Assembly (NCBI GenBank): GCA_038061795.1
Contig: JBBTYL010000003.1
Span: 192,041 to 256,040 of the forward strand
DNA: 64,000 bases
DNA from: Patescibacteria group bacterium
GTDB taxonomy: Bacteria; Patescibacteriota; Minisyncoccia; Phycocordibacterales; PALSA-1337
Reading direction: 5' to 3'
Shown: positions 1 to 64,000 of the stretch, piece after piece
How the letters are laid out: the number at the start of each line of letters is the position of its first letter
Numbering within the stretch: position 1 is the stretch's first letter
Translations under genes and position numbers: made by a program
Notes under the pieces: model-generated
The model's database searches: none
Seen by the model: only the letters and a program-made list of their open reading frames with translations
What the model was told of the DNA's origin: nothing

Positions 1-1
1 G

Positions 2-595
2 AGGAAGCATTTTGAAAAAAGAAAACTTTGAAACTATTTTTGCATATATGAAATACGGCACAACAAGCGGGGTCGCAACGAAATATTTTGTAAACCACCA
101 CGGAAATTTTGAAACAATCTTTCTGATTGGATCGACGATACAAACAATCACGGTATTACCTTCGCGTGCGTACACCCATGCATGAAATTTCCCACCTTTC
201 TTTGTATTTCTTATGAGCGACTCAAAACCTTTTGCAGGATCCTTAAGGTGATGAAGTACGCCAATAGAGTATGCAATATCAAAACCTTCGCTCCTGTATT
301 CGGTCAAATCAGCTTTTGTAATTTTCCAGTTCCTGAGTTGTGCAAGATTTTTTTGAGCTGAAAGCACAGAATCTCCGAGATCAACTCCCTCAAGATATGA
401 AGGATTCCAACCTGCCATATGAACCATTAGACTTCCATTCCCGCAGCCAAGCTCAAGCACTCTTTCGCCTTCAATATCAGTTTTCGTAAGTGGTGCGAAC
501 CAGTCTTCAAACTGTTCTTTCGTATAGACAGAGCCCTCGGGAAGATTATTCCAGGAAGTCGCAAAAGCGTCAGCGGTCTTGAGGTCTTTGGTCAT
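2..595 (-). CDS. class I SAM-dependent methyltransferase (C-terminus runs off the window)
   Basis: Not in the ORF track. Hand translation from the ATG at 595..593 gives MTKDLKTADAFATSWNNLPEG...GERVLELGCGNGSLMVHMAGW, containing the VLELGCG SAM-binding motif I. The frame stays open to position 2. Confidence 0.7.
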   Translation of the reverse strand, partial: MTKDLKTADAFATSWNNLPEGSVYTKEQFEDWFAPLTKTDIEGERVLELGCGNGSLMVHMAGWNPSYLEGVDLGDSVLSAQKNLAQLRNWKITKADLTEYRSEGFDIAYSIGVLHHLKDPAKGFESLIRNTKKGGKFHAWVYAREGNTVIVCIVDPIRKIVSKFPWWFTKYFVATPLVVPYFIYAKIVSKFSFFKMLP

Positions 596-602
596 GATGT
601 GG

Positions 603-2474
603 CTATTTTACCCATTTCCTCCACCACAAAGCAAATATGAGAAGAGTCCATATCTGTTTCCTATTGTCCTTCTTACCCGCCATATGTTCGCCCACAAGCC
701 AACTTACAAAATCCGAGTTAAAAAGATTCATCTCTTTCAAAGATTTTTCTCCGAGTACATCGAGTATGAGGGGTTTCAAGTCACCGCGAATCCATTCAGC
801 AATCGGCATGCCGAACCCTTTCTTTTTTCGATAGATGATGTCTTTCGGCAGTTTCCCTTCCATGAGCTTTTTCAAAATGTATTTCTTCTCAAGCCCCTTG
901 AATTTAAAATCAACAGGCATGTGGTTTGTAAGATCAACTACTCGCGTATCGAGAAACGGTGCACGAATCTCAAGAGAGTTGTACATGCTAGCACGATCAA
1001 CTTTCACCAAAATCTGATCCATCATATACAGCCTCTGATACTCATATCCGAGCTGGTCAAAATAATCCCTCGAGTCGCACTCGGCATGATATCTGTCTAC
1101 ATCATCAAATTCATTCTTGTTTTCAAGCGTTTTCCAAATTTCATTTTTTAAAAGCTTCTGGCGGTCCTCTCTATCAAAAGACCCAAGCCATCGCTGATTT
1201 CTGTATTTTTTCTCGCCATCAAAGCCTCCGACAAATTTCTTTATCTTAAAATCAAGACTCATGTTCGCATACGAGGTCGGCAAAGAAACTGCAATCTTCT
1301 GGATGAACTTTCTCAAAAAGTGAGGGATGATTTCGTAATACCCTGCAAGCTTGTGAGCAGTGAACGTATCATATCCGCAGAAAAGCTCATCGCCACCATC
1401 ACCACCAAGTGCGACTGTGACGTGCTCTTTGGTGAACTTTGAAAGCAAATATGTGGGAATGATAGACGCATCAGCCATTGGTTCATCGAGCATTTCAGCG
1501 ACTTTAGGAATGAGGCTCGAGGCATCTTTTGCGCTCAAAATTTTCTCATAGTGTTCGGTTCCAAGATGCTCCGCAACCTTGCGCGCATATACAGATTCGT
1601 CAAAAGACTTTTCTTCAAAGCCGATTGAAAACGTCTTTACTTTTGTTTTTGAATTCTTTGAAGCATAGTAGGCGATCAAACTGCTATCCAATCCACCCGA
1701 AAGAAAAATACCGAGTGGAACATCTGCGACAAGTCTCGTAGAAACTGCTTCATCGAGTCTGCGATCAAGTTCAGTGAGCGATTCAGTAAATGAAGCAGAT
1801 TTTGGCAAAAACGTCGGCTTCCAGAACTGCTTTTTCTGTGATGTCTTCCCATCCCAGACCAAGTACGTTCCAGCTTCAAGCTTATACGTATCTTTGAAGA
1901 TCGTATGCGGGGTCGGAATATTCTCGTACAAAAAATACTTATCCAAAGACTCAAGATTAATCTGCTTCTTGAATTTCGGATGCGCCATAAGTGCCTTGAG
2001 TTCAGAACCAAAAATGAATGCACCATCATGGACACCCCAGAACAACGGCTTCTTCCCCATTCTGTCTCGCCCGAGCACAAGCTTTTCTTTTTTAATATCG
2101 TAAATAGCCAAAGCAAACATTCCCTGAATCTTTTCAAAAACTTTCTCGCCAATCTCCTCATAAAGATGAATGATGATTTCTGTATCAGTCGAACTCTTGA
2201 AATCATGCATCTGTTTCAGCTCTTTCCTAAGTTCTTGGAAGTTATATATTTCACCGTTGAAAACAATCCAGACGCTACCATCTTCGTTCGACATTGGCTG
2301 ATGTCCTGCAGGGGAAAGATCAATGATAGAAAGCCGGCTTTGCGCGAGGCAAACATCTCCAGCAATGTTAATTCCCTTGTCATCTGGACCGCGATGCGAA
2401 AGCGAATCGATCATGGAATGAAGGATTTTTTCTTTTTCGCTTCCTTGTGACCAATATCCGGCTATTCCGCACAT
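603..2474 (-). CDS. asnB: asparagine synthase (glutamine-hydrolysing) / AsnB-type amidotransferase
   Basis: 623 aa. The N-terminal MCGIAGY provides the class II amidotransferase Cys nucleophile. FLSGGLDSSLIA is the PP-loop. Commonly found in glycan clusters. Confidence 0.9.
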   Translation of the reverse strand: MCGIAGYWSQGSEKEKILHSMIDSLSHRGPDDKGINIAGDVCLAQSRLSIIDLSPAGHQPMSNEDGSVWIVFNGEIYNFQELRKELKQMHDFKSSTDTEIIIHLYEEIGEKVFEKIQGMFALAIYDIKKEKLVLGRDRMGKKPLFWGVHDGAFIFGSELKALMAHPKFKKQINLESLDKYFLYENIPTPHTIFKDTYKLEAGTYLVWDGKTSQKKQFWKPTFLPKSASFTESLTELDRRLDEAVSTRLVADVPLGIFLSGGLDSSLIAYYASKNSKTKVKTFSIGFEEKSFDESVYARKVAEHLGTEHYEKILSAKDASSLIPKVAEMLDEPMADASIIPTYLLSKFTKEHVTVALGGDGGDELFCGYDTFTAHKLAGYYEIIPHFLRKFIQKIAVSLPTSYANMSLDFKIKKFVGGFDGEKKYRNQRWLGSFDREDRQKLLKNEIWKTLENKNEFDDVDRYHAECDSRDYFDQLGYEYQRLYMMDQILVKVDRASMYNSLEIRAPFLDTRVVDLTNHMPVDFKFKGLEKKYILKKLMEGKLPKDIIYRKKKGFGMPIAEWIRGDLKPLILDVLGEKSLKEMNLFNSDFVSWLVGEHMAGKKDNRKQIWTLLIFALWWRKWVK

Positions 2475-2475
2475 A

Positions 2476-3417
2476 TTATAAGTTTATAGTTTCTGCGATT
2501 CGATACGGGGTCTTGTTCTGAGATTCGTAGTACACGCGCATGAGTATTTCTGCAATGACACCCATAGCTATGAGCTGGACGCCGACAATAATGAAAAGTG
2601 CTGAGAAAATTGGCAGCGGCGTAGCGACGAAATCGCGGATAGAAAATAGTTTCAAAGCAATCGCAACCAAACCAGCAAGAGTTCCAAATCCGAAAGAAAC
2701 GAAACCGATTGCACCAAAGAAATGCATCGGTTTGTTCATATACTTAGAAAGGAACTTCACAACGACAAGATCAAGCAACACCTTGAATGTTCTTGAGATT
2801 CCGTATTTTGTTGTACCGTGAATTCGCGCGCGGTGATTTACGATAATTTCTGTAACTTTACCTCCATGCCACCCTGCATATGCTGGGATGAAGCGATGCA
2901 TTTCACCATACAGTTTAATGTCCTGGATAAGCTCTCTCCTGTATGCCTTCATTGAACAACCATAGTCGTGGACATACACCTTCGTGATATGGCGAATGAC
3001 CCAGTTTGCGATTTTTGATGGAAGCTTTCTGCTGATAGCAAAATCCTGTCGTGACTTTCTCCATCCAGAGACGACATCGAAACCTTCCTGAATCTTGTCG
3101 ACAAAACGAGGAATGTCTTTTGGATCATTCTGGAGATCAGAATCCATTGGAATGATAATATCGCCAGTAGCCGCATGAATTCCTGCTGACATCGCAGCAG
3201 TCTGCCCTGAATTGTATTTAAAGTTGATGACCTTGAGCTTCGTATCCTTTGCAGCAAGTTCCTTGAGCTTTGCGAGGCTTCCGTCTTTTGAACCATCATT
3301 CACACAAAGGATTTCATACTCATATGAAAGAGGCTTGAATGTTTCTATGATTTCCTTATAAAGAATTTCGATATTTTTCTCTTCGTTATAAATCGGCAGG
3401 ACAATTGAGATTTTCAT
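2476..3417 (-). CDS. GT2 polyprenol-phosphate glycosyltransferase (GtrB/ArnC/DPM1-like)
   Basis: 313 aa. GT-A N-terminus ISIVLPIYNEE...NDGSKDGS...PMDSDLQNDP, plus two C-terminal TM helices. Confidence 0.8.
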   Translation of the reverse strand: MKISIVLPIYNEEKNIEILYKEIIETFKPLSYEYEILCVNDGSKDGSLAKLKELAAKDTKLKVINFKYNSGQTAAMSAGIHAATGDIIIPMDSDLQNDPKDIPRFVDKIQEGFDVVSGWRKSRQDFAISRKLPSKIANWVIRHITKVYVHDYGCSMKAYRRELIQDIKLYGEMHRFIPAYAGWHGGKVTEIIVNHRARIHGTTKYGISRTFKVLLDLVVVKFLSKYMNKPMHFFGAIGFVSFGFGTLAGLVAIALKLFSIRDFVATPLPIFSALFIIVGVQLIAMGVIAEILMRVYYESQNKTPYRIAETINL

Positions 3418-3427
3418 GATGGTGAGA

Positions 3428-4474
3428 CTATATCACACTCTTGAGGAAGATTGCCAGATGCTTCGCGAACGTGTCAGGGTCGAGCTTTTGGAGGGCGAAT
3501 TCTCGCGCTTTTTGGCCCATATCCCTTCTTTTTGTATCGTTCTTAAGCAAATAAACAATCGCATTCCTCATTTCAGTTACATCTTCTTTTTTTACAAAAA
3601 TGCCATTAATTCCATCGTAAATATACGACTTCATACTTTTTGTGTGTGTCACTATAGTCGCCTTCCCCATAGACATCGCTTCACCAAGCGACAGGGTCCC
3701 AACTGAATCAAAATATGAGTCATCAGTACATAGACTGACAACGACAATTTTTGACTCTGCATACGCACGAACAATTTCATTTTGCGTTAGCTGAGTAGAT
3801 TTTACATATGGAGGCAGCTTAGCAGCTTTTTCTTTTGAAAATTTTCCGACAATTAGCAAATTGACATCTATTTCCTCAATAGCCTTTATTACAGTATCGA
3901 AATCGCGTCCATAGTTGCCCACAGTAACAATCTGATTACTTTCCTTGATGTTCATTGGGGCAAAAAATTTCGTATCAGTCGTCTCGTGCAAAAAAATAAT
4001 CCTGTCTTTCAAGTTGGGAAAATGGAGCTTGAGTGCATCGGCTTCAGCCTGAGAAATCGCGACAATCCCATCCGCGCCCTTTCTAACTGCCCAGTCAAAA
4101 ATCTTCTGCTTAACAGTTGTTCGTTTTTGAAGCGTACCAAGAAGATTAAAATCAAGAATCACCCATTTAAAACTTTTGATATTGAAAAGTGCTTTTAAAA
4201 CCAGCGAGCCATATGCAGTCGAAGTAAACACAACATCGTATCTGAAAAAAAATGGAAAAAGCGGGATGTGCGCATAATGCATGGTGAGAATGTACCTTCG
4301 AAGAAACCCTGCGAACTTTCTAGGAATATACTTTTCAATTTCCAGAGAATCAGTATCAATGCCGAATTTTCTGAGGCGCAACATACCGAAAAGCCAGCTA
4401 TCGTGTCCATTTCCCTTCTCTATTTCTTGAATAGCAGACCCCATGACTTTGTTGAACAAACACAAGACCTTCAT
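3428..4474 (-). CDS. GT-B fold glycosyltransferase (GT4-like)
   Basis: 348 aa. The C-terminal half has the GT4-type segment TLSLGEAMSMGKATIVTHT...GINGIFV. Confidence 0.6.
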   Translation of the reverse strand: MKVLCLFNKVMGSAIQEIEKGNGHDSWLFGMLRLRKFGIDTDSLEIEKYIPRKFAGFLRRYILTMHYAHIPLFPFFFRYDVVFTSTAYGSLVLKALFNIKSFKWVILDFNLLGTLQKRTTVKQKIFDWAVRKGADGIVAISQAEADALKLHFPNLKDRIIFLHETTDTKFFAPMNIKESNQIVTVGNYGRDFDTVIKAIEEIDVNLLIVGKFSKEKAAKLPPYVKSTQLTQNEIVRAYAESKIVVVSLCTDDSYFDSVGTLSLGEAMSMGKATIVTHTKSMKSYIYDGINGIFVKKEDVTEMRNAIVYLLKNDTKRRDMGQKAREFALQKLDPDTFAKHLAIFLKSVI

Positions 4475-5604
4475 ACGATATTATTTATGGTGACATGATT
4501 TGAGATCTTTTCCTCAACATACGCCTTTGCTCTTACGAGCATAGCTGGATCGAGACGGGCGTTTTTAATAATTTCATTAAAACCTTCCTGATCTTTGGCT
4601 TCTTCCCAAATCCTTCCCCTATCGCCATCCTTGCCAATTGTCTCAACGATACCATCAGCAATACTGCCCACTATTGGGACCTGCGCATACATTGCTTCCC
4701 AAAAAACCACCCCAAGCGCTTCAACTTTTGAAAGAAGTACAAAAACATCTGCGTCTGCATAAAAATTCCATATCTCATCTCTGTGAACGAAGCCCGCAAA
4801 AATAACTCTTTTTTCAATTCCAAGATCTCTGCATTTTGCCTTAAGTTCTTCAAAAAGACTTCCGCTACCGAGTGCGATGAGCGTATATCCATCTCCTAGC
4901 CCAGAGAACAACTCAAGCAATCTGTGATAATTCTTTTCAGCTTCCAAACGCGCGACAGTAAGCAATATCTTATTATTCTCAGGAATCGAATATTTCTTTC
5001 TTATGATTCCTTTTTGCGCTTGAGCAATGAAGTCTTTATCTCTATCAATCGTATTCATAGAAAAAACAGTTATCTTTGATTTATCAACACCAAGAGTCAT
5101 AAGATAGCTTCTCATCGTCTCGTTAATCGTAAAAAAATGATCTGGGAGCCTGTAAAAAAGCTTCTCTATAATCCATGAGTAGATCGACTTGATTGATCCA
5201 AACCTTCTTGTTTTTGAATACATCCTCGGCTGATTGTTCAGACACATTATGAATTTTCCGCCAAAGAGCTTTTTCAAAACCCAGAGCGTCGGCGCAAATC
5301 CAAAGTCATAGCAGGTCCAAACATCATTCTTTATCTTATTCTTCCACACATGATAAATAACAACAGGAAAAGTCCAGACATCAAGCAATGGTCTGAAATA
5401 ATCAAGCTTGGTTTTCCTATGAATAGAAGAAAAACGTGAATCTTTTTTTTGAAAATACGAAGTTCTGGCCCAAGAAAATATGTAGAAAGAATTTATATCT
5501 CCGCCAAGGCGATCCCTATAGAGCTTGTCTTTAAGAACGATAAAAGAATCTCTGAACATATCCTTCCAATCACAATTGAGCAGAAATACAGAAAGTGGCT
5601 TCAT
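4471..5604 (-). CDS. GT4 family glycosyltransferase
   Basis: 377 aa. Contains VEALGVVFWEAMYAQVPIVGS, typical of GT4 enzymes. Start and stop overlap the neighbouring genes. Confidence 0.7.
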   Translation of the reverse strand: MKPLSVFLLNCDWKDMFRDSFIVLKDKLYRDRLGGDINSFYIFSWARTSYFQKKDSRFSSIHRKTKLDYFRPLLDVWTFPVVIYHVWKNKIKNDVWTCYDFGFAPTLWVLKKLFGGKFIMCLNNQPRMYSKTRRFGSIKSIYSWIIEKLFYRLPDHFFTINETMRSYLMTLGVDKSKITVFSMNTIDRDKDFIAQAQKGIIRKKYSIPENNKILLTVARLEAEKNYHRLLELFSGLGDGYTLIALGSGSLFEELKAKCRDLGIEKRVIFAGFVHRDEIWNFYADADVFVLLSKVEALGVVFWEAMYAQVPIVGSIADGIVETIGKDGDRGRIWEEAKDQEGFNEIIKNARLDPAMLVRAKAYVEEKISNHVTINNIV

Positions 5605-6260
5605 TATTTTTTTTGATTAAGCGGTTGCCGCGCGACAAAGCAGAGATCAAAAGCAAATAGCTGCGGAGAAATTCTGGCGATTTTACCTAACCTTCCCATG
5701 CCAACAATCTCAACTTCACTAAAATGTTTTCTCAACATTGACTTAAGTTCTTTTGATGAAAATTGATTGATATGAGTCGGGTCTGACATCGGTGTATTTT
5801 TCTTTATAGCAAAAAGATATTTTAAGCGATTCTTGAGGCTGAAAGCATTTGGAACTGATCCAACAAAAACACCATCTGCTGTTAGAATTTCAGCGACCTT
5901 GCCCATAATTTTCTGCGGGTAATAGACATGCTCAAGAAATTCTCCAGCGACGGCAGCATCAAATTTTTTTCCATTCAAAGCGCTCCAGTCAGACTGTATA
6001 TCAAATGAAAATGTTTCAATTCCGAGAGATTCCGATGCTCTCGCTAGGCTAACTTCATCTATATCAACGCCTGTCACCTTATTGCCTTTAACAAAAAAAG
6101 ATGTCAGCGCACCGTCTCTACAGCCCAAATCAAGAATGCTTTTACCGGTACCCAATGATTCTGAGAAAAACGCACCCCTATCAGATTTCATTATACTGAA
6201 TCCTGCTCTGCGGGCGGTTCCGTGATGCTCTTCGTATATTTTTCTAAGTGATTCTGACAT
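5604..6260 (-). CDS. class I SAM-dependent methyltransferase
   Basis: 218 aa. Motif I ILDLGCRDGALT and post-I/II AGEFLEHV. Confidence 0.75.
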   Translation of the reverse strand: MSESLRKIYEEHHGTARRAGFSIMKSDRGAFFSESLGTGKSILDLGCRDGALTSFFVKGNKVTGVDIDEVSLARASESLGIETFSFDIQSDWSALNGKKFDAAVAGEFLEHVYYPQKIMGKVAEILTADGVFVGSVPNAFSLKNRLKYLFAIKKNTPMSDPTHINQFSSKELKSMLRKHFSEVEIVGMGRLGKIARISPQLFAFDLCFVARQPLNQKK

Positions 6261-6270
6261 TTACACTATA

Positions 6271-7281
6271 TTACGCAATTGCCTCTGATAATTCAACTGC
6301 TAACTTGCTCAAGCTATGCTGCCGGGCGAACGCTTGGAGCTTCTCTGACGCCTCCACCCTTTCTGTCGGAGAATACTTCAAAAGTATTTTGAGCTTCGCG
6401 GCGAGCTCATCGACAGAGCGATCAGCGAAAATGAAATCATCCGGTATTTTTCCTCGCAGATTTTCATTTGATGCGAGAATGATGCAACCGCACGACATCG
6501 CCTCGAAAATCGTCTTGTCGTACATCCCGCTCGAAGAAAGATTCACAAAAATATCGTGCGCTTGGTAGACTTTTACTGTTTCAATATTCGGAATGCCTTT
6601 ATGGAAAGAAATATTCTTGCCAGCTTTTTCTTTAAGCTTTTCAAAATATCCGACATCCTTTGGCAAAGCATCTCCATAGATATTGACGTTTATGCTCGGC
6701 GAATCAATCTTTCCCACAGCATCAACAAGCACGTCAATATTTTTTGATGAAGAAATTCTTCCAAGCGAAAGAATGCTTTGCGACGTCCTCGCGCTTTCTG
6801 CATGCGGCTTGAAATTATCAATATCAACTCCGACAGGCATGAATACGGTCTTCTTGTATTTTGCTGTAAATGAAAATCGGGACGTGCAAAAAACCTTTGT
6901 GCAAAAAGCTGCTGCAATGTCAGTAAGAAAAGACCCAGCATGATGGTTCCTCCACATGAACATTTCTTTTCCTAATATTTTCCAGAGCATACCGCCGAGA
7001 AGAATGTACTCCTGATTCATATGCACAAAAACCTTGTCATAGTTCTTTCGTTCGCTCCAGACATAACGAAAAAATCTCACGACATATTTCAATCTTGACT
7101 CACCCTCCTCTTTTCCAAGAGAAAGTACACGTACGTTTTCAGGTAATCGAGCCTCGCCTTTGTAGAGACAAATCACAACAACGCTTTCGCAATGCTTTGA
7201 AAATTCAGCAATCCATCGATGAAAAAAACCGAGTATCGGATCATTGACGTCGACTTTTTGTGTAAAGATAAGAAGTTTCAT
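6271..7281 (-). CDS. GT-B fold glycosyltransferase
   Basis: 336 aa. C-terminal IFVNLSSSGMYDKTIFEAMSCGCIILAS resembles the GT4 nucleotide-sugar binding region. Confidence 0.6.
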   Translation of the reverse strand: MKLLIFTQKVDVNDPILGFFHRWIAEFSKHCESVVVICLYKGEARLPENVRVLSLGKEEGESRLKYVVRFFRYVWSERKNYDKVFVHMNQEYILLGGMLWKILGKEMFMWRNHHAGSFLTDIAAAFCTKVFCTSRFSFTAKYKKTVFMPVGVDIDNFKPHAESARTSQSILSLGRISSSKNIDVLVDAVGKIDSPSINVNIYGDALPKDVGYFEKLKEKAGKNISFHKGIPNIETVKVYQAHDIFVNLSSSGMYDKTIFEAMSCGCIILASNENLRGKIPDDFIFADRSVDELAAKLKILLKYSPTERVEASEKLQAFARQHSLSKLAVELSEAIA

Positions 7282-8357
7282 TTTAGAGCTTCAACTATTT
7301 TTTCAGAAATGCTTTGTGCAGTATGTTCGGCAATGTGTGCACCGACATCTCGAACAATACCGACATCCGTAGAAATGATTCTGCATCCAGCAGTTTGCGC
7401 CTCTTTCAAGACCATTCCGTACCCCTCAAACCATGAGGTCAGCAGAAACACATCACAGCCCTTATAGTATGGCACAAGATCAGTTTGCCAGCCCACAAAT
7501 GCCACCGAAGCCTCTATTTTGAGGCTGTACGCAAGCTTCTTCAGCTGAGGCAACCATGAGCCCGAACCGACGATAACCACCCCCAAACCAGGTATTTGAG
7601 CCTGGGCGATTTTCACCGCTTCGAGCGCCATCGGGATGTTTTTCTCTGTTTCAAGACGAGATACCATGAGAAGTATTTTTTTAAACTGAGGATATTTTTC
7701 GTGAAGATTAAAAGCAGGAGCATTCTGCTGGAACGCCGTGAGATTCACATCAATTGGCTTGATGAGTATTTTTTCAGCATTGATTCCTTTCTCGACGAGA
7801 GACTCAGCAATCTTCTGTGAGACGACACGGACCACATCAGCCTGCGGCAATGTTCGCTTCGAAAGCATGACGCGAATCCTGTTCAAGACTGCATTCTTGA
7901 GCCCGATTCGGTTATCCGTAAAGTACGGACTGAAAAGGTCAGTGTGTATCTGCAAAAGCAATTCGGAGTCCTTTCTCCAATGCGTGAGGCACTTACCCGC
8001 AAGTCCAGTCTCAAAAGGATCTTGGCACGAAATTAAAACCGGAGCCTGCTTGTCTATTTTTTTCAAAATCTTCTTGCCAACTCTAAAAGCGCCAGTGACA
8101 TAGCCGAGCTTTGAAAAAGAATCTGTCGAATACAAAAAGCACTTTTCTGAAAGCTGCTGTTTCTGGAATCTTTTCAAAGAAAAAACGATGATATGCAGTT
8201 CTTTATAGAGCTTTGAGTGCTCGAGCATCCTAGCCCAGGCAGGACTTTTTTCGAGAAAAATAGAACGATCAGTCGAAATCATGACCGCAACATGTTTTGA
8301 ATAGTCCTTATACTCACTTTTAAAGTTTCTCATAGAGGTCAATAAATTCCTGAGCAA
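7278..8357 (-). CDS. GT4 family glycosyltransferase
   Basis: 359 aa. Contains FLLTSWFEGYGMVLKEAQTAGCRIISTDVG. The true start may be internal, because the ORF overlaps the upstream gene by 38 nt. Confidence 0.7.
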   Translation of the reverse strand: MLRNLLTSMRNFKSEYKDYSKHVAVMISTDRSIFLEKSPAWARMLEHSKLYKELHIIVFSLKRFQKQQLSEKCFLYSTDSFSKLGYVTGAFRVGKKILKKIDKQAPVLISCQDPFETGLAGKCLTHWRKDSELLLQIHTDLFSPYFTDNRIGLKNAVLNRIRVMLSKRTLPQADVVRVVSQKIAESLVEKGINAEKILIKPIDVNLTAFQQNAPAFNLHEKYPQFKKILLMVSRLETEKNIPMALEAVKIAQAQIPGLGVVIVGSGSWLPQLKKLAYSLKIEASVAFVGWQTDLVPYYKGCDVFLLTSWFEGYGMVLKEAQTAGCRIISTDVGIVRDVGAHIAEHTAQSISEKIVEALK

Positions 8358-9339
8358 TCTGCTCCCAGGTATGGACCCACGTGAATTGTTTAACTTTCTC
8401 TGCCTGAAGTGCGCGATTCTTTGGATCAGAAATCCAGACTATTTTTTCTGTGATATCCTTCTCGTCTTTTGGATCTACAAAAATTGCACAGTCCCTTACC
8501 CTATCAGCAATTCCTGTTTCTTTCGTAAGAATAAATGGGGTTCCTACTCGAATTGCATCGAGAATCATATTCGGACTGATGTCACCGAGCGATGTCAAAA
8601 TAACTGCGTATGATCGACGCATTCGCTCCTGGAAATTATCATAGACTGCTTTTGTCGTATCAAATTCGATTTCTTCAAAGCCCTTGGTTTTTACTTCTTC
8701 TTGAGCAACCTTAAATGCTCTCTTGAGTGCATCGATATTTTTCCATTTGAGCTCGCGCGTTGCCGCTACGAATACGCGACCTTCTGACTCTCTCGATTCT
8801 TCTCGAACTCCGCAGAAGTTCTCGACAATCCTGCTTTTTGAACCATCAAGCTTATATGCCTTTTCAAAAATATTCTTCTGCCACTGTGTACTGTAGATGA
8901 CAAGTGCAGCCTTTCTCAAAGTATCCCCGCCAAGCTTGTAGATGAGCTTTTCTTTTTTTGAAAGCTTAGCCATCGAAGTATCGTAAAAATCCTTAAGGAG
9001 TACGAGATCACCCGTTCGCTCAGTATAGCTTTCCCAAAGGAAATCGCCGCCAGTCCTGATGATGTATTTCTTTCTCATCAAAGCGCACGCATACATCGTA
9101 GGAACTGCCGCGCTCCATGTATCGAGTACGATTATAAGATCAGCATTCCATCCCTTTCTGAAAATTTTTAAAAAGAAAAGTATATGGCGGACAAACGTAG
9201 GAAATGCCCTTTCCCATCGGTAGGCTGCAACTTTTACATCATGACCCTGCTTCTTCCATGTCTCGTAGAGATTGCGGGCGTATTGCGCTGGTCCGCCGAT
9301 ATCTGGAGGATATATCCCTGTGGAAATGAGTATTTTCAT
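8320..9339 (-). CDS. GT-B fold glycosyltransferase
   Basis: 339 aa. The N-terminus MKILISTGIYPPDIGGPAQY is typical of GT4/WcaI-like enzymes. Confidence 0.55.
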   Translation of the reverse strand: MKILISTGIYPPDIGGPAQYARNLYETWKKQGHDVKVAAYRWERAFPTFVRHILFFLKIFRKGWNADLIIVLDTWSAAVPTMYACALMRKKYIIRTGGDFLWESYTERTGDLVLLKDFYDTSMAKLSKKEKLIYKLGGDTLRKAALVIYSTQWQKNIFEKAYKLDGSKSRIVENFCGVREESRESEGRVFVAATRELKWKNIDALKRAFKVAQEEVKTKGFEEIEFDTTKAVYDNFQERMRRSYAVILTSLGDISPNMILDAIRVGTPFILTKETGIADRVRDCAIFVDPKDEKDITEKIVWISDPKNRALQAEKVKQFTWVHTWEQIAQEFIDLYEKL

Positions 9340-9361
9340 ATTTTAAAATAATTGAAACTTC

Positions 9362-10312
9362 TTACTTCACCTTTTTATGTATCTTATCCTTATACCAATC
9401 CACTTGCCTTTTAAGTCCCTCTTCGAGTTTTACTTTTGGCTTGTACTTGAGCACGCTCTTAATTTTTTTAATATTAGCGGATGTTTCGAGCTGATCACCG
9501 TGTCGCTTCGGAAGGAGTTTGATCTTGGCTTTTTTATTCATGATCTTCTCAACAAACTTCAATCCCTCTCCAGTCGTATTCGTCCTATCGCTGCCAAGAT
9601 TAAAAATCTCGCCCTTTACTTTTTCCAAATTCTCGAGTGCAAGGATGCATCCATCAATTATATCACTAATGTAGGTATAGCTACGAACATGGTCATGACT
9701 GCCCTCGTACATAGTTATTTCATCATCGTTATGCATCGCCTTTATGAGCTTGTGCCAAAACTTTTCTGGTCGTTCTCGTTCTCCATAGACAGAAAAGAAT
9801 CTAAGAACTGAAACTGGAAGTCCTATTTGACGATGATATGAAAGAGCGAGCTGTTCTGCGGCAAGCTTAGTAACGCCATAATTTGAAGTCGGCTTTGTTT
9901 CAGTGGTCTCATCTCCATAGGCATGTGATCCGTAGACTGAAGAAGTTGAAGCATGAAAGAACATTTTGAGCTTTTTATTATTTTTTACCGCCTCAAGCAA
10001 CTTCTGAGTTGCCACAATATTATTCTTTACGTATTCCTGAAATGGAGTCGAGGCAGAAATACCCGGCTGTGCCGCGAGATGAAAAACAACATCCATATCT
10101 TTCACAAGCTTTTCAATATTATCTTCAGCGAGGTCCTTTTTATGGAATTTAACGCCTTTCTTGCGGATATCATTAACAGTAATTTTCTTTATTTCAGGAG
10201 AATAATAGTTGGTCAGTGAATCAATACCAACAACCTCATGCCCGAGATCAGCAAGTCGTTCTGCAAGGTGAGAACCTATAGCTCCAGCCGCTCCTGTAAC
10301 GATGATTTTCAT
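9362..10312 (-). CDS. NAD-dependent sugar-nucleotide epimerase/dehydratase (extended SDR)
   Basis: 316 aa. Rossmann motif TGAAGAIGSHL and catalytic YGVTK (YxxxK). Confidence 0.85.
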   Translation of the reverse strand: MKIIVTGAAGAIGSHLAERLADLGHEVVGIDSLTNYYSPEIKKITVNDIRKKGVKFHKKDLAEDNIEKLVKDMDVVFHLAAQPGISASTPFQEYVKNNIVATQKLLEAVKNNKKLKMFFHASTSSVYGSHAYGDETTETKPTSNYGVTKLAAEQLALSYHRQIGLPVSVLRFFSVYGERERPEKFWHKLIKAMHNDDEITMYEGSHDHVRSYTYISDIIDGCILALENLEKVKGEIFNLGSDRTNTTGEGLKFVEKIMNKKAKIKLLPKRHGDQLETSANIKKIKSVLKYKPKVKLEEGLKRQVDWYKDKIHKKVK

Positions 10313-10374
10313 TCAGAAAATTGTATATTATTTTGGAAAAAAGTCAATTATTAAGCCAGATTTTGTATAAAAAA

Positions 10375-10419
10375 GCTCCTCTACCCGCTTGCACCGAAGT
10401 GCTTGCAAAGTAGAGGAAC
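10375..10419 (-). terminator. GC-rich imperfect hairpin followed by a T-run, downstream of the GC-rich orphan gene
   Basis: Minus-sense sequence is CCTCTAC..GCAC-TTCG-GTGC..GTAGAGG followed by AGCTTTTTT. Confidence 0.5.
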
Positions 10420-10444
10420 CGTGAATTGAAGAGCTGATTGATTA

Positions 10445-11251
10445 TTAGTCGGCCATGACAGCGACCTCGAGGTCGGCGAACGTGCAGCCGAGCTGTTCAG
10501 CAAACGCCGTCTGGCGTTTGAACTTGCTGGCCATCTTGGCATTGTGCCGTTCAAGCTCAGCGGGATCAGTGGGCAATACCCACGTACCTTTGATTTCCGG
10601 CATGATCGGCTTGATGCACGCACCGTACAGGTTTGCCAAGCGAAGCAGTGTCGGAATTTCTTCCACACCAGCAAGCTTCTTGTGGTCACTTACGGGAGCG
10701 TTGGAACAGCGGAAGTCAAAACCACCAACAGTCAGGAGCGACAGGATGTCGTAGCCGGCGAACGTGTTCGCAAGCCGGCCATCCATGATTGACTCCTCGA
10801 GCTCGTTTAGGGCAAGGCCAGCAGCACGCGCACCGGAACGAAAGGCCTTCATAAGCGCCTTCATATTGCCAAGCGTAATGTAGTCCGCACAACCCGTAGA
10901 AATGACGAGAGTGTGGGTACAGCCGCGCTGCAACTGAAGTCCAGCCATCTGATTCAACAGACCGCAGAACAAGTCTGCGTTGGTCTCGTGAACCTCGACA
11001 GTGATGCCCTCGAATTTTGAGGTCTCGACGAGGGCACGAAGCGCCGGAGCAAGCTCACCGCAATCAGCATCAACAAAACCTTTGTTGACCGGGATTGCAA
11101 TATAGACGTGCACAGTAGGGTTGAACTCATCGTGTGACGCAACTGTTGCAAGGTTGAGCAGGGTCTTCTTGACTCCCGCAACCGTCTTTTCGACGCTTTC
11201 GGGTTTTGAGGCGAATCCTCGGAGAGTTACTCCGAGAGTAATAGTTGACAT
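10445..11251 (-). CDS. hypothetical protein, compositionally foreign (GC-rich)
   Basis: 268 aa, with no motif I recognise. A sampled line is about 58% GC versus about 35% in the flanking genes. The several overlapping ORFs in other frames are a GC-richness artefact. Confidence 0.6.
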   Translation of the reverse strand: MSTITLGVTLRGFASKPESVEKTVAGVKKTLLNLATVASHDEFNPTVHVYIAIPVNKGFVDADCGELAPALRALVETSKFEGITVEVHETNADLFCGLLNQMAGLQLQRGCTHTLVISTGCADYITLGNMKALMKAFRSGARAAGLALNELEESIMDGRLANTFAGYDILSLLTVGGFDFRCSNAPVSDHKKLAGVEEIPTLLRLANLYGACIKPIMPEIKGTWVLPTDPAELERHNAKMASKFKRQTAFAEQLGCTFADLEVAVMAD

Positions 11252-11301
11252 GGAACAGTACTTTCTCTTTTCACCACGACTTCATGCCATGGATCAATAC
11301 C

Positions 11302-12459
11302 CTACCTTGTAGCATTTTTTGTGCTGTTTGTCAATACCTTTTTCATCTCCCCAGCTATCTTTCCCCATTCATACTTTTCCCCAACCATCTGCTCTGCGTT
11401 TTTTATTATATAATCCCGGGACTCTTTATCTTTTATCAATTTCTCGACTTTCTGCGCGATACTTTTCGGATTCTGGACTTCACAGAAAAGGCCTGTTTCA
11501 CCATCTTTCAGGAAATCAACAATGCCGCCGACAGGCGTAGCGATTACAGGAATGCCTGCCGCCATCGCTTCCACGTATGAATTTCCGAAACCTTCCGAAA
11601 GCGAAGGCCTTATGAAGATGTCAGAGATGTGCAAATACTGTGGCATGTCTTTATGCGGAATAAAGCCAAGGAATTGCACTCGTTCTTTTAATCCAAGCTT
11701 CTCTGCTTTCTCTTTGAGCATTTTTTCTTGAAAACCTTGGCCAAGACTGATGAATTTCACATTGGCCGGGAGATACTGGAGCGCATCAATGGTATCCGCT
11801 ACTGCATTCTTCACCACGAGGCGACCAGTGGTTATTATGAAGACGTCATCAGGCCTCTTGCCAAGAGATTCCTTGAGAACCGCAAGTTCAGTATCGGATT
11901 TTCGGGTCGAGAAGAAAGCGAAGTCGACGGCATTCGGCACCACGGTTATAGGACACTTTGCCTTCATATCCAGAGCCCAATCTGCAAGATACTTTGATAT
12001 CGTCTGAATATGATCAGCTTTTCTGAAAATCATCTTGAACAGTGGCCACATTGGCAACGCGCGACGCTTGATCTGGGGGATCGGATCACCCTCCTGAAGA
12101 GTCAGAAGGAATGGGGTTTTAGGGTGAGTTAATTTAAAGAAAAGAGCGGCAAATGAATTGTAGCTCGCCATCATCGACCATGTCGCGTCGTATTTGTTCT
12201 TTCCATTGAGCTGCAACGCTTTGAAAAAAGCAAAGAAAGGATACATGAGTTTCTGGACATATCCGACCTTGCCGAATATCCGGTGGACCGAAATATTCCT
12301 GATCTTCTCAAATGCGGGTTCGCCTGCCCCATTAAGCGTTATCATGTCAAACTCGATCTCCAACGGAGAGATCCTGTCTGTAATCTCCTTTATTGCAATC
12401 TCCGCACCACTGACATAGCGAGGATAGTACGTAAGAGAAAATATGAGGATTCTGCGCAT
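11302..12459 (-). CDS. GT4 family glycosyltransferase
   Basis: 385 aa. Contains RPSLSEGFGNSYVEAMAAGIPVIATPVGGIVDFLKDGETGLF. Confidence 0.8.
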   Translation of the reverse strand: MRRILIFSLTYYPRYVSGAEIAIKEITDRISPLEIEFDMITLNGAGEPAFEKIRNISVHRIFGKVGYVQKLMYPFFAFFKALQLNGKNKYDATWSMMASYNSFAALFFKLTHPKTPFLLTLQEGDPIPQIKRRALPMWPLFKMIFRKADHIQTISKYLADWALDMKAKCPITVVPNAVDFAFFSTRKSDTELAVLKESLGKRPDDVFIITTGRLVVKNAVADTIDALQYLPANVKFISLGQGFQEKMLKEKAEKLGLKERVQFLGFIPHKDMPQYLHISDIFIRPSLSEGFGNSYVEAMAAGIPVIATPVGGIVDFLKDGETGLFCEVQNPKSIAQKVEKLIKDKESRDYIIKNAEQMVGEKYEWGKIAGEMKKVLTNSTKNATR

Positions 12460-12571
12460 TTGAAAATAGTATCACAAATAAAAGTCTCCGTCTCTATTGC
12501 CCTGATTTTTTAAACATTTATACTATTCTTCAAGTACCCAACTTATTTATCAAACTCTAACCCATAAAAGC

Positions 12572-12889
12572 ATGAACGAAACTACACCCAAATACATAAT
12601 CGAATTAAAGAACGAATTAAAGAATAATATCACTGGACTCAAACAAGAGTTCGGGGAATTAAAGACTACTTTAGTAAATCGCATAGATAAAATGGATGTG
12701 AAAATTAATAAGATGGATGTAAAAATGGATGAAATCATTGAAAAGCAGGATATACATTTTGAGACTATCGGCGAATTAAAAGTCCAAGTAACTGGAATTG
12801 AGCTCAATCTCAAAAACAAGGCAAACCATGATTACGTGAAGGAAATTGAAAAGAGGACCGACAAACTTGAGAAAGTCGTTTTTGCTTAA
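12572..12889 (+). CDS. hypothetical coiled-coil protein
   Basis: 105 aa. Heptad-like K/E-rich sequence with the repeated unit KMDVKINKMDVKMDE. Confidence 0.5.
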   Translation: MNETTPKYIIELKNELKNNITGLKQEFGELKTTLVNRIDKMDVKINKMDVKMDEIIEKQDIHFETIGELKVQVTGIELNLKNKANHDYVKEIEKRTDKLEKVVFA

Positions 12890-12892
12890 AAA

Positions 12893-14662
12893 CTAATCAA
12901 CCTTAAGAACGTCTCGAAGTACATCTTCGGGAATTTCTTTCTGCTGTACTTGCGAAACAGTCTTTGGTGTAGGAGTGGCCCTCTTTTCTTCTTTCTTCGG
13001 TAAACCTCCGAGTGCAGCAGAAAGAGCATTCTTCAATTCATTCACGCGTTGAGGGGTTGCATTCTTCTGTCCTGGCTTTGAAGAAAGAGAATTTAAAGAA
13101 ACAGGTTTAGGAACGACTGGCACTGGTGTGGGAGCAACTTTTTCCTGAACAGTCGCCGGATCAATTTTAATTTCAGCAAAAGCTTTCTTAAATTGCTGCT
13201 CTGCGACAGGAGCTTTCACTGGTGTTGGCTTTGGTGCCTGAGGAACTGGTTTCGACGCGACAGGCACAGGTATAGGCACTGGCGCAGCAGCCACTGGTTT
13301 CGGAACTACCGGAGCAGCTACAGGAACATGCACAGGAGCTGGCTCCTTCGGCTTCATCGCCGGCTTGACAGGAACAAGAGGCGCCATCCAGTCATCGATT
13401 TTCTTTTCTACTTCGAGACGATTGCGGGCAAACTGCTTGCGGGACATTTCTATGACCTTATCCATGCTTGAGTTTTCAGGCTTTGCGATCGGAGGCAATG
13501 TCGTTCCGGAAAATGGCTGAGAACTGATGCCGTCAATCATAAGCTTCAAATAAATCTGGAAAATGCCAAGATTTACGATGTCTTCAGCCGTAAACTGCGG
13601 AGCAAACTCCTTTTCAAGGACCTCAGCATCAAATGCGCCAACGCGGAATACGATCATCGTTCCGACGTTTCCGAATACGGCTGCCCTCACTTCCTCTTCC
13701 ATCTGTTCGATGTATTGGTGGGCCATGGTCAGGTTGAGCTTGTATTTTCTGGCCTCAGAAAGGATATCCGCAAAGGATTCATTGGCAAAAGACTGGAATT
13801 CGTCTACGAAAAGATAGAAGTTCGGGAGAGTCTTGAGGACCCGATCGGGAATATCAGCGCGAGAAAGAGCGGCGAGATAAATTTTCGTGATGAGCATTCC
13901 TCCGAGAAGGTTCGCGTTGGACTCGCCGATTCTTCCCTTCGAGAGGTTGATGATGAAGATCTTTCCCTGATCCATCATTTTTCTGATGTCGAAAGAAGAC
14001 TTTGGCTGACCTATCATATTCCTGATCAACGCATTCGCCGTGAACTGCCCTATCTTGTTCTGGATAGCTGGCACGGCCTCCAATGCCATTCGCTCGGTGT
14101 AATTTGCAAATTCCTGTGTCCAGAAAGCTTTCACCGAAGCGTCGGTGATATAGGTAATGACATGGTTACGGAAAACCTTGTCAGAAAGCATCCTATTCAC
14201 GCCGAGAAGTGTCGCGTCCGGATATTCAAGAAGCGCAAGAAGCGTGTTGGTCAGGATATATTCCATTCGAGCGGACCAAGCGTCCTGCCAGATCTTCTTG
14301 AAGGTACTCATGAGTCCCGAAACGACAAGGTGACGCTTGTCAGGATCAACGCTTTCAAGGACGTTGAAAGAAATAGGATGCTCCATATCGAACGGGGCGA
14401 AATAGACCACGTCTTTGTGACGATGCTCAGGAACATATTCCAAGAGAAGCTCGGCAGTCTTTCCGTGAGGATCAATGAATGCCATTCCCTCACCGTTCTT
14501 GATATCCTGCACAGCCATGTTCTCAAGCAGGGTTGATTTTCCCATGCCAGTCTTTCCAATCACGTAGACGTGCTTGGTACGATCCTTGGCCTTGATGCCG
14601 AAGGTCACTTTCTTGTTTCGCGCATCGGTCTGGCCGAAATATGTGATTCTATCTTCGTTCAT
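12893..14662 (-). CDS. VirD4/TraD-like (DUF87-type) P-loop ATPase with a Pro/Ala/Val-rich C-terminal tail
   Basis: 589 aa. Walker A is VIGKTGMGKSTLL and Walker B-like is FYLFVDEFQSF. The tail contains PAPVHVPVAAPVVPKPVAAAPVPIPVPVASKPVPQAPKPTPVKAPVA. Confidence 0.65.
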   Translation of the reverse strand: MNEDRITYFGQTDARNKKVTFGIKAKDRTKHVYVIGKTGMGKSTLLENMAVQDIKNGEGMAFIDPHGKTAELLLEYVPEHRHKDVVYFAPFDMEHPISFNVLESVDPDKRHLVVSGLMSTFKKIWQDAWSARMEYILTNTLLALLEYPDATLLGVNRMLSDKVFRNHVITYITDASVKAFWTQEFANYTERMALEAVPAIQNKIGQFTANALIRNMIGQPKSSFDIRKMMDQGKIFIINLSKGRIGESNANLLGGMLITKIYLAALSRADIPDRVLKTLPNFYLFVDEFQSFANESFADILSEARKYKLNLTMAHQYIEQMEEEVRAAVFGNVGTMIVFRVGAFDAEVLEKEFAPQFTAEDIVNLGIFQIYLKLMIDGISSQPFSGTTLPPIAKPENSSMDKVIEMSRKQFARNRLEVEKKIDDWMAPLVPVKPAMKPKEPAPVHVPVAAPVVPKPVAAAPVPIPVPVASKPVPQAPKPTPVKAPVAEQQFKKAFAEIKIDPATVQEKVAPTPVPVVPKPVSLNSLSSKPGQKNATPQRVNELKNALSAALGGLPKKEEKRATPTPKTVSQVQQKEIPEDVLRDVLKVD

Positions 14663-14846
14663 ATAGAGCTTTTATATGCCCTATTTTAGCATGGTTTGCG
14701 AGATTTGTTGACAAAGGTTATTTGGTTTTGCTATTATAAGCAATGAAAAGGTATGTATTTCGAATTGTTACCGGACGGTGGCTTGGCTGAATTTATTCAG
14801 TCTAGAATACATATCGGGAAAAGTCTCCTTCGGGAGATTTTTCTTT

Positions 14847-15452
14847 TTACGGAAGAATATGCACGACCTCAATATGTTTACTTATAATGTTCTTCATTTC
14901 GCCGTTCCCCTCGTAACTCTTTCTTATACTGCCTGCAATCATATCTGCCATTTGAATAAGCATATTGCTTCTTGAATCAACAAAAGTAATTTCTTTCACG
15001 ATTTTTGTTTCATTGACATTCAAACTCTTTTTAATCATTGACTTAAATTGTTTCTTAAATGAACTACTTCCACTGCCATCGATCTTTATCTTAGCATTAC
15101 TGATCCTTTTGTCATTTAGCAAAACCTTTATTGCATCAATATAAAAGTAACCTGTATTTTTGAAAATTTTACTTCTGTCCGCCTGCATTTTATTAACTGC
15201 AAGAAAGTGAATTCTGTACTTATTATTCTTGATTGCCTTTAGGAATTTAATTCGAGTTGAGTGGCTAGATTTGTTGAATTTAAATTCAGTGTTTTGAAAA
15301 CCTAGAGCATCCTTTAAATCTGATAGCATTCTATCAACCCTATTTGCTTCAGCATAATCATCAAAAATAACTGCAACTATCACGAAATAGTTACTTGATC
15401 CTTTGTTGAACTTAAGGCCGGTATCGCCTGATTCATCAATAAATATGAGCAT
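14847..15452 (-). CDS. DUF3800 domain protein
   Basis: 201 aa. N-terminal MLIFIDESGDTG and C-terminal LIQMADMIAGSI are hallmarks of the family. Confidence 0.75.
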   Translation of the reverse strand: MLIFIDESGDTGLKFNKGSSNYFVIVAVIFDDYAEANRVDRMLSDLKDALGFQNTEFKFNKSSHSTRIKFLKAIKNNKYRIHFLAVNKMQADRSKIFKNTGYFYIDAIKVLLNDKRISNAKIKIDGSGSSSFKKQFKSMIKKSLNVNETKIVKEITFVDSRSNMLIQMADMIAGSIRKSYEGNGEMKNIISKHIEVVHILP

Positions 15453-15501
15453 CTACTCACTCTACCAAACCAAAATGAACTTCTAATGAATTTTCACCCA
15501 A

Positions 15502-15528
15502 ACAAAAACCCCGCCTTGCGGGCGGAGA
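15502..15528 (-). terminator. rho-independent terminator after the pilin gene
   Basis: Minus-sense CTCCGCCCGCAAGGCGGGGTTTTTGTTT. Confidence 0.6.
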
Positions 15529-15551
15529 TTATTAAGTATTTTTCTTAACGG

Positions 15552-16037
15552 CTAGCAACCAGTAAATGAAGCTGCAGAAACTGGCGTTGTTGTAGTGCCA
15601 GCTTTACCAATATTACCAACACACCAGCTGATAGAAGGATTGGTCTTAAGTGGAACAGAAACTGACCACCCACCACCAGATCCAATACCTGTTGCATTAT
15701 TTGCACCACAGTATGCATTTCCATTACCTTTCTGATTCATGGCCGCCTTTAAGGCATTTTGAATCGTAACATCAGTAAATAATCCTGCTGGGGTTCCGCA
15801 AAGACCTGTTAATCCAATCGTCGAAGATGCCATAGTTCCATAACTATTACCGTTACTATCATAATAAAATTCGGACTGAACCCTCAAGGTTGCGAGATTT
15901 GCCTTAATGGCAGTATCGGCACTTTTACTACGCGCCGTATTAAGTGATGCAAGAACAACTGACGAAAGGATACCTATGATTGCGATAACGACGAGAAGCT
16001 CTATCAATGTGAAACCTCGATTTGCGTAATTTTTCAT
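15552..16037 (-). CDS. type IV pilin-like protein (prepilin N-terminal methylation motif)
   Basis: 161 aa. The N-terminus is MKNYANRGFTLIELLVVIAIIGILSSVVL (G/FTLIE cleavage motif followed by a hydrophobic helix). Confidence 0.85.
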   Translation of the reverse strand: MKNYANRGFTLIELLVVIAIIGILSSVVLASLNTARSKSADTAIKANLATLRVQSEFYYDSNGNSYGTMASSTIGLTGLCGTPAGLFTDVTIQNALKAAMNQKGNGNAYCGANNATGIGSGGGWSVSVPLKTNPSISWCVGNIGKAGTTTTPVSAASFTGC

Positions 16038-16064
16038 CTTTTAATTATAATACGAGTCCGTGCA

Positions 16065-16092
16065 AAACAAAAACCCCGCCGTAAAGCGGAGT
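16065..16092 (-). terminator. short hairpin followed by a T-run after the upstream pilin gene
   Basis: Minus-sense CTCCGCTTTACGGCGGGGTTTTTGTTTTG. Confidence 0.45.
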
Positions 16093-16114
16093 TTCGCGAA
16101 CTAAAAACTTTTTA

Positions 16115-16534
16115 TTAGTCGCAATCCTGATTTGCGTCAGTTGTGTAAGATGACTTTGTAGTAGTAGTTGCATTACCCTTATAGTCAACACAGAAATATG
16201 ATCCTGATGCTGTCTTGAGGGTTGCATAAACAACCCACTCATCAGCGTCTGCACTACAACCAGCTGTTCCGCTACCGCTTGTTCGAGCTGAATTGACGGC
16301 ATTTGTAACATTTGCATTCGAACAAACTGTGGCATAGCTATTTGGAGAAACACCGTCGTAAACGATTTCAGCCTGTGGTCGAACTCCTGTAAGATTACCC
16401 TTGACCGCAGCGTCTCCTCCCTTTGATCGCGCCGTATTAAGTGATGCAAGAACAACTGACGAAAGGATACCTATGATTGCGATAACGACGAGAAGCTCGA
16501 TCAATGTGAAACCTCGATTTGCGTAATTTTTCAT
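16115..16534 (-). CDS. type IV pilin-like protein, paralog of 15552-16037
   Basis: 139 aa. The first 107 nt match the downstream pilin with 1 synonymous mismatch. The C-terminal domain is divergent and has a terminal Cys pair. Confidence 0.85.
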   Translation of the reverse strand: MKNYANRGFTLIELLVVIAIIGILSSVVLASLNTARSKGGDAAVKGNLTGVRPQAEIVYDGVSPNSYATVCSNANVTNAVNSARTSGSGTAGCSADADEWVVYATLKTASGSYFCVDYKGNATTTTKSSYTTDANQDCD

Positions 16535-16629
16535 ACTTATTAAGTTAACTTATAAAAACCTGATAATTAAACTTATGGCTGTAATTATAGCAAAACCTTG
16601 AAAAATAAGGTCAAGTGCCGTGGGGATAA

Positions 16630-17838
16630 CTATTGCGCACTCGCAACGTTGTAAATAGGAATGAGGACGGAAGCCAAGAGGACAGCCACGCCTCCTCCGA
16701 GACAGACGATCATGAGCGGTTCTATGAGATCGACAAGGCCATCGACGGCTGTAGTTACCTCTCTGGCATAGAACTTGGCCAATGTTTTCAAGATATTTCC
16801 AAGCTCTCCAGATTCTTCCCCCACCTTCATCATCTGAATCATGATTCCAGGAATCTCATCATTGCCTGAAAGCGCTTCTGAAATGGCCTTTCCGCCTTTC
16901 ACAGCTTCGACGGAATCAGAGATGATCTTGTGGTAAATGGTGTTGTTGATGACGGAAGACGTGAGATCGAGCGCGCGAATCATGGGAATTCCAGCGACAA
17001 GCATGGTGTTCATGTTATCGGCGAGACGTGACCAGTAGAGCTTCCTGAAAAGGTTGCTGATGTAAGGGATACTGAGCTTTACCCTATCATAAACCTCCTT
17101 TCCTGAAGGCGTTCGGATGTATTTGAATACGAAGAACCCTCCGATAATGACAACGCCAAGAAGTATAAATCCATAATCGACGAAGAAGTTGCTGATGCCA
17201 AGGACGATCTTGGTATAAATCGGTATTTCCTGTCCAGAATCGACGAGTATTGAGCTTATCTTCGGAATGACCATGGTGAACATCAGGATCATTACGGTTA
17301 TGAAGGTGATGACAACGAACGCGGGATAAATCAATGCCCCTTTAGCTTTGCTGATAAGTTCATAGGTGCGATCAAGATAGTCAGCTAGATAATTGAACGT
17401 CTCATTGAGCTTTCCCGACTCTTCGCCGGCCTTGACCATGCTGACATAGAAGTCGGAGAAGACTTTCGGATGCTTTGCGAGAGCCGCTGAAATGGCTGTA
17501 CCCGCTTGGAGATCATCAGCAATTTGGGCAAGCTTGGAACCAAGGACCTTGTTATCGCTCTCTGAAGACAAAAGCCTGAACACGCGCAATGCTGAAACCT
17601 GCGCTTCGAAAAGCGTGGCAAGCTGGCGAGAAAGGATGACAACATCCTTGTTAGAGACCCTTTCGAACCAGGCGATATTCATCGAAAGCAATCCCGCCTT
17701 CTTGTCGGCTTCGTTTATCGAAGTTATAACAAGCCCCCTTCTTTGGAGGGATGTTATTGCAATATCGACATTGACCGCATCGATCGATCCGGTCTTCGGG
17801 GCGCCTGTCTGGTCTACTGCTTGATAGTTAAAAAGCAT
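16630..17838 (-). CDS. pilC: type IV pilus platform protein PilC (GspF family)
   Basis: 402 aa. Duplicated T2SS-F domains with 3 TM segments, located in the pilB/pilT operon. Confidence 0.85.
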   Translation of the reverse strand: MLFNYQAVDQTGAPKTGSIDAVNVDIAITSLQRRGLVITSINEADKKAGLLSMNIAWFERVSNKDVVILSRQLATLFEAQVSALRVFRLLSSESDNKVLGSKLAQIADDLQAGTAISAALAKHPKVFSDFYVSMVKAGEESGKLNETFNYLADYLDRTYELISKAKGALIYPAFVVITFITVMILMFTMVIPKISSILVDSGQEIPIYTKIVLGISNFFVDYGFILLGVVIIGGFFVFKYIRTPSGKEVYDRVKLSIPYISNLFRKLYWSRLADNMNTMLVAGIPMIRALDLTSSVINNTIYHKIISDSVEAVKGGKAISEALSGNDEIPGIMIQMMKVGEESGELGNILKTLAKFYAREVTTAVDGLVDLIEPLMIVCLGGGVAVLLASVLIPIYNVASAQ

Positions 17839-17847
17839 AATTTTTTA

Positions 17848-18906
17848 TTACATCATCCTCTCAAGAGTCTTAGGGTTAAACGAATTCAAATACGCGCTCT
17901 CGACTGTAATCTCTCCCCTTCTGACGAGTTCAGCGAGCGAGCGGTTCATGTCTATCATACCATCGCCGGAGCTTGTTTCAATAACGGTGTTTATTTCATG
18001 AATCCTTTTTTCACGGATGAGGTTCGCTACGGCGCTGTTATTGATAAGCAGTTCGTACGCAGGAATCAATCCTCCCGAAATCCTCGGGATGAGGCGCTGA
18101 GAAAAAATGCCCGTCATGCTTCCCGCAAGCTGGATGCGTATCTGGTCCTGCTGGCTCGACGGGAACGAGTCGATGATTCGGTTGATGGTCTGCGCGGCAT
18201 TGTTCGTATGAAGCGTCGAGAAAACGAGGTGGCCGGTTTCTGCCGCTGTCACGGCAGTCGCCATGGTATTGTTGTCGCGCATTTCGCCTACGAGGCACAC
18301 GTCGATGTCCTGGCGGAACATCGAGACGAGGGCGCCGCTAAAATCAGGCGTATCGCTTCGCACTTCGCGCTGGTCAATGATGGATTTTTTTGATTCGAAA
18401 AGATATTCGACAGGATCCTCGATGGTCAGGATGTGCTCGTTGCGAGTCTGATTTATCATTTCGATCAACGCCGCCAGCGTCGTGGTCTTTCCTTGTCCGA
18501 TAGGTCCGACTACGAGGAAAAATCCCTGCTGTTTTCTTGTGAAAGATTCGAGGATCGGGGGAAGGTTGAGCTCGGCAAGCGTCCTGATGCTTTTTGGAAT
18601 AAGCCTCAATGCGACTGAAAGCACGCCCTGGTGATAGAAAGCATTGCCTCTGAAACGGCTTTTAGTAAGGCTGTATGAAAAATCAACTTCACGGTTTTCT
18701 TCGAGAAGCTTCTCGTTGTCGTCGCTCAAGAATTCCTTGATATAGCCGTGCATGTCCTCCTTCGTAGATATAGGCTTCTTTGAAAGAGGAATGAGCGATC
18801 CTGAAACGCGAATCACCGGATTGCGCCCTTCCGCAAGGTGAAGGTCAGAAGCGCCTTCTTGAATCACCATATCTACGAGATCTTCGATTTGTTTCTTATA
18901 TTCCAT
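17848..18906 (-). CDS. pilT: twitching-motility retraction ATPase PilT
   Basis: 352 aa. Walker A is GPIGQGKTTT. Also has the Asp box, Walker B (ILTIEDPVE... / VGEMRD) and His box STLHTN. Confidence 0.85.
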   Translation of the reverse strand: MEYKKQIEDLVDMVIQEGASDLHLAEGRNPVIRVSGSLIPLSKKPISTKEDMHGYIKEFLSDDNEKLLEENREVDFSYSLTKSRFRGNAFYHQGVLSVALRLIPKSIRTLAELNLPPILESFTRKQQGFFLVVGPIGQGKTTTLAALIEMINQTRNEHILTIEDPVEYLFESKKSIIDQREVRSDTPDFSGALVSMFRQDIDVCLVGEMRDNNTMATAVTAAETGHLVFSTLHTNNAAQTINRIIDSFPSSQQDQIRIQLAGSMTGIFSQRLIPRISGGLIPAYELLINNSAVANLIREKRIHEINTVIETSSGDGMIDMNRSLAELVRRGEITVESAYLNSFNPKTLERMM

Positions 18907-18913
18907 GATTATT

Positions 18914-19318
18914 TCATTTCTTGACTGACGAATAAATATTCTTCACCTCGGCAAGGACGTCTGAAGGGATGGTGGTAGCCTTGATGATATACCCATCGAC
19001 ATTGAGCTTTTTTGCGCGCGCAACATCGTCTGAAAGCCCCTGATTCGTAAGCATGATGACCACGGCTTTCTTGAGAAGATTTTCTTTCTTGAGAAGGGTC
19101 AGGAGCTCGATGCCGTCCATGCCTGGCATGACGACGTCCAGAAGGAGTATATCAGGATCAAGGCCGTCTCGGATAAGCTTGAGGGCGTCCTCCGGGCCCT
19201 GCGCCGTATGAACCTCGAAGTCATTTTTTGAAAATTTGAGAGCATACATGTCAAGCAGGAACTTGTCGTCATCAACGAAGAGTATCGAGAGCTGTTTTGT
19301 TGCTGAGGGTGTTTCCAT
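18914..19318 (-). CDS. single-domain response regulator (CheY-like receiver)
   Basis: 134 aa. Contains ILFVDDD...LLLDVVMPGMDG...ML T...K, matching the receiver-domain pattern. Confidence 0.85.
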   Translation of the reverse strand: METPSATKQLSILFVDDDKFLLDMYALKFSKNDFEVHTAQGPEDALKLIRDGLDPDILLLDVVMPGMDGIELLTLLKKENLLKKAVVIMLTNQGLSDDVARAKKLNVDGYIIKATTIPSDVLAEVKNIYSSVKK

Positions 19319-19355
19319 GGTGCGTTTATTATATCACAAGGCACTGAATCTAAAA

Positions 19356-21074
19356 TTAAAGCTTGTTAACTTCTTCGAACGGTATCTTCTTCTCGAAAGC
19401 CTTTATCATCGCATCCTCCTTCATTGTGATCACGCCTTTCTGTCGCAGAAGATTGTTGATATCGATTTCGTTCGCGCCCTTTAGGATGATGCTCTCGATT
19501 TCCTTATCCATCCTGAAGGCTTCGAACACGGCCATGCGTCCTCGCGTTCCCTTCGGATTTTCTGCCGTCGGAGCAATGCCATAAACCGTGTCTGAGAACG
19601 GAATATCCTTCTTGAACTGATCTGGGAGATCCTCAAACTGCTTGTCGACCATCATCTTGATGCTGCCCTCGACAGGTATCGGCTTGCCGCCTCCGCCCTC
19701 AGGAAAAGTGCCGACGAGGCGCTGAGCGATGGCAAGGATCAAAGTGGGAGCAATGAGGTAAGGATCAACGCCCATGTCTATGAGGCGCGGGATAACACCG
19801 GCTGAGTTATTGGTGTGGAGCGTCGAGAACACGAGGTGACCGGTAAGAGCCGCCTGCACCGCAAGCTGCGCCGTCTCCTTGTCTCGGATCTCACCCACCA
19901 TGATGATGTCTGGATCCTGTCGCAATGTGGTTCGAAGTCCGGATGCGAATGTGTAGCCGATTTCGGGATGAACCTGCGACTGGCTGACGCCGTCCATGTT
20001 GTATTCGATCGGATCTTCAAGAGAAAGCACGTTGAAGCTCTCGCGATCGACTTCATTGAGCATCGAATAAAGCGTCGTGGACTTTCCGGATCCTGTGGGA
20101 CCAGTAATGAGGATAAGGCCGTATGGCCGTGCGATGGCCTCTTTCACGAGATCGAGGTTTTTCTTCGTAAGACCCATTTCATCGAGCTTCTTTACGCCCT
20201 TTTCCTGGTCCAAGATTCGCATCACCACCTTTTCGCCGTAATATGCCGGGAATGTTGAGACTCGGAAGTCTATCTTTCGTCCGTCGATACGCGCAGAAAA
20301 TCGCCCGTCTTGAGGCTTTCGTTTTTCATCAAGCTTCATATTGCAGAGCACTTTGATGCGGGCGACTACGGCGCTGTGTACTTGCGGCGGAAGCACTAGA
20401 CTGGTATTGAGAATGCCGTCCACACGGAATCTGACTCGCACCTTGTCGCGCATATGCTCGATATGCACATCGGAAGCGTTTCCCTCCGTGGCATATCGGA
20501 CAACGGTCGCCACGATCTTGACCACCGGGGCATCCTCGATGATGATCGCCTCGGAATTCTCTTCCGTCTTGCTCTGCTTGAGATCAATGGATCCCTCGAC
20601 ATCGACCGAAAGGACCGATTCAAGCTCCGTAAGAGCCTTCGAAACCTCCCCGCTGATGCCTTTGTAGGATTCGATGACTTTCTGATAGTCGTCAGTCGTG
20701 ATAAGGAAAACCTTGTATGGAATATTGTTTTTTGCCGCGATGAAATTGAGCGCATCTCGCGCCTCGATATTGTCCGGATCGACGAGACCGACTTCTAGAG
20801 CCCCTTCCTTGATGCCAATCGGCACGAATTTGTAGTGGACAGCTGATTCCTCTGGAATATAATCAAGAACCTCGAAAGGCACGGTGACGCTTGCCAAGCT
20901 CCTTACAGGAATATCGAGGGATTCCCCTTGCGCAGCGAGAATATCCTCGGATTTCACGCCTCGCTCTATCAAGACTTTATCAATGGGTTCTCCGTCAGAC
21001 ATTTTCTGCCGAATCTCCTTAATATCATCTTTTGATATAAGATTTTTGCTTAAAAGGATGTCGATTACGCTCAT
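19356..21074 (-). CDS. pilB: type IV pilus assembly ATPase PilB (GspE family)
   Basis: 572 aa. Has an N-terminal GSPII-like domain, Walker A GPTGSGKSTT, VGEIRD, and His box STLHTN. Confidence 0.9.
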   Translation of the reverse strand: MSVIDILLSKNLISKDDIKEIRQKMSDGEPIDKVLIERGVKSEDILAAQGESLDIPVRSLASVTVPFEVLDYIPEESAVHYKFVPIGIKEGALEVGLVDPDNIEARDALNFIAAKNNIPYKVFLITTDDYQKVIESYKGISGEVSKALTELESVLSVDVEGSIDLKQSKTEENSEAIIIEDAPVVKIVATVVRYATEGNASDVHIEHMRDKVRVRFRVDGILNTSLVLPPQVHSAVVARIKVLCNMKLDEKRKPQDGRFSARIDGRKIDFRVSTFPAYYGEKVVMRILDQEKGVKKLDEMGLTKKNLDLVKEAIARPYGLILITGPTGSGKSTTLYSMLNEVDRESFNVLSLEDPIEYNMDGVSQSQVHPEIGYTFASGLRTTLRQDPDIIMVGEIRDKETAQLAVQAALTGHLVFSTLHTNNSAGVIPRLIDMGVDPYLIAPTLILAIAQRLVGTFPEGGGGKPIPVEGSIKMMVDKQFEDLPDQFKKDIPFSDTVYGIAPTAENPKGTRGRMAVFEAFRMDKEIESIILKGANEIDINNLLRQKGVITMKEDAMIKAFEKKIPFEEVNKL

Positions 21075-21086
21075 GGTTTATATTCT

Positions 21087-21452
21087 CTAATTGCCCGTGG
21101 ATGGAAGCCTGACCGAAGAGTTCTGCGGCGCAGAGCCTGAGATTGGAGCGAATGGGTTCGATCGTCCGACATTCTGCTCTGGAATCGTTATGGTGTAGTC
21201 GACGAGGCTATTGTAGACGGCGCTATCGAAGATAGAAGCGTCTATCTTGAGCGAGTTGATCTGATTGAGAAGAGACAGCACCCGCGTTCCGACTGCTTGA
21301 GCATCTATAGAAGTAGGGCTGTCCTGCGCCTCAAGAGATGATGTAGAAGAAGAATCCGGCGTTCCCTTGAAATAGAAATAGGCTCCAAGCGCGAGGATTA
21401 TGATGATTGCGACTATGAAGAATGTTTTCTTTGATGATTGCTGTTTTTGCAT
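21087..21452 (-). CDS. single-pass membrane protein of the pilus operon (function unknown)
   Basis: 121 aa. One N-terminal TM helix followed by a Ser/Thr-rich linker. The call rests on operon context only. Confidence 0.4.
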   Translation of the reverse strand: MQKQQSSKKTFFIVAIIIILALGAYFYFKGTPDSSSTSSLEAQDSPTSIDAQAVGTRVLSLLNQINSLKIDASIFDSAVYNSLVDYTITIPEQNVGRSNPFAPISGSAPQNSSVRLPSTGN

Positions 21453-21459
21453 GATGGTT

Positions 21460-22020
21460 TTATTGCTTAAGCCAATACGTCTTAATCTCTACGCCATACT
21501 CGTAAATTCCCGTATCGCTGACGTTCAGCGTAATCCTCGATATGTCCATGATGCGCAAGCTTGCCTCGAGATCCTTCAAGAAATCGATGAAAGTCTGATA
21601 GTTCGTATTTACATTGAAAGAAAGCGTAACCGTGTCATAGGAATTCGGAACGCTTGCCGTTCCGCGGCCGACGGGTGCCGGAGTCGTGATATTCGCATTC
21701 GTCGCGCTCGTCTTCACGTTCTTGATCGCCAAGCCATGACGCGCGGCGACTCCATTTGCATCGATGATAAGGCGTACGTTATCTACATTATCCGGAAGCA
21801 TCTTCTCCAAGCGTTCCCTGTCATCGGCGCTGATATCGTTATACGTCTTAAGAACGCTGTCTCTGACTTTGACCAGCCTCTCGGAATTATTCAAGGCCTG
21901 CTGGTATTGCAAATTTACCTCTTTGATTGCGCTCAGATCATTGAGCTTCGTGCGAGTAAAGGTGAAATAAATGCCGAGCGCAAGGATTATGAGAATGATT
22001 GGCGTTACGTTCTTATTCAT
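21460..22020 (-). CDS. PilO-like pilus assembly protein
   Basis: 186 aa. N-terminal TM helix, coiled-coil and a C-terminal alpha/beta region, positioned after pilM/N-like genes. Confidence 0.5.
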   Translation of the reverse strand: MNKNVTPIILIILALGIYFTFTRTKLNDLSAIKEVNLQYQQALNNSERLVKVRDSVLKTYNDISADDRERLEKMLPDNVDNVRLIIDANGVAARHGLAIKNVKTSATNANITTPAPVGRGTASVPNSYDTVTLSFNVNTNYQTFIDFLKDLEASLRIMDISRITLNVSDTGIYEYGVEIKTYWLKQ

Positions 22021-22025
22021 ATGTG

Positions 22026-22667
22026 TTATGGGGTTGTTTCGTTAGACTCATCTGAAGTCAGGATCTTTTCGTACAGGACGTCTCCAGGGTTTATTATCGT
22101 GCTGAACGTGAAGCCGACATTTCCATTCGCGTCAAGAGCGAGATCTGAAAGCACCGGATTCTTGAGAATCTTGTTCGTTCCGTATTTCTGGGATTGTCCG
22201 AAAACATCGGATTGGAAAGCAATGGCGCTGAAGCTGTTGCCGACGCCCCGCATAGAAATCTTGATGCCTTCGCTATCCTTTGCTGGAGCGACGAATTCGA
22301 AGCTTGTAAAACGGATGCCCTCTATGGTGAGGCGGCTTATTATGGAAAAGAGTTCAGAGACTGCAAGATGGCCCTTCAGAAGCTGCTTGCTCAAATCAAT
22401 CTTGGTATTGGCCTTCTTGAGCTCTTCGATGAGAGAAAGGTTGAATCTTTTTTCGCTTTCTGCGAGCTGCACCTTGTAATTTTCCTGCGATTTGTTGAGA
22501 ACATTCTTCCAAAGAACGGAAAACACCGCGCCGGCGATCGAAGCGACGAAAAGTATGATTGCGACAAACATGAAAATGCTCGTGCCAGCGCTGCGATTGC
22601 TGCTCATCTTTTGATCAGAGACAAGGGGCTTCTTTGGGATGAACGATGTTTGGAATTTTGTTTCCAT
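22026..22667 (-). CDS. PilN-like pilus assembly protein
   Basis: 213 aa. Short cytoplasmic N-terminus and one TM helix, located immediately downstream of pilM. Confidence 0.45.
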   Translation of the reverse strand: METKFQTSFIPKKPLVSDQKMSSNRSAGTSIFMFVAIILFVASIAGAVFSVLWKNVLNKSQENYKVQLAESEKRFNLSLIEELKKANTKIDLSKQLLKGHLAVSELFSIISRLTIEGIRFTSFEFVAPAKDSEGIKISMRGVGNSFSAIAFQSDVFGQSQKYGTNKILKNPVLSDLALDANGNVGFTFSTIINPGDVLYEKILTSDESNETTP

Positions 22668-22699
22668 TTATTTTAAAATATCATTTGAATTATAGTTCA

Positions 22700-23815
22700 T
22701 TACTCCAATTCAGACAACCGGCGTAATGCACAGCCGATGGCGACCGCGAACTCCGGACCAGCCTGCGCAAACTGCTCGGCAAGAAAGGCCGGGGTCTCGA
22801 GCTTGCCGAATGGATCTGCGTAGACTATCTCTGTCTGGAAGCTTATCTTTGCCAAATCAGTGAAGCCCTTGAGCAACACTCCTCCTCCTGTCAGGATGAC
22901 TTTGCTGATGTTCTTCATGTATTTCTTCTGGTAGTTGAGAAGAGCGGCATTTGACTCGTAAAAAATATAATCAAGGTTAACCGTGATTATTTCAGTGAGC
23001 TCCTTGTACTCCGGACCGCCTTTGAGGCCGAAAGACCGCTTCATGTTCTCGGCTTCATTGACGCTGACGCTCAATGATTTCGATATCGCAAGCGTGATAT
23101 CCTGCGCGCCTCTGTTGATAATATGCGACGCACGAAGAATCCCCCTCTCGATGATGTATAGCTTGGTCGCCCGGGCTCCCATGTCGATAATCATGACCGC
23201 CTGGATTCCCTGCTCGACAACCGCGCGGACCGAGCTGAAAATCTCGATCTCGTAAAAGCCTGGCTGGACTCCCGACTTCGCGGTGATTGCCTGATAGTTG
23301 TTTATGTATTCGTTGTGGATAGCGACAACAAGCACGTCCTGGACCTGCTTCTCGACCTGCTTTCCCTGAGTTTCATCGTCGTTTGCAAACGTGTCTTCGC
23401 GCGGAACTAGAGAATAATCAAGCATGACCTCGCTCATAGGAACCGGAATGTATTTTCTCGCCTCAAGAGCAATGACTTCCGGCAATTGCTTCTCTGGGAC
23501 TGGCGGAACGCTTATGAAAGTAATGAGGCTCGAAGAAAGCGGCAAAGCTATGCCGGAAGCCAGAGTCGTCGTCTTTGCTTCTCGCAAGATATCCTTAAGC
23601 GCCTCGACTATCTTGTCATTAGGAAGGTTCGTCGATCTTCCGACCTCTATTCCGGCATAAGGGCCGAGGGCAAGTTCTCCATACGTTTCTAGCACGGCAC
23701 GGCCCCTTTTCTTCTTCACCTGCACTATCTTGATTGCGGAAGATCCTATATCGATTCCGAGCACGCTCTCGCTCTGCTTGGAAAAAAGAGATGATATAAT
23801 AGCCGAAAAATTCAT
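22700..23815 (-). CDS. pilM: type IV pilus assembly protein PilM (actin-like ATPase)
   Basis: Contains VLGIDIGSSAIKIV... and IIDMGARATKL, which are actin-fold phosphate motifs. The ORF track extends to 23953, but the likely start is MNFSAII at 23815. Confidence 0.8.
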   Translation of the reverse strand: MNFSAIISSLFSKQSESVLGIDIGSSAIKIVQVKKKRGRAVLETYGELALGPYAGIEVGRSTNLPNDKIVEALKDILREAKTTTLASGIALPLSSSLITFISVPPVPEKQLPEVIALEARKYIPVPMSEVMLDYSLVPREDTFANDDETQGKQVEKQVQDVLVVAIHNEYINNYQAITAKSGVQPGFYEIEIFSSVRAVVEQGIQAVMIIDMGARATKLYIIERGILRASHIINRGAQDITLAISKSLSVSVNEAENMKRSFGLKGGPEYKELTEIITVNLDYIFYESNAALLNYQKKYMKNISKVILTGGGVLLKGFTDLAKISFQTEIVYADPFGKLETPAFLAEQFAQAGPEFAVAIGCALRRLSELE

Positions 23816-24419
23816 GCAGATATTATACCATATCATTGATTTCATATTCCCTCCCCCGCCAGAGGAGCTCAAGCTTCGGGAAATTTCTCCTGAACGGTTT
23901 CTGAATGACTCCGCAAAAGCAGATCCGGCAGAATTTCCATTCATTAAAAGCATCTTTTCCTATAAGGATCCTCTCGTCAAGGAACTGGTCTGGCAGATAA
24001 AATACAAGAAAAATAAGAAAGCGGTGGAAATCGCCAGCCATGCGCTTTTTCACAACCTTAAATGGCCTGCTCTCCTGATTCCGATACCGATTTCAAAAAA
24101 ACGAAGGAAGGAGCGCGGATACAACCAATGCGAGCTTTTAATCGAAGAAATTCTGGAGCTAGATGTTGAAAACAAATTTGAAAAAGACTTTGATTTGCTC
24201 ATTCGTTCAAAGCATATTGAAAAGCAAACTCATAAAAAACGAAACGAGAGGCTGGAAAATACTAAAAATATTTTTGAAGTTACAAAAAAGGAAAATCTAG
24301 TCCAGAAAATCATTATTATCGATGATGTCTCGACGACTGGCAGCACGCTAAAAGAAGCCCGTGATGAGCTTCTTTCTGCTGGATATTCTGATGTTACTGC
24401 GCTGACGGTGGCACACTAG
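23814..24419 (+). CDS. comF: ComF family phosphoribosyltransferase-like protein
   Basis: C-terminal IIIIDDVSTTGSTLKEA is a PRTase motif. The likely start is MQILYHI at 23814; the track ORF starts at 23730. Confidence 0.75.
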   Translation: MQILYHIIDFIFPPPPEELKLREISPERFLNDSAKADPAEFPFIKSIFSYKDPLVKELVWQIKYKKNKKAVEIASHALFHNLKWPALLIPIPISKKRRKERGYNQCELLIEEILELDVENKFEKDFDLLIRSKHIEKQTHKKRNERLENTKNIFEVTKKENLVQKIIIIDDVSTTGSTLKEARDELLSAGYSDVTALTVAH

Positions 24420-24442
24420 GCGTCGAAGATATTGAGGCTACT

Positions 24443-25096
24443 TTACTGCCCCCCAACTTCTGTCTTTACGAAAAGCTTTGTAAACCATCCAAAAACGCTG
24501 AATGTGCTTTCGTGTGCCTCGACATATGCTTCGAGCGTTGCCTGCTGTTCTTCAAGAGCGTCTATCTCTACATTAAGCTCTGCCCATGCAGCGGCTGTCG
24601 TTGTCTTATCAAGAAGACTCTCAAGCTTTTCGATATTATTCTTTGTCTTCTGGGCTTCGCTTCGGATAACGCCAAGATTCCTATAGTCATCGCCGATAAG
24701 AAATTTTTTGAATGATCCTCTGTTTTCAACCTTGACCATGGCTGACGCTGATGTCGAAGCAGAATCATTCTGTGCACGAGCGACTTCCCTAACTTCTGCA
24801 CCAATGCCCTTTTCCCTATCTGCAATGCTTAGGAGGGATTTAACGAATGTTGAAACTTCACTGCCCCGCTGCTCCGTTGTCATCGCATTGTCCTTTTTCG
24901 TTGAACTTGCCGCAACGTCCGCCTTTATTTTTGCAGCTGAAGACGCCTGAGTGCCTTTGTCTGATTTGACTTCTGCATTCGACTCAACCTTAAGGTCAAC
25001 ACCGCCGAGAAGAGCGAGAGAGGATGCTTGCGCTTGTATTGCAACAAAAGCTGAAGCAAAAATCGTTAAAGCTAGGATTTTTGAAATATTCTTCAT
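24443..25096 (-). CDS. secreted hypothetical protein
   Basis: 217 aa. Signal peptide MKNISKILALTIFASAFVAIQAQA, then an Ala/Ser/Lys-rich and coiled-coil region. Confidence 0.55.
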   Translation of the reverse strand: MKNISKILALTIFASAFVAIQAQASSLALLGGVDLKVESNAEVKSDKGTQASSAAKIKADVAASSTKKDNAMTTEQRGSEVSTFVKSLLSIADREKGIGAEVREVARAQNDSASTSASAMVKVENRGSFKKFLIGDDYRNLGVIRSEAQKTKNNIEKLESLLDKTTTAAAWAELNVEIDALEEQQATLEAYVEAHESTFSVFGWFTKLFVKTEVGGQ

Positions 25097-25204
25097 GATA
25101 TATACATTATTTGCTTATAATTAGTCCGACTACTGAAACTACATTATATCATGACGGCTCAATGGAGATTAAATTACCTGGGAATTTGCGCTATAATTAA
25201 CAAC

Positions 25205-26026
25205 ATGAAAAAGAAGATTACAGTCTTTGCCCTGATACTTGTCCTGGGCCCGATCGTCAGCTACACGCTACTTGTGTTTCTTGTCCAACCCTCGAACGAT
25301 AGGAATTGGTCTACTGATCAGGCAGTTCTTCCTTCTGCAATCGTGAAAAACAACCTCGTTTCAATCAAGAATATCAGGAACTTTTCGTACACTTCGACAT
25401 CTACGTACACAACAAACTACTACGACAAGACTTTTGACTTGAACAAGCTGAAGAAAGTCTGGTATGTTGTCGAGCCCTTCTCTGGATACGTGGGTGCGGC
25501 TCATACTTTTCTTTCATTTGAATTCGAAGGAGATCAATTCGTTTCTATTTCAGTCGAGATTCGAAAGGAAAAGGGAGAATCTTTCTCCGCCTTCAAGGGC
25601 CTCATGCGCCAATACGAGCTCATGTACGTCATTGCTGACGAGCGCGACGTGGTGAAGCTCCGTTCGAATTACCGGAAAGATCTCGTGTATGTTTATCCTG
25701 TAAAAGCTGACAAAGAAAAATCTCAGACCTTGTTTCTCGACATGATCGCGCGGACGAACAAACTTAAAGATGAGCCTGAATTTTATAACACTCTCACAAG
25801 CACCTGCACGACGAATATCGTCGATCATGTGAATAAGATAACTCCGGAGCGCGTTCCTTTCGGCTTTGAGATTCTCTTCCCTGCGGATTCAGATAAACTC
25901 GCTCTTGAAATCGGACTCATCGATACGGACCTTTCTCTCGAGAAGGCACGGGAGAAATACCTGATAAATGAGAAGGCGGAAAAATACGCCAACGACCCTA
26001 AGTTTTCGGTTAGGATTAGAGAATAA
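25205..26026 (+). CDS. DUF4105 (Lnb N-terminal-like) membrane-anchored protein
   Basis: N-terminal TM helix followed by SNDRNWS...HTFLSFEF...YNTLTSTCTTNI, as recalled for DUF4105. The likely start is 25205; the track ORF starts at 25151. Confidence 0.6.
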   Translation: MKKKITVFALILVLGPIVSYTLLVFLVQPSNDRNWSTDQAVLPSAIVKNNLVSIKNIRNFSYTSTSTYTTNYYDKTFDLNKLKKVWYVVEPFSGYVGAAHTFLSFEFEGDQFVSISVEIRKEKGESFSAFKGLMRQYELMYVIADERDVVKLRSNYRKDLVYVYPVKADKEKSQTLFLDMIARTNKLKDEPEFYNTLTSTCTTNIVDHVNKITPERVPFGFEILFPADSDKLALEIGLIDTDLSLEKAREKYLINEKAEKYANDPKFSVRIRE

Positions 26027-26048
26027 ATTGCCACACCGTTGCGGAAAC

Positions 26049-26140
26049 GTCTCGAGTTAGAACCTTTTGGTTCATTGCATCATAAGGCTTTTGGGACACT
26101 TTTGTGATATCACATCGACGCGTATCGAGCGGGTCAAAAA
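26049..26140. repeat. boundary repeat X, copy 1
   Basis: About 92 bp and about 90% identical by eye to 27378-27470. Preceded at 26037-26048 by gttgcggaaac, which resembles the tRNA-Ser 3' end (gttggcggaaac at 47578-47590). Confidence 0.8.
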
Positions 26141-26165
26141 TCATAGTTTTACTGATCTGATAAAG

Positions 26166-27311
26166 CTATTTCTTTGGCCATTTTAATCTTCCTTTATTGT
26201 CAAAAATTGGATGTGCAAAATCACCAGTACCTTTTTCTAAACCTTTCATCTCTTCAGATAATTCTTTTAGGGGCATTATTGATATAGCAGCTAACAACCC
26301 CTTTTTTCTCTCTTCCGTAGGAAGGCCATGGTTTTTTGATGCTTTAAATGACCCCCAGGATTCATCCCACATTTGGTCCCCTCCAGCCTTAAATCCAAAG
26401 ACTGCATCATCAAGAATTAAGGCGACTTCGTATTGCCTAGATTCTGTCATCATTTCACTATCTTGCAAATATGTAAGCGCATTAACGATTTCCCTGAGTG
26501 CTCCTTTTTCTTTTATATACTCGGGATTATTTTTAAGTTTGAAAAAAATATTTATATTACTGCGCCCAAATCTAAGTTCCTCAACTAAATTAAGTAGATA
26601 TTGATTGAGTCTTTCTTTTTCTTCATCATTAAGAATAATAGACGGATGACGCTCGGAAAAATTATCTATGAAATCTGATGCCTTATCCCAAATGAAACTA
26701 CCTTGCTTATCCTTTATATAATTCTGAAATTCATTCTTTATATCTTTTACCATGGAACTACCTACAATTTCCGTGACGCCCTTTTCTAATGTATCAAACT
26801 CAACATTATCTCTAAATGGATAATGACGCATTCGATTTATCACCTCCAAAAAACTATCTCTAATCTTTTCAAGTTTAGCGTCTTTACCTTCGTCCTTATG
26901 TTCATGTTCGACACTCTTAATAATTGATAACAAATTATCTGCCACACCCACTGAAACACCGCTTATATTTACCCAATTTGTCTTATCTATCCCCCATCTC
27001 GCCCAGTTTTTGAAATCAACAAAAGGTCTTCCGTCGGATTGGCCATGTAATATAACTTGACCGTCAAATTCACCGGTCTCAAGGATTCTTTTGTATTCTT
27101 CTAGATTTACATATCTTACTGAAAAATCTCTGAATTCTGGATTTTCTATCTTGGATAATTTCCAATAGGCTACTGATTCAGAATATTCAATCTCTTCAGG
27201 TGAAGATGATTTCATATCTTCAACCTGCAAAACGGGATCTTTGTATACAAGTTTTTTAAAATCTTCCATGTTTATAATTATAACATCTAAACTAACACCT
27301 GAAATACTCAA
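26166..27311 (-). CDS. hypothetical protein (AT-rich orphan bracketed by the X repeats)
   Basis: 381 aa in the track. The likely start is MEDFKKL at 27269. No recognisable motifs. Confidence 0.55.
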   Translation of the reverse strand: MSISGVSLDVIIINMEDFKKLVYKDPVLQVEDMKSSSPEEIEYSESVAYWKLSKIENPEFRDFSVRYVNLEEYKRILETGEFDGQVILHGQSDGRPFVDFKNWARWGIDKTNWVNISGVSVGVADNLLSIIKSVEHEHKDEGKDAKLEKIRDSFLEVINRMRHYPFRDNVEFDTLEKGVTEIVGSSMVKDIKNEFQNYIKDKQGSFIWDKASDFIDNFSERHPSIILNDEEKERLNQYLLNLVEELRFGRSNINIFFKLKNNPEYIKEKGALREIVNALTYLQDSEMMTESRQYEVALILDDAVFGFKAGGDQMWDESWGSFKASKNHGLPTEERKKGLLAAISIMPLKELSEEMKGLEKGTGDFAHPIFDNKGRLKWPKK

Positions 27312-27325
27312 CCACTTCTATACCT

Positions 27326-27377
27326 CTCAAGTGCTCGACTACCCCTGGGTACTCGAGCTAGCTCCTGTTGGCGGGGT
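27326..27377. repeat. copy of the tRNA-Ser 3' flank (candidate att remnant)
   Basis: ctcaagtgctcgactacccctgggtactcgagctagctcctgttggcgg aligns with ctcgagcgctcgactgcctcttgacactcgagctaactcgtgttggcgg at 47538-47586, with about 9 mismatches. Confidence 0.7.
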
Positions 27378-27470
27378 GTCTCGAGTTAGAACCTTTTGAT
27401 TCATTGCACCATAAGGCTTTTGGGACACTTTTCATAATATCACATCGACGCGTCTCGAGCAGACCAAAAA
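27378..27470. repeat. boundary repeat X, copy 2
   Basis: Direct repeat of 26049-26140. Confidence 0.8.
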
Positions 27471-27528
27471 GTGACAAAAGTGACACAGGATTGAGTATTA
27501 AAGTTACACGCAACTGTAACTATTGCTT

Positions 27529-27723
27529 TTAAGTTGGTTCTTTATCAACTAAAGTTCCACAACCCTTCTTGCATGCGTACTTGCCGTTATCATTCCCATA
27601 ATTTTCTTCCAATTTCCACCATCCCTCAGAATGATCGCAACAAATTTCACACGGCTTCATGTGATTCTCATCATACATATAGTTGCCTGTCCCCTTGCAT
27701 TTTTCACATTGTTTCTCGGCCAT
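27529..27723 (-). CDS. small Cys-rich zinc-ribbon-like protein
   Basis: 64 aa. Contains CEKCKGTG (a DnaJ-like CxxCxGxG), CEICC and CKKGC. Lies 53 nt downstream of the RT. Confidence 0.45.
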   Translation of the reverse strand: MAEKQCEKCKGTGNYMYDENHMKPCEICCDHSEGWWKLEENYGNDNGKYACKKGCGTLVDKEPT

Positions 27724-27776
27724 ACACGTATTTTTTCATAAAAAGGGATTTTAGTAAACTTCTGCATTATGCACCT

Positions 27777-28775
27777 TTAAGGCGAAGGTGATGAAGGGAT
27801 CAGCCCCACGATCTTGTTTTTTAATTTTTGAGCATTTCCATGATTCATCATACCTATATACGACTGCAAAGTTGTTGACGAGGGGCTCTTCTTTATAGTC
27901 CTTATCATTCTTTTCTTTGTTGCTGTTCGCAAAACCCTATGATCAGAAAAGTGCACCCAGCCCAGGAAATCCACTCCAGAAGAAAATGTCTTGATAAAGA
28001 CCTTATTAGGGTGAAGATCTAGAGCTAATTTTGATTTTAGAAAAAGATTAATTTTTGGAAGCAAATCGAGAAGATAGTTTTTATCCTCACTCATTATCAC
28101 GAAATCATCAGCATATCGAATGTAATGTTTTGCTTTCAGCACATGCTTTACATATTGATCAAATTCATTCATGTACACGTTTACAAGAAGCTGAGAGGTT
28201 AGGTTTCCTAGGGGCAATCCTTTCCCTTGTCCTGTACTTTGGAAACTTTCAACTATATTCTGAATAAGCCCTACAATAGAGACATCAGAAATATGTCTTT
28301 TAACAATAATCATGAGTATAGAGTGATCAATTGAGGCAAAAAACTTTTTAATATCGCATTTCAATACCCAGCAGGTTCGGTGGTTGTTCCGTGACACTTT
28401 ATAATAAAAATCAGTGAACCGATCAAGCGCCTTGTGGGTTCCTTTGAGATATCTACAGGAGTAGGAATCATAAATGAATTTAGTATCGAAATACGGATAC
28501 AAGACCCTATAAATAGCATGATGTAATAATCTGTCCTGAACCGTAGCCTTATGAATACTTCTGGGCTTGGGGTCACTGATAGAAAACGCTCGATACTCTC
28601 CATGGCAATATGTTTGGTTTTTTAATTCTTCATGAAGCCTAAAAATGTTACGTGAGAGATGTAGTGCGAAATCTGCCACGTCTTTTTTATATTTCTTACC
28701 ACAAACAAACTCCATCCATGCAGCATAGAGATTTTCCAAAGATATGATATGGTTGTAATCCATTATTATTTTCAT
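27777..28775 (-). CDS. DGR reverse transcriptase
   Basis: Has RT motifs including IRYADDFVIM (YADD) and the DGR-specific LPLGNLTSQ (I/LGxxxSQ). The track ORF extends to 28883, but that part is antisense to avd. The likely start is MKIIMDYNH at 28775, preceded by AGGTG. Confidence 0.9.
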   Translation of the reverse strand: MKIIMDYNHIISLENLYAAWMEFVCGKKYKKDVADFALHLSRNIFRLHEELKNQTYCHGEYRAFSISDPKPRSIHKATVQDRLLHHAIYRVLYPYFDTKFIYDSYSCRYLKGTHKALDRFTDFYYKVSRNNHRTCWVLKCDIKKFFASIDHSILMIIVKRHISDVSIVGLIQNIVESFQSTGQGKGLPLGNLTSQLLVNVYMNEFDQYVKHVLKAKHYIRYADDFVIMSEDKNYLLDLLPKINLFLKSKLALDLHPNKVFIKTFSSGVDFLGWVHFSDHRVLRTATKKRMIRTIKKSPSSTTLQSYIGMMNHGNAQKLKNKIVGLIPSSPSP

Positions 28776-28797
28776 TTCATTCAAACACCTATGATGA

Positions 28798-28808
28798 CCC
28801 CCCCCCCC
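28798..28808. repeat. C11/G11 homopolymer tract
   Basis: Eleven consecutive C residues on the + strand, directly after ATGATGA at 28791-28797. Confidence 0.95.
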
Positions 28809-28894
28809 GCACGGTTCCAGGCGTAATTTTAAAGGAAAAAGAAGCATATCAGTTCTGGTTAGTACTTCATAGGAATTTTCCACGGGTTGAAAGG

Positions 28895-29176
28895 TTGGGT
28901 CTCGGTCAAAAGATTGAGACTGTTTTTCTGGATATTTTAGAGTTAAGTTTTTCGTGCGTATATCTTCCCCTTGAGCCCAAAATACTCTTGTTAGGAAAAG
29001 TCATTTCAAGGCTGGATACGCTCAAGTTCTTCACACAGCTGGCATGGGAAGGAAAACTGATACCAAACGAGAAATACGTCGAGCTTTCTAAGAAGCTGGA
29101 GGAGATCGGAAAAATGCTTGGAGGATGGAGAAAAGGATTACAAAATCCGGCAAACAAAACTCTCACCTTGAAGTAG
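28895..29176 (+). CDS. Avd-like four-helix-bundle accessory protein (N-terminally disrupted as sequenced)
   Basis: ...LDTLKFFTQLAWEGKLIPNEKYVELSKKLEEIGKMLGGWRKGL resembles bAvd and the 23S-IVS four-helix-bundle family. The frame is open upstream to 28748 (..RTVPGVILKEKEAYQFWLVLHRNFPRVER..), but the only ATGs (28791/28794) are out of frame by one across the C11 tract. Confidence 0.65.
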   Translation: MGLGQKIETVFLDILELSFSCVYLPLEPKILLLGKVISRLDTLKFFTQLAWEGKLIPNEKYVELSKKLEEIGKMLGGWRKGLQNPANKTLTLK

Positions 29177-29198
29177 TGAGAGAAATAACGAGTTTCGA

Positions 29199-29315
29199 GA
29201 GCCACCACACGATGGCGGTTGTCGGCATTCCAGACGTTGTCGTTCGAGAATCGGTTGACGTTGGCGTTAAGCGTGCCGTCATCGTTGACGTTCACGTTAG
29301 CAACGAAGAACTCGT
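29199..29315 (-). repeat. DGR template repeat (TR)
   Basis: 117 bp. In minus sense it encodes ..FFVANVNVNDDGTLNANVNRFSNDNVWNADNRHRVV.. with nine AAC codons and one AAT codon. Confidence 0.9.
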
Positions 29316-29533
29316 ACAGCAAGCCATCCTGCACACCATCGCCCAAATCATGAACGATTGAAACTTATGTGGGACGTAGAAGTCCGCAAGCTTGCTGCAC
29401 CAACTAGCATTTTTTTATTTGAAAAGATAGACCCACTCTTCCGCAAGACGTATCCAGCAGAATTCTCAAGTGTATCCTTACACAACCATTGCGCTTGAGC
29501 CGTAGCCGAAGCGCACCGATGTATTGCCTTTTC

Positions 29534-29562
29534 ATTATACAAAAATCCCCCTGATTTGCCAA
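29534..29562 (-). promoter_or_regulatory. sigma70-like promoter between VR and TR (candidate TR-RNA/RT promoter)
   Basis: Minus-sense TTGGCA, 17 nt spacer, TATAAT. Confidence 0.4.
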
Positions 29563-29615
29563 AATAAATTTTGACAAGGGTCAGAGGGACTGAGAGCCAA
29601 AGTAGGCTCGGGGGA

Positions 29616-30305
29616 CTAATTTTTGAGTGCCAGTTGCGGAGCCACCACACGACGGCGGCTGCCGGCACGCCAGACGAGGCCGTTCGAGAATCGGCGGACG
29701 TGGGCGCCAAGCGTGCCGTCATCGCGGACGAACACGCGAGCAACGAAGAACTCGTCGCCAACCTTGAAGAGGAAGAACGTGGCGTAACCTTCCGTGCGAA
29801 GCCACTTCTTGTGCTTCTGCACGAACTGGATGATCTGGGCCTGCGTGAGGCACAGCTCGTCCAAGTTCTCGCTCAGGCCTCCGAAGATCTTGGCAAACGT
29901 GCCATCCTTGACCATCTCGTGGACATGGACGTTTTGCGCAGTCGTCGGATCAGCCTTGACGTTGCAACCCCAGTTCTGGAAATCGCTATCAATGCCCCAT
30001 GTGAAGACTTCCTTAGCCTTCGCAATGGTCCGCTTGCCGTCCGTGGGTTCAAGCTCAAGGGTTTCAGCCCCAGAGATGAGCTTCAGACAGCCAGCGATGT
30101 TTTCGGCGAGTTCAGCGAACAGAGCTTTGACGAATTCCTTGATTCGGGGAGCCACTTGACGTGACCCAACCAAACGTTGGATGTTCTCGCTGTTGAGAAC
30201 GCCATTCGCTTCCAGTTCGTTGACCGCTTCTTCACTCCCTTTGCGTGCCGCGTCTTTGGCAACAGTGACGCACTGTTCTTTCTGACCAGATGTAATCGGT
30301 TTCAT
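29616..30305 (-). CDS. DGR variable (target) protein
   Basis: 229 aa. The VR forms the last ~40 codons (..FFVARVFVRDDGTLGAHVRRFSNGLVWRAGSRRRVV..). No signal peptide or TM segment is visible. GC-rich. Confidence 0.85.
   Translation of the reverse strand: MKPITSGQKEQCVTVAKDAARKGSEEAVNELEANGVLNSENIQRLVGSRQVAPRIKEFVKALFAELAENIAGCLKLISGAETLELEPTDGKRTIAKAKEVFTWGIDSDFQNWGCNVKADPTTAQNVHVHEMVKDGTFAKIFGGLSENLDELCLTQAQIIQFVQKHKKWLRTEGYATFFLFKVGDEFFVARVFVRDDGTLGAHVRRFSNGLVWRAGSRRRVVAPQLALKN
29639..29755 (-). repeat. DGR variable repeat (VR)
   Basis: 117 bp aligned to the TR at offset 440. There are 19 mismatches, all at TR adenines in coding sense. Confidence 0.9.
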
Positions 30306-30453
30306 ACCGTTATCATCCTTTCTCCCTTTCGGGTTTGGTTTATTAATTTGCTGGACTCTTCGCCACAGCGGAGAAAGCCCTATGAATAAGGCATTTTCTG
30401 CTATGGCGAATATTCAAAAATAAGTTGGAAATGTACTTACTTATACTGATACT

Positions 30454-30482
30454 ATTATACACCTTTTATAGGTATATGTCAA
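30454..30482 (-). promoter_or_regulatory. consensus sigma70-type promoter upstream of the DGR target gene
   Basis: Minus-sense TTGACA, 17 nt spacer, TATAAT, about 150 nt upstream of the ATG at 30305. Confidence 0.55.
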
Positions 30483-30511
30483 TATTAGCCAAAGGAGCTT
30501 ATCGGGGACTT

Positions 30512-31177
30512 TTATATGGTTTCTTGATCGTGTATAACAAAGTTGATTTTCGTCTCTCCTCCATCATAAACAGTGTCATCAAGTGAATATTTAACCAAAG
30601 GTGCCATACCACGAGCTGAGTACTCCAAAGTCTTGAATAGGTAACCTAGAAATGTACCCGTGTATTTATATAATCTTATACATCCTCGCATTCTTTCTTC
30701 CAGCTCGTCTGTGTATCCTTTCCATCTATATATCTGCCACCTGCGGTCGATCCATTCGTCCACGATAAATTTAAGCCATTTAATAAGTTCTTGTTGTGCC
30801 AAGATATTCCCTTTTTGACTGATACGGACTAGGGCGACAATGATTTTTTCTTGATCGCGCTCTTCTTTAGGATTATTTGGAACGAGTAGAGTATATAACT
30901 TGCTCCTGTGTTTCAGAAGAATCAAATCTACTTCTTCTTGATTCTCATATTCCTTAAGAGACCTTCGTCTGTTACTAGTCCATCTTTTTTGGAATTTTCG
31001 ATCAAGCCTGAGAGTTACCCTGTCCCAGTTCACATCATTGTTTTCTGTCCTGATATATTTCCAAATGTAGCGATAGGCGGATGGAGCTTCCATTTGGACC
31101 CACCTGCTGCCAAATGTCGTTGGTTGTTTTTCTTTGAGGGATTTTTTAAGGATTTTGATGGCTTCTTTTAAATTCAT
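30512..31177 (-). CDS. hypothetical protein with a sigma-70 region-2-like segment
   Basis: 221 aa. LAQQELIKWLKFIVDEWIDR...YTDELEERMRGCIRLYKYTGTFLGYLFKTLEYSAR is loosely similar to sigma region 2. This is a weak call. Confidence 0.3.
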   Translation of the reverse strand: MNLKEAIKILKKSLKEKQPTTFGSRWVQMEAPSAYRYIWKYIRTENNDVNWDRVTLRLDRKFQKRWTSNRRRSLKEYENQEEVDLILLKHRSKLYTLLVPNNPKEERDQEKIIVALVRISQKGNILAQQELIKWLKFIVDEWIDRRWQIYRWKGYTDELEERMRGCIRLYKYTGTFLGYLFKTLEYSARGMAPLVKYSLDDTVYDGGETKINFVIHDQETI

Positions 31178-31190
31178 AACTCCCTACATT

Positions 31191-31565
31191 TTAACCTTTC
31201 TTTTTATTTGGGAAAATCTTTGAAGAGAAATAGACCAGAACAGCGACGGCTGCAATAGACATTACAATTCCTAATATTTTTTGTTGAAGATTATCAGAAT
31301 ATGCAAATGATAAAACTAGTTGGAAAAGTGCTACTAGCAACTGCACAACGGAAAGCAGAAAAAGAGCTATAGTAAATTTTTTCTCAACCTCTGACGACTT
31401 TTCGACTTGAAGGGTCTGTTTATCAATTGACTCATTAAGACGCCTTATACTACGTCTTGTTAGTTCATCTGAAGCAAGATGTACTACTCTATAATCTAAT
31501 TGGTTAACCCATGATAACAGTTCTTTTTCGGTGGCGTCTTCAACGTTTTTTGAGAATTTTTTCAT
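31191..31565 (-). CDS. small protein with two C-terminal TM helices
   Basis: 124 aa. The hydrophobic segments are FTIALFLLSVVQLLVALFQLVL and ILGIVMSIAAVAVLVYF. Confidence 0.55.
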   Translation of the reverse strand: MKKFSKNVEDATEKELLSWVNQLDYRVVHLASDELTRRSIRRLNESIDKQTLQVEKSSEVEKKFTIALFLLSVVQLLVALFQLVLSFAYSDNLQQKILGIVMSIAAVAVLVYFSSKIFPNKKKG

Positions 31566-31569
31566 TGTT

Positions 31570-33063
31570 TTAAGATTTCACTACTTTTAATTTACTTGGT
31601 GAAGGTTTTACCAAACCATCCACAATCACAAGTTCTGGGCATTTTTTGTTCGCCTTCTTATTTTCCTCACAAAGTTTAGTGATGATATCAAGTTGAGAGT
31701 AACTATCATTCTTTTTGGGTTGTTTCTTAACTAAAATAACTACAAAAAAACTATACTGTGCATTTTCACTCTTTTCATATGCTTCAAGCTGTTTTTTATA
31801 CCCGCTCTCCAAATTTTTATTATTAGATTTCTTTATTTCTACCAAAACCTTCTCTTGATACCCTGTACCTAATGAGAAGTCAACAGGGCCTCTGCCAGCA
31901 TCTGATTCGCCAGATAAAAGAATGTTTGCTTGTCGACAAAATAGATCCGCAATCATATAAAATATTTTTTGAGAAACATCTTCGTGATGCGGTTCTTTTT
32001 TCAAGATCTTTCCTGTCTTTGTTCTGTGATACAAGAGATTACTACCTCCATTATCTTCTATCGTCCTTTTAAACTGAGTGGTAAGATCTCTGATTGAATT
32101 AATTAGTTCGCTAGCATTTTTAGGCTTATTATGAGCTTTAATTTTGGAAGATTGTTTTTCAATGAACGGGTCAATCTTATAATATCCTTTCTCATCAATA
32201 TTGAGGTCATAAGATTTGACTTCTACTTTTCTATAGACATCAAGTAATGCTGACATATCTTTTTTAAATGCCTCCTTCTCTTTCTGACTACCTTGAGATA
32301 TGTCTTTCATAATTTTTTCCAGTGCTGGCTGTACAATGTCTTCGAGTTGCTTTCTTAATGATTCGTTACGTGCGGCGGCATTTGCTATTTGATCCCAAGA
32401 TGCCGCGACCGGTAGAACACTTAATAGAGAGTACGGGATAAAAATTATCTGCTCGTTAGTAAACGGATGGGTAGGAAGAAAATATTTACTTCCCTCAATT
32501 GTATATTGCCTAGTTTTTACTCCCAGCTTCAATGAAACTCTTTCTGTATACTTACAGAGGTCGGAGTAAATAATACTAATAATTAGATCACTTATACTGT
32601 CTGGACCAAATTTAGGAACAAACAAACTAAGAAGTTCCACAACTTCTGCGTCTTCAATTCCAACAGAAAAAATTTCACTTACTGAAAGTAAAATTTTATT
32701 TGCCACAGGTTTTGGAACTGACGTACCATTATCACTTTTACTTCCATAACCAATTGAAACACCTTCTGGCTCAGGTACTGCTAACATATCTCTTGCTTGA
32801 TTTCTTAAACGAGGAGATTTGTGAGACTGCTTATGTATTCTTAGAAGAGTAGTAAAATAGTCAAGTATTCTTTTTCTTGAATCTCTAAGTTCTGGAATAT
32901 CTGAACTGACCAATAATTTAGGATCAACAAAAAGTTTGGTGTCCAACCCCAAGGTGGCATCAAAAACACCTACCTTCTCTAAAACTTTTCTTGCTACTCC
33001 TAGATGCTTACTTAAAGGAATTATTTTCATAAATTCCCTTATTATATGTTTACCTTCATCCAA
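31570..33063 (-). CDS. hypothetical protein with a C-terminal PD-(D/E)xK nuclease-like motif
   Basis: 497 aa. ..HHEDV..GRGPVDFSLG..KVLVEIKKS.. fits the E...D...ExK pattern. Confidence 0.45.
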   Translation of the reverse strand: MDEGKHIIREFMKIIPLSKHLGVARKVLEKVGVFDATLGLDTKLFVDPKLLVSSDIPELRDSRKRILDYFTTLLRIHKQSHKSPRLRNQARDMLAVPEPEGVSIGYGSKSDNGTSVPKPVANKILLSVSEIFSVGIEDAEVVELLSLFVPKFGPDSISDLIISIIYSDLCKYTERVSLKLGVKTRQYTIEGSKYFLPTHPFTNEQIIFIPYSLLSVLPVAASWDQIANAAARNESLRKQLEDIVQPALEKIMKDISQGSQKEKEAFKKDMSALLDVYRKVEVKSYDLNIDEKGYYKIDPFIEKQSSKIKAHNKPKNASELINSIRDLTTQFKRTIEDNGGSNLLYHRTKTGKILKKEPHHEDVSQKIFYMIADLFCRQANILLSGESDAGRGPVDFSLGTGYQEKVLVEIKKSNNKNLESGYKKQLEAYEKSENAQYSFFVVILVKKQPKKNDSYSQLDIITKLCEENKKANKKCPELVIVDGLVKPSPSKLKVVKS

Positions 33064-33320
33064 TCTGTGACTTCTTTAGTGACTCCTACTGTTGCCCAAT
33101 CATCATCTGTAATATTCACAACAAGTATTCCATCATTTAAATCTGTTTGAGCTTTGATGTAATCACAGACGTCAGAAGCAGATTTAGTTGTCGTGACAAA
33201 CCATACTGATTTGAGTGGTGTTGCCCAGCCCCCAAGTGCTTTTATTGCGTTAATCAATTTTTTATAATCCTCTGATGTTTCTGGAACCCTAAGGTCATAG
33301 GAAATAAGATGCGTGCTCAT
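33042..33320 (-). CDS. small alpha/beta protein (Cas2/VapD-like beta-alpha-beta pattern by eye)
   Basis: 92 aa, containing HLISYDLRV..YKKLINAIKALG..SVWFVTT..DGILVVNIT. Assigned from topology resemblance only. Confidence 0.4.
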   Translation of the reverse strand: MSTHLISYDLRVPETSEDYKKLINAIKALGGWATPLKSVWFVTTTKSASDVCDYIKAQTDLNDGILVVNITDDDWATVGVTKEVTDWMKVNI

Positions 33321-33321
33321 A

Positions 33322-33459
33322 TTATTTTCGTTTGTTAGGTCGTTGTGTCAGTGCCGACGCTGCTAATGTCTTTACGTCTTTTTTTGTTATCGGAAGTCCT
33401 CGCAATGCTCGAGATGCTATGGTGGCGACCTTTCTAGATGTTCTTTCGTTTTTACTCAT
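33322..33459 (-). CDS. 45-aa basic small ORF
   Basis: Hand translation gives MSKNERTSRKVATIASRALRGLPITKKDVKTLAASALTQRPNKRK. Its TAA stop lies 1 nt before the next ATG and its start lies 9 nt after the lexA stop. Below the ORF-track cutoff. Confidence 0.35.
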   Translation of the reverse strand: MSKNERTSRKVATIASRALRGLPITKKDVKTLAASALTQRPNKRK

Positions 33460-33468
33460 AATTTTATT

Positions 33469-34086
33469 TTAATGCAGATCTTCTGGAAGCACCGCAACAA
33501 CTACCCCTTGGATCATACAATTATCTGTTAATATAATAGGCCTGTGGCTTTTATTTGTTGATTTTGGTCTAAGAATAATAGCATCACGAGTCTTTTCAAA
33601 ACTCTTCACTGTTGCCTCATCGTTGATGAGAGCAACTACGTTGTCTCCATTTTCTGCTGTATCTTGCTGTCTTATAAGAAGTAAATCGCCACTATTGATT
33701 CCGACTTCATTCATCGAATCACCTGATGCTCTAAGTAGGAAATATTTTGATCCTTTTTGAGCCATTCTTGTGGAAATAGGAATGTAGGTCTCTATGTTTT
33801 CCTTTGCAAAAATCGGTGTACCACATGCAACCTGTCCGACAAGAGGCACATTTATAGTACTTACTGAATTTGCGCTATAAGTATTTGCTAGGATAAGTTT
33901 TCTACCTTTCCTTTTTATAAGACCGGATGCAACAAGTCGTTCTACCACCAGACTTGCAGATCTTGGAGATCTTCCTCCCGTCACCACGTTTATCTCACGC
34001 AGAGAAGGGCTTTCACCATAATGGATAATCTTGTTGCGGATAAGGGCAAAAGCTTTTTTGTCTTTGTCACTAAGGTTATTTGTCAT
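33469..34086 (-). CDS. lexA: LexA-family repressor (winged-helix domain plus S24 peptidase)
   Basis: VPLVGQVACGTPIFAKENIE is the cleavage-site region, and ASGDSMNEVGINSGDLLLI...VKSF contains the Ser/Lys dyad region. The likely start is 34086; the track ORF runs to 34116. Confidence 0.85.
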   Translation of the reverse strand: MTNNLSDKDKKAFALIRNKIIHYGESPSLREINVVTGGRSPRSASLVVERLVASGLIKRKGRKLILANTYSANSVSTINVPLVGQVACGTPIFAKENIETYIPISTRMAQKGSKYFLLRASGDSMNEVGINSGDLLLIRQQDTAENGDNVVALINDEATVKSFEKTRDAIILRPKSTNKSHRPIILTDNCMIQGVVVAVLPEDLH

Positions 34087-34144
34087 GGTATAAGAAGTAT
34101 ACAAAACTCTATACAAAAATGCAAGTGTTTGATATTATTGCCTT

Positions 34145-34513
34145 ATGAGAAAAGAATTAATTTACCTGACTGACATAACTCTGCATATGCGAGGTTTTCG
34201 TCAAACCTTGAATTTTGCCAAAGTAGCACAGAAAGGCAGAATGTACTCACCTCTCTCGAGAGATTATGTAAAAAATATTAAGATTGCAGATAGTGGGAAT
34301 GATCACCAAAAATTCGCATTTCAAATTGACTTACCGAAAGATTTAAGGGAGAAGATAGAGAAAGGTGAAGCCGAGCTTATGATACCTGAGGGTGGTCTTT
34401 TGATCTTCCCAGGTAAGGACGTTGTAGAGTATTTAAAGTCAGAGGAAAAAAAGAAGTGGCGAGAGCTTATCCACAAAAACCGAAACCATACTTGGCATGT
34501 GGATAAGAAATAG
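34145..34513 (+). CDS. hypothetical protein
   Basis: 122 aa. Divergent from lexA, with no recognisable motifs. Confidence 0.4.
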   Translation: MRKELIYLTDITLHMRGFRQTLNFAKVAQKGRMYSPLSRDYVKNIKIADSGNDHQKFAFQIDLPKDLREKIEKGEAELMIPEGGLLIFPGKDVVEYLKSEEKKKWRELIHKNRNHTWHVDKK

Positions 34514-34569
34514 AGTATAATATAGGTACAATTAAATATTACTTGTGGTGCCTCACACATCCGTGTCAC

Positions 34570-34640
34570 GCCCACTTCGTAGGAAAGCCTAAAAGAATCA
34601 CTTGTTGATTCTTTAAGTCTTCTTCGCGAAGTGGGCTTTC
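34570..34640 (+). terminator. nested double-stem hairpin followed by a T-rich run
   Basis: The outer 10-bp stem pairs GCCCACTTCG (34570-79) with CGAAGTGGGC (34626-35). The inner stem is AAGAATCA/TGATTCTT. It is followed by TTTCTCGTTTATTT. Confidence 0.45.
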
Positions 34641-34673
34641 TCGTTTATTTATTAGTAATTATCACTTAATAAT

Positions 34674-35954
34674 ATGGAAAATATAAAATTAGTTTGGCAC
34701 TCCGAGCGTCGCCAAGTAAGTACGCTCAAGGCGTGGAATCGAAATCCTCGCAAGATAACAACCCAGAAGTTCAATCAGCTTATTGAACGCATTAAAAGTC
34801 GCGGCTTCCACGATGTCATCAAGATCGACACTGACGGTACAGTACTTTCAGGCAACCAGCGCAAGAAAGCTTTGCTGAAGCTCAGCATCAAGGAAGTGAA
34901 TGTTCTCGTCCCTAATCGCAAGCTCACCGAAGAAGAGCGCGACCGCGTGGGAATCGAGAGCAACACCAATGACGGCGAATGGGATTATGAAGGCTTGAAG
35001 TCATTTGATCTCGACACCCTCACCGATGTCGGCTTCGACACAAATAATCTCTCGGAGATGTGGAGCGAGAACCTCTCGGCTGAAGATGACGAATTCAATC
35101 CTGACGAGGAAATTGAGAAAATTAAAGATCCAAAAACCAAGCTTGGTGATCTCATCCTCATGGGTAACCATAAGTTGATTTGCGGCGATTCTACCAACCC
35201 TACAATATTAAAAAGGCTTTTCGGCAATGATCGTGCCTCGATGATATACAGTGACCCTGTATTCAACATCAACTACTCATACAAATCTGGACTTGGTGGC
35301 AAGAAGAACTATGGTGCAACCGTCAACGACACCCGAACTGACCAAGAGTATGCTGAATTCCTACGAAAAAGCCTTAAATGCGCTTTGTCTGTAACTAAAC
35401 CTGATGCCCATGTTTTCTACTGGTCTGATCAATGTTACATCTGGCTCATACAGACCCTGTATCGTGAGCTTGGTATCGAAAACAAGCGTGTGTGCCTGTG
35501 GATCAAGAACGGCTTTAGTCCAACGCCCGCCGTTGCATTCAACAAGTGCTTTGAACCCTCTACTTATGGCATTCTTGGTCACCCCTATCTCAATGATAGT
35601 GTCCAAAACCTCAATGAGGTATCAAACGGCAATCTGACCACAGGCAACGACATGCTCGATCAGATTTCCGACATATGGGCGGTGAAGCGATTGTCGGCAA
35701 AGGATTATGAGCATGCGACATCCAAGCCCCCGAAGCTCCACGAGAAAGCGATTCGTCGCTGTACCCGCCCAGGTGACATTATCTTGGACAGCTTTTCGGG
35801 ATCGGCAAGTACCATGATTGCAGCCGAGCAATTGAAGCGCAGGGTTTATGCAATCGAACTTGAACCACGCTTCTGTGATCTTGCGATCAAGAGGTACGAG
35901 AAGCTCACCGGAAAAAAAGCAAAAGTAATCCGCAAATACCATGAAGAAAAATAA
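34674..35954 (+). CDS. ParB-like nuclease domain fused to an N6-adenine/N4-cytosine DNA methyltransferase
   Basis: 426 aa. N-terminal ParB/Srx-like region (..NPRKIT..GNQRKKAL..), then the catalytic motif IYSDPVFN (a DPPY variant), and the C-terminal SAM motif ILDSFSGSAST. Confidence 0.85.
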   Translation: MENIKLVWHSERRQVSTLKAWNRNPRKITTQKFNQLIERIKSRGFHDVIKIDTDGTVLSGNQRKKALLKLSIKEVNVLVPNRKLTEEERDRVGIESNTNDGEWDYEGLKSFDLDTLTDVGFDTNNLSEMWSENLSAEDDEFNPDEEIEKIKDPKTKLGDLILMGNHKLICGDSTNPTILKRLFGNDRASMIYSDPVFNINYSYKSGLGGKKNYGATVNDTRTDQEYAEFLRKSLKCALSVTKPDAHVFYWSDQCYIWLIQTLYRELGIENKRVCLWIKNGFSPTPAVAFNKCFEPSTYGILGHPYLNDSVQNLNEVSNGNLTTGNDMLDQISDIWAVKRLSAKDYEHATSKPPKLHEKAIRRCTRPGDIILDSFSGSASTMIAAEQLKRRVYAIELEPRFCDLAIKRYEKLTGKKAKVIRKYHEEK

Positions 35955-36360
35955 AGTAAAAGATAATTTCCTCGCAGAGTTGAGGAAGATACCGATCGTT
36001 CAGGTAGCCTGCGAAAGGATCGGTGTTTCAAGGAATAGTGTCTATCGTTGGAAAAATACCGATGAGATATTTTCTGATGAAATGGACAGAGCGCTTGCAG
36101 AGGGAGAAGCATTGGTAAATGACCTCACTGAAAACCAGCTTCTCACCCTCATCAAGGAAAAAGAGTGGTCTGCTATATCGTTCTGGCTTCGTCATCGTAA
36201 TCCGAAGTTTAGGGAACGTGTGGAAATCACAACTAAGACAGAAAGTGACGGCAAGCTAACAGCTGAACAAGAATCAATCGTACGGGAAGCACTGCGTCTT
36301 TCTGCGGTCGCACCTGTTCAAACTATCACTGATAACAAACAAGACGATGAACCAAAATAA
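35941..36360 (+). CDS. terminase small subunit-like HTH protein
   Basis: 139 aa. The HTH is VACERIGVSRNSVYRWK. The gene overlaps terL by 14 nt. Confidence 0.5.
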   Translation: MKKNKVKDNFLAELRKIPIVQVACERIGVSRNSVYRWKNTDEIFSDEMDRALAEGEALVNDLTENQLLTLIKEKEWSAISFWLRHRNPKFRERVEITTKTESDGKLTAEQESIVREALRLSAVAPVQTITDNKQDDEPK

Positions 36361-37843
36361 AGAAATAGCACAAGAGCTGGTTGAAGCCATGATTAAGGAT
36401 CAAAAGGTTCGTATAGCAATCACCAAGAAAAGTCATTGGTATTTTTTCCATTTCTATTTTGCAAAGTACGTCAAACATGCAACGGCAGAGTTTCAAAGGG
36501 AAATTATTCGACTTACCGAGAACGAAGATATCAAAAATTTCTTCATTGTTGCATTTAGAGGATCGGGAAAATCTACTATCATCACGACTTCATATGTCCT
36601 CTGGGCGATTCTTGGTGAACAGCAGAAAAAATTTATCCTCATTCTAGGTCAGACAAGAAATCAGACAAAGCAATACATGATGAACATCAAGCGAGAGCTT
36701 GAAACGAATGATATCCTTAAAAGAGACCTCGGCCCGTTTCAGGAAGAAAGCGATGAATGGGGTGCAACCTCTATCGTATTTTCACAACATAATGCACGAA
36801 TAACTGTAGCATCCACAGAACAAGGTATTCGTGGTCTGCGACACAATGAACATCGCCCCGACCTTATTATTGGAGACGATATTGAAGACCTCAATTCAAC
36901 AAAGACAAAGGAAAGTCGACAGAAAACCTATGAATGGCTTACTGGCGAAGTAATTCCTGCTGGAGATCAGAATACTCGCCTGATCATCATCGGAAACCTT
37001 CTTCATGAAGATTCTCTTCTTATGAAAATTAGGGGGAAGCTCGATAAAAAAGAAATGAAAGGGGTGTTTAAATTCATACCACTGCTTGATTCCGAGGGTA
37101 AAAGCATGTGGCCAGGAAAATACCCGACCCCCGAATCAATCGAGGATGAAAAGCAGAAGACAGGAAGCGAACAATCGTGGCAAAGAGAATACCTTCTCAG
37201 GATTATTCCAACAGAGGTACAAGTAATTCATAAGGAATGGATCCAATACTACGATATGTTACCACCGCGAGGTGCTGAAAACTACGAGTATACATGGGCA
37301 GGGGTTGATCTTGCAATATCAGAAAAAACTACAGCAGACTGTACCGCGATTGTTGGAGCGCAGGTACATGGCAGACGTAAAAAAAGAAAGATATACATTC
37401 TTCCAAATTCCATAAATCAAAGAATGCTCTTTCCAGACATTGTTCGCTTGTGTAAAGACTATATCAAAAATGTGCTTCATAACGGCAAACTGATAATCGA
37501 AAGTGTTGCGTTTCAAGCTTCCTTGGCACAGCTACTTCATAGCGAAGGTCATTATGTTGAGGGAATGCCTGTTCATGGAGATAAACGATCAAGACTTGCC
37601 ATGACCTCATCACTCATACAAAACGGGTTCATCCTTTTTCCAAAACAAGGAGCTGAACAGCTTATCCAACAGCTTGTTGGGTTCGGAGTTGAAAAACACG
37701 ATGATCTAGTTGATGCATTTACACTACTTATTCATAAGCTTATGGAGGAAGACAATCAACCAAGGCCGAATATCGGATGGTTTGATATGCGAACAGGCAG
37801 ATTTGATTGGGCGATAGACTACGATGATGATGAATTCGTGTAA
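36347..37843 (+). CDS. phage terminase large subunit
   Basis: 498 aa. Walker A is AFRGSGKST and Walker B is DLIIGDDIED. The C-terminal RNaseH-like nuclease region contains AGVDLAIS...D...HDDLVDA. Confidence 0.85.
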   Translation: MNQNKEIAQELVEAMIKDQKVRIAITKKSHWYFFHFYFAKYVKHATAEFQREIIRLTENEDIKNFFIVAFRGSGKSTIITTSYVLWAILGEQQKKFILILGQTRNQTKQYMMNIKRELETNDILKRDLGPFQEESDEWGATSIVFSQHNARITVASTEQGIRGLRHNEHRPDLIIGDDIEDLNSTKTKESRQKTYEWLTGEVIPAGDQNTRLIIIGNLLHEDSLLMKIRGKLDKKEMKGVFKFIPLLDSEGKSMWPGKYPTPESIEDEKQKTGSEQSWQREYLLRIIPTEVQVIHKEWIQYYDMLPPRGAENYEYTWAGVDLAISEKTTADCTAIVGAQVHGRRKKRKIYILPNSINQRMLFPDIVRLCKDYIKNVLHNGKLIIESVAFQASLAQLLHSEGHYVEGMPVHGDKRSRLAMTSSLIQNGFILFPKQGAEQLIQQLVGFGVEKHDDLVDAFTLLIHKLMEEDNQPRPNIGWFDMRTGRFDWAIDYDDDEFV

Positions 37844-37850
37844 TCAACGC

Positions 37851-38522
37851 TTATTGGAAAGTAATGTTCAAATCAGGTATCCTGTTTTCTCCTTTCGTCG
37901 ATCGCAGAATCTGAATAACTGTAGACCAAATATATGGATTCGTCACCGGAAACTGGAGGCTTTTGGTACGTGTTTCTGATGTGATTTCAATCGCATTAAG
38001 ATAAGTTTCTATTGTCATTATCTTATCCAATAAAATACTCCTATTCTCCTTGGCACCCAAGTACATGATTCTCTTGTTTGTAATTATAAGCTGTCCGTTG
38101 TCGATATCCCTCCATTCTTGATGGCTCTCTGATCTGCTTGAACTTCTACCAACAACAACTCCCTTGGCCAGACGCACCCCTCCGAAGCCACCTACGGTCT
38201 GGCGTACTGCACGCGTTTCCTGCAATTTGGTATTTTCAGATAAAAAAGCTTGTTCGTTTGCATCAAGCAAAGCGTTGGTTTGAATTATCGGTAGCTTGCC
38301 ATCTTTCTTGATCTTATCAACAAAACTATTTGCTTGAGTAGCTATAAATTCCTTTCTCTTGATCTTAGAGTTCTTAATATTCCAGCGAATCAATATAATG
38401 ATTGCGATTAAAATACTGAGGTATTTGCTTATTGCGAAGAATACAAATATCGACGCCAAGATTCCCCAAAAACAAGGTTCTTTGATCAGATCACTGACGA
38501 AGGTAGATTTAGTGTTTTTCAT
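37851..38522 (-). CDS. membrane protein with a bacterial PH-like C-terminal domain
   Basis: 223 aa. Two N-terminal TM helices, then ..GQLIITNKRIMYLG..SILLDKI.., which looks YokE/bPH-like. Confidence 0.4.
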   Translation of the reverse strand: MKNTKSTFVSDLIKEPCFWGILASIFVFFAISKYLSILIAIIILIRWNIKNSKIKRKEFIATQANSFVDKIKKDGKLPIIQTNALLDANEQAFLSENTKLQETRAVRQTVGGFGGVRLAKGVVVGRSSSRSESHQEWRDIDNGQLIITNKRIMYLGAKENRSILLDKIMTIETYLNAIEITSETRTKSLQFPVTNPYIWSTVIQILRSTKGENRIPDLNITFQ

Positions 38523-38537
38523 TTGGCATGCTTTATA

Positions 38538-39380
38538 CTAAAAACTTATCGCCTCATGGTAATTGTTTCGACTATCAATCTTGTGTTCCGAAGTCAGGAG
38601 ACTCGGTAAATCCCTAGTATAAAAGCTGGACCAATTAATCTTGCTAAAGAGTGGTCGCGCAATTGAATAGACAATTGCAACATCATCCTTCTGGTTGCCG
38701 TATTTATCTTTTACTGGCAGATATGACCAAAGAATGATGTCGCCAAAATCTTCAGATAGAGGAAATACTGCCTTAAAAACTTTTGCAGCATCATCGTGCA
38801 TAGATCCCTTCAAAAGATTTGTTGTGAGGTTTTCATCTGAATTAATCTTTATGAACAAGCCAGAAACTGAATCTGTAGATTTATATCCAGATTCTGAAAG
38901 TTCGACTGGCTTATATTTGCTTATCTCAATACTTATTACGCGAGGCTTGTCTGTATTTGTTGTGGCCTTAAGGCTATTTTCGATTGCACTTTTTATTTTT
39001 TCTTCGAGTGTCTGTGGTTGAGGCGGTACGACTGGAGCAACCTGTTCTGGTACTGGTTGGGCTACCACAGGCTGACTGGATACTGGTGTTGCTACAACCT
39101 CATCTGATTTGAGATTAAAACCAGCAACAGCTAATAATACTAGCACCAATAAAATCTTAACATTTCTACTCAAATTAACCTGAAATTTAGCACTTACCCC
39201 GCTCATTATTGGAGGAATCAAGATTGCAGAGGCAAGTAAGAAAACAAGCCCCGAAATTGGGCTTGAAAAAATATTTACCAAACCAGTAAGAGCAAAAATA
39301 ATACCGAGAAACCAGCCAATAATATATCCAATGGTTATATTTTTCGTCTTACCATCAGGAGACGGATTTATGTTGTTCAT
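38538..39380 (-). CDS. membrane-anchored hypothetical protein
   Basis: 280 aa. Multiple N-terminal TM helices, a Pro/Val/Gln linker, and a C-terminal globular domain. Confidence 0.5.
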   Translation of the reverse strand: MNNINPSPDGKTKNITIGYIIGWFLGIIFALTGLVNIFSSPISGLVFLLASAILIPPIMSGVSAKFQVNLSRNVKILLVLVLLAVAGFNLKSDEVVATPVSSQPVVAQPVPEQVAPVVPPQPQTLEEKIKSAIENSLKATTNTDKPRVISIEISKYKPVELSESGYKSTDSVSGLFIKINSDENLTTNLLKGSMHDDAAKVFKAVFPLSEDFGDIILWSYLPVKDKYGNQKDDVAIVYSIARPLFSKINWSSFYTRDLPSLLTSEHKIDSRNNYHEAISF

Positions 39381-39560
39381 TTTATTGCTTGATAGGTCTT
39401 AATAAATCCGAAACGGGTAACAGAAATCCCGCCGCGGGTAGAGACCGAAATCTCTCATACCAGTTTCCCGATATGGCCTATCAAGCGACCCCACGACGGG
39501 GTTTCTGAACTTGATAGGACTTCTTTCACCATGCCCCGTAAGGGGTTTAGGCTACTTCTC
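39381..39560 (-). promoter_or_regulatory. structured 5' leader with mutually exclusive 9-nt pairings
   Basis: cttgatagg occurs at 39389-97 and 39510-18, and its complement cctatcaag occurs at 39477-85. Three local GC hairpins are also present (CCCGC/GCGGG, ACCCC/GGGGT, CCCC/GGGG). Confidence 0.3.
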
Positions 39561-39642
39561 ATATTTAGTTGTATCTACATAATACAAGCAAATCTTGTAT
39601 CAGTCCATATTCTATCGCATATCAATTCTTTTGCTAAGAGCT

Positions 39643-39691
39643 AATACGACCATGTAATAGATCGATAGTTTTGCATAGCTATGCACCACCA
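39643..39691. repeat. 49-bp repeat with a 14-bp perfect palindrome, copy 1
   Basis: aatacgacca...tgcatagctatgcaccacca. The core tgcatagctatgcaccacca (39672-91) is identical to 43628-47. Confidence 0.8.
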
Positions 39692-39902
39692 GTAAAAGGA
39701 ATGCTCTCGATTGTCGAAAAAGAAAATTTAGACTTAGTTGATATACGCCGGAAATGTAAAAAGGATTGATGTAAATGATATTAGTATACAAATTATGCAA
39801 AATATATTTTAGGAGAGGGGTTGGATCTTGAAAAGAGAGAACTAATATCTTGTTTTAAAAATAAAATTTCTTTGAATGGAAAAGCGGTATCTTTGTAGTC
39901 GA

Positions 39903-39939
39903 TATAAAACGCCCCGCTACCAAAAGTGGTAACGGGGCT
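39903..39939 (-). terminator. rho-independent terminator after the adhesin-like gene
   Basis: Minus-sense GCCCCGTTACCACTTTTGGTAGCGGGGCGTTTTAT. Confidence 0.55.
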
Positions 39940-39956
39940 GAAACTGCAAACTGATC

Positions 39957-41348
39957 TTAATTTTCCTTGAGCCTGAAGAAATGATTTCCGCTTTGAACGG
40001 GAACCGTCAAGTACATGATACTCAAGGCAGTGTTCGTAATCAGAAGATTGCTCCAATCTGCAAGGTTTGTCGAGGTCTGAACAGTGTATGAGGTTTGCTC
40101 TTTGCAAAGTGCCCCAAAAACAGCATTTCCGCCTTGAAGGTTGGAAATGTAGAACTTCGGTCGAAACACATCAACAACCTCGATGTAGGTACCAGTAGAA
40201 GAAAGAATTGCTTTTCCAATGCTTGCACCACCGACGTAAGTGGCATCAATTCCGCTTTTGATAAGGGCAGACACCTCATCGGTCGTCCAAAGGAATGTTC
40301 CTTCTTCAGAATCAGGCAAGACTTCGCAGACCAATGTTAACTCCTTTGCCTGTCCAACCATCAGAGTCAGACTGAATGGAAAATCCACTCGCGTACTGTA
40401 GTTTTCACCTTGTGACGGCCGGAAACTAAGCGTATTGGTTGCCAAAGCCTGACTGCCGTCCTTAAGGGTAAACTTCAGCGACAGCCAATTCGTAGAGTAG
40501 CTCGTGAAGATAATTTTGACCTGCGATATGGCAACACTGTTTGTCGCTAGTGCAGCGTCAAGAACTATCGACGCGCAGATTGCACTATCTCCACGGGCAA
40601 TCGAATAGACCATGTCATTTGGAACCAGCGACATTCTCAAGCCTTGCGTGAAAATATCTACAGGATTGAATGACTGTACGATGGCATATTTTTCGTTAAT
40701 GATGACGACATTATGCAATCCGTCAGCGACGCTGTAAGAAGCAGGCGGATAAGCCGAGGTTAAGGAGGCAGGATATGGCACAGCGAATGACTGCGTCCCG
40801 CTTTCGGTTGTCATGATCATATTGGTCACTAGAAACCCGTAATCCGCCGTATGGTAGGAAGGATTTTCAAGAATCACCGAACAACTATCATTGCTCTGAA
40901 AACCAGTCCATGTAATCGTGTTCGTACGAATCTGCCCAGGAAACCAGAGATTCGTATCATTAAACTGGCTTGTAAAGACAGCTGGTTTCGTGATTTGGAA
41001 AAAATCACTGCTCACTGTAATGTTCGTAGTGGCATTCGTACCGACAAGACGAATCTTGTATTGGTTGTTGGTGGGATACAGGACAGGCGTACTGAAGACA
41101 AAGCTGTTTGTCCCCGCGGAAAGCACCCGAGAGTACAGCGAGGTATCGCCGATCATCAATGTGCCGTTCGTGTCATACCAATCAAGGTAGCCAGTAACGC
41201 CGAAACTTGCTGAATTGGTCCAGAGAATCGTGTGTTTCCCGTTCGATGGCAATTTCTCGCCGCCCGATGGGTACAAAAGGGCCAAATTCGCCTGAACCGA
41301 AATTGCCTGACTACAGGTCAAGGCAAGGACGAAGCATAACTTTTTCAT
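39957..41348 (-). CDS. secreted beta-rich surface/adhesin-like protein
   Basis: 463 aa. Signal peptide MKKLCFVLALTCSQAISVQA. Ser/Thr/Asn-rich, with C-terminal ..YTVQTSTNLADWSNL...GNHFFRLKEN. Confidence 0.6.
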   Translation of the reverse strand: MKKLCFVLALTCSQAISVQANLALLYPSGGEKLPSNGKHTILWTNSASFGVTGYLDWYDTNGTLMIGDTSLYSRVLSAGTNSFVFSTPVLYPTNNQYKIRLVGTNATTNITVSSDFFQITKPAVFTSQFNDTNLWFPGQIRTNTITWTGFQSNDSCSVILENPSYHTADYGFLVTNMIMTTESGTQSFAVPYPASLTSAYPPASYSVADGLHNVVIINEKYAIVQSFNPVDIFTQGLRMSLVPNDMVYSIARGDSAICASIVLDAALATNSVAISQVKIIFTSYSTNWLSLKFTLKDGSQALATNTLSFRPSQGENYSTRVDFPFSLTLMVGQAKELTLVCEVLPDSEEGTFLWTTDEVSALIKSGIDATYVGGASIGKAILSSTGTYIEVVDVFRPKFYISNLQGGNAVFGALCKEQTSYTVQTSTNLADWSNLLITNTALSIMYLTVPVQSGNHFFRLKEN

Positions 41349-41352
41349 TATT

Positions 41353-41393
41353 TTCTTTCTGTTTGAGTTTTGTGTTGAACCGTCTGAAAAGAC
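41353..41393 (-). repeat. shared 5' leader, copy A (upstream of 39957-41348)
   Basis: The 41 bp ttctttctgtttgagttttgtgttgaaccgtctgaaaagac are identical to 43405-43445. Confidence 0.85.
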
Positions 41394-41451
41394 GATACCA
41401 TAAAAACAAAAATAGCAAAAGTTTCACAAAACCAATTGATTCTGCTATGAT

Positions 41452-42189
41452 TTGACCATGAGTAAGAAAATTCTAACTTTAATCATTCTTGTGCTACTGC
41501 TTGGCGTATTTGGTATTTTTATTGTCCAAAAAGACAAGGTCTCTCAAGATTCAACTAATGATCAGACAGCTTCATCAACAGAGGTGAAATATACGACTAC
41601 CCATCTGCCAGAAGAACAGGGTGGCTTGTATGTTCACTCGATGTCAGGATCTTTCGGTACAATCTACGCGACAACTTCCTCAATTAATAACCCATATAGT
41701 TCTTGCGAAGAAGAATTTGGCCGTACGAAGCCTGAAGTTATTGATACGAATAAGATTAACAAGACTGGTTGGAAAACAGTCCAAAAAATAAGCTATTCGC
41801 TCAAACTCCCTGAAGATTGGATGATCAGCGATCAGGATTATAACCAAACGAATATTCGCATTAACAAAAATAAGTATGCAATTCTGATTTCAGAAGTTAC
41901 CAACTCGATGGGCGGAGAAACCATATGCAATCAGGAAGAATATTATTCTATGAATATAGACGGGGTAGATGTTTTAAGATCAAAAGAAGCTACGATAAAT
42001 GAAATAGGTCACTATCCGTATTTTAATTTATGTACGATTGAAAATGAATCTTGCGGTTATTCATTAAAATTCGGTGAAAAATATTATACGGTATCTTACT
42101 GGCTTGAAGAGAGGGGTGCGGAGATGGATCAAGCGTCAATCACACTTATGGATGAAATCGTCAGTTCGATAAGCTTTAAGGAAAAATAA
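41452..42189 (+). CDS. membrane-anchored hypothetical protein
   Basis: 245 aa. N-terminal TM helix ILTLIILVLLLGVFGIFIV. No recognisable domain. Confidence 0.5.
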   Translation: MTMSKKILTLIILVLLLGVFGIFIVQKDKVSQDSTNDQTASSTEVKYTTTHLPEEQGGLYVHSMSGSFGTIYATTSSINNPYSSCEEEFGRTKPEVIDTNKINKTGWKTVQKISYSLKLPEDWMISDQDYNQTNIRINKNKYAILISEVTNSMGGETICNQEEYYSMNIDGVDVLRSKEATINEIGHYPYFNLCTIENESCGYSLKFGEKYYTVSYWLEERGAEMDQASITLMDEIVSSISFKEK

Positions 42190-42192
42190 AAA

Positions 42193-42230
42193 AACGGGCA
42201 CTTCGAAAGAAATGCCCGTTGTGCTTTTTA
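42193..42230. terminator. bidirectional terminator between convergent genes
   Basis: The sequence is AAAAAACGGGCA-cttcgaaagaaa-TGCCCGTT, with an A-run upstream and a T-run downstream. Confidence 0.6.
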
Positions 42231-42244
42231 TCAATACAGCAAAC

Positions 42245-43399
42245 TTACTCCGTATTTGTTGATTGATAATAAATTGGGATACTGGGGGTTGCGTTCAACT
42301 TATAATCCTTAAGCAACCTGTTTTCCATTCGAACAAGATTCAGGTAAGCCGAATCATTCCAGCCGCCGACTGGTGTCCCGCCAGTGCCTTTGAAGTAAAA
42401 CGTGACATGAAGATGCACATCGGCAGTCCCAGTTTTTCCCATAATACCGATTTGCTGGCCCTGTTGGACAAATGCACCCTCACCGAACAATGGTATTTGT
42501 TTGAGATGGAGGTAGGTCGTTTGAAAACCAGTGTTCTGTTTTGAATCATCAGAATCATGATCAATCCTGATAAACCAACCATTGAGAGCATTTGATGCTA
42601 CTTGATAAACCTTGCCACTAGCAGCGGCGTAAACTGGAGGATCTATCGCAAGCTGCTCGGCACCACCAGTGAGGGCTTTCCAACGTGGACTGAAGTCAAG
42701 TGAGTAATATGTGCCTTCGGTATGATTTTCATCAATAGTGCCGTCATATGCAGGGCCACCAATCTCTACAGTCAACTTCCAAGCCTTATTTCCTGCCAAA
42801 GGCATCTTGAAGCGGGGATTCCGCTCGTAGAAAACCTCGATGTAAGGTTGCCATTCAAGCTTGTTCTCCGATGAGCGGAAGTAATTGAACTTGTTGTTTA
42901 CATCATCCGGCATTAGAAGGATTCCGTAATTAGGTTCTGCTCCAGTAAGCCATGCAAAGAATTCCGGAGCGATATCAAAGGAATACAGGCTATTTGGAAG
43001 AGGTGCGGGTATCTGACTTTGAGGATTTATTGTGAGACCCCACTGATCAGATATTGATGACTCTGACCATGGAGTGCGCACAAGATATTTGTGCATTGTC
43101 GTCGGATTCTTTGAATCAAGCGAGTACATATTGAGAGTTGCTCTGGTTATAATAAGTCTCGATGTGCCAGGCACATAAAAATGAACCGGCATCTTGACCA
43201 AGGTGGCATTCCAACTTCCCCAACCACCGACTCGCAAGGTACTGTCGTTAATTGCATCCCGAAAGTCCAAAGAGCCGAACCATTTATCTTGTATCGAGCC
43301 CGCCCCTGGAATGTAGTATTTTTCTTCAAACGCTCCGACGTTTTGGATTGTGAGGAACGCGACGAACACCGCCAGCCATAAACTGACTTTGATTTTCAT
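42245..43399 (-). CDS. secreted M23 family metallopeptidase
   Basis: C-terminal TTYLHLKQIPLFGEGAFVQQGQQIGIMGKTGTADVHLHVTFY is an M23 signature. The signal peptide is MKIKVSLWLAVFVAFLTIQNVGA. The likely start is 43399; the track ORF runs to 43453. Confidence 0.8.
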   Translation of the reverse strand: MKIKVSLWLAVFVAFLTIQNVGAFEEKYYIPGAGSIQDKWFGSLDFRDAINDSTLRVGGWGSWNATLVKMPVHFYVPGTSRLIITRATLNMYSLDSKNPTTMHKYLVRTPWSESSISDQWGLTINPQSQIPAPLPNSLYSFDIAPEFFAWLTGAEPNYGILLMPDDVNNKFNYFRSSENKLEWQPYIEVFYERNPRFKMPLAGNKAWKLTVEIGGPAYDGTIDENHTEGTYYSLDFSPRWKALTGGAEQLAIDPPVYAAASGKVYQVASNALNGWFIRIDHDSDDSKQNTGFQTTYLHLKQIPLFGEGAFVQQGQQIGIMGKTGTADVHLHVTFYFKGTGGTPVGGWNDSAYLNLVRMENRLLKDYKLNATPSIPIYYQSTNTE

Positions 43400-43404
43400 T
43401 GTTT

Positions 43405-43445
43405 TTCTTTCTGTTTGAGTTTTGTGTTGAACCGTCTGAAAAGAC
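43405..43445 (-). repeat. shared 5' leader, copy B (upstream of the M23 peptidase)
   Basis: Identical 41-mer to 41353-41393. Confidence 0.85.
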
Positions 43446-43598
43446 AATAGCAAAAATAATCTCTAATATCAAGAATAATTTTTTATATTGGTGAACAGTA
43501 ATCATTTCTTCAGATTGAAGCAGAACTAGCTTCTCTGATCGGTTTCAGGCTCTGTTGTCCCTTGCGGATAACAGAGTTCTTTTTTTGTTGCAAATTTC

Positions 43599-43647
43599 AA
43601 TACGACCACACAATAAATCCTTAGTTCTGCATAGCTATGCACCACCA
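43599..43647. repeat. 49-bp repeat with a 14-bp perfect palindrome, copy 2
   Basis: Direct repeat of 39643-39691 (7 mismatches in 49). Ends 24 bp before the serine recombinase ORF. Confidence 0.8.
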
Positions 43648-43670
43648 ATGGTTCTGTCATTAATTAATAC

Positions 43671-44987
43671 ATGCAAACACAAATGAATGCCCAAGTTGGT
43701 ACCCCTGCCATACTAGCCCCAGTCAAAATGAAGTACTGCCTATATGCCAGAAAAAGTACCGAATCAGAAGAACGACAAATTCTTTCTATTGATTCTCAGG
43801 TCAAAGAGATGCTCCAACTGGCAGAACGAGAAAATATTGAAATCATAGATATCAGGCGTGAATCACATTCAGCCAAGGATTCGGGACAACGTCCTGTATT
43901 CAAAGAACTGCTTGAAGATATACGACGAGACAGATTTAACGGAATATTAACATGGGCACCTGATCGCCTATCCAGAAATGCAGGTGACCTCGGTTCATTA
44001 GTGGACCTTATGGATCAAAAGCTACTTCTTGAAATTCGTACGTACGGTCAGCATTTCAAGAACTCGCCGAATGAAAAATTTCTACTCATGATCCTTTGTA
44101 GCCAAGCAAAGCTCGAGAATGACAACAAGGGTATCAATGTCAAACGTGGACAAAGGACAAGGTGTGAAATGGGATTGAGACCAGGAGTAGCTCCTACTGG
44201 TTACCTGAATGAAAAACGAAGCGATCGTAAATGTCATGCCAGCATAGACCCCACACGAGCACCAGTTATTAAGAAAATGTTTGAAAAAGTTGCCTATGAA
44301 AAATATAGTGGAAAGAAAATATATATGTGGCTCAAGTTTGATCTAAATTTTAGAACTGCTAACGGAAAGAAGCATTTAAGTCTCGGCAATATCTTCCGTA
44401 TCCTCTACAACCCTTTCTATTACGGCACATTTGAGTATCCAAAAGAAAGTGGTAATTGGTATCAAGGCAAACATGAACCAATAATCACCAAAGAATTATT
44501 TGATCAGGCACATGCGCAGCTCAAAAGTAACATAATGCGCACCGAAAATCAGGAATTCGCTTTTACTAAACTCATGATATGCGGTATATGTCAGTCAGGT
44601 ATATCAGCTTGTGAGAAATGGAAGAATCAGAAAAACGGCAATGTCCATCGATATGTATACTATGGATGCACTAAGAGTAAAGATAAAAACTGTAAGTGTG
44701 GCTACATTGAAGAAAAAGAGCTTATTATCCAGTTTGCAGACCTCATCGACAAGATCGATCTCGATGAGATTGGCATGAAAGAGAAAATCAAGACTGAGGT
44801 TGAGCGATTCAAGAAGTTTCAGAAAAATCTACTCGGCATCAAGGAAAAAGTTGAGGTTGGTGATATCGACATACGGAATTATGCTAAATACATTCTGAAA
44901 GACGGGAATGATCTTGAAAAGAGAGAGTTATTAAGATGTTTGAAGAATAAGATAGTACTAAAGAATAAATTGATTTCTTTAGATTAA
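43671..44987 (+). CDS. large serine recombinase
   Basis: 438 aa. Resolvase catalytic domain (YARKSTESEERQ..SIDSQ...DRLSRN), a recombinase domain, and a Cys-rich zinc ribbon (CGICQS...YYGC). Confidence 0.85.
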   Translation: MQTQMNAQVGTPAILAPVKMKYCLYARKSTESEERQILSIDSQVKEMLQLAERENIEIIDIRRESHSAKDSGQRPVFKELLEDIRRDRFNGILTWAPDRLSRNAGDLGSLVDLMDQKLLLEIRTYGQHFKNSPNEKFLLMILCSQAKLENDNKGINVKRGQRTRCEMGLRPGVAPTGYLNEKRSDRKCHASIDPTRAPVIKKMFEKVAYEKYSGKKIYMWLKFDLNFRTANGKKHLSLGNIFRILYNPFYYGTFEYPKESGNWYQGKHEPIITKELFDQAHAQLKSNIMRTENQEFAFTKLMICGICQSGISACEKWKNQKNGNVHRYVYYGCTKSKDKNCKCGYIEEKELIIQFADLIDKIDLDEIGMKEKIKTEVERFKKFQKNLLGIKEKVEVGDIDIRNYAKYILKDGNDLEKRELLRCLKNKIVLKNKLISLD

Positions 44988-44995
44988 AAAAATAA

Positions 44996-45187
44996 TTATA
45001 CTCGCCCTAATTCATACTCTACTCTGGCAATAATCTGACCTGCTCGTGTTCCGCCAACACCAAATTTCTGACCAGTTTCTCTGAGTGTATGTTTGGTGCC
45101 ATCAGTGATACCATTTCTATACTCAAAAAATACTAAATATCTTTCACTTAGTTTAAGTAAATGTTTCTTTTCTTGGTATTGCTTCAT
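44996..45187 (-). CDS. small HTH protein, sigma-70 region-4-like
   Basis: 63 aa. TLRETGQKFGVGGTRAGQIIARVEYEL resembles a sigma r4 HTH. Overlaps the upstream recombinase by 4 nt. Confidence 0.4.
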   Translation of the reverse strand: MKQYQEKKHLLKLSERYLVFFEYRNGITDGTKHTLRETGQKFGVGGTRAGQIIARVEYELGRV

Positions 45188-46539
45188 ACTTTTAATTTAT
45201 TAATAAATGGCATAATACTCTGATAGACATCTTCTGGTTTAATTACGTATTCATTGTAGGCCTGATCTAATTCTGAAAAAAGATAGAAGTTGCATTGATT
45301 GAAAGAACTAGTCGGTAATAAAAATAAATTATCAATCGGATCTTTTTTATCAAGAGTAATACTTACAGCAAAAACCTTATCAAAGTTTCTTGTCTCTTCA
45401 TCAATAGCGAATAGGGTGTATTTTTTCAATGGATCTCCTTCATAAGAATTTACACAATAAGCAAGTGGAATCTTCTTAATTTTTGTTTCAGCTTGATCGT
45501 CACTAAACCCTTCCTTAAGGAGCAATTCTTTGACTTCTTTCTCAATGAATTTTTGTGCCTTGCGAACCATCGTCACGCCTTTCTTCCATCTAGAAGGCAT
45601 ACTCCAGAAAAGTCTCTTCTGTGCTTTCCAGTAATCATCTGTGCTAACTATAGATTGAAATGCCTCTGGAGCAACAACCCACTCGTTTCGAGGATTTTTG
45701 ACTTTTCTTTGTTTTAATTTACCTGAAGTTTTATTATAAACTCTAGTACCTGTATAGACTTCATTACTTAATATTCGGTTAATGCTTCCCGTGTTCCATT
45801 TTTTGCCATTTGCTGAAGGTACACCTTTTTCGTTTAAAGTCTCGGCGATATCTTCTGATGTTTTCCATTTATTAATAAATAAATCAAATATCTCTTTAAC
45901 GATACTGGTTGTTTCGTCATTTAGGGGTGTAAATGTAACGCGCTGATTGGAAATTAATTTATGCTGACCTTTTTTTAAAATACTAACCGGTTTTCTATTT
46001 TCATCAAGCAGTAATCTAGCCATGCCATATGGAGCTGTTCCTCCAGCAGAAAATCCATCCCTAGATATCTTCATCGAACCATGCCAGACTTTTTCACTTA
46101 GAACTCTAGAGTACTCCGCTGCCATAAAGCGATCAATTGAATCAATTAGACTTGTTGTGAGCTGCTGACCTTCTTGAGGGAAACCACGAAACACATTTAC
46201 CAGTGTCTTACCGTGTTTTTTGCACATAAAGGCATAATGAGCACCCTCGTTCTGATCTTGGAAACGACCCCAGCGAGAAATATCGAAGAATAGAACGTAA
46301 TCAAATTTTGGTGCATCCAAGTTATATACCCAGTCATTGAATAATCTTTTAAATCCGGGTCTATTTGCAATCAATCCACTTACACCCTCATCGGATTCCT
46401 CGTGAATGATTTCTATATTATGTTTAGCTGCAAACTTTTCTGCGTGTTCACGTTGAATCTGTACCGAGTTTTCTTGCTTATCTTCAGCTGAGTGACGATA
46501 GTACGCAACAGCTTTTTTTGATGACTGTAGGAATTTCAT
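45184..46539 (-). CDS. large serine recombinase
   Basis: 451 aa. The N-terminal resolvase domain contains AVAYYRHSAEDKQENSVQIQ...DISRWGRF, followed by a recombinase domain. Confidence 0.85.
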   Translation of the reverse strand: MKFLQSSKKAVAYYRHSAEDKQENSVQIQREHAEKFAAKHNIEIIHEESDEGVSGLIANRPGFKRLFNDWVYNLDAPKFDYVLFFDISRWGRFQDQNEGAHYAFMCKKHGKTLVNVFRGFPQEGQQLTTSLIDSIDRFMAAEYSRVLSEKVWHGSMKISRDGFSAGGTAPYGMARLLLDENRKPVSILKKGQHKLISNQRVTFTPLNDETTSIVKEIFDLFINKWKTSEDIAETLNEKGVPSANGKKWNTGSINRILSNEVYTGTRVYNKTSGKLKQRKVKNPRNEWVVAPEAFQSIVSTDDYWKAQKRLFWSMPSRWKKGVTMVRKAQKFIEKEVKELLLKEGFSDDQAETKIKKIPLAYCVNSYEGDPLKKYTLFAIDEETRNFDKVFAVSITLDKKDPIDNLFLLPTSSFNQCNFYLFSELDQAYNEYVIKPEDVYQSIMPFINKLKV

Positions 46540-46542
46540 AGA

Positions 46543-47400
46543 TTAGAGTATCTTTTTAAGCTCTACTACTAATCCCTTTTCTTTATCATCAAATGGAATT
46601 CCATTTTTTCTTTTCTTTTTTATTTCCTCAATAAGTTGAAGTACGTGTAAAGAAAAACCTGATTGAATAGTATCTCGATCGAGTTCTGCTACTGTTGCAT
46701 CAGAATCAGAAAGAAATTTATAAATTTCTGCTTCATTAGCAGAAGCACGTGCAAATATTTTTTGTATCTTACGAAAATCTTTGGCGTTCTTAATAATTCG
46801 GTGCTTAACTTTTTCAAAAAGTATTTTGATGATGTCGGGCGTCTCAAAACTTTTTATCTTTCTTAATTTTGGCCATAATCTTACAAACTCCATACGATAT
46901 ACCTCTTTGAGATCGTATTTAACCATAAGCTCAAGATAATCCAATTTTTGTTCTCGAAGTTGAAGAGAGGAAGCAATCGTTGATCTTGATATGTTAATAA
47001 GCTTTGAAAGCTCTTCATTGCTCTTGAGACCCAACATTGTTTTTGCTCTATAGAGCGAGTTTGACTTTTCCATCGGCTTCCAGCCCTTACGATTGTTTTG
47101 CTTCTCATATCGACGAATTTCAAGCTCACCATCATCAAGATCAGGGTATATCTGGCACATAGCCTTCTCAACACCTAGTTCTTTTAAGCAAAGGTAACGA
47201 CGATGACCATCAATGATAAGGTAACGATTATCATCTTTCTGTGTAACCATAATTGGCTCTTGTAAGCCAAATTGCATTAGTGAACTCTTAAGTTTCTCTT
47301 GTTCAGAGGGGCTACCATATTCTTTTCTAGGTTGATTACTATCAAGCTCAATCTGGGAAATAGGCAATTCTTTGAATGCTGTTATATGTTTTCCTATCAT
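46543..47400 (-). CDS. ParB/Srx-fold N-terminal domain protein
   Basis: 285 aa. Contains SNQPRKEY...LQEPIMV...YLIIDGHRRYLCLKELG. Confidence 0.8.
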   Translation of the reverse strand: MIGKHITAFKELPISQIELDSNQPRKEYGSPSEQEKLKSSLMQFGLQEPIMVTQKDDNRYLIIDGHRRYLCLKELGVEKAMCQIYPDLDDGELEIRRYEKQNNRKGWKPMEKSNSLYRAKTMLGLKSNEELSKLINISRSTIASSLQLREQKLDYLELMVKYDLKEVYRMEFVRLWPKLRKIKSFETPDIIKILFEKVKHRIIKNAKDFRKIQKIFARASANEAEIYKFLSDSDATVAELDRDTIQSGFSLHVLQLIEEIKKKRKNGIPFDDKEKGLVVELKKIL

Positions 47401-47580
47401 AAAGGTATGTATTATGTATTAATAATTACGAGCCAGAATTGCCTGGAATAGCCAAAAATTACCCGTTCTGAACGAAATTATCATAGGACAATAAAAAAGT
47501 AAAGACGTCAGCCCCTTTATATATTATTCTTATGTATCTCGAGCGCTCGACTGCCTCTTGACACTCGAGCTAACTCGTGT

Positions 47581-47671
47581 TGGCGGAAACGGAGGGATTC
47601 GAACCCTCGGAGCCTTTAAAGGGCTCACATCTTTAGCAAAGATGCTCGTTAGACCACTCCGACACGTTTCC
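47581..47671 (-). tRNA. tRNA-Ser (anticodon GCU), CCA encoded
   Basis: The hand-folded cloverleaf has acceptor GGAAACG/CGTTTCC, anticodon stem CATCT/AGATG with loop TTGCTAA, a long variable arm GAGCC..GGCTC, and T-arm GAGGG-TTCGAAT-CCCTC, ending in GCCA. Confidence 0.9.
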
Positions 47672-47740
47672 AATATCCGTCATTCTTACATAATAAGGCA
47701 AAAAAACAAAATCTACACTATTGCAAAGAGCTAGCGTATA

Positions 47741-49927
47741 ATGCACTTCATGCATATCGATTCCGCTGTTTCTGACATAGCTCGGCTGGCACCTCCGCAA
47801 AAAATCGCTCTCAAAAAGCTCGGCATTTCGACTGCGCATGACCTTCTCTACCATTTCCCTGCACGCTATGGCGATACATCAGAAACAAGAAGCATTTCCT
47901 CGCTCGGCAAAGGCGATACGGCGGTCATTTTTGGAAAAATCAGCAAGCTCAAGACCAGCAAAGGCTTCAAGACAAAAATTGCCATGGCCGATGCCTGGAT
48001 CGAAGACGAAAGTGGAAAGATCCACTGTGTCTGGTTCAACCAGCCCTATCTCGCAAAGATGACTCCGGAAGATGCTCTCGTGCGAATTGAAGGAAAAATT
48101 TCAGAAAGAAAAACAACACAAGAATTATATTTCTCAAACCCAAAAATCGAGGTTGTGAATAAATTACCAACTGGAGTTGGAGATTCTCTGTTTGGTGATG
48201 ACGGAAAAGCCCACACCCTCTATCCCGTGTATCCCGAATCACGCGGAATCACTTCGAACTGGATTTATCATAAGATAATAGATATTTTTAGAAATGGCTT
48301 GCTTGATGCGCTTGTCGATCCGATTCCAAAAGAAATTCTCGAAAAATACAGCCTGCCATCGCTCAAGACTGCCCTGATCTGGATTCATACGCCCATGAAA
48401 CAGGAAGACGCGACGGCCGCACGGAAGCGTTTCGCATTCGAGGAAGTTTTTTTCATTCAACTCGAAAAGCAGATTGCACGAAAAGAATATGAGAAAAATC
48501 CCGCTTTCGTCATTGAGCCTGACGAAAAAAGCCAGCAAGAATTTATAAAAAGATTCCCTTTCCAAGCTACTGATGCGCAACAGAAATCAATAAAGACAAT
48601 CACAGAAGATTTTCAAAAAGGCTACGCCATGTCTCGCTTACTTGAAGGAGATGTGGGGTCAGGAAAAACAGCCGTGGCTGCTTCAACTGCATACGCAGTC
48701 GTGACGACAGCGCCCCAAGGGCGCAAATACGGCCATCTGCAGGTCGCCTATATGTGTCCCACGGAAATCCTCGCGACTCAGCATTTCGAATCGTTCATAC
48801 AGTATTTTGCATATCTCGGCATTCAGATAGGCCTTATCACTGGAAGCGGCTGCAGGAAATTCCCTTCCAAGCTCAATCCGAAAGGCTGGACGGATATTTC
48901 ACGAACTCAGCTTCTCAAATGGGTTGAGAACGGAGAAATTCCGATTCTCATCGGCACGCATGCGCTCATACAAAAAGCTGTTAAATTCAAAAATCTCGCA
49001 TACGTCATCATCGACGAGCAGCATCGCTTCGGCCTGAAGCAGCGCGCTTCGCTTGTGCGAAAAGACGCTGATGGACAAGCTCGCGCGCCACACCTTTTAT
49101 CAATGACTGCGACCCCGATTCCCCGCACCCTCGCCCTGACCATCTACGGCGATCTCGATCTTACGCTTCTCGATCAGATGCCTCATGGCCGCAAGCCGAT
49201 CATCACAGATATAGTCACGCCAGATCGACGCGAAGACGTATATGAAAATATCCGCGCCGAGCTCATATCAGGAAGACAGGCCTATGTCATCTGTCCCCGC
49301 ATCAATGAGCCTGATCCGGACAAAGAAGCGGCGATCAACGCAAAGTCTGTAAAGGAAGAATCAAAAAGGCTCAAGGAAAAAGTGTTTCCTGATTATGAGA
49401 TCGGGATCCTCCACAGCAAAATGAAACCGGCAGAAAAAGACAGAGTAATGCTCGACTTCAAGGCTGGAAAAATCCGCATCCTCTGCGCAACGTCCGTCGT
49501 CGAGGTCGGAGTGAATGTGCCTAACGCTACCGTTATCATCATCGAAGGAGCAGAGAGATTCGGTCTCGCCCAGCTCCATCAGCTTCGCGGACGGGTAATC
49601 CGCTCAAATCACCAAGCGTATTGCTATGTCTTTGCAGATACGAAATCAGATAAGACATTCGAACGCCTCACCGCTCTCAAGACGGCAAAGAACGGCTTCG
49701 AGCTTGCCGAATACGACCTTAAATTCCGCGGTTCCGGCGGGCTTTCGGAAGGACGGCAGTGGGGCGTTTCCGATATCGCCATGGAAGCCCTACAAAATCT
49801 CAAAATGGTTGAGGCTGCACGAACGGAAGCAAAAGCAATGATCGAGGCCGATATCAATCTACAAAAATACCCAGAAACAAAAAAGCACCTCAAGCACAGA
49901 AGCACTGAGGCGCTTCATTGGGAATAA
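47741..49927 (+). CDS. recG: ATP-dependent DNA helicase RecG
   Basis: 728 aa. Has an N-terminal wedge/OB region and helicase motifs GDVGSGKT, DEQHRFG, SMTATPIPRT and the TRG-like QLRGRV. Confidence 0.9.
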   Translation: MHFMHIDSAVSDIARLAPPQKIALKKLGISTAHDLLYHFPARYGDTSETRSISSLGKGDTAVIFGKISKLKTSKGFKTKIAMADAWIEDESGKIHCVWFNQPYLAKMTPEDALVRIEGKISERKTTQELYFSNPKIEVVNKLPTGVGDSLFGDDGKAHTLYPVYPESRGITSNWIYHKIIDIFRNGLLDALVDPIPKEILEKYSLPSLKTALIWIHTPMKQEDATAARKRFAFEEVFFIQLEKQIARKEYEKNPAFVIEPDEKSQQEFIKRFPFQATDAQQKSIKTITEDFQKGYAMSRLLEGDVGSGKTAVAASTAYAVVTTAPQGRKYGHLQVAYMCPTEILATQHFESFIQYFAYLGIQIGLITGSGCRKFPSKLNPKGWTDISRTQLLKWVENGEIPILIGTHALIQKAVKFKNLAYVIIDEQHRFGLKQRASLVRKDADGQARAPHLLSMTATPIPRTLALTIYGDLDLTLLDQMPHGRKPIITDIVTPDRREDVYENIRAELISGRQAYVICPRINEPDPDKEAAINAKSVKEESKRLKEKVFPDYEIGILHSKMKPAEKDRVMLDFKAGKIRILCATSVVEVGVNVPNATVIIIEGAERFGLAQLHQLRGRVIRSNHQAYCYVFADTKSDKTFERLTALKTAKNGFELAEYDLKFRGSGGLSEGRQWGVSDIAMEALQNLKMVEAARTEAKAMIEADINLQKYPETKKHLKHRSTEALHWE

Positions 49928-49940
49928 TTAGTTTTTTACT

Positions 49941-51437
49941 TTATCGCGGAGCAATGCAGGTAGGCGTGCTAAATTCAGACATATGACCACCAACTGACTT
50001 ACCTCTGATTGACCAACACCGATCAGAAGAACCCCAAATAGTATTTACACCAGCTGGACTAACAGTAAAAGGCGAAGCAAAATCATTTGCTGAGATAACG
50101 AAATCACAATTACTTCCGAAACATGCACGAATCTCATAACCAGTTATCCCTGTTTGACCTGGATAATTGCTAACTGAAGGCGACCAAGACAATCTAAGCC
50201 CCCCAGACGGGATAACATACTCGGATTGCAAGTTGCTTGGCACACTCACAGAATAAACTGGGGGTGGTCCTGGCGGCTCTGCGCAAAACTGATCGCTCAT
50301 ATCGGAATATATGACAACTCCGTTTCCAGGATCAGTCGCCTTCGACTTTACTGTAAAGCAGAATGTATCTTCCCAGAAATCAATCGAGTCGGTAACATTC
50401 CATACTGCATAGTCCATTGTCACAGTCTGAGGAGATGGAATTATCGCTGAAGGAGATCCATTCTTATATACTTCAAAACTTAGATTCGTAAGGCTTGGGT
50501 CAGCATTATGATTCCAAAAGAACTGGATGTTTGGATAATTTGAGACATCTGCATTCAAATTGCTAGGGGTATTCAATGTATAGAAGCTGCTTGGATAGCA
50601 CTGCTGTGCGCTTTCAGAAGAAATATTTCCAGCATTATCTTCAGCAGCGATTGAAAAACAAACTTGACCGCCAACGAAAGTATTTTCCCATGAGAACGAC
50701 GTTCCTGTCTCAACGTAAGGCGGTGGCTGTGTATCAAGTCCATATGTATAAATCAAATACTGCTTCAAACCTGACCCATCTTCATCATCCTCAGAAGGAT
50801 CCCATGAAAAATCAAGCATCGGAAAGCCTCCGGGACCATTGCTGTCAGAAGATATCGTGAAATTATTTGGGACATTAGGAGCAATATCATCCTCGTCATC
50901 ATCAATCTCGACGAAATCATCGTCGGTCGTGGAATTTCCTGTCTTCTTGATCGCTCTCTCGAGACTCGCGTAAATCTGATAGTCATCATCGCTGGTCGCA
51001 CTCGGAACGGCGGCTGGAGCTATATAGATATAGCCAAATCCACTGCCACATTCTGGACATGGATCCTCTGGAACATCATTATTCAGATATTGAGCAATTT
51101 CTGCCTTGAAAGCAGACCAACCATCATAACTTCCACCTCCAGTTATTTCTCCAGAAATGGCGACACAGTATCCGCCCTCGTTATCCCCCAGTTCTTCTGT
51201 GTATGAACAATCTTTTCCAGCCGATGCAAGAAGAGGTACTTTACCATCATTATCAGCCTTATAAAGAAGGATAGCCTTATCGATTTCAGAGATTTGCTGT
51301 ATGCGCTTCGAATCTCGCGCCTTTTCCTTCGCCTCAGAAACAGAGACAAGAACCATTCCGGAAAGGACACCGATGATAGAAAGAACAACTAAAAGCTCTA
51401 CGAGTGCGAAACCTTTTTCAATCTTATGGGATTTCAT
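49941..51437 (-). CDS. large pilin-like protein (prepilin N-terminus plus repeated beta-rich modules)
   Basis: KGFALVELLVVLSIIGVLSGMVL is a prepilin motif. An acidic linker DDDFVEIDDDEDD is followed by FN3-like repeats. The likely start is 51437; the track ORF runs to 51497. Confidence 0.7.
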   Translation of the reverse strand: MKSHKIEKGFALVELLVVLSIIGVLSGMVLVSVSEAKEKARDSKRIQQISEIDKAILLYKADNDGKVPLLASAGKDCSYTEELGDNEGGYCVAISGEITGGGSYDGWSAFKAEIAQYLNNDVPEDPCPECGSGFGYIYIAPAAVPSATSDDDYQIYASLERAIKKTGNSTTDDDFVEIDDDEDDIAPNVPNNFTISSDSNGPGGFPMLDFSWDPSEDDEDGSGLKQYLIYTYGLDTQPPPYVETGTSFSWENTFVGGQVCFSIAAEDNAGNISSESAQQCYPSSFYTLNTPSNLNADVSNYPNIQFFWNHNADPSLTNLSFEVYKNGSPSAIIPSPQTVTMDYAVWNVTDSIDFWEDTFCFTVKSKATDPGNGVVIYSDMSDQFCAEPPGPPPVYSVSVPSNLQSEYVIPSGGLRLSWSPSVSNYPGQTGITGYEIRACFGSNCDFVISANDFASPFTVSPAGVNTIWGSSDRCWSIRGKSVGGHMSEFSTPTCIAPR

Positions 51438-51493
51438 ATATTTAAGTATACTCCACTCTGAGATAAGTCGTATGGGGAAAAATAATACAGCAA

Positions 51494-51940
51494 TCAATTC
51501 CTTATATCATATACATTTGGTGCTATTCCATCGAATCCGCCAGTATAAAATCCAGAAGAATTGATATCTGAATCTGAATTCAATACCACACCACTGATAT
51601 TCTCCATCTGTGCGCCTATATGATAAGAGGTTGGTTGCAACGAAGGCCAGTACGCATAACAATAGTGAGGTCGGCATGCTCCGCCAGATGGAATGTCTTG
51701 TGCAATGCTCTTTATGTATGTCGGCACCAGGTCATTAGTAAGATTTGTTGGATAATACCCTGTACTATCTTTATATAATTCCATGGCAATCTTTATCTGT
51801 CGGATATCAGAAATCCTTTTGGCGTCCCTCCCCTTCGCTTTTGCGACACTCACCGACGCGAACACCACAGAACTCAATAAGCCAATAATCGAAATGACTA
51901 CGAGTAATTCTATTAGAGTAAATCCTTTTGTCCTGTTCAT
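51494..51940 (-). CDS. type IV pilin-like protein
   Basis: 148 aa. The N-terminus is MNRTKGFTLIELLVVISIIGLLSSVVF. Confidence 0.8.
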   Translation of the reverse strand: MNRTKGFTLIELLVVISIIGLLSSVVFASVSVAKAKGRDAKRISDIRQIKIAMELYKDSTGYYPTNLTNDLVPTYIKSIAQDIPSGGACRPHYCYAYWPSLQPTSYHIGAQMENISGVVLNSDSDINSSGFYTGGFDGIAPNVYDIRN

Positions 51941-51955
51941 GATGAATAAAGTATA

Positions 51956-53725
51956 CTATTGATTCACAGTTTTAGGAATAAACCTATACAGATATAGGTT
52001 CTCTCGGCTCAAGCCAATTTCTTCAAAACCTTCACACTCAAGCTTGGAACTGTATATGTAATCAATACTAAATTCATTGCTATATCCTATCTTTTCAGCG
52101 CATGTGCCAGCCATAAAATCAGAATATCTGACAAATCTGTTGGTTAAGGTGCTGGCCTTAGAATCTAGAGGATAATTGTGCGTGGCGGCCCCAATAACCA
52201 GTCCTTTCCAAGGCGGAGAAAGAAAAACCTTGCCTGAAATTCCGCCAAAAAGCTCCATATCATCTGGATGAAGCCACCTGGTGATTGGTGCTGAAGGAAC
52301 ATGCTTGTATGAATCTTCTTTCACAGTCTTTAAAAAAAGTTTAGACCACGAATTTGATCCTGGATAAAAAATTGCCGCGGAAACGATAGCAAAAATGCAT
52401 GAAATTTTAAATAAAATGCTTATGTTTCTATTATTTTTAAAATAGCCAATCGCACGTTCGATACCAAAACCAGCTGGAATCATGAGAAGAATAGCTGTCA
52501 GCGCGACAACTCTTGACTGGTCGATAATGATTACGCCAAGCGTGAACGAGTATAGAGTCCAAAAGAAAAGGCCGGTAAAAATCGGAGCAAGCAATGCGTA
52601 TGATTTCTTTTCGGCAAGCTCGAACAGGCCAAGCACTATAAAAGGGATTAGCGCTACGGGAACGATGATCCATATCGGCAATGAAATTATTCCTCCATCA
52701 AGATTTGGCCTAATGATCCAAGAATAAGCAAGAGAAAATGCCTTCGAGTACCCCACGACCAGCGACAACAGCCATATCAAAACCATGCTGGCAAAAGCTG
52801 CGAACAGCAGATAATATTTTGAAATCTTACCCGATATGATGTGGGCTAGAAGCGCTGGCAAGACGAATACGATGAACGGCGGATACAGAATCAGACAGAG
52901 GAATGTCAGGACCATTCCTATCCTGAATTCCTTCTTGCAGAATGAGATAACCATCAAAAGAAATACTGGCATAGCAAAAATATGCGGTGTAAAGAACCAA
53001 ATACCAGCAACATTTACACCGCTAACAACAAGTGGCACTGATAAAGCCGCTAATGCTGAGGAAAAACTACTAACTGCACAAACCCTCAAAAGAAGATACA
53101 CCAAAAACGAAATGAGCAAACCATTTATGATTGCAAAAATTGACCAGCTTATAAGAGGGCTTATATTCAGCAAAAGAGACAATTCCGATGCCAGCGAATG
53201 AAATGCAGCAAGACCATTCGCGAACGGGACATTTTTCCAAAGAGAATTGACGAGCGGCAATGATTTTTGACTAATAGAATAGTCAGCAAGCGACACCCCC
53301 ACCCATTCATCAGAATAATGTGGGTATGGATAAAAATCGCGCGAAACGGCATTAAGGCCTCCGATATCGCTGACTATGCCTTTATAGAAATAGTGCACGG
53401 ATGACAATTCATACCCGACTATGGCCAAAATAACCAAAACAAACCAGCTGAATTTTAAATTATCGAAGAATTTTTTATTGCGCAAAAAGAAAAATATGCA
53501 AACAAGGGCAATGATGCTGTGAATCCCCACGACAACAGCATATGAAAATATATGGAGTGCCTGAGTCAGAAGAGCTATCAGAATATGTGCAAAAAGCATT
53601 GATCCACTCATATAGAGGAACCCGCGAATTCTGTCCTCAAAATTAAATATTAAAAGAAGCGGGATCAAAAGAATCACAGCTCCTAAAATTGTCTGAATCA
53701 TAGTATCATCATAGCATGACCGCAA
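51956..53725 (-). CDS. polytopic membrane protein (possible glycan polymerase or GT-C-like)
   Basis: 589 aa in the track with about 12 or more hydrophobic helices. The likely ATG is at 53701; the track start is a TTG. The functional guess rests on glycan-cluster context only. Confidence 0.5.
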   Translation of the reverse strand: MRSCYDDTMIQTILGAVILLIPLLLIFNFEDRIRGFLYMSGSMLFAHILIALLTQALHIFSYAVVVGIHSIIALVCIFFFLRNKKFFDNLKFSWFVLVILAIVGYELSSVHYFYKGIVSDIGGLNAVSRDFYPYPHYSDEWVGVSLADYSISQKSLPLVNSLWKNVPFANGLAAFHSLASELSLLLNISPLISWSIFAIINGLLISFLVYLLLRVCAVSSFSSALAALSVPLVVSGVNVAGIWFFTPHIFAMPVFLLMVISFCKKEFRIGMVLTFLCLILYPPFIVFVLPALLAHIISGKISKYYLLFAAFASMVLIWLLSLVVGYSKAFSLAYSWIIRPNLDGGIISLPIWIIVPVALIPFIVLGLFELAEKKSYALLAPIFTGLFFWTLYSFTLGVIIIDQSRVVALTAILLMIPAGFGIERAIGYFKNNRNISILFKISCIFAIVSAAIFYPGSNSWSKLFLKTVKEDSYKHVPSAPITRWLHPDDMELFGGISGKVFLSPPWKGLVIGAATHNYPLDSKASTLTNRFVRYSDFMAGTCAEKIGYSNEFSIDYIYSSKLECEGFEEIGLSRENLYLYRFIPKTVNQ

Positions 53726-54855
53726 AACCAGAGATTAGCATCGTTATACCATGCCTAAACGAAGAACTGGCTATAGAGCAGTGTATTAGAGACGCTTGTG
53801 CTGCCTCAGAGTCGGCTGAAATAATCGTAGTTGATAATGGATCAACCGATCGAAGTGTCTCAATAATGCAAAATCTGCAGAAAGAAATCCCTGCTTTGGT
53901 GCTCGTACAACAGCCCTCAAGGGGTTACGGCAGCGCATATATTTCGGGATTATCTCAAGCAACCGGATCATACATCTATATGAGCGATGGGGACGGCACA
54001 TATGATTTTGCTCTTCTGCCCCAATTCATTTCAAAACTGAAAGATGGCTGCGATATCGTGATTGGAAATAGATTCGTTTCTCCTCTCCCCAAAAATGTCA
54101 TGCCATGGCATCACAGATATATCGGGAACCCTCTTTTATCTTTTATTACCAGAGCTTTTTTTAAGATTAAGGTGCGTGATGTGCATTGTGGAGCGAGAGC
54201 AATCACAAAATCAGCCTTCAACACCCTACCCCTCAACACCGCAGGAATGGAATTCGCATCAGAGATGATCATTAAGGCCGCTCGAAAAAACCTTTCTTTC
54301 GGAGAAATTCCAGTGCCGTATCGGCCACGCATCGGGACATCGAAACTTAACTCTTTCAGCGACGGCTGGAAACATCTGCGCTTCATTCTTCTCTACTCGC
54401 CACTTTATCTTTTCTTCCTGCCAGGAGCTGTGGCTTGTAGCATCGGTATTATTTCCATGATAGTCCTTTATTTCAGCAATCCAACAATCTTTGGTATTAC
54501 TTTGTTTTTCCATCCGATGTTCCTTTCCTCAGCCCTTGCAATCGTCGGCTATCAGCTTATACTTTTCTCCATGTTCTCGAAGATCTATGCTATCACCCAT
54601 CTCAGTGACCAGAGCACAACCTTCGAAAGGCTTTTTAAGATATTTACAATTGAGAAGGCGGCGATTGCTGGGGTTATCCTTTCTCTGCTTGGCGCGCTTG
54701 TATTCCTCGCGATAGCATTAAGGTGGATTTCATCAGGGTTTGGTGCACTCAATGAGGTAAAAAATTCTATTGTAGCACTGACGCTTCTCGTCATTGGGAT
54801 GCAAACGCTATTCTCGGGATTCATGTTAAGTACACTTGGAATAAAAGAATCATGA
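53716..54855 (+). CDS. GT2 glycosyltransferase with a C-terminal membrane domain
   Basis: 379 aa. Contains ISIVIPCLNEE..VDNGSTDRS..MSDGDGTYD (DxD) and about 4 C-terminal TM helices. Confidence 0.8.
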   Translation: MTAKPEISIVIPCLNEELAIEQCIRDACAASESAEIIVVDNGSTDRSVSIMQNLQKEIPALVLVQQPSRGYGSAYISGLSQATGSYIYMSDGDGTYDFALLPQFISKLKDGCDIVIGNRFVSPLPKNVMPWHHRYIGNPLLSFITRAFFKIKVRDVHCGARAITKSAFNTLPLNTAGMEFASEMIIKAARKNLSFGEIPVPYRPRIGTSKLNSFSDGWKHLRFILLYSPLYLFFLPGAVACSIGIISMIVLYFSNPTIFGITLFFHPMFLSSALAIVGYQLILFSMFSKIYAITHLSDQSTTFERLFKIFTIEKAAIAGVILSLLGALVFLAIALRWISSGFGALNEVKNSIVALTLLVIGMQTLFSGFMLSTLGIKES

Positions 54856-55607
54856 AAAAGGAAAATAATAAAAACATACTAATGAATTCAGCAGAATGGG
54901 AAGATTTTGCGCAAATTGACCCCTACTGGTCAATTCTTACTGAGCGATCAAAAAAATTTGGCAAATGGGATATCAATGAATTTTTTGCTACAGGTGAAAA
55001 GGATGTAAAGAAATTTATCGAAAAAATAGAGCGCTACCAATATGATCTAAAAAGGAAAACCATGCTCGATTTTGGGTGTGGTGTTGGCAGAATAACACAG
55101 GCTATGGCAGAATATTTTGATACATGCTACGGACTAGATATTTCGCCAACCATGATTTCGATCGCACAATCGGTCAGTCAAAAGAAAAATTGTAAATATG
55201 TTCTAGGTCAAGAAGTTGATATAAAACAATTTGAAAATGATTATTTTGATCTAATCTACTCACGTCTTGTACTCCAACACATTCCTGAAAAAGAAAATAT
55301 TACTGGCTATATAGTGGAATTTATGCGCATACTAAAACCTTCAGGTATACTTGTTTTTCAATTGCCGTCATCAGTTCCATATAGATTGCGTCGCAAATTC
55401 TATTACCTGCTCTATCCTTTATTTAAAATGATTATTCCATTGAAACTCTTGCACCGATTGAATCTAGTGCGAATGCGAATGACTTCTTATCCTGAAAGTG
55501 AAGTTATCGACCTTATCAAAAAGCAGCGGGGGAAAATATTGTTAATTGAGAAAGACGCTGACGCGGGAACGGAATCAGAAAGTCGAACGTATTACATAAC
55601 GAAATGA
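54852..55607 (+). CDS. class I SAM-dependent methyltransferase
   Basis: 251 aa. Motif I is MLDFGCGVGRIT, followed by LIYSRLVLQHI. Confidence 0.75.
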   Translation: MKKENNKNILMNSAEWEDFAQIDPYWSILTERSKKFGKWDINEFFATGEKDVKKFIEKIERYQYDLKRKTMLDFGCGVGRITQAMAEYFDTCYGLDISPTMISIAQSVSQKKNCKYVLGQEVDIKQFENDYFDLIYSRLVLQHIPEKENITGYIVEFMRILKPSGILVFQLPSSVPYRLRRKFYYLLYPLFKMIIPLKLLHRLNLVRMRMTSYPESEVIDLIKKQRGKILLIEKDADAGTESESRTYYITK

Positions 55608-58600
55608 AAATCGCCTTATTCCACAACTACATGGACAATATCGGCGGAGCGGAGATAGTCACGCTTACATTCGCGAGAGAATTGAATGCTGACATATACA
55701 CGACAGTGTTCGACACGAAGCATATTATCAACGCAGGTTTTGCTGATGTCATACCACGCATCAAATCAATAGGAAAAATCCCGAAGCAGGCGCCGTTCAA
55801 GCAACAGCTTGCGTCTCTCAGGTTCCGCAGGCTGAATCTCGGGCGGAAATATGATTTCTATATCATATCAGGCGACTGGGCAATGTCGGGAGCAGTGAAC
55901 AACAAACCCAATCTCTGGTACGTGCACTCCCCGCTCAACGAACTCTGGCAATTCCGCGGAATAATAAAGGAAAAAATGCTTTCAAAATGGAAACATCCGA
56001 TTTTCGACATTTGGGTCTGGTTTAATAAAAAGTTGACGCTTTCATATTCGAAACATGTTGGCTTATGGACATGTAACTCTGGAAACACCCAAGAACGGAT
56101 AAGAAGATTCTATGGGAAGGAGGCTAAGGTCATATACCCACCGATTGACACAACAAAATACGAGAACGGCGCCGATAAAGGCTACTGGCTTTCAGTGAAT
56201 CGTCTCATTGATCACAAGAGGGTCGAGATGCAGCTTGCCGCATTTGCACAATTGCCTAATGAACGCCTTATTGTGGTCGGTAGCTATGAAAAAAATGTAA
56301 ATCAATTCGAAAAATACAGAGCGGGTCTTGAACAGATGCGTCCCCCTAGTGTCGAATTAAAACAATGGGTCAGTGATATGGAACTTATTGATTTATACTC
56401 TAATTGCAAAGGATTTATCACCACGGCAAGAGACGAGGATTTCGGCATGACTGCAGTCGAAGCGATGGCTTCAGGAAAAATGGTAATAGCGCCAAAAGAA
56501 GGTGGGTATAAAGAAAGTGTCCTTCATGAAAAAACAGGGATACTGATAGACGATATTACACCGAAAAAATTAGCTGATGCGATCATAGAAGCAAATACTG
56601 TGCTAAAAAATAATGCGGATTATTATGTACAAGAATGCCTGAAACGAGCTGTAATTTTCGACACCAAAAATTGCATATCTAAACTGAGGAAGCTGATTGG
56701 CGGTTCTGAGGAAAAGCTATTTTCCTTGAGGAATAACTATACCGGAACATACCCGATGGTATATCACCAGCCAGGCGCCTTGACGAAGGATTCACACGAC
56801 ACGCTTCTTAAGCTTTCAAGAATGATTCTTGAAGGACCGTCGAAAAAATTCAGCTGCCCCGAAGACCTTGCCATAGTCACATGGAATAATCGCAACACCT
56901 CGATACTAGAAAAAGTGTGCGAACATCTTGGTGTTCTCCTAAAGACCTACGGAAAGGGTGTTAATAAATGGAAAGGCCACTATGAAACCAAGCTTAGGCT
57001 GATGCACGAAGCCTGCCTCAACGAGAAGACGAAATATGTTATGGGTCTCGATTCACGCGATCTGATCTTAAGCGCCCCGCCAAAGCAAATTCTGGATGAA
57101 TTCAAAAAGATGAATGTCAGAATGCTGTTCGGAGGAGAAAGCCAAGCTGAAAAAGGCGGATTTTATCAAAAAATGCCTGACCTAAAAAAGTTCTTCAAGT
57201 CGCTCGCTCGGAGAGAAAAAGAAAATTCTAAAGGCAGTCCTTTCATTTATCTTAATGCAGGTCAATGGATCGCAGAAAGAACCGTTGCGCTTAAGATTTT
57301 CGAAAGGGCTTTATTGAACGTACCGCGACCAGAGCTTCTCAATGATGATCAATGTGCGATTACCGATGCACTAAGTAATGATACCGACCTTCAGTCCCAG
57401 ATCAAGATCGACTATCAATGCAAAATATTCCAAATATCCATAAATACGCCTGGCATTATTTCATATTCGCACCAATATAAAAAAATATCGTGTTACAAGA
57501 AATTCACGGCGCGCAGGCATTATCTATATTCCCTTCTCAAATGGAAGCTAGGGGTCCAGGATGCAACACCGAAAGCGAGCGTATTATCTATGACGATTGA
57601 TTCGTATATAGGAAAAACTGGCATGTACATCAAGAAACTGTCACCCGAAATATATATCTTCCTAAAAAAAAATATGGGCAAGGATCCCGGCCCGGCGGTG
57701 CGAACACATCTGCATGACAGAAACAGCGTAAGAGCAGCGGTAATACGGACATATGAGAACCATTCTAGGATCGGCATTCTGGCTTTTTATTACTGTGGAT
57801 CAATAACGAGAAGCGATTACTCTTGTGACAAAAGTGACATAGACATCATTGCAATCATCAGCGATTCATTTCCCCGAAATAAATTAGGCAGGATTTCGAA
57901 GGAAATACGAAAACAAGTGCCGTGGATCAGCAGGATAAACATAAATTACTTGAGTATGAGCGAACTTCTCGGAAAGGATCGTTCATCGGCGCTTATGTTT
58001 ATCTTCACTCCAGAAGCCTTCTTCTTCAACTTTGACGACTGGGAGCATCTCGCTGGCAAGACATTCAAGCTAAGCGATTTTTCCATAAAACCCTATAGTC
58101 TCGATGAAGCAATAGGTTATGAGGTAACCAAAGCAACGCAATATCTGATAACGAAGGACTCCGTCACCAAGACTGCAAAATTAGGAGTGAAGATCTGCAG
58201 ATATGTGTGTTATTTCATACACCAAAAGAAAGCAGGCTATCATCCGTACAACCCTGACACGCTCAAAGAATACGCCACCGAGCAGACTCGGGAAGTAATC
58301 GATACCGTCATGCACCTCTCAGAGGTTTCATACAACAACGTCGAAATGTATATTCATTTACCAAAGATACTTGAATTCTTGAAATCGGTAAGGACCTCGT
58401 TTCCGAATCGCCATTTTGGACCTATCTTTGAAAAAGTGCTTCCAGCCCTGGATAAAGAGAAGGTTGAGTATTGGGTATTCGGCGGTATTGCAGTCGCTGG
58501 AATTGTGGGAAATTTTGTAAGGGAAAACAAGGATGTCGATTTATGCGTAAGAGAATCTGACTTTGAAAAAGCGTGTTCAGTACTGAGAGATTTATGTGTC

Positions 58601-59116
58601 AAAAAAGAATATAATGATTCGTGGAAATTCGCGACAAGGCTCGAGGGTCCAGCTCGAAGGCCGAAAGTTGAAATATTCATTGGTGGAATTGAGAGGCTTT
58701 CTTTGATTCCGCTTCATGATAATGGCAAAGAGATTGTGCTCCGGATAGGGGGAACAGATGTGTCTCTGATGAATGGTACAAGGATAGATCGAGTAGAAAA
58801 AAGGATTGGAGATTTCAAATTTTTCATTCCTCAAGAATCAATCGTGCGCACCATGCTCCGAATAGTGATCAGGGTGCATATCGAGGCGACTCCAGCGAGA
58901 CTCCTTAGTCCTGTCTCTTTGGAATACAGGCATTGGATGGATGCAGCGGCCATTCTCGACAAAGAGGAATTCGATGAACTTTACGAAACAGCCCGCGTAT
59001 CGAGGCCGAACAAGTTTTATAGAATGCTGGATCGTGCAATAGGAAAAACAGGCAAACTTATTAAAAAAGCTTCGCCGAAGTCTTATGCGTTCCTGAAATC
59101 GAATTTTATGAATTGA
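55604..59116 (+). CDS. multi-domain transferase: GT4 domain, then a GT-A-like domain, then two nucleotidyltransferase-fold-like segments
   Basis: 1170 aa. The N-terminal GT4 domain contains TTARDEDFGMTAVEAMASGKMVIAP. The middle domain has GLDSRD and YLNAGQWI, which look GT-A/PLOD-like. Next come YYCGSITRSDYSCDKSDIDIIAI, and later WVFGGIAVAG...NKDVDLCV, both NTase-like GS/GG...D.D patterns. Confidence 0.65.
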   Translation: MKIALFHNYMDNIGGAEIVTLTFARELNADIYTTVFDTKHIINAGFADVIPRIKSIGKIPKQAPFKQQLASLRFRRLNLGRKYDFYIISGDWAMSGAVNNKPNLWYVHSPLNELWQFRGIIKEKMLSKWKHPIFDIWVWFNKKLTLSYSKHVGLWTCNSGNTQERIRRFYGKEAKVIYPPIDTTKYENGADKGYWLSVNRLIDHKRVEMQLAAFAQLPNERLIVVGSYEKNVNQFEKYRAGLEQMRPPSVELKQWVSDMELIDLYSNCKGFITTARDEDFGMTAVEAMASGKMVIAPKEGGYKESVLHEKTGILIDDITPKKLADAIIEANTVLKNNADYYVQECLKRAVIFDTKNCISKLRKLIGGSEEKLFSLRNNYTGTYPMVYHQPGALTKDSHDTLLKLSRMILEGPSKKFSCPEDLAIVTWNNRNTSILEKVCEHLGVLLKTYGKGVNKWKGHYETKLRLMHEACLNEKTKYVMGLDSRDLILSAPPKQILDEFKKMNVRMLFGGESQAEKGGFYQKMPDLKKFFKSLARREKENSKGSPFIYLNAGQWIAERTVALKIFERALLNVPRPELLNDDQCAITDALSNDTDLQSQIKIDYQCKIFQISINTPGIISYSHQYKKISCYKKFTARRHYLYSLLKWKLGVQDATPKASVLSMTIDSYIGKTGMYIKKLSPEIYIFLKKNMGKDPGPAVRTHLHDRNSVRAAVIRTYENHSRIGILAFYYCGSITRSDYSCDKSDIDIIAIISDSFPRNKLGRISKEIRKQVPWISRININYLSMSELLGKDRSSALMFIFTPEAFFFNFDDWEHLAGKTFKLSDFSIKPYSLDEAIGYEVTKATQYLITKDSVTKTAKLGVKICRYVCYFIHQKKAGYHPYNPDTLKEYATEQTREVIDTVMHLSEVSYNNVEMYIHLPKILEFLKSVRTSFPNRHFGPIFEKVLPALDKEKVEYWVFGGIAVAGIVGNFVRENKDVDLCVRESDFEKACSVLRDLCVKKEYNDSWKFATRLEGPARRPKVEIFIGGIERLSLIPLHDNGKEIVLRIGGTDVSLMNGTRIDRVEKRIGDFKFFIPQESIVRTMLRIVIRVHIEATPARLLSPVSLEYRHWMDAAAILDKEEFDELYETARVSRPNKFYRMLDRAIGKTGKLIKKASPKSYAFLKSNFMN

Positions 59117-59864
59117 GCCTCCCAGATGCCGCCTGGAGATAGGCTTCAACAACCTGGTCCGTATTGCCCATCTGACGAATCTTCCCCTTCTCAAGCCAGA
59201 TAGTGCGATTGCAATATTTGCCGATCATCTTAAGATTGTGACTCACGAGAAGCACGGTTGCACCACCGTGGATTAGTTCCTCCATTTTTACGATAGCCCT
59301 TTCTTGGAAATCAATATCTGCACCAGCTGAAAAAACTTCGTCAAGAAGCAGGATGTCAGGATTCTGATGCTTAACACAGAAAATCATGACTGAAAAATTC
59401 AAGCGCGTCAGCATTCCTGATGAGAATTGGAATACCTTGGCATCAACGAATTCCTTTAGGCCAGAAAAATCAACAATCTCATCAAATTTTTCTTTGATCT
59501 CAGAATTCGAAAGTCCCATCATAGCGCCCATAAGAAATATATTTTCTCTCATACTTAAGAGCTGCTGTAGACCTTGCCCAAAACCTGAAAGATACACAAG
59601 TGAGCCCTCTGTCTTGATTGATCCCTTTGGAGAGTCATAAATACCGGCTATCAGACGAAGGAGCGTACTCTTTCCTGATCCATTCCTGCCTATGATACCA
59701 ATATTCTCACCTGCCCCGGCATCGAACGACAAGTCATCTGCGACTCTCAATTTCTGAGATTTTCCACCAGAAAATGTGCCAAGCAGATGCGACAAAACAG
59801 ATCCCCCACCTTTGCGATTAAGCTTGAATTCTTTATTGAGATTTTTAACGATAATTCTTTTCAT
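59106..59864 (-). CDS. ABC transporter ATP-binding protein (Wzt/TagH-type polysaccharide exporter)
   Basis: 252 aa. Walker A is GRNGSGKST, the signature is FSSGMLTRL, and Walker B is ILLLDEV. Confidence 0.85.
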   Translation of the reverse strand: MKRIIVKNLNKEFKLNRKGGGSVLSHLLGTFSGGKSQKLRVADDLSFDAGAGENIGIIGRNGSGKSTLLRLIAGIYDSPKGSIKTEGSLVYLSGFGQGLQQLLSMRENIFLMGAMMGLSNSEIKEKFDEIVDFSGLKEFVDAKVFQFSSGMLTRLNFSVMIFCVKHQNPDILLLDEVFSAGADIDFQERAIVKMEELIHGGATVLLVSHNLKMIGKYCNRTIWLEKGKIRQMGNTDQVVEAYLQAASGRLNS

Positions 59865-59867
59865 ATT

Positions 59868-60632
59868 TTAAACAAGTTCAGCGAAGCTTCTCTTCAACCT
59901 ATTAAAAATAAAGAGGCCGAGTGCAGAGAAAAATACACTGACTGCAATCAATACGAGAATGAGTTGAAGTGACGGCAAAGTTCCATAAATCGTCACATCT
60001 CGAGCTGCAGCAAGAAAACCAAAGAGAGGATTAAAAAGATTCAGAGAATGGAGTGGGCTTTCCTCTTTCACGAGATAAAATACCGGTGTGGCAAAAAGAA
60101 GCAGTTGTGATGCAATAGTCCAGAGGTTCTTTAAATCATTAAAGTAAACACCTATTGCAGAAAAAAGAAAACAGACACCAAGTGTAAAAAAGAAATAAAG
60201 AACTAGTATTGGGATGTAATAGATTACACCGAATAAAGAAAGATCAAGCAGTGCCAATGTAACCCCAACAAGGACGAGCTCGAATAGATGGGAAAAGGTC
60301 GCCCTGAACACGGTTGAGAGTATGAAAACTTCATAATTAACCTTCATCGTTTTAATATAGTTGGCATTACTCCGGATAATATCTATCGAAGAAGCGACTG
60401 ACTGGCTGAAAAAATTAACCATGATGAGACCTAGAAGTAGATATACTGGGTAGTGCTCTATTCCCTGATCAAGCGAAAGTGTGGTTCGCAAATGCAGGAT
60501 TATCAGAAAAAAGCTGAGTGGGCTCAAAAGATACCAGAGTATGCCTAGATAGCTTGCCTCATTCCTTACCTTAAAATTCGCTTTCGCTAATGAGTAGCTT
60601 AACGAAATGATGTGTGTAATTTTGTTTTTCAA
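59868..60632 (-). CDS. ABC-2 type transporter permease (Wzm/TagG-like)
   Basis: 254 aa with 6 predicted TM helices, located immediately upstream of the ATPase. Confidence 0.75.
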   Translation of the reverse strand: MKNKITHIISLSYSLAKANFKVRNEASYLGILWYLLSPLSFFLIILHLRTTLSLDQGIEHYPVYLLLGLIMVNFFSQSVASSIDIIRSNANYIKTMKVNYEVFILSTVFRATFSHLFELVLVGVTLALLDLSLFGVIYYIPILVLYFFFTLGVCFLFSAIGVYFNDLKNLWTIASQLLLFATPVFYLVKEESPLHSLNLFNPLFGFLAAARDVTIYGTLPSLQLILVLIAVSVFFSALGLFIFNRLKRSFAELV

Positions 60633-60636
60633 AGGG

Positions 60637-60710
60637 TGCGCCCTCTAGGATTCGAACCTAGGACCCTTCCGGTATAAGCGGAATGCTCTAACCAACTGAG
60701 CTAAGGGCGC
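60637..60710 (-). tRNA. tRNA-Ile (anticodon UAU), CCA not encoded
   Basis: The hand-folded cloverleaf has acceptor GCGCCCT/AGGGCGC, D stem GCTC/GAGC, anticodon stem TTCCG/CGGAA with loop CTTATAC, and T-arm CTAGG-TTCGAAT-CCTAG, with discriminator A. Confidence 0.8.
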
Positions 60711-60717
60711 AATCAAT

Positions 60718-61386
60718 CTATTTACTAGTACCTACTACATTAGCAACAAATTTGATTCCCATCAACACATAGGTTGCCATGACTGTGTCATTGAGAATAA
60801 CATTGCATGTACCGTGTCCAAAATTATTCTTATATGTTAAGTCTGACATGTTAGAATTTTTAACCCACGTTTTGTGGAATTTTGATTTCTCAATACCTAA
60901 TTCCCTACTCCAAAAAGAAATTTCCTTATTTTCATCCATATCTTTATATAGATGCAGTTTAATCTTTAGTTTATCCTTAGATACTCCGAGTAATTTCAAC
61001 CAGTTTAGATATGTTTTTAGCATTGATGGGTCAGTATTAGTTAAAGTCATATTATTATGAGTCGTCTTCCCTCCTTCAGCCCAATAGAGGAAAAATCCTG
61101 CGATAAGCAATTCTCTATCACTTATATTCCCAATATCTTTTTTAACCTTATCAAAAGCAATAGAAAATTTCTCCTCACGCTTTTTCCTCATCGTATTTAT
61201 ATATTTCTCAATTCTTCTTGGATTGTCTGCTCTTAGTTCCCGAATTCTTTTATCAGAAAGTGGATAATTTTGCAGCCAATTACTTAGAGTGCCTTTACTT
61301 ATACCAAGTTTTTCTTTTATCTGAGAATAACTATATCCTTTTTTCCTTAATGCTATTGCCTTAGACTTTTCCTTGTATCGAGCCAT
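60718..61386 (-). CDS. HTH protein with a LAGLIDADG-like segment
   Basis: 222 aa. The N-terminal HTH is KKGYSYSQIKEKLGISKGTLSNW. LIAGFFLYWAEGGK resembles a LAGLIDADG motif. This is a weak call. Confidence 0.4.
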   Translation of the reverse strand: MARYKEKSKAIALRKKGYSYSQIKEKLGISKGTLSNWLQNYPLSDKRIRELRADNPRRIEKYINTMRKKREEKFSIAFDKVKKDIGNISDRELLIAGFFLYWAEGGKTTHNNMTLTNTDPSMLKTYLNWLKLLGVSKDKLKIKLHLYKDMDENKEISFWSRELGIEKSKFHKTWVKNSNMSDLTYKNNFGHGTCNVILNDTVMATYVLMGIKFVANVVGTSK

Positions 61387-61454
61387 GTAGATTGAACGAT
61401 TAGATTATAATACAGTAATTATAATTCAATAGTTCATAAACTTCAATAGACTGG

Positions 61455-63371
61455 TTAGACCAAATGCTCAATATCTAACTTCTTTTTCGGCTGAATTCCA
61501 TGAGCAATGATGATATTTTCGTATTCTTCTCGTTCAATCGTCTCCACTTCAATGAGCCTTTGGGCGATGGCATCGAGGGCTGCTTTATGCTTGGTAACGA
61601 TATCCTCTGCCTTCTTGTAGCCTTCATCCATGATTCGCGCGACTTCTGAGTCGATGTCAGCGCTGATCTTTTCTGAATATCCGTTATCTTCGACTCCCTT
61701 TCCGAACATTGCGCGTCCGCCAGAGCTCTCGAGCGCGAGCACGCCGATCTTTTCAGACATTCCGTATTTCGTCACCATGTCTCGCGCAAGAGCCGTTGAA
61801 ACCTGGAGATCATTTGATGGTCCTGTTGTCACATCATTGAACATGATTTTCTCAACTACATAACCGCCAAGCGAAACGGAAATATCGTCGAGGAATTCCC
61901 TCTTGCTCTGCATCTTTCGATCTTCAAGTGGGAGATGAAGGGTGTATCCAGCGGCACGTCCACGAGAAATGATCGATATCTTGTGAACTGGGTCTGCAAA
62001 TGGAAGTACCGATGCGACGAGCGCATGACCCGCTTCGTGATACGCAGTGATTTCCTTTTCTTTCTTTGAAAGAAGATGGCTCTTTCGTTCTGGTCCAAGC
62101 ATTACTTTTTCGATAGCTCTAATAAGATCGAACTGTGCGACCTTCGTACGATTTTCTCGTGCAGCAAGGATAGCTCCTTCATTCATAAGAGAATAGAGAT
62201 CAGCACCAGAGAATCCTGGAGTTCGTTCTGCGATGACTCGGAGGGCGACGTCTTCTGCAAAAGGCTTCTTGGCTGAATGTATTTTCAAAATCTCCTCTCG
62301 ATCATTTCGATCAGGTAGGTCAATAGTGACTCGTCGGTCGAATCGTCCTGGCCGTAGGAGCGCGGGATCAAGAACATCAGGTCGATTTGTCGCAGCCATG
62401 ACGATCACCTTTTCATTCGGCTCGAATCCATCCATCTCCACAAGAATCTGGTTCAATGTCTGCTCTCGCTCATCATTTCCTCCCCCGACACCAGTACCTC
62501 GCACTCGTCCAACAGCATCGATTTCATCCACGAAAATAATTGCAGGAGCTGCCTGCTTTGCCATTTTAAATAAATCTCGCACACGTGATGCACCGACTCC
62601 CACGAACATTTCCACGAATTCAGAACCTGAGATTGCAAAAAATGCAACGCCGGCTTCACCAGCAACTGCTCGTGCAAGCAATGTCTTTCCTGTACCAGGA
62701 GCACCCATAAGAAGTATTCCCTTCGGAATCACTGCGCCGATTTCAAGAAACTTTTTGGGATTCTTGAGAAAGTCGACGATTTCAGCGAGTTCTTGCTTCG
62801 CCTCCTTAGCACCTGCAACATCCTTGAATGTCACCCTCTGCTTCTTGTCATCCGGCAATGTGATGCGGGCTTTCGATTGTCCAAAAGAAAATGCCTGCAT
62901 TCCAGTACCCTTCACTTGTCGCGTTAGAAACCAGATGATTAAGGCAATAAAAAGAAGCGGAGCAAGGAACGGTGCAAGCTGTGTAAGCCAAAAAACAAAC
63001 CCGCTCGGCCCTTCTACGTTAATTTTTACTGCATTTAGCTTTTCTGGAGTAAGTCCATAACGTGCAAAAGTTTCTGTAACAGAAGAATCGCTCTCTTTTT
63101 GGGCTTTCTTAGAAGTATTATCACGATAAAGTGCGGCAAGATCATTCCCTTTGACTGTAATAGAAATGACTTTACCCATTCCGACATCATGCACAAGGTC
63201 AGAGAGGGCGATTTTGTCCGTAGACGCGCTTGTATCTGCCAAAACCGAATAGAGACTCGTTATAAGAAAAAGTACAAGAAGTCCAGTGGAAATTGAGTTA
63301 AGAAGCCCAAATCTGCTCGGCTTCTTGCTCTTTTTATCCCCAGGACCCTTGTTTGATTGCTGTTTGCTCAT
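61455..63371 (-). CDS. ftsH: ATP-dependent zinc metalloprotease FtsH
   Basis: 638 aa. Two N-terminal TM helices, AAA+ Walker [12 protein letters not shown], Walker B IIFVDEID, the SRH, and the zinc site HEAGHAL. Confidence 0.95.
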
Positions 63372-63414
63372 AGGCTTTGATTATACTCAGATTGTAGGAA
63401 AAAGAAAGAAAAAT

Positions 63415-63454
63415 TTAATAAAAAAATCCACCAGCGAGACATGCTCGCTGGTGG
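63415..63454 (-). terminator. rho-independent terminator
   Basis: A perfect 11-bp stem pairs CCACCAGCGAG (63428-38) with CTCGCTGGTGG (63444-54). It is followed on the minus strand by ATTTTTTTATT. Confidence 0.65.
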
Positions 63455-63473
63455 TGAAAGGACCGATCAAAAT

Positions 63474-63938
63474 TTACGAGGCGACAATGTGCTGCTGGAA
63501 ACCGCCGCTCTTTTGGTCCGTAAATGGCTTTCTGAAGGCGGTACCCGCAGCACTCAAAGTAGTTCGAAGATGTGGCGGCTCAGCGAACGGGCTTGGGATT
63601 CCAGATCTTGCACAGAGTTGACTTCCAGTATTCCAATCAAGCTCATGCGGCGGCTTGGCACTGACTTGATTGTGCGACAGTTCGATGCTTTTGATCGAAG
63701 GGGTCACATGCCCTTTCGAGCATATCCGGAATTTATACGACCAAAACATCTTCAGGCCTCGCTTATTCGGTTCCCGCCGAATTTCAAAAAGCCTGTACGT
63801 CTTCTTCGTGTGACAGCGACAGCCCTCAACTGGGCACAAATGCCGGAAGTATCGGATGACAAGAGAGGTGAGTGTTCCAATTGCAATAGGCAATAGAAAC
63901 ACGGCAGGCAGATACCAAAGGGGGATTGTAACATTCAT
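63474..63938 (-). CDS. hypothetical membrane-anchored Cys/His-rich protein
   Basis: 154 aa. N-terminal TM helix, then CPVEGCRCH...CSKGH. Preferred over the overlapping + ORF because a strong terminator lies 20 nt after its stop. Confidence 0.4.
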   Translation of the reverse strand: MNVTIPLWYLPAVFLLPIAIGTLTSLVIRYFRHLCPVEGCRCHTKKTYRLFEIRREPNKRGLKMFWSYKFRICSKGHVTPSIKSIELSHNQVSAKPPHELDWNTGSQLCARSGIPSPFAEPPHLRTTLSAAGTAFRKPFTDQKSGGFQQHIVAS

Positions 63939-64000
63939 AATTTAGCGTCTTTCTTTCAGGGGTTTTCCGTATTTGGGGTTTTGTCTGTTTCAGCTTGCAT

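What the first reader, a model, noticed from the sequence alone, without database searches (positions are those of the whole stretch)
28748..29176. Avd-like gene lies antisense between TR and RT and is split from its ATG by a C11 homopolymer, a candidate on/off switch
The four-helix Avd-like ORF is on the + strand, opposite to the target, TR and RT. Any TR-RT co-transcript must therefore read through it in antisense, and its start lies about 16 nt from the RT start (28791 vs 28775).

The conserved-looking N-terminal part (RTVPGVILKEKEAYQFWLVLHRNFPRVERLGLGQKIE..) is in frame with the 28895 ORF but has no start codon. The only ATGs (28791 and 28794) precede an 11-C run (28798-28808) and are off by one frame, terminating at a TAA at 28824. 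A C12 or C9 tract would give an uninterrupted 128-aa protein (MMTPPPRTVPG...), which is the size of known Avd proteins.

There are two possibilities. One is a homopolymer sequencing error. The other is slipped-strand phase variation gating DGR activity. The same tract, as G11, sits immediately upstream of the RT ribosome-binding region.
Basis: partly seen in the sequence, partly recalled or inferred. Interest (0 to 1): 0.75.

Follow-up and report, generated by a model that had tools for sequence, protein, structure and literature searches.

The report
Repeat-tract on/off switch on DGR avd
The run of eleven C's that breaks this mutagenic retroelement's helper gene (avd) is not a one-off error: the same hyper-mutable repeat sits at that spot in about 87% of related elements in ultra-small (CPR) bacteria, where it varies in length and flips the gene in or out of frame, which suggests a random on/off switch for a targeted mutation machine.

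Summary
C11 lies at 28798-28808 and is the only C/G run of 7 or more in 64 kb. ATG 28791/28794 are out of frame with a bAvd four-helix-bundle ORF, and C12 or C9 restores a 128/127-aa protein.

The tract is a family trait. Among 140 non-redundant avd loci from CPR/Patescibacteria, 122 carry a simple repeat just before helix 1. Usually it is C8-C14; otherwise (CT)n, (CA)n or (GA)n.

- Repeat-bearing genes are in frame with an ATG in 41/122 loci (33.6%, random phase).
- Repeat-free genes are in frame in 18/18 (p=3e-8).
- All 73 OFF loci have an ATG in another frame reading into the tract, and they are otherwise as intact as ON loci.
- Two populations with identical flanks show C8/C9/C10(/C11) in independent assemblies.
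- A 96%-identical pair differs by (CT)9 versus (CT)11.
- One repeat-free avd has a G11 splitting its RT instead.

Best explanation: slipped-strand phase variation of Avd gates mutagenic retrohoming, and this window is OFF, one C from ON. Reads and expression were not available, so transcriptional slippage is not excluded.

The antisense avd layout is already known (CPR "B3" architecture). No held paper describes the repeat switch.

The parts
28791..28796 (+). Tandem ATG start codons of avd (ATGATG)
   Evidence: The 90%-identical relative L126/P0001 starts with the same ATGATG followed by C7, in frame (MMPPRTVPG...).
28798..28808 (+). C11 homopolymer (G11 on the RT strand). This is the simple sequence repeat that sets the avd reading frame; the present length puts avd OFF, and C12 or C9 would be ON.
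   Evidence: unique in the window, not chance. (homologous tract in 110 of 140 loci, lengths C6-C14, mode 9-10).
28791..28826 (+). Out-of-frame reading from the ATGs through the tract, MMTPPPARFQA*, ending at TAA 28824-28826
28799..29176 (+). Body of avd in the frame without a start codon (PPPRTVPGVILKEKEAYQFW...TLTLK*), a four-helix bundle. Helix 1 begins 7 residues after the first tract codon.
   Evidence: Pfam bAvd. AlphaFold model with pLDDT 91.8 and helices 8-24, 29-53, 58-84 and 90-115. Foldseek matches to bAvd 4dwl and DGR RNP 8ub7, TM 0.74-0.87. 225 homologues, all PF22296.
28895..29176 (+). Mechanical 93-aa ORF from TTG. It would lack helix 1 and the start of helix 2, so it is unlikely to be the functional product.
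   Evidence: TTG corresponds to residue 33 of the model.
27777..28775 (-). DGR reverse transcriptase (332 aa, MKIIMDYNHIISLENL...), divergent from avd, intact
   Evidence: Pfam RVT_1, E 5.9e-24. The start agrees with relatives. RT is divergent from avd in 108/108 loci.
29191..29315 (-). Template repeat (TR)
   Evidence: blastn of TR against VR: 125 nt with 20 substitutions, all at TR adenines (A>G 10, A>C 7, A>T 3), plus one 1-nt indel.
29616..30305 (-). Target gene (229 aa) with the variable repeat (VR) at 29632-29755, at its 3' end
   Evidence: There is no confident Pfam domain.
29160..29182 (-). Terminator-like hairpin plus T-run on the TR/RT strand, immediately 3' of TR and overlapping the avd stop codon
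   Evidence: It is conserved in 116/135 loci versus 5/135 in a control region, with compensatory stem variants.
29534..29562 (-). Sigma-70-like promoter (TTGGCA-17-TATAAT, 11/12) between VR and TR; candidate TR-RNA promoter
   Evidence: This is a consensus match only. Conservation was not tested.

Best explanation
The C11 tract is a hypermutable simple sequence repeat built into the 5' end of avd. It acts as a stochastic, reversible on/off switch (slipped-strand phase variation) for the diversity-generating retroelement (DGR).

**Layout (shown).** avd starts at ATG 28791/28794. It runs through a 2-3 codon leader and the C-tract (encoding Pro-Pro-Pro), then a short conserved linker (R-x-x-P-x), and then helix 1 of the four-helix bundle.

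**Effect of tract length (shown by sequence).** The length decides whether the ATG is in frame. C11 is OFF and terminates after 11 codons. C12 or C9 is ON. Relatives show that the tract changes length between otherwise identical sequences, that all three phases occur, and that OFF genes are otherwise intact.

**Mechanism and consequence (inferred).** Replication slippage changes the length at high frequency. Avd is essential for DGR cDNA synthesis, so cells in the OFF phase keep a fixed variable region while ON-phase cells diversify the target protein. The population therefore hedges between stability and hypermutation. The same tract, read as poly-G, lies in the RT leader and may also affect RT expression; this was not tested.
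For: 1. **Family-wide presence.** 122 of 140 non-redundant avd loci carry a repeat at the homologous position. 103 have C8 or longer, 7 have C6-7, and 12 have dinucleotide repeats. Runs of C/G of 8 or more occur 112 times at this site and 6 times in the other ~950 kb of the loci.

2. **The repeat is conserved, not the peptide.** Related genes (83-87% nt identity) carry C10, (CT)9 or (CT)11 at the same site. Other lineages use (CA)n, (GA)n or poly-G. The tract is all CCC, whereas the conserved Pro two codons before helix 1 uses CCA 31, CCT 20, CCG 11 and CCC 7. CCC makes up 11% of Pro codons in the window.

3. **Random phase only where a repeat exists.** An in-frame ATG is present in 41/122 repeat-bearing loci and in 18/18 repeat-free loci (Fisher p=3e-8). 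All 73 OFF loci have an ATG in another frame that is open into the tract, so each is one step from ON.

4. **OFF is not decay.** The avd body is open for at least 95 codons in 71/73 OFF loci versus 40/41 ON loci. RT is at least 290 aa in 53/62 OFF versus 25/31 ON.

5. **Length polymorphism with identical flanks in independent Illumina assemblies.**
   - Population 1: C8 x3, C9 x6, C10 x8, C11 x1.
   - Population 2, with an intact 343-aa RT: C8 x6, C9 x8, C10 x2.
   - A 96%-identical pair: (CT)9 ON versus (CT)11 OFF.
   - Protein clusters at 90% identity or more show the corresponding discrete N-termini, including a second ATG in another frame.

6. **Relocated switch.** L062 has a repeat-free, in-frame avd, but its RT is split exactly at a G11 run.

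7. **Helix 1 is required.** It is conserved in all homologues and is absent from the TTG product. Avd is described as essential in PMC5758913.

8. **The window is not an error-prone assembly.** It is 91.7% coding, and its A8, T8 and A9 runs lie inside intact ORFs.
Against: - No reads were available. Within-population heterogeneity, switching rate and reversibility are therefore not shown, and the C11 call in this window is unverified.
- An ON fraction of exactly one third is also what is expected if tract length is invisible to selection, for example if transcriptional slippage always supplies some in-frame mRNA.
- Population 1 has a disrupted RT, so its variation could be neutral drift in a dying element.
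- Some lineages have an ATG or GTG right at helix 1 (for example MVLIKSKESY), which could give a leaderless-type product in the OFF phase.
- No expression data exist for any CPR DGR in the material searched.
Confidence: 0.62

Rival explanations
1. Recoding rather than DNA-level switching. RNA polymerase slippage, or ribosomal frameshifting on CCC-C codons, at the long C-run yields a mixture of frames. Every tract length would then give some full-length Avd, and the tract would set a low, constitutive Avd level instead of an on/off state.
For: - Random phase (33.6% in frame) with symmetric offsets (33 versus 34) is what unconstrained tract length predicts.
- Long homopolymers are known slippage sites (PMC5574713).
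- The OFF state is very common (73/122) although the genes stay intact.
Against: - Documented transcriptional insertions prevail in A and T runs, not C/G runs (abstract of PMC5574713).
- Dinucleotide repeats (CT, CA, GA) occupy the same site in 12 loci and are ON or OFF too. RNA polymerase slippage on these is not an established route.
- A programmed ribosomal frameshift would have one conserved direction, but both directions are equally frequent.
- DNA-level length polymorphism is directly seen.
Confidence: 0.17
2. In this window the C11 is simply a homopolymer miscall of a true C12 (or C9) by the sequencer or assembler, and the gene is intact in the organism.
For: - C11 is the longest homopolymer in the window and the most error-prone site.
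- One relative (L061) has an N-gap directly after its C12 tract, which shows that assemblers struggle there.
- The source reads could not be examined, and the window's own proteins are not on record elsewhere.
Against: - Other homopolymers in the window (A8, T8 x2, A9) lie in intact ORFs, and coding density is 91.7%.
- 60% of 122 independent assemblies are out of frame at the same site, while 18/18 repeat-free homologues are in frame.
- Each length state recurs in 10 to more than 24 contigs from different samples and assemblers.
- Even if this one call were wrong, the tract would still be a variable repeat.
Confidence: 0.1
3. The tract serves the RT side. As poly-G in the RT leader or promoter, for example as a Shine-Dalgarno-like element or a spacer, it tunes RT expression, and Avd translation really begins downstream of the tract. 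The frame relation to the upstream ATG would then be irrelevant.
For: - The tract lies 6-53 nt upstream of the RT ATG in 97 loci, often about 9-10 nt, where a G-run could pair with the anti-SD.
- Random phase relative to the ATG.
- A conserved terminator-like hairpin after TR implies that RT needs its own promoter in this region.
Against: - In most loci, including this window, there is no ATG/GTG/TTG between the tract and helix 1.
- The linker after the tract evolves as coding sequence in the avd frame: the conserved Pro shows free third-position variation. It is homologous to sequence downstream of the ATG in repeat-free genes.
- All 73 OFF loci keep an ATG open into the tract in another frame.
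- (CT)n and (CA)n would not serve as a G-rich SD.
- A dual role is not excluded.
Confidence: 0.07
4. The avd gene here is a decaying pseudogene in a DGR that is no longer used.
For: - The frameshift separates the gene from its start.
- One related population has a disrupted RT.
Against: - The 125-codon avd body is uninterrupted, and RT is intact.
- TR and VR differ only at adenines.
- OFF loci are as intact as ON loci across the family.
- The only lesion is always at the repeat.
Confidence: 0.04

Closest known systems
Simple-sequence-repeat contingency loci (translational phase variation by poly-G/C tracts near the 5' end of ORFs, e.g. Neisseria, Haemophilus, Campylobacter, Helicobacter; reviewed in PMC11868660, PMC4235727)
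   Same: - A C/G homopolymer of 7-8 nt or more just after the start codon.
- Length polymorphism between otherwise identical sequences.
- Each length change shifts the frame ON or OFF.
- Alternative ATGs in other frames.
- The repeat type is interchangeable (mono- or dinucleotide).
- Strong enrichment at one gene.
   Different: - The hosts are environmental CPR/Patescibacteria, not host-adapted pathogens.
- The switched gene is not a surface structure or restriction-modification enzyme but the accessory subunit of a targeted hypermutation machine.
- The repeat is conserved at the same codon position across a very deep radiation (Avd identity down to about 40%).
- Switching itself has not been measured.
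Canonical DGR of Bordetella phage BPP-1 (mtd-VR, avd, TR, brt) and the CPR 'B3' cassette architecture (PMC5758913)
   Same: - RT, TR/VR with adenine-specific differences, and an Avd four-helix bundle (fold match to 4dwl and 8ub7).
- The order target-VR, TR, inverted avd, RT is the standard CPR layout.
   Different: - Neither the survey that was read (PMC5758913) nor any paper returned by six full-text searches mentions a repeat tract in avd.
- avd and RT start back-to-back or overlap head-to-head.
- A conserved terminator-like hairpin separates TR from the avd/RT unit.
Phasevarions (phase-variable DNA methyltransferase regulons)
   Same: An SSR in one gene stochastically switches a higher-order system rather than a single structural product.
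   Different: The output here would be the presence or absence of ongoing sequence diversification of a target protein, not a methylation-dependent expression state. This comparison is from general knowledge and was not tested.
Homopolymer frameshifts rescued by transcriptional slippage (endosymbiont poly(A) tracts; dnaX and IS elements)
   Same: A long homopolymer interrupts the frame of an otherwise conserved gene, and tract length is unconstrained modulo 3.
   Different: The known cases are A/T runs (PMC5574713). Here the tracts are C/G runs and dinucleotide repeats, and DNA-level polymorphism is seen.

Membership tests
DGR accessory protein Avd (Pfam PF22296 bAvd) | Sequence match to the family profile above the curated threshold | tested here: met
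All 120 listed homologues carry PF22296.
DGR accessory protein Avd (Pfam PF22296 bAvd) | Four-helix-bundle fold like bAvd | tested here: met
   AF2 model with pLDDT 91.8 and four helices. Foldseek matches to 4dwl (bAvd) and 8ub7 (DGR RNP), TM 0.74-0.87, rmsd 1.5-2.0. A PDB sequence-profile search found no Avd, so the link is at fold and Pfam level.
DGR accessory protein Avd (Pfam PF22296 bAvd) | Encoded next to a DGR RT and a TR/VR pair with adenine-specific differences | tested here: met
   RVT_1 RT lies 15 nt away. TR and VR show 20/20 substitutions at TR adenines.
DGR accessory protein Avd (Pfam PF22296 bAvd) | Pentamer that binds RT and is required for cDNA synthesis | not testable with these tools
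   Needs biochemistry.
SSR-mediated phase-variable (contingency) locus | Simple repeat long enough to slip (7-8 or more for G/C) inside the 5' coding region or promoter | tested here: met
   C11 lies 2 codons after the ATG. Homologous tracts are C6-C14, with dinucleotide repeats of 4-13 units.
SSR-mediated phase-variable (contingency) locus | Repeat length differs between otherwise (near-)identical sequences | tested here: met
   Met in relatives: identical flanks with C8-C11 and C8-C10, and (CT)9 versus (CT)11 at 96% identity. Not testable for the window's own population, which is not in the collections.
SSR-mediated phase-variable (contingency) locus | Length changes switch the ORF between in-frame and out-of-frame, with the gene otherwise intact | tested here: met
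SSR-mediated phase-variable (contingency) locus | Repeat over-represented and conserved at the locus beyond chance or codon usage | tested here: met
   112 versus 6 runs; shuffle expectation 0.05; CCC codon bias.
SSR-mediated phase-variable (contingency) locus | High-frequency, reversible switching within a clonal population, with a change in expression | not testable with these tools
   Needs reads, single-cell or culture data, or reporters.
Programmed ribosomal frameshift site | One conserved shift direction between the upstream and downstream frames | tested here: not met
   In OFF loci the ATG lies in relative frame 1 in 33 cases, in frame 2 in 34, and in both in 6. A third of all loci need no shift.
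CPR 'B3' DGR cassette architecture (Wu et al. 2018) | Core of avd, TR and RT only, with a different order and orientation of avd and TR from the Bordetella type; typical of CPR | tested here: inconclusive
   The window has target-VR, TR, inverted avd, RT, and all 108 relatives have a divergent avd/RT. The paper's text says B3 accounts for 90% of CPR DGRs, but the figure that defines B3 is not held, so the equivalence is inferred.

The most novel reading that the evidence does not exclude
Across the Candidate Phyla Radiation, DGRs carry a convergently evolved contingency switch at the start of avd. It can be poly-C, poly-G, (CT)n, (CA)n or (GA)n, and occasionally it sits in the RT instead. Targeted hypermutation of the variable protein would therefore itself be phase-variable.

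This would be a second-order bet-hedging device: a random switch that controls a mutation engine. It would also be the first phase-variable system described in these organisms.

It could explain why many environmental DGRs look 'inactive' in metagenomes, and why database Avd proteins from CPR are so often annotated as truncated.
Probability: 0.6. Interest if true: 0.9.

Novelty: new variant of a known kind. Interest (0 to 1): 0.85.

Why it matters
DGRs are the most powerful natural protein-diversification systems, and they are most abundant in CPR bacteria. How their activity is controlled in nature is largely unknown.

A built-in, heritable but reversible on/off switch would mean that diversification is confined to a fraction of cells at any time. 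That limits the cost of mutating a working receptor.

The idea can be tested directly with existing metagenomic time series, by correlating tract phase with VR diversity.

It also has practical consequences.

- Gene callers systematically mis-annotate these avd genes as 66-115-aa fragments.
- DGR surveys that require an intact avd, or that treat a frameshift as decay, will misjudge CPR elements.
- Engineering uses of DGRs could borrow the switch.

Tried and rejected
- **Exact-protein look-up of the window RT.** It was not on record, and no 100% Avd hit appeared. The window's own population could therefore not be re-sampled.
- **Structure prediction of the repaired 128-aa sequence.** The in-window frame translation starting inside the tract was used instead.
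- **PDB sequence-profile search.** It gave no Avd hit. The fold search did.
- **Viral relatives L001-L004 (RT 45-48% id).** They share the divergent avd/RT layout but have no repeat. L005-L045 gave no significant Avd tblastn match.
- **Population 1 (L206-L223).** This was the first evidence of polymorphism, but its RT proved to be disrupted. A second population with an intact RT was therefore fetched.
- **Cluster look-up for the dinucleotide lineage.** It gave only singletons. A close pair was found by direct comparison instead.
- **Programmed ribosomal frameshift.** Rejected, because both shift directions are equally common.
- **Polyproline as the selected feature (e.g. EF-P-dependent stalling).** Rejected as the main driver. 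SL, HT and RE repeats replace it, and the Pro codons are exclusively CCC.
- **Paul et al. 2017 (the CPR DGR paper).** It is not held, so prior mention of the tract there cannot be ruled out.
- **RT promoter.** The position of an RT promoter relative to the G-tract was not analysed, because avd coding constraints confound it.
Full report
**1. The observation**

- On the plus strand, ATG ATG (28791-28796) is followed by A and then eleven C's (28798-28808).
- The ATG frame stops at TAA 28824 after 11 codons.
- The neighbouring frame is open from 28760 to TAG 29176 and encodes RTVPGVILKEKEAYQFW.... It has no canonical start before TTG 28895, which gives the 93-aa ORF.
- Adding one C, or removing two, gives a 128- or 127-aa protein.

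The C11 is the only C/G run of 7 or more in the 64-kb window. Even a C9 is expected only 0.05 times in shuffles.

The window does not look like an indel-prone assembly.
- It is 91.7% coding.
- Its A8, T8 and A9 runs lie inside intact ORFs, one of them 1170 aa long.
- CCC is the rarest proline codon (11%).
- None of 24 other PP/PPP motifs uses CCC-CCC.

**2. What the parts are**

*Avd.*
- The repaired protein matches Pfam bAvd above the gathering score.
- An AlphaFold model of the in-window translation is confident (pLDDT 91.8) and has four helices.
- Apart from a related hypothetical four-helix-bundle protein (2gsc), its best structural matches are bAvd and the Avd chains of the Bordetella DGR ribonucleoprotein.
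- Helix 1 begins seven residues after the first tract codon.
- The TTG product would begin inside helix 2.

*The rest of the cassette.*
- The RT (27777-28775, minus strand) is intact and starts 15 nt from the avd ATG on the other strand.
- TR (29191-29315) and VR (29632-29755, at the end of the 229-aa target gene) differ at 20 positions, all TR adenines. The element has therefore been active.

*Layout.*
- The order is target-VR, TR, inverted avd, RT. This is the usual CPR layout.
- RT is divergent from avd in all 108 relatives where it could be scored.
- Wu et al. report that their B3 architecture accounts for 90% of CPR DGRs (PMC5758913).

**3. The tract is a family trait**

A protein search gave 225 homologues, all from CPR/Patescibacteria metagenome genomes. 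Their N-termini show a conserved (T/S)PP(P) motif just before helix 1. Many database entries begin abruptly just after it.

I fetched 160 loci from genome and metagenome collections and anchored each on helix 1.

Of 140 non-redundant loci, including the window:

| Repeat at the homologous position | Loci | In frame with an ATG (ON) | In-frame GTG/TTG only | OFF |
|---|---|---|---|---|
| C8 or longer | 103 | 31 | 8 | 64 |
| C6-7 | 7 | 3 | 0 | 4 |
| Dinucleotide: (CT)n, (CA)n or (GA)n | 12 | 7 | 0 | 5 |
| None | 18 | 18 | 0 | 0 |

- C-tract lengths range from 6 to 14, with the mode at 9-10.
- C/G runs of 8 or more occur 112 times at this site and 6 times in the remaining ~950 kb of the loci.

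**4. Phase**

- Repeat-free genes always have an in-frame ATG (18/18).
- Repeat-bearing genes have one in 41 of 122 loci (33.6%), which equals random phase. Fisher's test against the repeat-free genes gives p=3e-8.
- All 73 OFF loci have an ATG in another frame that reads openly into the tract: 33 in one frame, 34 in the other, 6 in both. Each is therefore one slippage step from ON.
- There is no conserved shift direction, which argues against a programmed ribosomal frameshift.
- OFF genes are not decaying:

| Integrity measure | OFF loci | ON loci |
|---|---|---|
| avd body open for at least 95 codons | 71/73 | 40/41 |
| RT of at least 290 aa | 53/62 | 25/31 |

The short linker between tract and helix 1 evolves as coding sequence in the avd frame. 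Its conserved proline uses CCA 31, CCT 20, CCG 11 and CCC 7. It is homologous to sequence downstream of the ATG in repeat-free genes. Translation must therefore start upstream of the tract.

**5. Direct length polymorphism**

Within protein clusters of at least 90% identity, members fall into discrete N-terminal classes. One cluster contains three forms:
- MGQLNFH...TSNTPPQPVVISKEKEAY (142 aa).
- MNIFILLIPPPQPVVISKEKEAY (128 aa), which is the same DNA leader read from a second ATG in another frame.
- A 114-aa call starting at VISKEKEAY.

Each form is seen on 7 to more than 24 contigs.

| Set | Loci | Tract lengths observed | Notes |
|---|---|---|---|
| Population 1 | 18 | C8 x3, C9 x6, C10 x8, C11 x1 | identical flanks; RT disrupted |
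| Population 2 | 16 | C8 x6, C9 x8 (ON), C10 x2 | identical flanks; where the contig covers it, RT is open for the full 343 aa |
| Pair L180 / L242 | 2 | (CT)9 ON versus (CT)11 OFF | 96% identical |

- Both populations come from different samples and assemblers (MEGAHIT, SPAdes, JGI). Population 2 includes different samples of the same projects.
- Genes 83-87% identical to each other carry C10, (CT)9 or (CT)11 at the same site.
- What is conserved is therefore a slippery repeat, not a peptide.

**6. An instructive exception**

L062 has a repeat-free, in-frame avd. Its RT, however, is split exactly at a G11 run (...GEIAKGGGD* / GGGGLKGLPIGN...). This is the only SSR found in the RT region of any locus scanned (those with at least ~1.2 kb of sequence upstream of avd). 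It suggests that the selected property is a switch on the DGR machinery.

**7. Mechanism**

*Shown:*
- the anatomy of the locus;
- the dependence of reading frame on tract length;
- the conservation and enrichment of the repeat;
- the random phase;
- the intactness of OFF genes;
- the DNA-level length polymorphism.

*Inferred:*
- Slipped-strand mispairing toggles Avd production at high frequency.
- Avd is essential for DGR function (PMC5758913), so this gates mutagenic retrohoming.
- Only a sub-population diversifies its target protein at any time.
- The window is in the OFF phase, one C short of ON.

*Rivals:*
- Transcriptional slippage, or other recoding, could supply some in-frame product at every tract length. 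It is not excluded. It is disfavoured by the dinucleotide repeats and by the A/T preference of known transcriptional slippage (PMC5574713).
- A simple miscall in this one assembly remains possible, but it would not change the family-level conclusion.

**8. The RT side**

- The tract, read as poly-G, lies 6-53 nt upstream of the RT start.
- A terminator-like hairpin with a T-run on the TR/RT strand overlaps the avd stop codon (window 29182-29160). It is found in 116/135 loci versus 5/135 in a control region, with compensatory stem variants.
- This suggests that TR RNA ends just after TR and that RT has its own promoter in the avd 5' region. The tract may then sit in the RT leader. Whether tract length affects RT expression was not tested.

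**9. Novelty**

- Six full-text searches and reading of the main surveys found no link between DGRs or Avd and simple-repeat switching, and no phase variation described in Patescibacteria.
- Paul et al. 2017 could not be read.
- SSR phase variation and DGRs are each well known. Their combination, conserved across a very deep radiation with interchangeable repeat types, appears to be undescribed.

Noticed in passing
window 29160-29182 (minus strand); homologous position in L046-L205: A terminator-like hairpin plus T-run on the TR/RT strand lies directly 3' of TR and overlaps the avd stop codon. It is present in 116/135 loci versus 5/135 in a control region, and the stem covaries (CTCTCAC/GTGAGAG, CTCCCGY/RCGGGAG, CTCCTCGG/CCGGGGAG). 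It also explains the conserved but disordered Avd C-terminal tail (..NKTLT.., ..KTPA..), which is its antisense.
   Followed up: partly
L062:~3430 (JBAZBH010000003.1): This DGR has a repeat-free, in-frame avd. Its RT carries a G11 run (on the RT strand) just before the GLPIGN motif, and the RT is split in two frames at that run. The switch appears to have moved to the RT.
   Followed up: partly
L206-L223 (RT region, about 400-900 nt upstream of avd): In this Portnoybacteria-like population the RT is interrupted between the VNIY and MNEFDQF motifs. The interruption is a ~30-nt hairpin-like insert (translated ...CERDAHASYA*...), present in one or two copies. Some contigs also have a nonsense codon (KCDIK*FF). 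It could be a small mobile or repeat element, or decay.
   Followed up: no
window 29534-29562 (minus strand): A near-consensus sigma-70-like promoter (TTGGCA-17-TATAAT, 11/12) lies between the target gene stop/VR and TR. It is a candidate TR-RNA promoter.
   Followed up: no
L001-L004, L054, L224-L239 and many others: avd and RT start codons are back-to-back (CAT|ATG) or overlap head-to-head by up to 21 nt. For example, avd MNQLNFH... overlaps RT MKIQLIH.... Each gene's promoter must therefore lie inside the other gene.
   Followed up: partly
Protein database entries P0003-P0120, P0121-P0188: CPR Avd proteins are very often annotated as N-terminally truncated fragments (52-115 aa, starting at V/L/M right after the tract or further downstream). 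Gene callers cannot cross the out-of-frame tract.
   Followed up: partly
L061 (CAZVRT010000002.1), avd 5' end: A run of N's directly follows a C12 tract. This is a scaffold gap at the homopolymer, and it shows that assemblers break there.
   Followed up: no
L097 and L098 (same MAG, JAKBUF01): Two paralogous avd loci sit on two contigs of the same genome bin. Both have C10. One is in frame only with a non-ATG start, and the other is out of frame.
   Followed up: no
window 39440-39553 (minus) and 14750-14819 (plus): Rfam gathering-level hits to LOOT RNA (75.5 bits) and DUF3800-IX RNA (44.7 bits). Also tRNA-Ser(gct) at 47581-47671 and tRNA-Ile(tat) at 60634-60711.
   Followed up: no
L149:4207-4228: An inverted pair of C8/G8 runs (ccccccccttataagggggggg) lies far from the avd gene in one locus. 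It is one of only six C/G runs of 8 or more outside the avd start site.
   Followed up: no

Follow-up and report, generated by a model that had tools for sequence, protein, structure and literature searches.

In lysogens of phage lambda the exclusion genes rexA and rexB lie directly behind cI, the gene for an S24-type repressor, and share its transcript. The mRNA of the repressor has no leader, the repressor controls its own expression from a compact divergent region, and the cargo includes a membrane protein. Regulators that respond to DNA damage and are inactivated by proteolysis are found with CapH/CapP-regulated CBASS and with hotspot 5 of the SXT ICE, which is under the control of SetR. 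Finally, P2 prophages, P4 satellites and PICIs reportedly harbour hotspots for defence genes.

How does a lexA-led gene cluster of a Patescibacterium compare with these systems? The cluster lies in a 64,000-nucleotide stretch of contig JBBTYL010000003.1, hereafter the window. As in lambda, cargo sits right behind a repressor gene, next to a divergent control region, with a putative leaderless mRNA and a membrane protein, but the repressor is a true LexA-family protein (TIGR00498) rather than cI, the cargo shows no relation to RexAB and can be exchanged, relatives having CBASS, Pycsar or TIR genes in its place, the element resides in a Patescibacterium, and no complete phage is recognisable. 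The hotspots of P2, P4 and the PICIs share with it a conserved mobile backbone with variable anti-phage systems at one fixed position, and a homologue of one cargo protein (92 aa) is found in a P2 Z-region record. They differ from it in two respects: here the slot is joined so closely to the 3' end of lexA (3-9 nt) that the cargo seems to belong to the transcription unit of the repressor, and the backbone consists of a serine recombinase, terL, terS and a ParB-methylase. The likeness to CapH/CapP and SetR is one of defence genes that would be placed under a damage-responsive, proteolysis-inactivated regulator, although the regulator here would be LexA itself, acting through RecA-stimulated self-cleavage and encoded by the first gene of the operon.

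Organisation of the locus

All six reading frames that the initial annotation had described as a tightly coupled operon are present on the minus strand where it placed them (Table 1), and its account stands in part, with the gene starts and one overlap corrected. The gaps of 9 nt between lexA and the 45-aa gene, 1 nt between the 45-aa and 92-aa genes, 4 nt between the nuclease and 124-aa genes and 13 nt between the 124-aa and 221-aa genes are as reported, but the 22-nt overlap of the 92-aa gene with a 497-aa frame is not. That frame, from the TTG at 33063, was set aside for the ATG at 33030, where public gene calls and all homologues begin (486 aa), residues 1-10 having pLDDT below 50 in the AF2 model. 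The overlap thereby becomes an 11-nt gap. Likewise, a TTG start for lexA at 34116 was dropped in favour of the ATG at 34086, which is kept together with its upstream sequence in 10 related loci and is most likely the true start. The cluster genes are tightly coupled, no strong internal promoter or terminator was found on the minus strand inside the cluster, and lexA and its cargo are probably co-transcribed as one operon.

Table 1 Features of the lexA locus and of the element around it (positions within the window)
Feature	Position	Strand	Basis or remark
221-aa protein, conserved Paceibacteria family	30512..31177	-	332 homologues
124-aa protein	31191..31565	-	soluble N-terminal ~60 aa, then two TM helices at the C terminus
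DUF8370/DUF8371 nuclease, 486 aa	31570..33030	-	precomputed Pfam PF28123/PF28130
92-aa protein, Cas2/GhoS-like ferredoxin fold	33042..33320	-	phrog_1090, E = 2e-21
45-aa basic protein, first cargo gene	33322..33459	-	phrog_5079, E = 5e-8
lexA, 205 aa	33469..34086	-	winged-helix LexA DNA-binding domain and S24 peptidase domain
Putative lexA promoter/operator	34096..34124	-	read from sequence; predicted function
122-aa protein	34145-34513	+	first gene of divergent backbone operon 34145..37843
ParB-like N6/N4 DNA methylase	34674-35954	+	Pfam N6_N4_Mtase
terS, small terminase	35941-36360	+	PHROGs and NCBIfam
terL, large terminase	36347-37843	+	PHROGs and NCBIfam
Large serine recombinase	43671..44987	+	Pfam Resolvase, Recombinase, Zn_ribbon_recom
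Second serine recombinase	45184-46539	-	phrog_95 integrase
tRNA-Ser	47581-47671

The element is laid out as serine recombinase ... terL-terS-ParB/methylase-small gene, a 58-bp region that separates this divergent backbone operon from lexA, then lexA and the cargo. The same backbone arrangement lies beside lexA in related loci L092, L095, L108, L111, L112, L113 and L117, and partly in L110 and L118; terL is flanked by a serine recombinase in L110-L113, L117 and L118. The large plus-strand recombinase probably acts as the element's integrase. A search for capsid and portal genes gave none, and the element may be a defective prophage, a satellite or a domesticated module.

Outside this locus the full gene set occurs only in L092, where the same element is present in near-identical form. 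From the methylase through the 124-aa gene the two are 90-100% identical in nucleotides, compared with 78-80% for the host genes Lnb and PilM and 65-72% for terL, identities which suggest that the methylase-to-124-aa block moves as a unit. The body of the 221-aa gene is 64-70% identical to its L092 counterpart with both flanks at 94% or above. Its family, whose members are 50-74% identical and all of similar length, occurs alone in other contexts (L093, L094) and upstream of lexA in L117. These observations set the 221-aa gene apart as an evolutionary unit of its own, which may be co-transcribed with the operon; the resemblance to sigma region 2 once proposed for its product is without statistical support.

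The LexA repressor and its control region

Assignment of the first gene to the LexA family is upheld by a TIGR00498 score of 149.5 bits against a cutoff of 110.95, and by Pfam matches to Peptidase_S24 (E = 1e-29) and LexA_DNA_bind (25.1 bits). Both the Cys-Gly cleavage site and the Ser/Lys dyad are preserved, with C88-G89, S124 and K161 invariant among 24 homologues, and the protein looks competent for self-cleavage. A search found 1748 homologues, the top 120 of which show 72-100% identity and have lengths of about 205 aa. This lexA could be the host's only one, in which case element repressor would be the wrong description.

The predicted lexA promoter comprises a -35 box TTGCAT (34119-34124) and a -10 box TATACT (34096-34101) with a 17-nt spacer; the ATG lies 9 nt past the -10 box, so the mRNA may be leaderless. 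Overlapping the -10 box is a 20-bp dyad, TGTATA-N8-TATACT (34096-34115), which together with that box is invariant in 9-11 lexA promoters whilst its 8-nt spacer varies. The form conserved among relatives is T(G/A)TATA-N8-TATACT, with exactly one copy per locus and none elsewhere in the window. Two direct copies of TATACAAAA, which had been put forward as an operator, do lie exactly at 34098-34106 and 34110-34118, but the second is not kept in relatives and the inverted dyad describes the putative operator better.

The nuclease

The nuclease combines a novel N-terminal region of ~340 aa with a C-terminal PD-(D/E)xK core (E361, D395, E409, K411). The motif proposed earlier is borne out, with D395, E409 and K411 invariant in 25 homologues, and so is the nuclease fold, for which there is a confident AF2 model (pLDDT 83, pTM 0.83) that contains an alpha-beta-beta-beta-alpha-beta core. 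Foldseek gives local matches to SfsA, CinB, Hjc, EndoMS and viral PD-(D/E)xK nucleases and no full-length match, and the protein belongs to phrog_30194 (E = 9e-81). With Shedu it shares a single-protein design, in which a variable N-terminal domain is joined to a C-terminal PD-(D/E)xK domain, and an occurrence in defence islands. However, its SduA_C match is sub-threshold (18.3 bits vs 27), and membership of Shedu was rejected with an hhalign probability of 1% against a real SduA_C protein. The N-terminal half matches the PADLOC model PDC-M36A (E = 7e-12), as do 25/25 tested members of the family (best E = 4e-17), and the protein lengths are similar at about 460-490 aa, but the match is limited to residues 39-237 and the PDC-M36 partner protein is absent from the locus. 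No literature was found on the PDC-M36 candidate, and PADLOC does not call a system from the cassette.

The family is present in 310 genomes from many phyla. In 80 other genomes the nuclease gene lies alone amid restriction-modification, toxin and recombinase genes, the commonest neighbour families being Resolvase, Eco57I, Mrr, type I restriction-modification, S24, Zeta, PIN and RES. Motif and model point to the nuclease as the likely effector of the cargo; it could instead be a DNA repair enzyme or serve the biology of the element itself.

The small cargo genes

The 45-aa protein is 100% conserved in L092 and has homologues, about 50% identical, in Caulobacter and Brevundimonas jumbo phages. 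For the 92-aa protein, whose family numbers 1104 cluster representatives, the Cas2-like pattern noted earlier is supported by an AF2 model (pLDDT 89.5) of beta-alpha-beta-beta-alpha-beta topology, the ferredoxin fold shared with Cas2 proteins and GhoS, which are its top Foldseek matches (probability 1.0, TM 0.58-0.65). GhoS is a type V antitoxin that counters a small membrane toxin. Some phage homologues bear a Cas2 annotation, yet the window has neither cas1 nor a CRISPR array, the protein has no sequence-level match to Cas2 models in Pfam, PADLOC or NCBIfam, and the conserved Asp at the end of beta1 in Cas2/GhoS-type enzymes is not invariant in its family. In temperate phages family members are encoded in the lysogeny direction, in some cases alone, and a 58% identical homologue follows lexA in L117, where the nuclease is absent; the 92-aa protein tends to travel with S24 repressors.

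The two TM helices ascribed to the 124-aa protein are placed by hydropathy scan at about 70-88 and 97-115, and the protein may be a membrane effector. It gives weak, sub-threshold SLATT_5 matches (E about 0.009; Pfam, NCBIfam, PADLOC), has no homologues in phage or IMG/VR collections and nothing detectable outside near-identical elements.

A cargo slot behind lexA

Ten related lexA neighbourhoods in which the backbone recurs, picked for long contigs and with LexA 72-99% identical, were sampled. In 10/10 the cargo starts 3-9 nt past the lexA TAA, without a Shine-Dalgarno sequence. What stands there differs. L108 has a CBASS cyclase (6e-109) with a 2TM effector (3e-58), L109 a CD-NTase with Cap15, and L110 a CBASS 1TM effector (2e-58) with a cyclase (1e-183). 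L111 carries PycC, PycTM and PycC, then DUF2726 and SIR2 (Pycsar plus SIR2), and L095 two ThsB-TIR proteins with 8xMP. L112 and L113 hold a PDC-M48B-like metallo-beta-lactamase set, and L117 has DUF2188, the 92-aa homologue, Exo_endo_phos, HNH and AbiH. In the window the position is taken by the 45-aa, 92-aa, nuclease and 2-TM genes, a cargo best read, from these sequence comparisons, as a stack of separable modules. On balance, the cluster is probably the repressor-bearing arm of an integrative element in Paceibacteria, small and derived from a phage, with the site behind the lexA stop codon serving as a swap-in slot, or hotspot, for anti-phage cargo.

One system, a repair operon or defence cargo

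The initial annotation had taken the locus to be a mobile defence-type module and its six genes to be a single co-evolving system. The first part is supported by the phage-derived backbone and by CBASS, Pycsar, TIR/8xMP and other candidates in the relatives' slot; the second fails on the distribution of the genes. An integrated system, with LexA as sensor together with the nuclease, a membrane effector and the 45-, 92- and 221-aa proteins, would explain the very tight spacing (1-13 nt) and the retention of the whole set in L092, and nuclease plus 2-TM protein does recall two-part abortive-infection systems. However, L092 is a near-identical block (96-100% aa identity) and so not an independent occurrence, and 0/80 nuclease homologues have a 92-, 124-, 45- or 221-aa neighbour. 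By hydropathy scan a TM segment is found in only 8/47 closely spaced same-strand downstream ORFs, none of which repeats the small two-helix layout of the 124-aa protein. With the 92-aa gene recurring without the nuclease and the 221-aa gene having its separate history, such a system is quite unlikely.

Highly unlikely is an ordinary chromosomal SOS operon, in which a housekeeping LexA would control repair or damage-tolerance genes with the nuclease as a repair enzyme. LexA does pass the equivalog cutoff and is highly conserved across Paceibacteria (72-100% identity), and the repair enzymes NucS/EndoMS and Hjc, themselves PD-(D/E)xK proteins, are among the fold matches. Against this, the genes after lexA are wholly different between close relatives and include canonical CBASS and Pycsar, the nuclease is patchily distributed beside restriction-modification, toxin-antitoxin and recombinase genes, and all sampled copies of lexA are linked to genes for terminase, methylase and serine recombinase. 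The cargo might instead serve the element, either as an addiction or toxin-antitoxin-like module that sets a GhoS-like 92-aa protein against a 2-TM toxin, or as satellite interference with a helper phage. GhoS is the third-best structural match of the 92-aa protein, a 2-TM protein is encoded in the same operon, terS, terL and recombinase are present with recognisable capsid genes absent, and 92-aa homologues occur in lysogeny modules as well as the P2 Z-region. Yet the nuclease gene lies between the 92- and 124-aa genes, the 124-aa protein does not resemble GhoT, the Asp of Cas2/GhoS-type enzymes varies, and bona fide host-protective systems occupy the same slot elsewhere, which makes this reading unlikely too.

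The best reading, and a reasonably probable one, is that of SOS-coupled defence cargo assembled from separate modules. LexA would bind the TGTATA-N8-TATACT dyad, covering the -10 box of its gene as well as the divergent promoter, and would hold cargo expression at a low, autoregulated level. Once RecA is activated by DNA damage or phage replication, LexA would cleave itself at the Cys-Gly site, derepressing both the lexA-cargo transcript and the methylase/terminase operon. The cargo would in this way be SOS-induced, and the nuclease, perhaps in concert with the membrane protein, would attack the DNA of the invader (or of the cell). Since the slot holds known anti-phage systems in relatives, the nuclease-centred cassette, whose activity would likewise be anti-phage, is a good candidate for a set of damage-switched defence genes.

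Gene organisation and the lexA control region

The cluster consists of six minus-strand open reading frames, in which lexA is followed by genes for proteins of 45 and 92 residues, a DUF8370/DUF8371 nuclease, a 124-aa protein and a 221-aa protein, as the initial annotation had described and as the public gene calls also have it. The window corresponds to a Patescibacteria MAG that derives from Hainich groundwater. The successive intergenic gaps from lexA to the 221-aa gene are 9, 1, 11, 4 and 13 nt. A 22-nt overlap had been assigned between the 92-aa gene and the nuclease, but this is absent, since starting the nuclease at ATG 33030 leaves a gap of 11 nt and yields a protein of 486 aa, as listed in public data, whereas the TTG at 33063 adds 11 residues that occur in no homologue and are disordered in the model. 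The lexA gene itself starts at ATG 34086 (205 aa), and the supposedly extra N-terminal codons of a longer lexA reading frame look to be, in reality, conserved promoter DNA. Neither a strong promoter nor a terminator-like site was found on the minus strand inside the cluster, and a perfect TTGACA-17-TATAAT promoter downstream of the cluster opens the next unit.

The assignment of the first gene to the LexA family holds. The protein scores 149.5 bits against the NCBIfam equivalog TIGR00498 (cutoff 110.95), with both the N-terminal winged-helix DNA-binding domain (PF01726, 25.1 bits, cutoff 23.7) and the C-terminal S24 peptidase domain (PF00717, E = 1e-29) being present. The Cys-Gly cleavage site (C88-G89) and the Ser/Lys dyad (S124, within GDSM, and K161), which are taken here to correspond to the residues of E. 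coli LexA and UmuD, are invariant among 24 homologues. A LexA-profile scan of IMG/VR returned only one relevant contig.

The layout of the lexA promoter is common to 11 loci and comprises a -35 box CTTGC(A/T)T, a 17-nt spacer and a -10 box TATACT, with the ATG lying exactly 9 nt past the -10 box in all 11 promoters, a spacing that suggests a leaderless lexA mRNA. The spacer contains a conserved T(G/A)TATA; this and the -10 box are the two halves of a 20-bp dyad, T(G/A)TATA-N8-TATACT, which overlaps the -10 box and has a freely variable 8-nt centre. The exact form (A/T)GTATA-N8-TATAC(T/A) occurs once in each of the 8 promoters that carry it, an ATATA variant replaces the exact half in three related lexA loci (L109, L111 and L117), and no further exact copy was found in the scanned loci (L092-L121) or elsewhere in the 64-kb window. 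The conserved dyad is suggestive, though only that, of a LexA operator in its own promoter. A possible operator had earlier been placed at two direct repeats TATACAAAA upstream of lexA; both copies exist, the second of them only here and in L092, a near-identical copy of the element in another genome. On the divergent side, the dyad also overlaps a promoter-like site of the 122-aa gene, with a TATTAT box 6 nt ahead of the ATG of that gene. Both this gene and lexA have a -10-like box 6-9 nt before the ATG and no Shine-Dalgarno sequence, and the arrangement suggests leaderless transcripts running both ways from a 58-bp bidirectional control region.

Coordinates of features in the window and in loci of other genomes
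Feature	Locus	Positions	Strand	Remark
DUF3800-IX RNA	window	14750-14819
Diversity-generating retroelement	window	27777-30482		complete; directly after 221-aa gene
Reverse transcriptase	window	27777-28883	minus
bAvd-like ORF	window	28895-29176	opposite reverse transcriptase	below Pfam cutoff
Template repeat (TR)	window	29199-29315
Retroelement target gene	window	29616-30305	minus
Variable repeat (VR)	window	29639-29755		within target gene
Spacer and start of target gene	window	30225-30624		past 221-aa gene
Promoter of next unit	window	30482-30454	minus	perfect sigma-70
221-aa gene body	window	30512-31177	minus
lexA/122-aa control region	window	34087-34147		dyad at 34096-34115
Rfam LOOT RNA	window	39440-39553	minus	75.5 bits, gathering score 46.4
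Serine recombinase	window	43671-44987	plus
Serine recombinase	window	45184-46539	minus
tRNA-Ser	window	47581-47671
MazG-like and 673-810 aa genes	L002	3595-5966		adjoining nuclease homologue
Nuclease homologue	L014	6013-7474		three ORFs
221-aa gene body	L092	7001-7666
69-aa gene	L109	838-1047		first after lexA
69-aa gene	L110	6625-6834		first after lexA
69-aa gene	L111	6624-6833		first after lexA

A variable cargo slot on a conserved backbone

Opposite lexA, across 58 bp, lie the 122-aa gene, a ParB-like N6/N4 methylase and the small and large terminases, and two large serine recombinases and a tRNA-Ser are found further beyond the terminase genes. In related loci, which are contigs found through LexA homologues of 72-86% identity, a backbone recurs that is made up of a recombinase, a ~150-aa gene, terL, terS, the methylase, a small gene and a divergent lexA, with the cargo behind lexA being different in every lineage. 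At all these loci the first cargo ATG lies 3-9 nt past the lexA TAA, in A/T-rich sequence with no Shine-Dalgarno motif. Given that varied defence genes occupy a fixed position in the relatives, the slot that in the window holds the cassette of the 45-aa, 92-aa, nuclease and two-TM genes is a defence hotspot.

Genes occupying the slot behind lexA in related loci
Locus	Cargo
L095	two ThsB-type TIR proteins and an 8xMP membrane protein
L108	CBASS cyclase and 2-TM Cap15 effector
L109	69-aa protein, CD-NTase, Cap15, DUF5677
L110	69-aa protein, CBASS 1-TM effector, SMODS/AGS-C cyclase
L111	69-aa protein, PycC, PycTM, PycC, DUF2726, SIR2
L112, L113	metallo-beta-lactamase set matching PDC-M48B; in L113 also a Shedu gene alongside
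L117	DUF2188, 92-aa homologue (58% identical), Exo_endo_phos nuclease, HNH, AbiH, UvrD-like helicase
L118	unknown genes

The 69-aa protein (MAKSVVVT...NPDGKEGNNLD) that precedes the CBASS or Pycsar genes has small counterparts as first slot gene elsewhere, namely the DUF2188 protein in L117 and the 45-aa protein in the window, and such small first genes may be adaptors or regulators. A relationship between the 69-aa and 45-aa proteins was not convincing on comparison.

The element has the integrase (serine recombinases), S24 repressor and packaging genes (terS and terL) of a prophage or satellite. No capsid, portal or tail gene was found among the neighbouring genes for proteins of 223, 280, 463, 245 and 402 aa, where only an M23 peptidase was seen, and a Megablast search with the region matched no phage genome. 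The two recombinases face each other beside the tRNA-Ser, and this region may be the end of the element or may mark two adjacent elements. The element also contains the LOOT RNA, shortly upstream of the gene for the 280-aa protein, a homologue of which occurs in the L118 element; a DUF3800-IX RNA was also detected in the window.

Comparison with L092 separates the parts of the region. Nucleotide identity is 65-72% in terL and 82-87% in terS, 90-100% from the methylase through the 124-aa gene, 64-70% in the body of the 221-aa gene and 94-98% in the spacer and start of the retroelement target gene past it; the retroelement as a whole is 78-97% identical and the host genes Lnb and PilM are 78-80% identical. 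The level from the methylase to the 124-aa gene, set against the rest, indicates that the methylase-lexA-cargo block was recently exchanged as a unit.

The nuclease and the small cargo proteins

The nuclease carries DUF8370 and DUF8371 and is matched along its full length by phrog_30194. The PD-(D/E)xK-like motif noticed in what was then called a 497-aa protein is borne out by invariant residues and by a nuclease core in the predicted structure. E361, D395, E409 and K411 are invariant across 25 sequences and sit on the canonical PD-(D/E)xK core of the model (pLDDT 83, pTM 0.83), with the catalytic residues falling on helix alpha1 (H361-379) and the beta2-beta3 hairpin (E396-399, E405-412). Foldseek returned local matches only (~100-150 residues covered, probability 0.8-1.0, E above 1e-3 throughout), all to nucleases of the PD-(D/E)xK superfamily: SfsA, CinB, Hjc, EndoMS, the HGTV-1 nuclease and viral restriction enzymes. 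The N-terminal domain of ~340 residues had no structural match in Foldseek, a PDB sequence search with the nuclease profile gave nothing meaningful, and tblastn against phage genomes gave no match. The closest non-identical homologue, 70% identical and found at L014, is a pseudogene, being split into three ORFs, and is flanked by RHS/YD-repeat toxin genes.

The 45-aa protein corresponds to phrog_5079 and has ~50% identical homologues in jumbo phages. For the 92-aa protein (phrog_1090, a large family with 1104 cluster representatives), the Cas2/VapD-like pattern that had been suspected is upheld by an AF2 model (pLDDT 89.5) with a beta1-alpha1-beta2-beta3-alpha2-beta4 ferredoxin-like fold, for which the best PDB matches in Foldseek are Cas2 chains (probability 1.0, TM 0.58-0.65); a PDB sequence search gave nothing meaningful. 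Members of the family are encoded in the immunity regions of Enterococcus phiFL1A (gp05) and Staphylococcus phiSP44-1, in the lysogeny-expressed orientation, as well as in a P2 Z-region record, and a homologue lies behind lexA in L117. The family thus travels with S24 repressors and not with the nuclease. The two C-terminal TM helices of the 124-aa protein were likewise confirmed, and tblastn of this protein against phage genomes found no match.

Composite nature of the cluster

What, then, holds the six genes together? The nuclease family was scanned with one genome per species and occurs in 310 genomes (Patescibacteria, Proteobacteria, Acidobacteria, Bacteroidota, Clostridia and one archaeon), from which 80 loci were fetched for neighbourhood analysis. 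Homologues of the 45-, 92-, 124- and 221-aa genes were near the nuclease at none of the 80 loci, where BLAST clustering of the neighbours also revealed no conserved partner and no small two-TM gene recurred downstream. The full six-gene order recurs only in L092, whose block shows 96-100% protein identity to that of the window, so that L092 carries the same element copied and offers no independent case of the association. A dedicated six-gene system, as had been proposed, is not supported; lexA heads a series of separable cargo genes, next to which lies a gene with its own history. The more general suggestion of a defence module is supported by the position of the genes, by the nuclease and by the neighbours of the nuclease elsewhere. 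The cassette does not belong to any named system. The commonest of those neighbour families are Resolvase, Eco57I, Mrr, type I restriction-modification subunits, S24 peptidase, Zeta toxin, PIN and RES, the kinds of gene that defence islands and mobile elements contain.

Complete PDC-M36, Shedu, Cas2 with Cas1 and SLATT each fail a defining test. PADLOC matches the nuclease to PDC-M36A (E = 7e-12), but only over residues 39-237, the match is confined to the N-terminal half across the family as a whole, and no other PDC-M36 component was found among the neighbouring genes, so that membership of PDC-M36 is rejected; a literature search for DUF8370 and PDC-M36 gave no match. Shedu is excluded by a score of 18.3 bits against PF14082 (SduA_C / DUF4263), where the cutoff is 27, and by hhalign against the SduA_C protein of L113, at a probability of 1%. 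The Cas2-like fold invites a reading of the 92-aa protein as Cas2 acting with Cas1, which is rejected because there are no Cas matches among the operon neighbours and no CRISPR-like repeats in the 64-kb window. A GhoS/GhoT-type pairing is a possible reading of the same protein. Its third Foldseek match is the antitoxin GhoS (2llz, TM 0.58), and the operon contains a two-TM protein, the 124-aa protein, which is not encoded adjacent to the 92-aa gene and is homologous to nothing found. A SLATT assignment of the 124-aa protein fails, the SLATT_5 match (E ~0.009) reaching 15.5-15.8 bits against cutoffs of 29.5 and 60, and RTasSLATT in PADLOC being sub-threshold (E = 0.0087).

The last gene had been credited with a sigma-region-2-like segment, for which no profile support exists. 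Alignment with E. coli RpoE by hhalign placed residues 116-178 on region 2 at a probability of 0.15%, protein and profile searches found no Pfam, NCBIfam or PDB match, and the sigma-factor reading is rejected as unsupported by any search. The family is large and uniform (332 matches, 50-74% identity) and is large in Paceibacteria. Its members are found among housekeeping genes (L093), close to a recombinase and a PilM cluster (L094) and directly upstream of lexA (L117). The 221-aa gene does not form part of the cassette; it is a gene on its own that accompanies the element in some cases. Its body is less similar to that of L092 than is the host background, while identity is 94% or more in either flank; the two are different alleles, and the divergence suggests allele replacement or diversifying selection.

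In the retroelement that follows, all TR/VR differences in the 117-nt core fall at TR adenines, and the target gene is preceded by the promoter that opens this unit. L108 has a bAvd gene too, on the other side of terL. A separate observation concerns four nuclease loci (L002, L012, L026 and L050), where a gene for a MazG-like protein and then one for a 673-810 aa protein adjoin the nuclease homologue. In these four genomes the larger protein has a GIY-YIG-like N-terminus, a Schlafen-type helicase (DUF2075) and a C-terminal S24 peptidase domain, and such a defence-type ATPase with a LexA-like self-cleaving domain may represent another damage-activated system.

Proposed regulation and significance

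In the simplest model LexA would occupy the dyad and repress in both directions. DNA damage or phage replication would lead to RecA-stimulated self-cleavage of LexA, upon which the lexA-cargo transcript and the methylase/terminase operon would both be derepressed.

Elements of this general kind are familiar. Defence genes are carried on the repressor transcript in lambda cI-rexAB, variable immune cargo sits on a conserved backbone in the P2, P4 and PICI hotspots, and CapH/CapP-CBASS and SetR-SXT employ a damage-responsive, proteolysis-sensitive switch. By analogy the cargo here would ride on the lexA transcript and the switch would likewise be sensitive to damage through proteolysis, and there is the same combination of a conserved backbone with variable immune cargo. 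Unlike all of these, however, the first gene of the operon is a bona fide LexA, the cargo junction is precise to 3-9 nt, the backbone is another one and the host is a Patescibacterium.

A broader proposal is offered tentatively, its chances being put somewhat below even. Paceibacteria would harbour widespread small LexA-anchored elements, with a serine recombinase, terL, terS and a ParB-methylase facing lexA, in which immune cassettes would be exchanged exactly at the 3' end of lexA. Translational coupling to LexA and switching-on by the SOS signal would then apply to CBASS, Pycsar and TIR systems as well as to new effectors, the DUF8370/DUF8371 nuclease among them, and the LexA of the element may even be the sole LexA of a reduced-genome cell.

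For anyone cloning the six-gene "system" as a unit, its composite nature matters. What makes the locus interesting is chiefly the hotspot anchored by LexA, along with the candidate effector families that it flags, the DUF8370/DUF8371 nuclease (at least 310 genomes, many phyla) and the Cas2-fold 92-aa family (more than 1000 clusters). To our knowledge almost nothing is known of immunity in Patescibacteria, and the genes that follow lexA are candidates by position, offering a route to new anti-phage genes in these bacteria. They also suggest a simple design, in which immune systems, CBASS and Pycsar included, would be wired directly to the self-cleavage of LexA.
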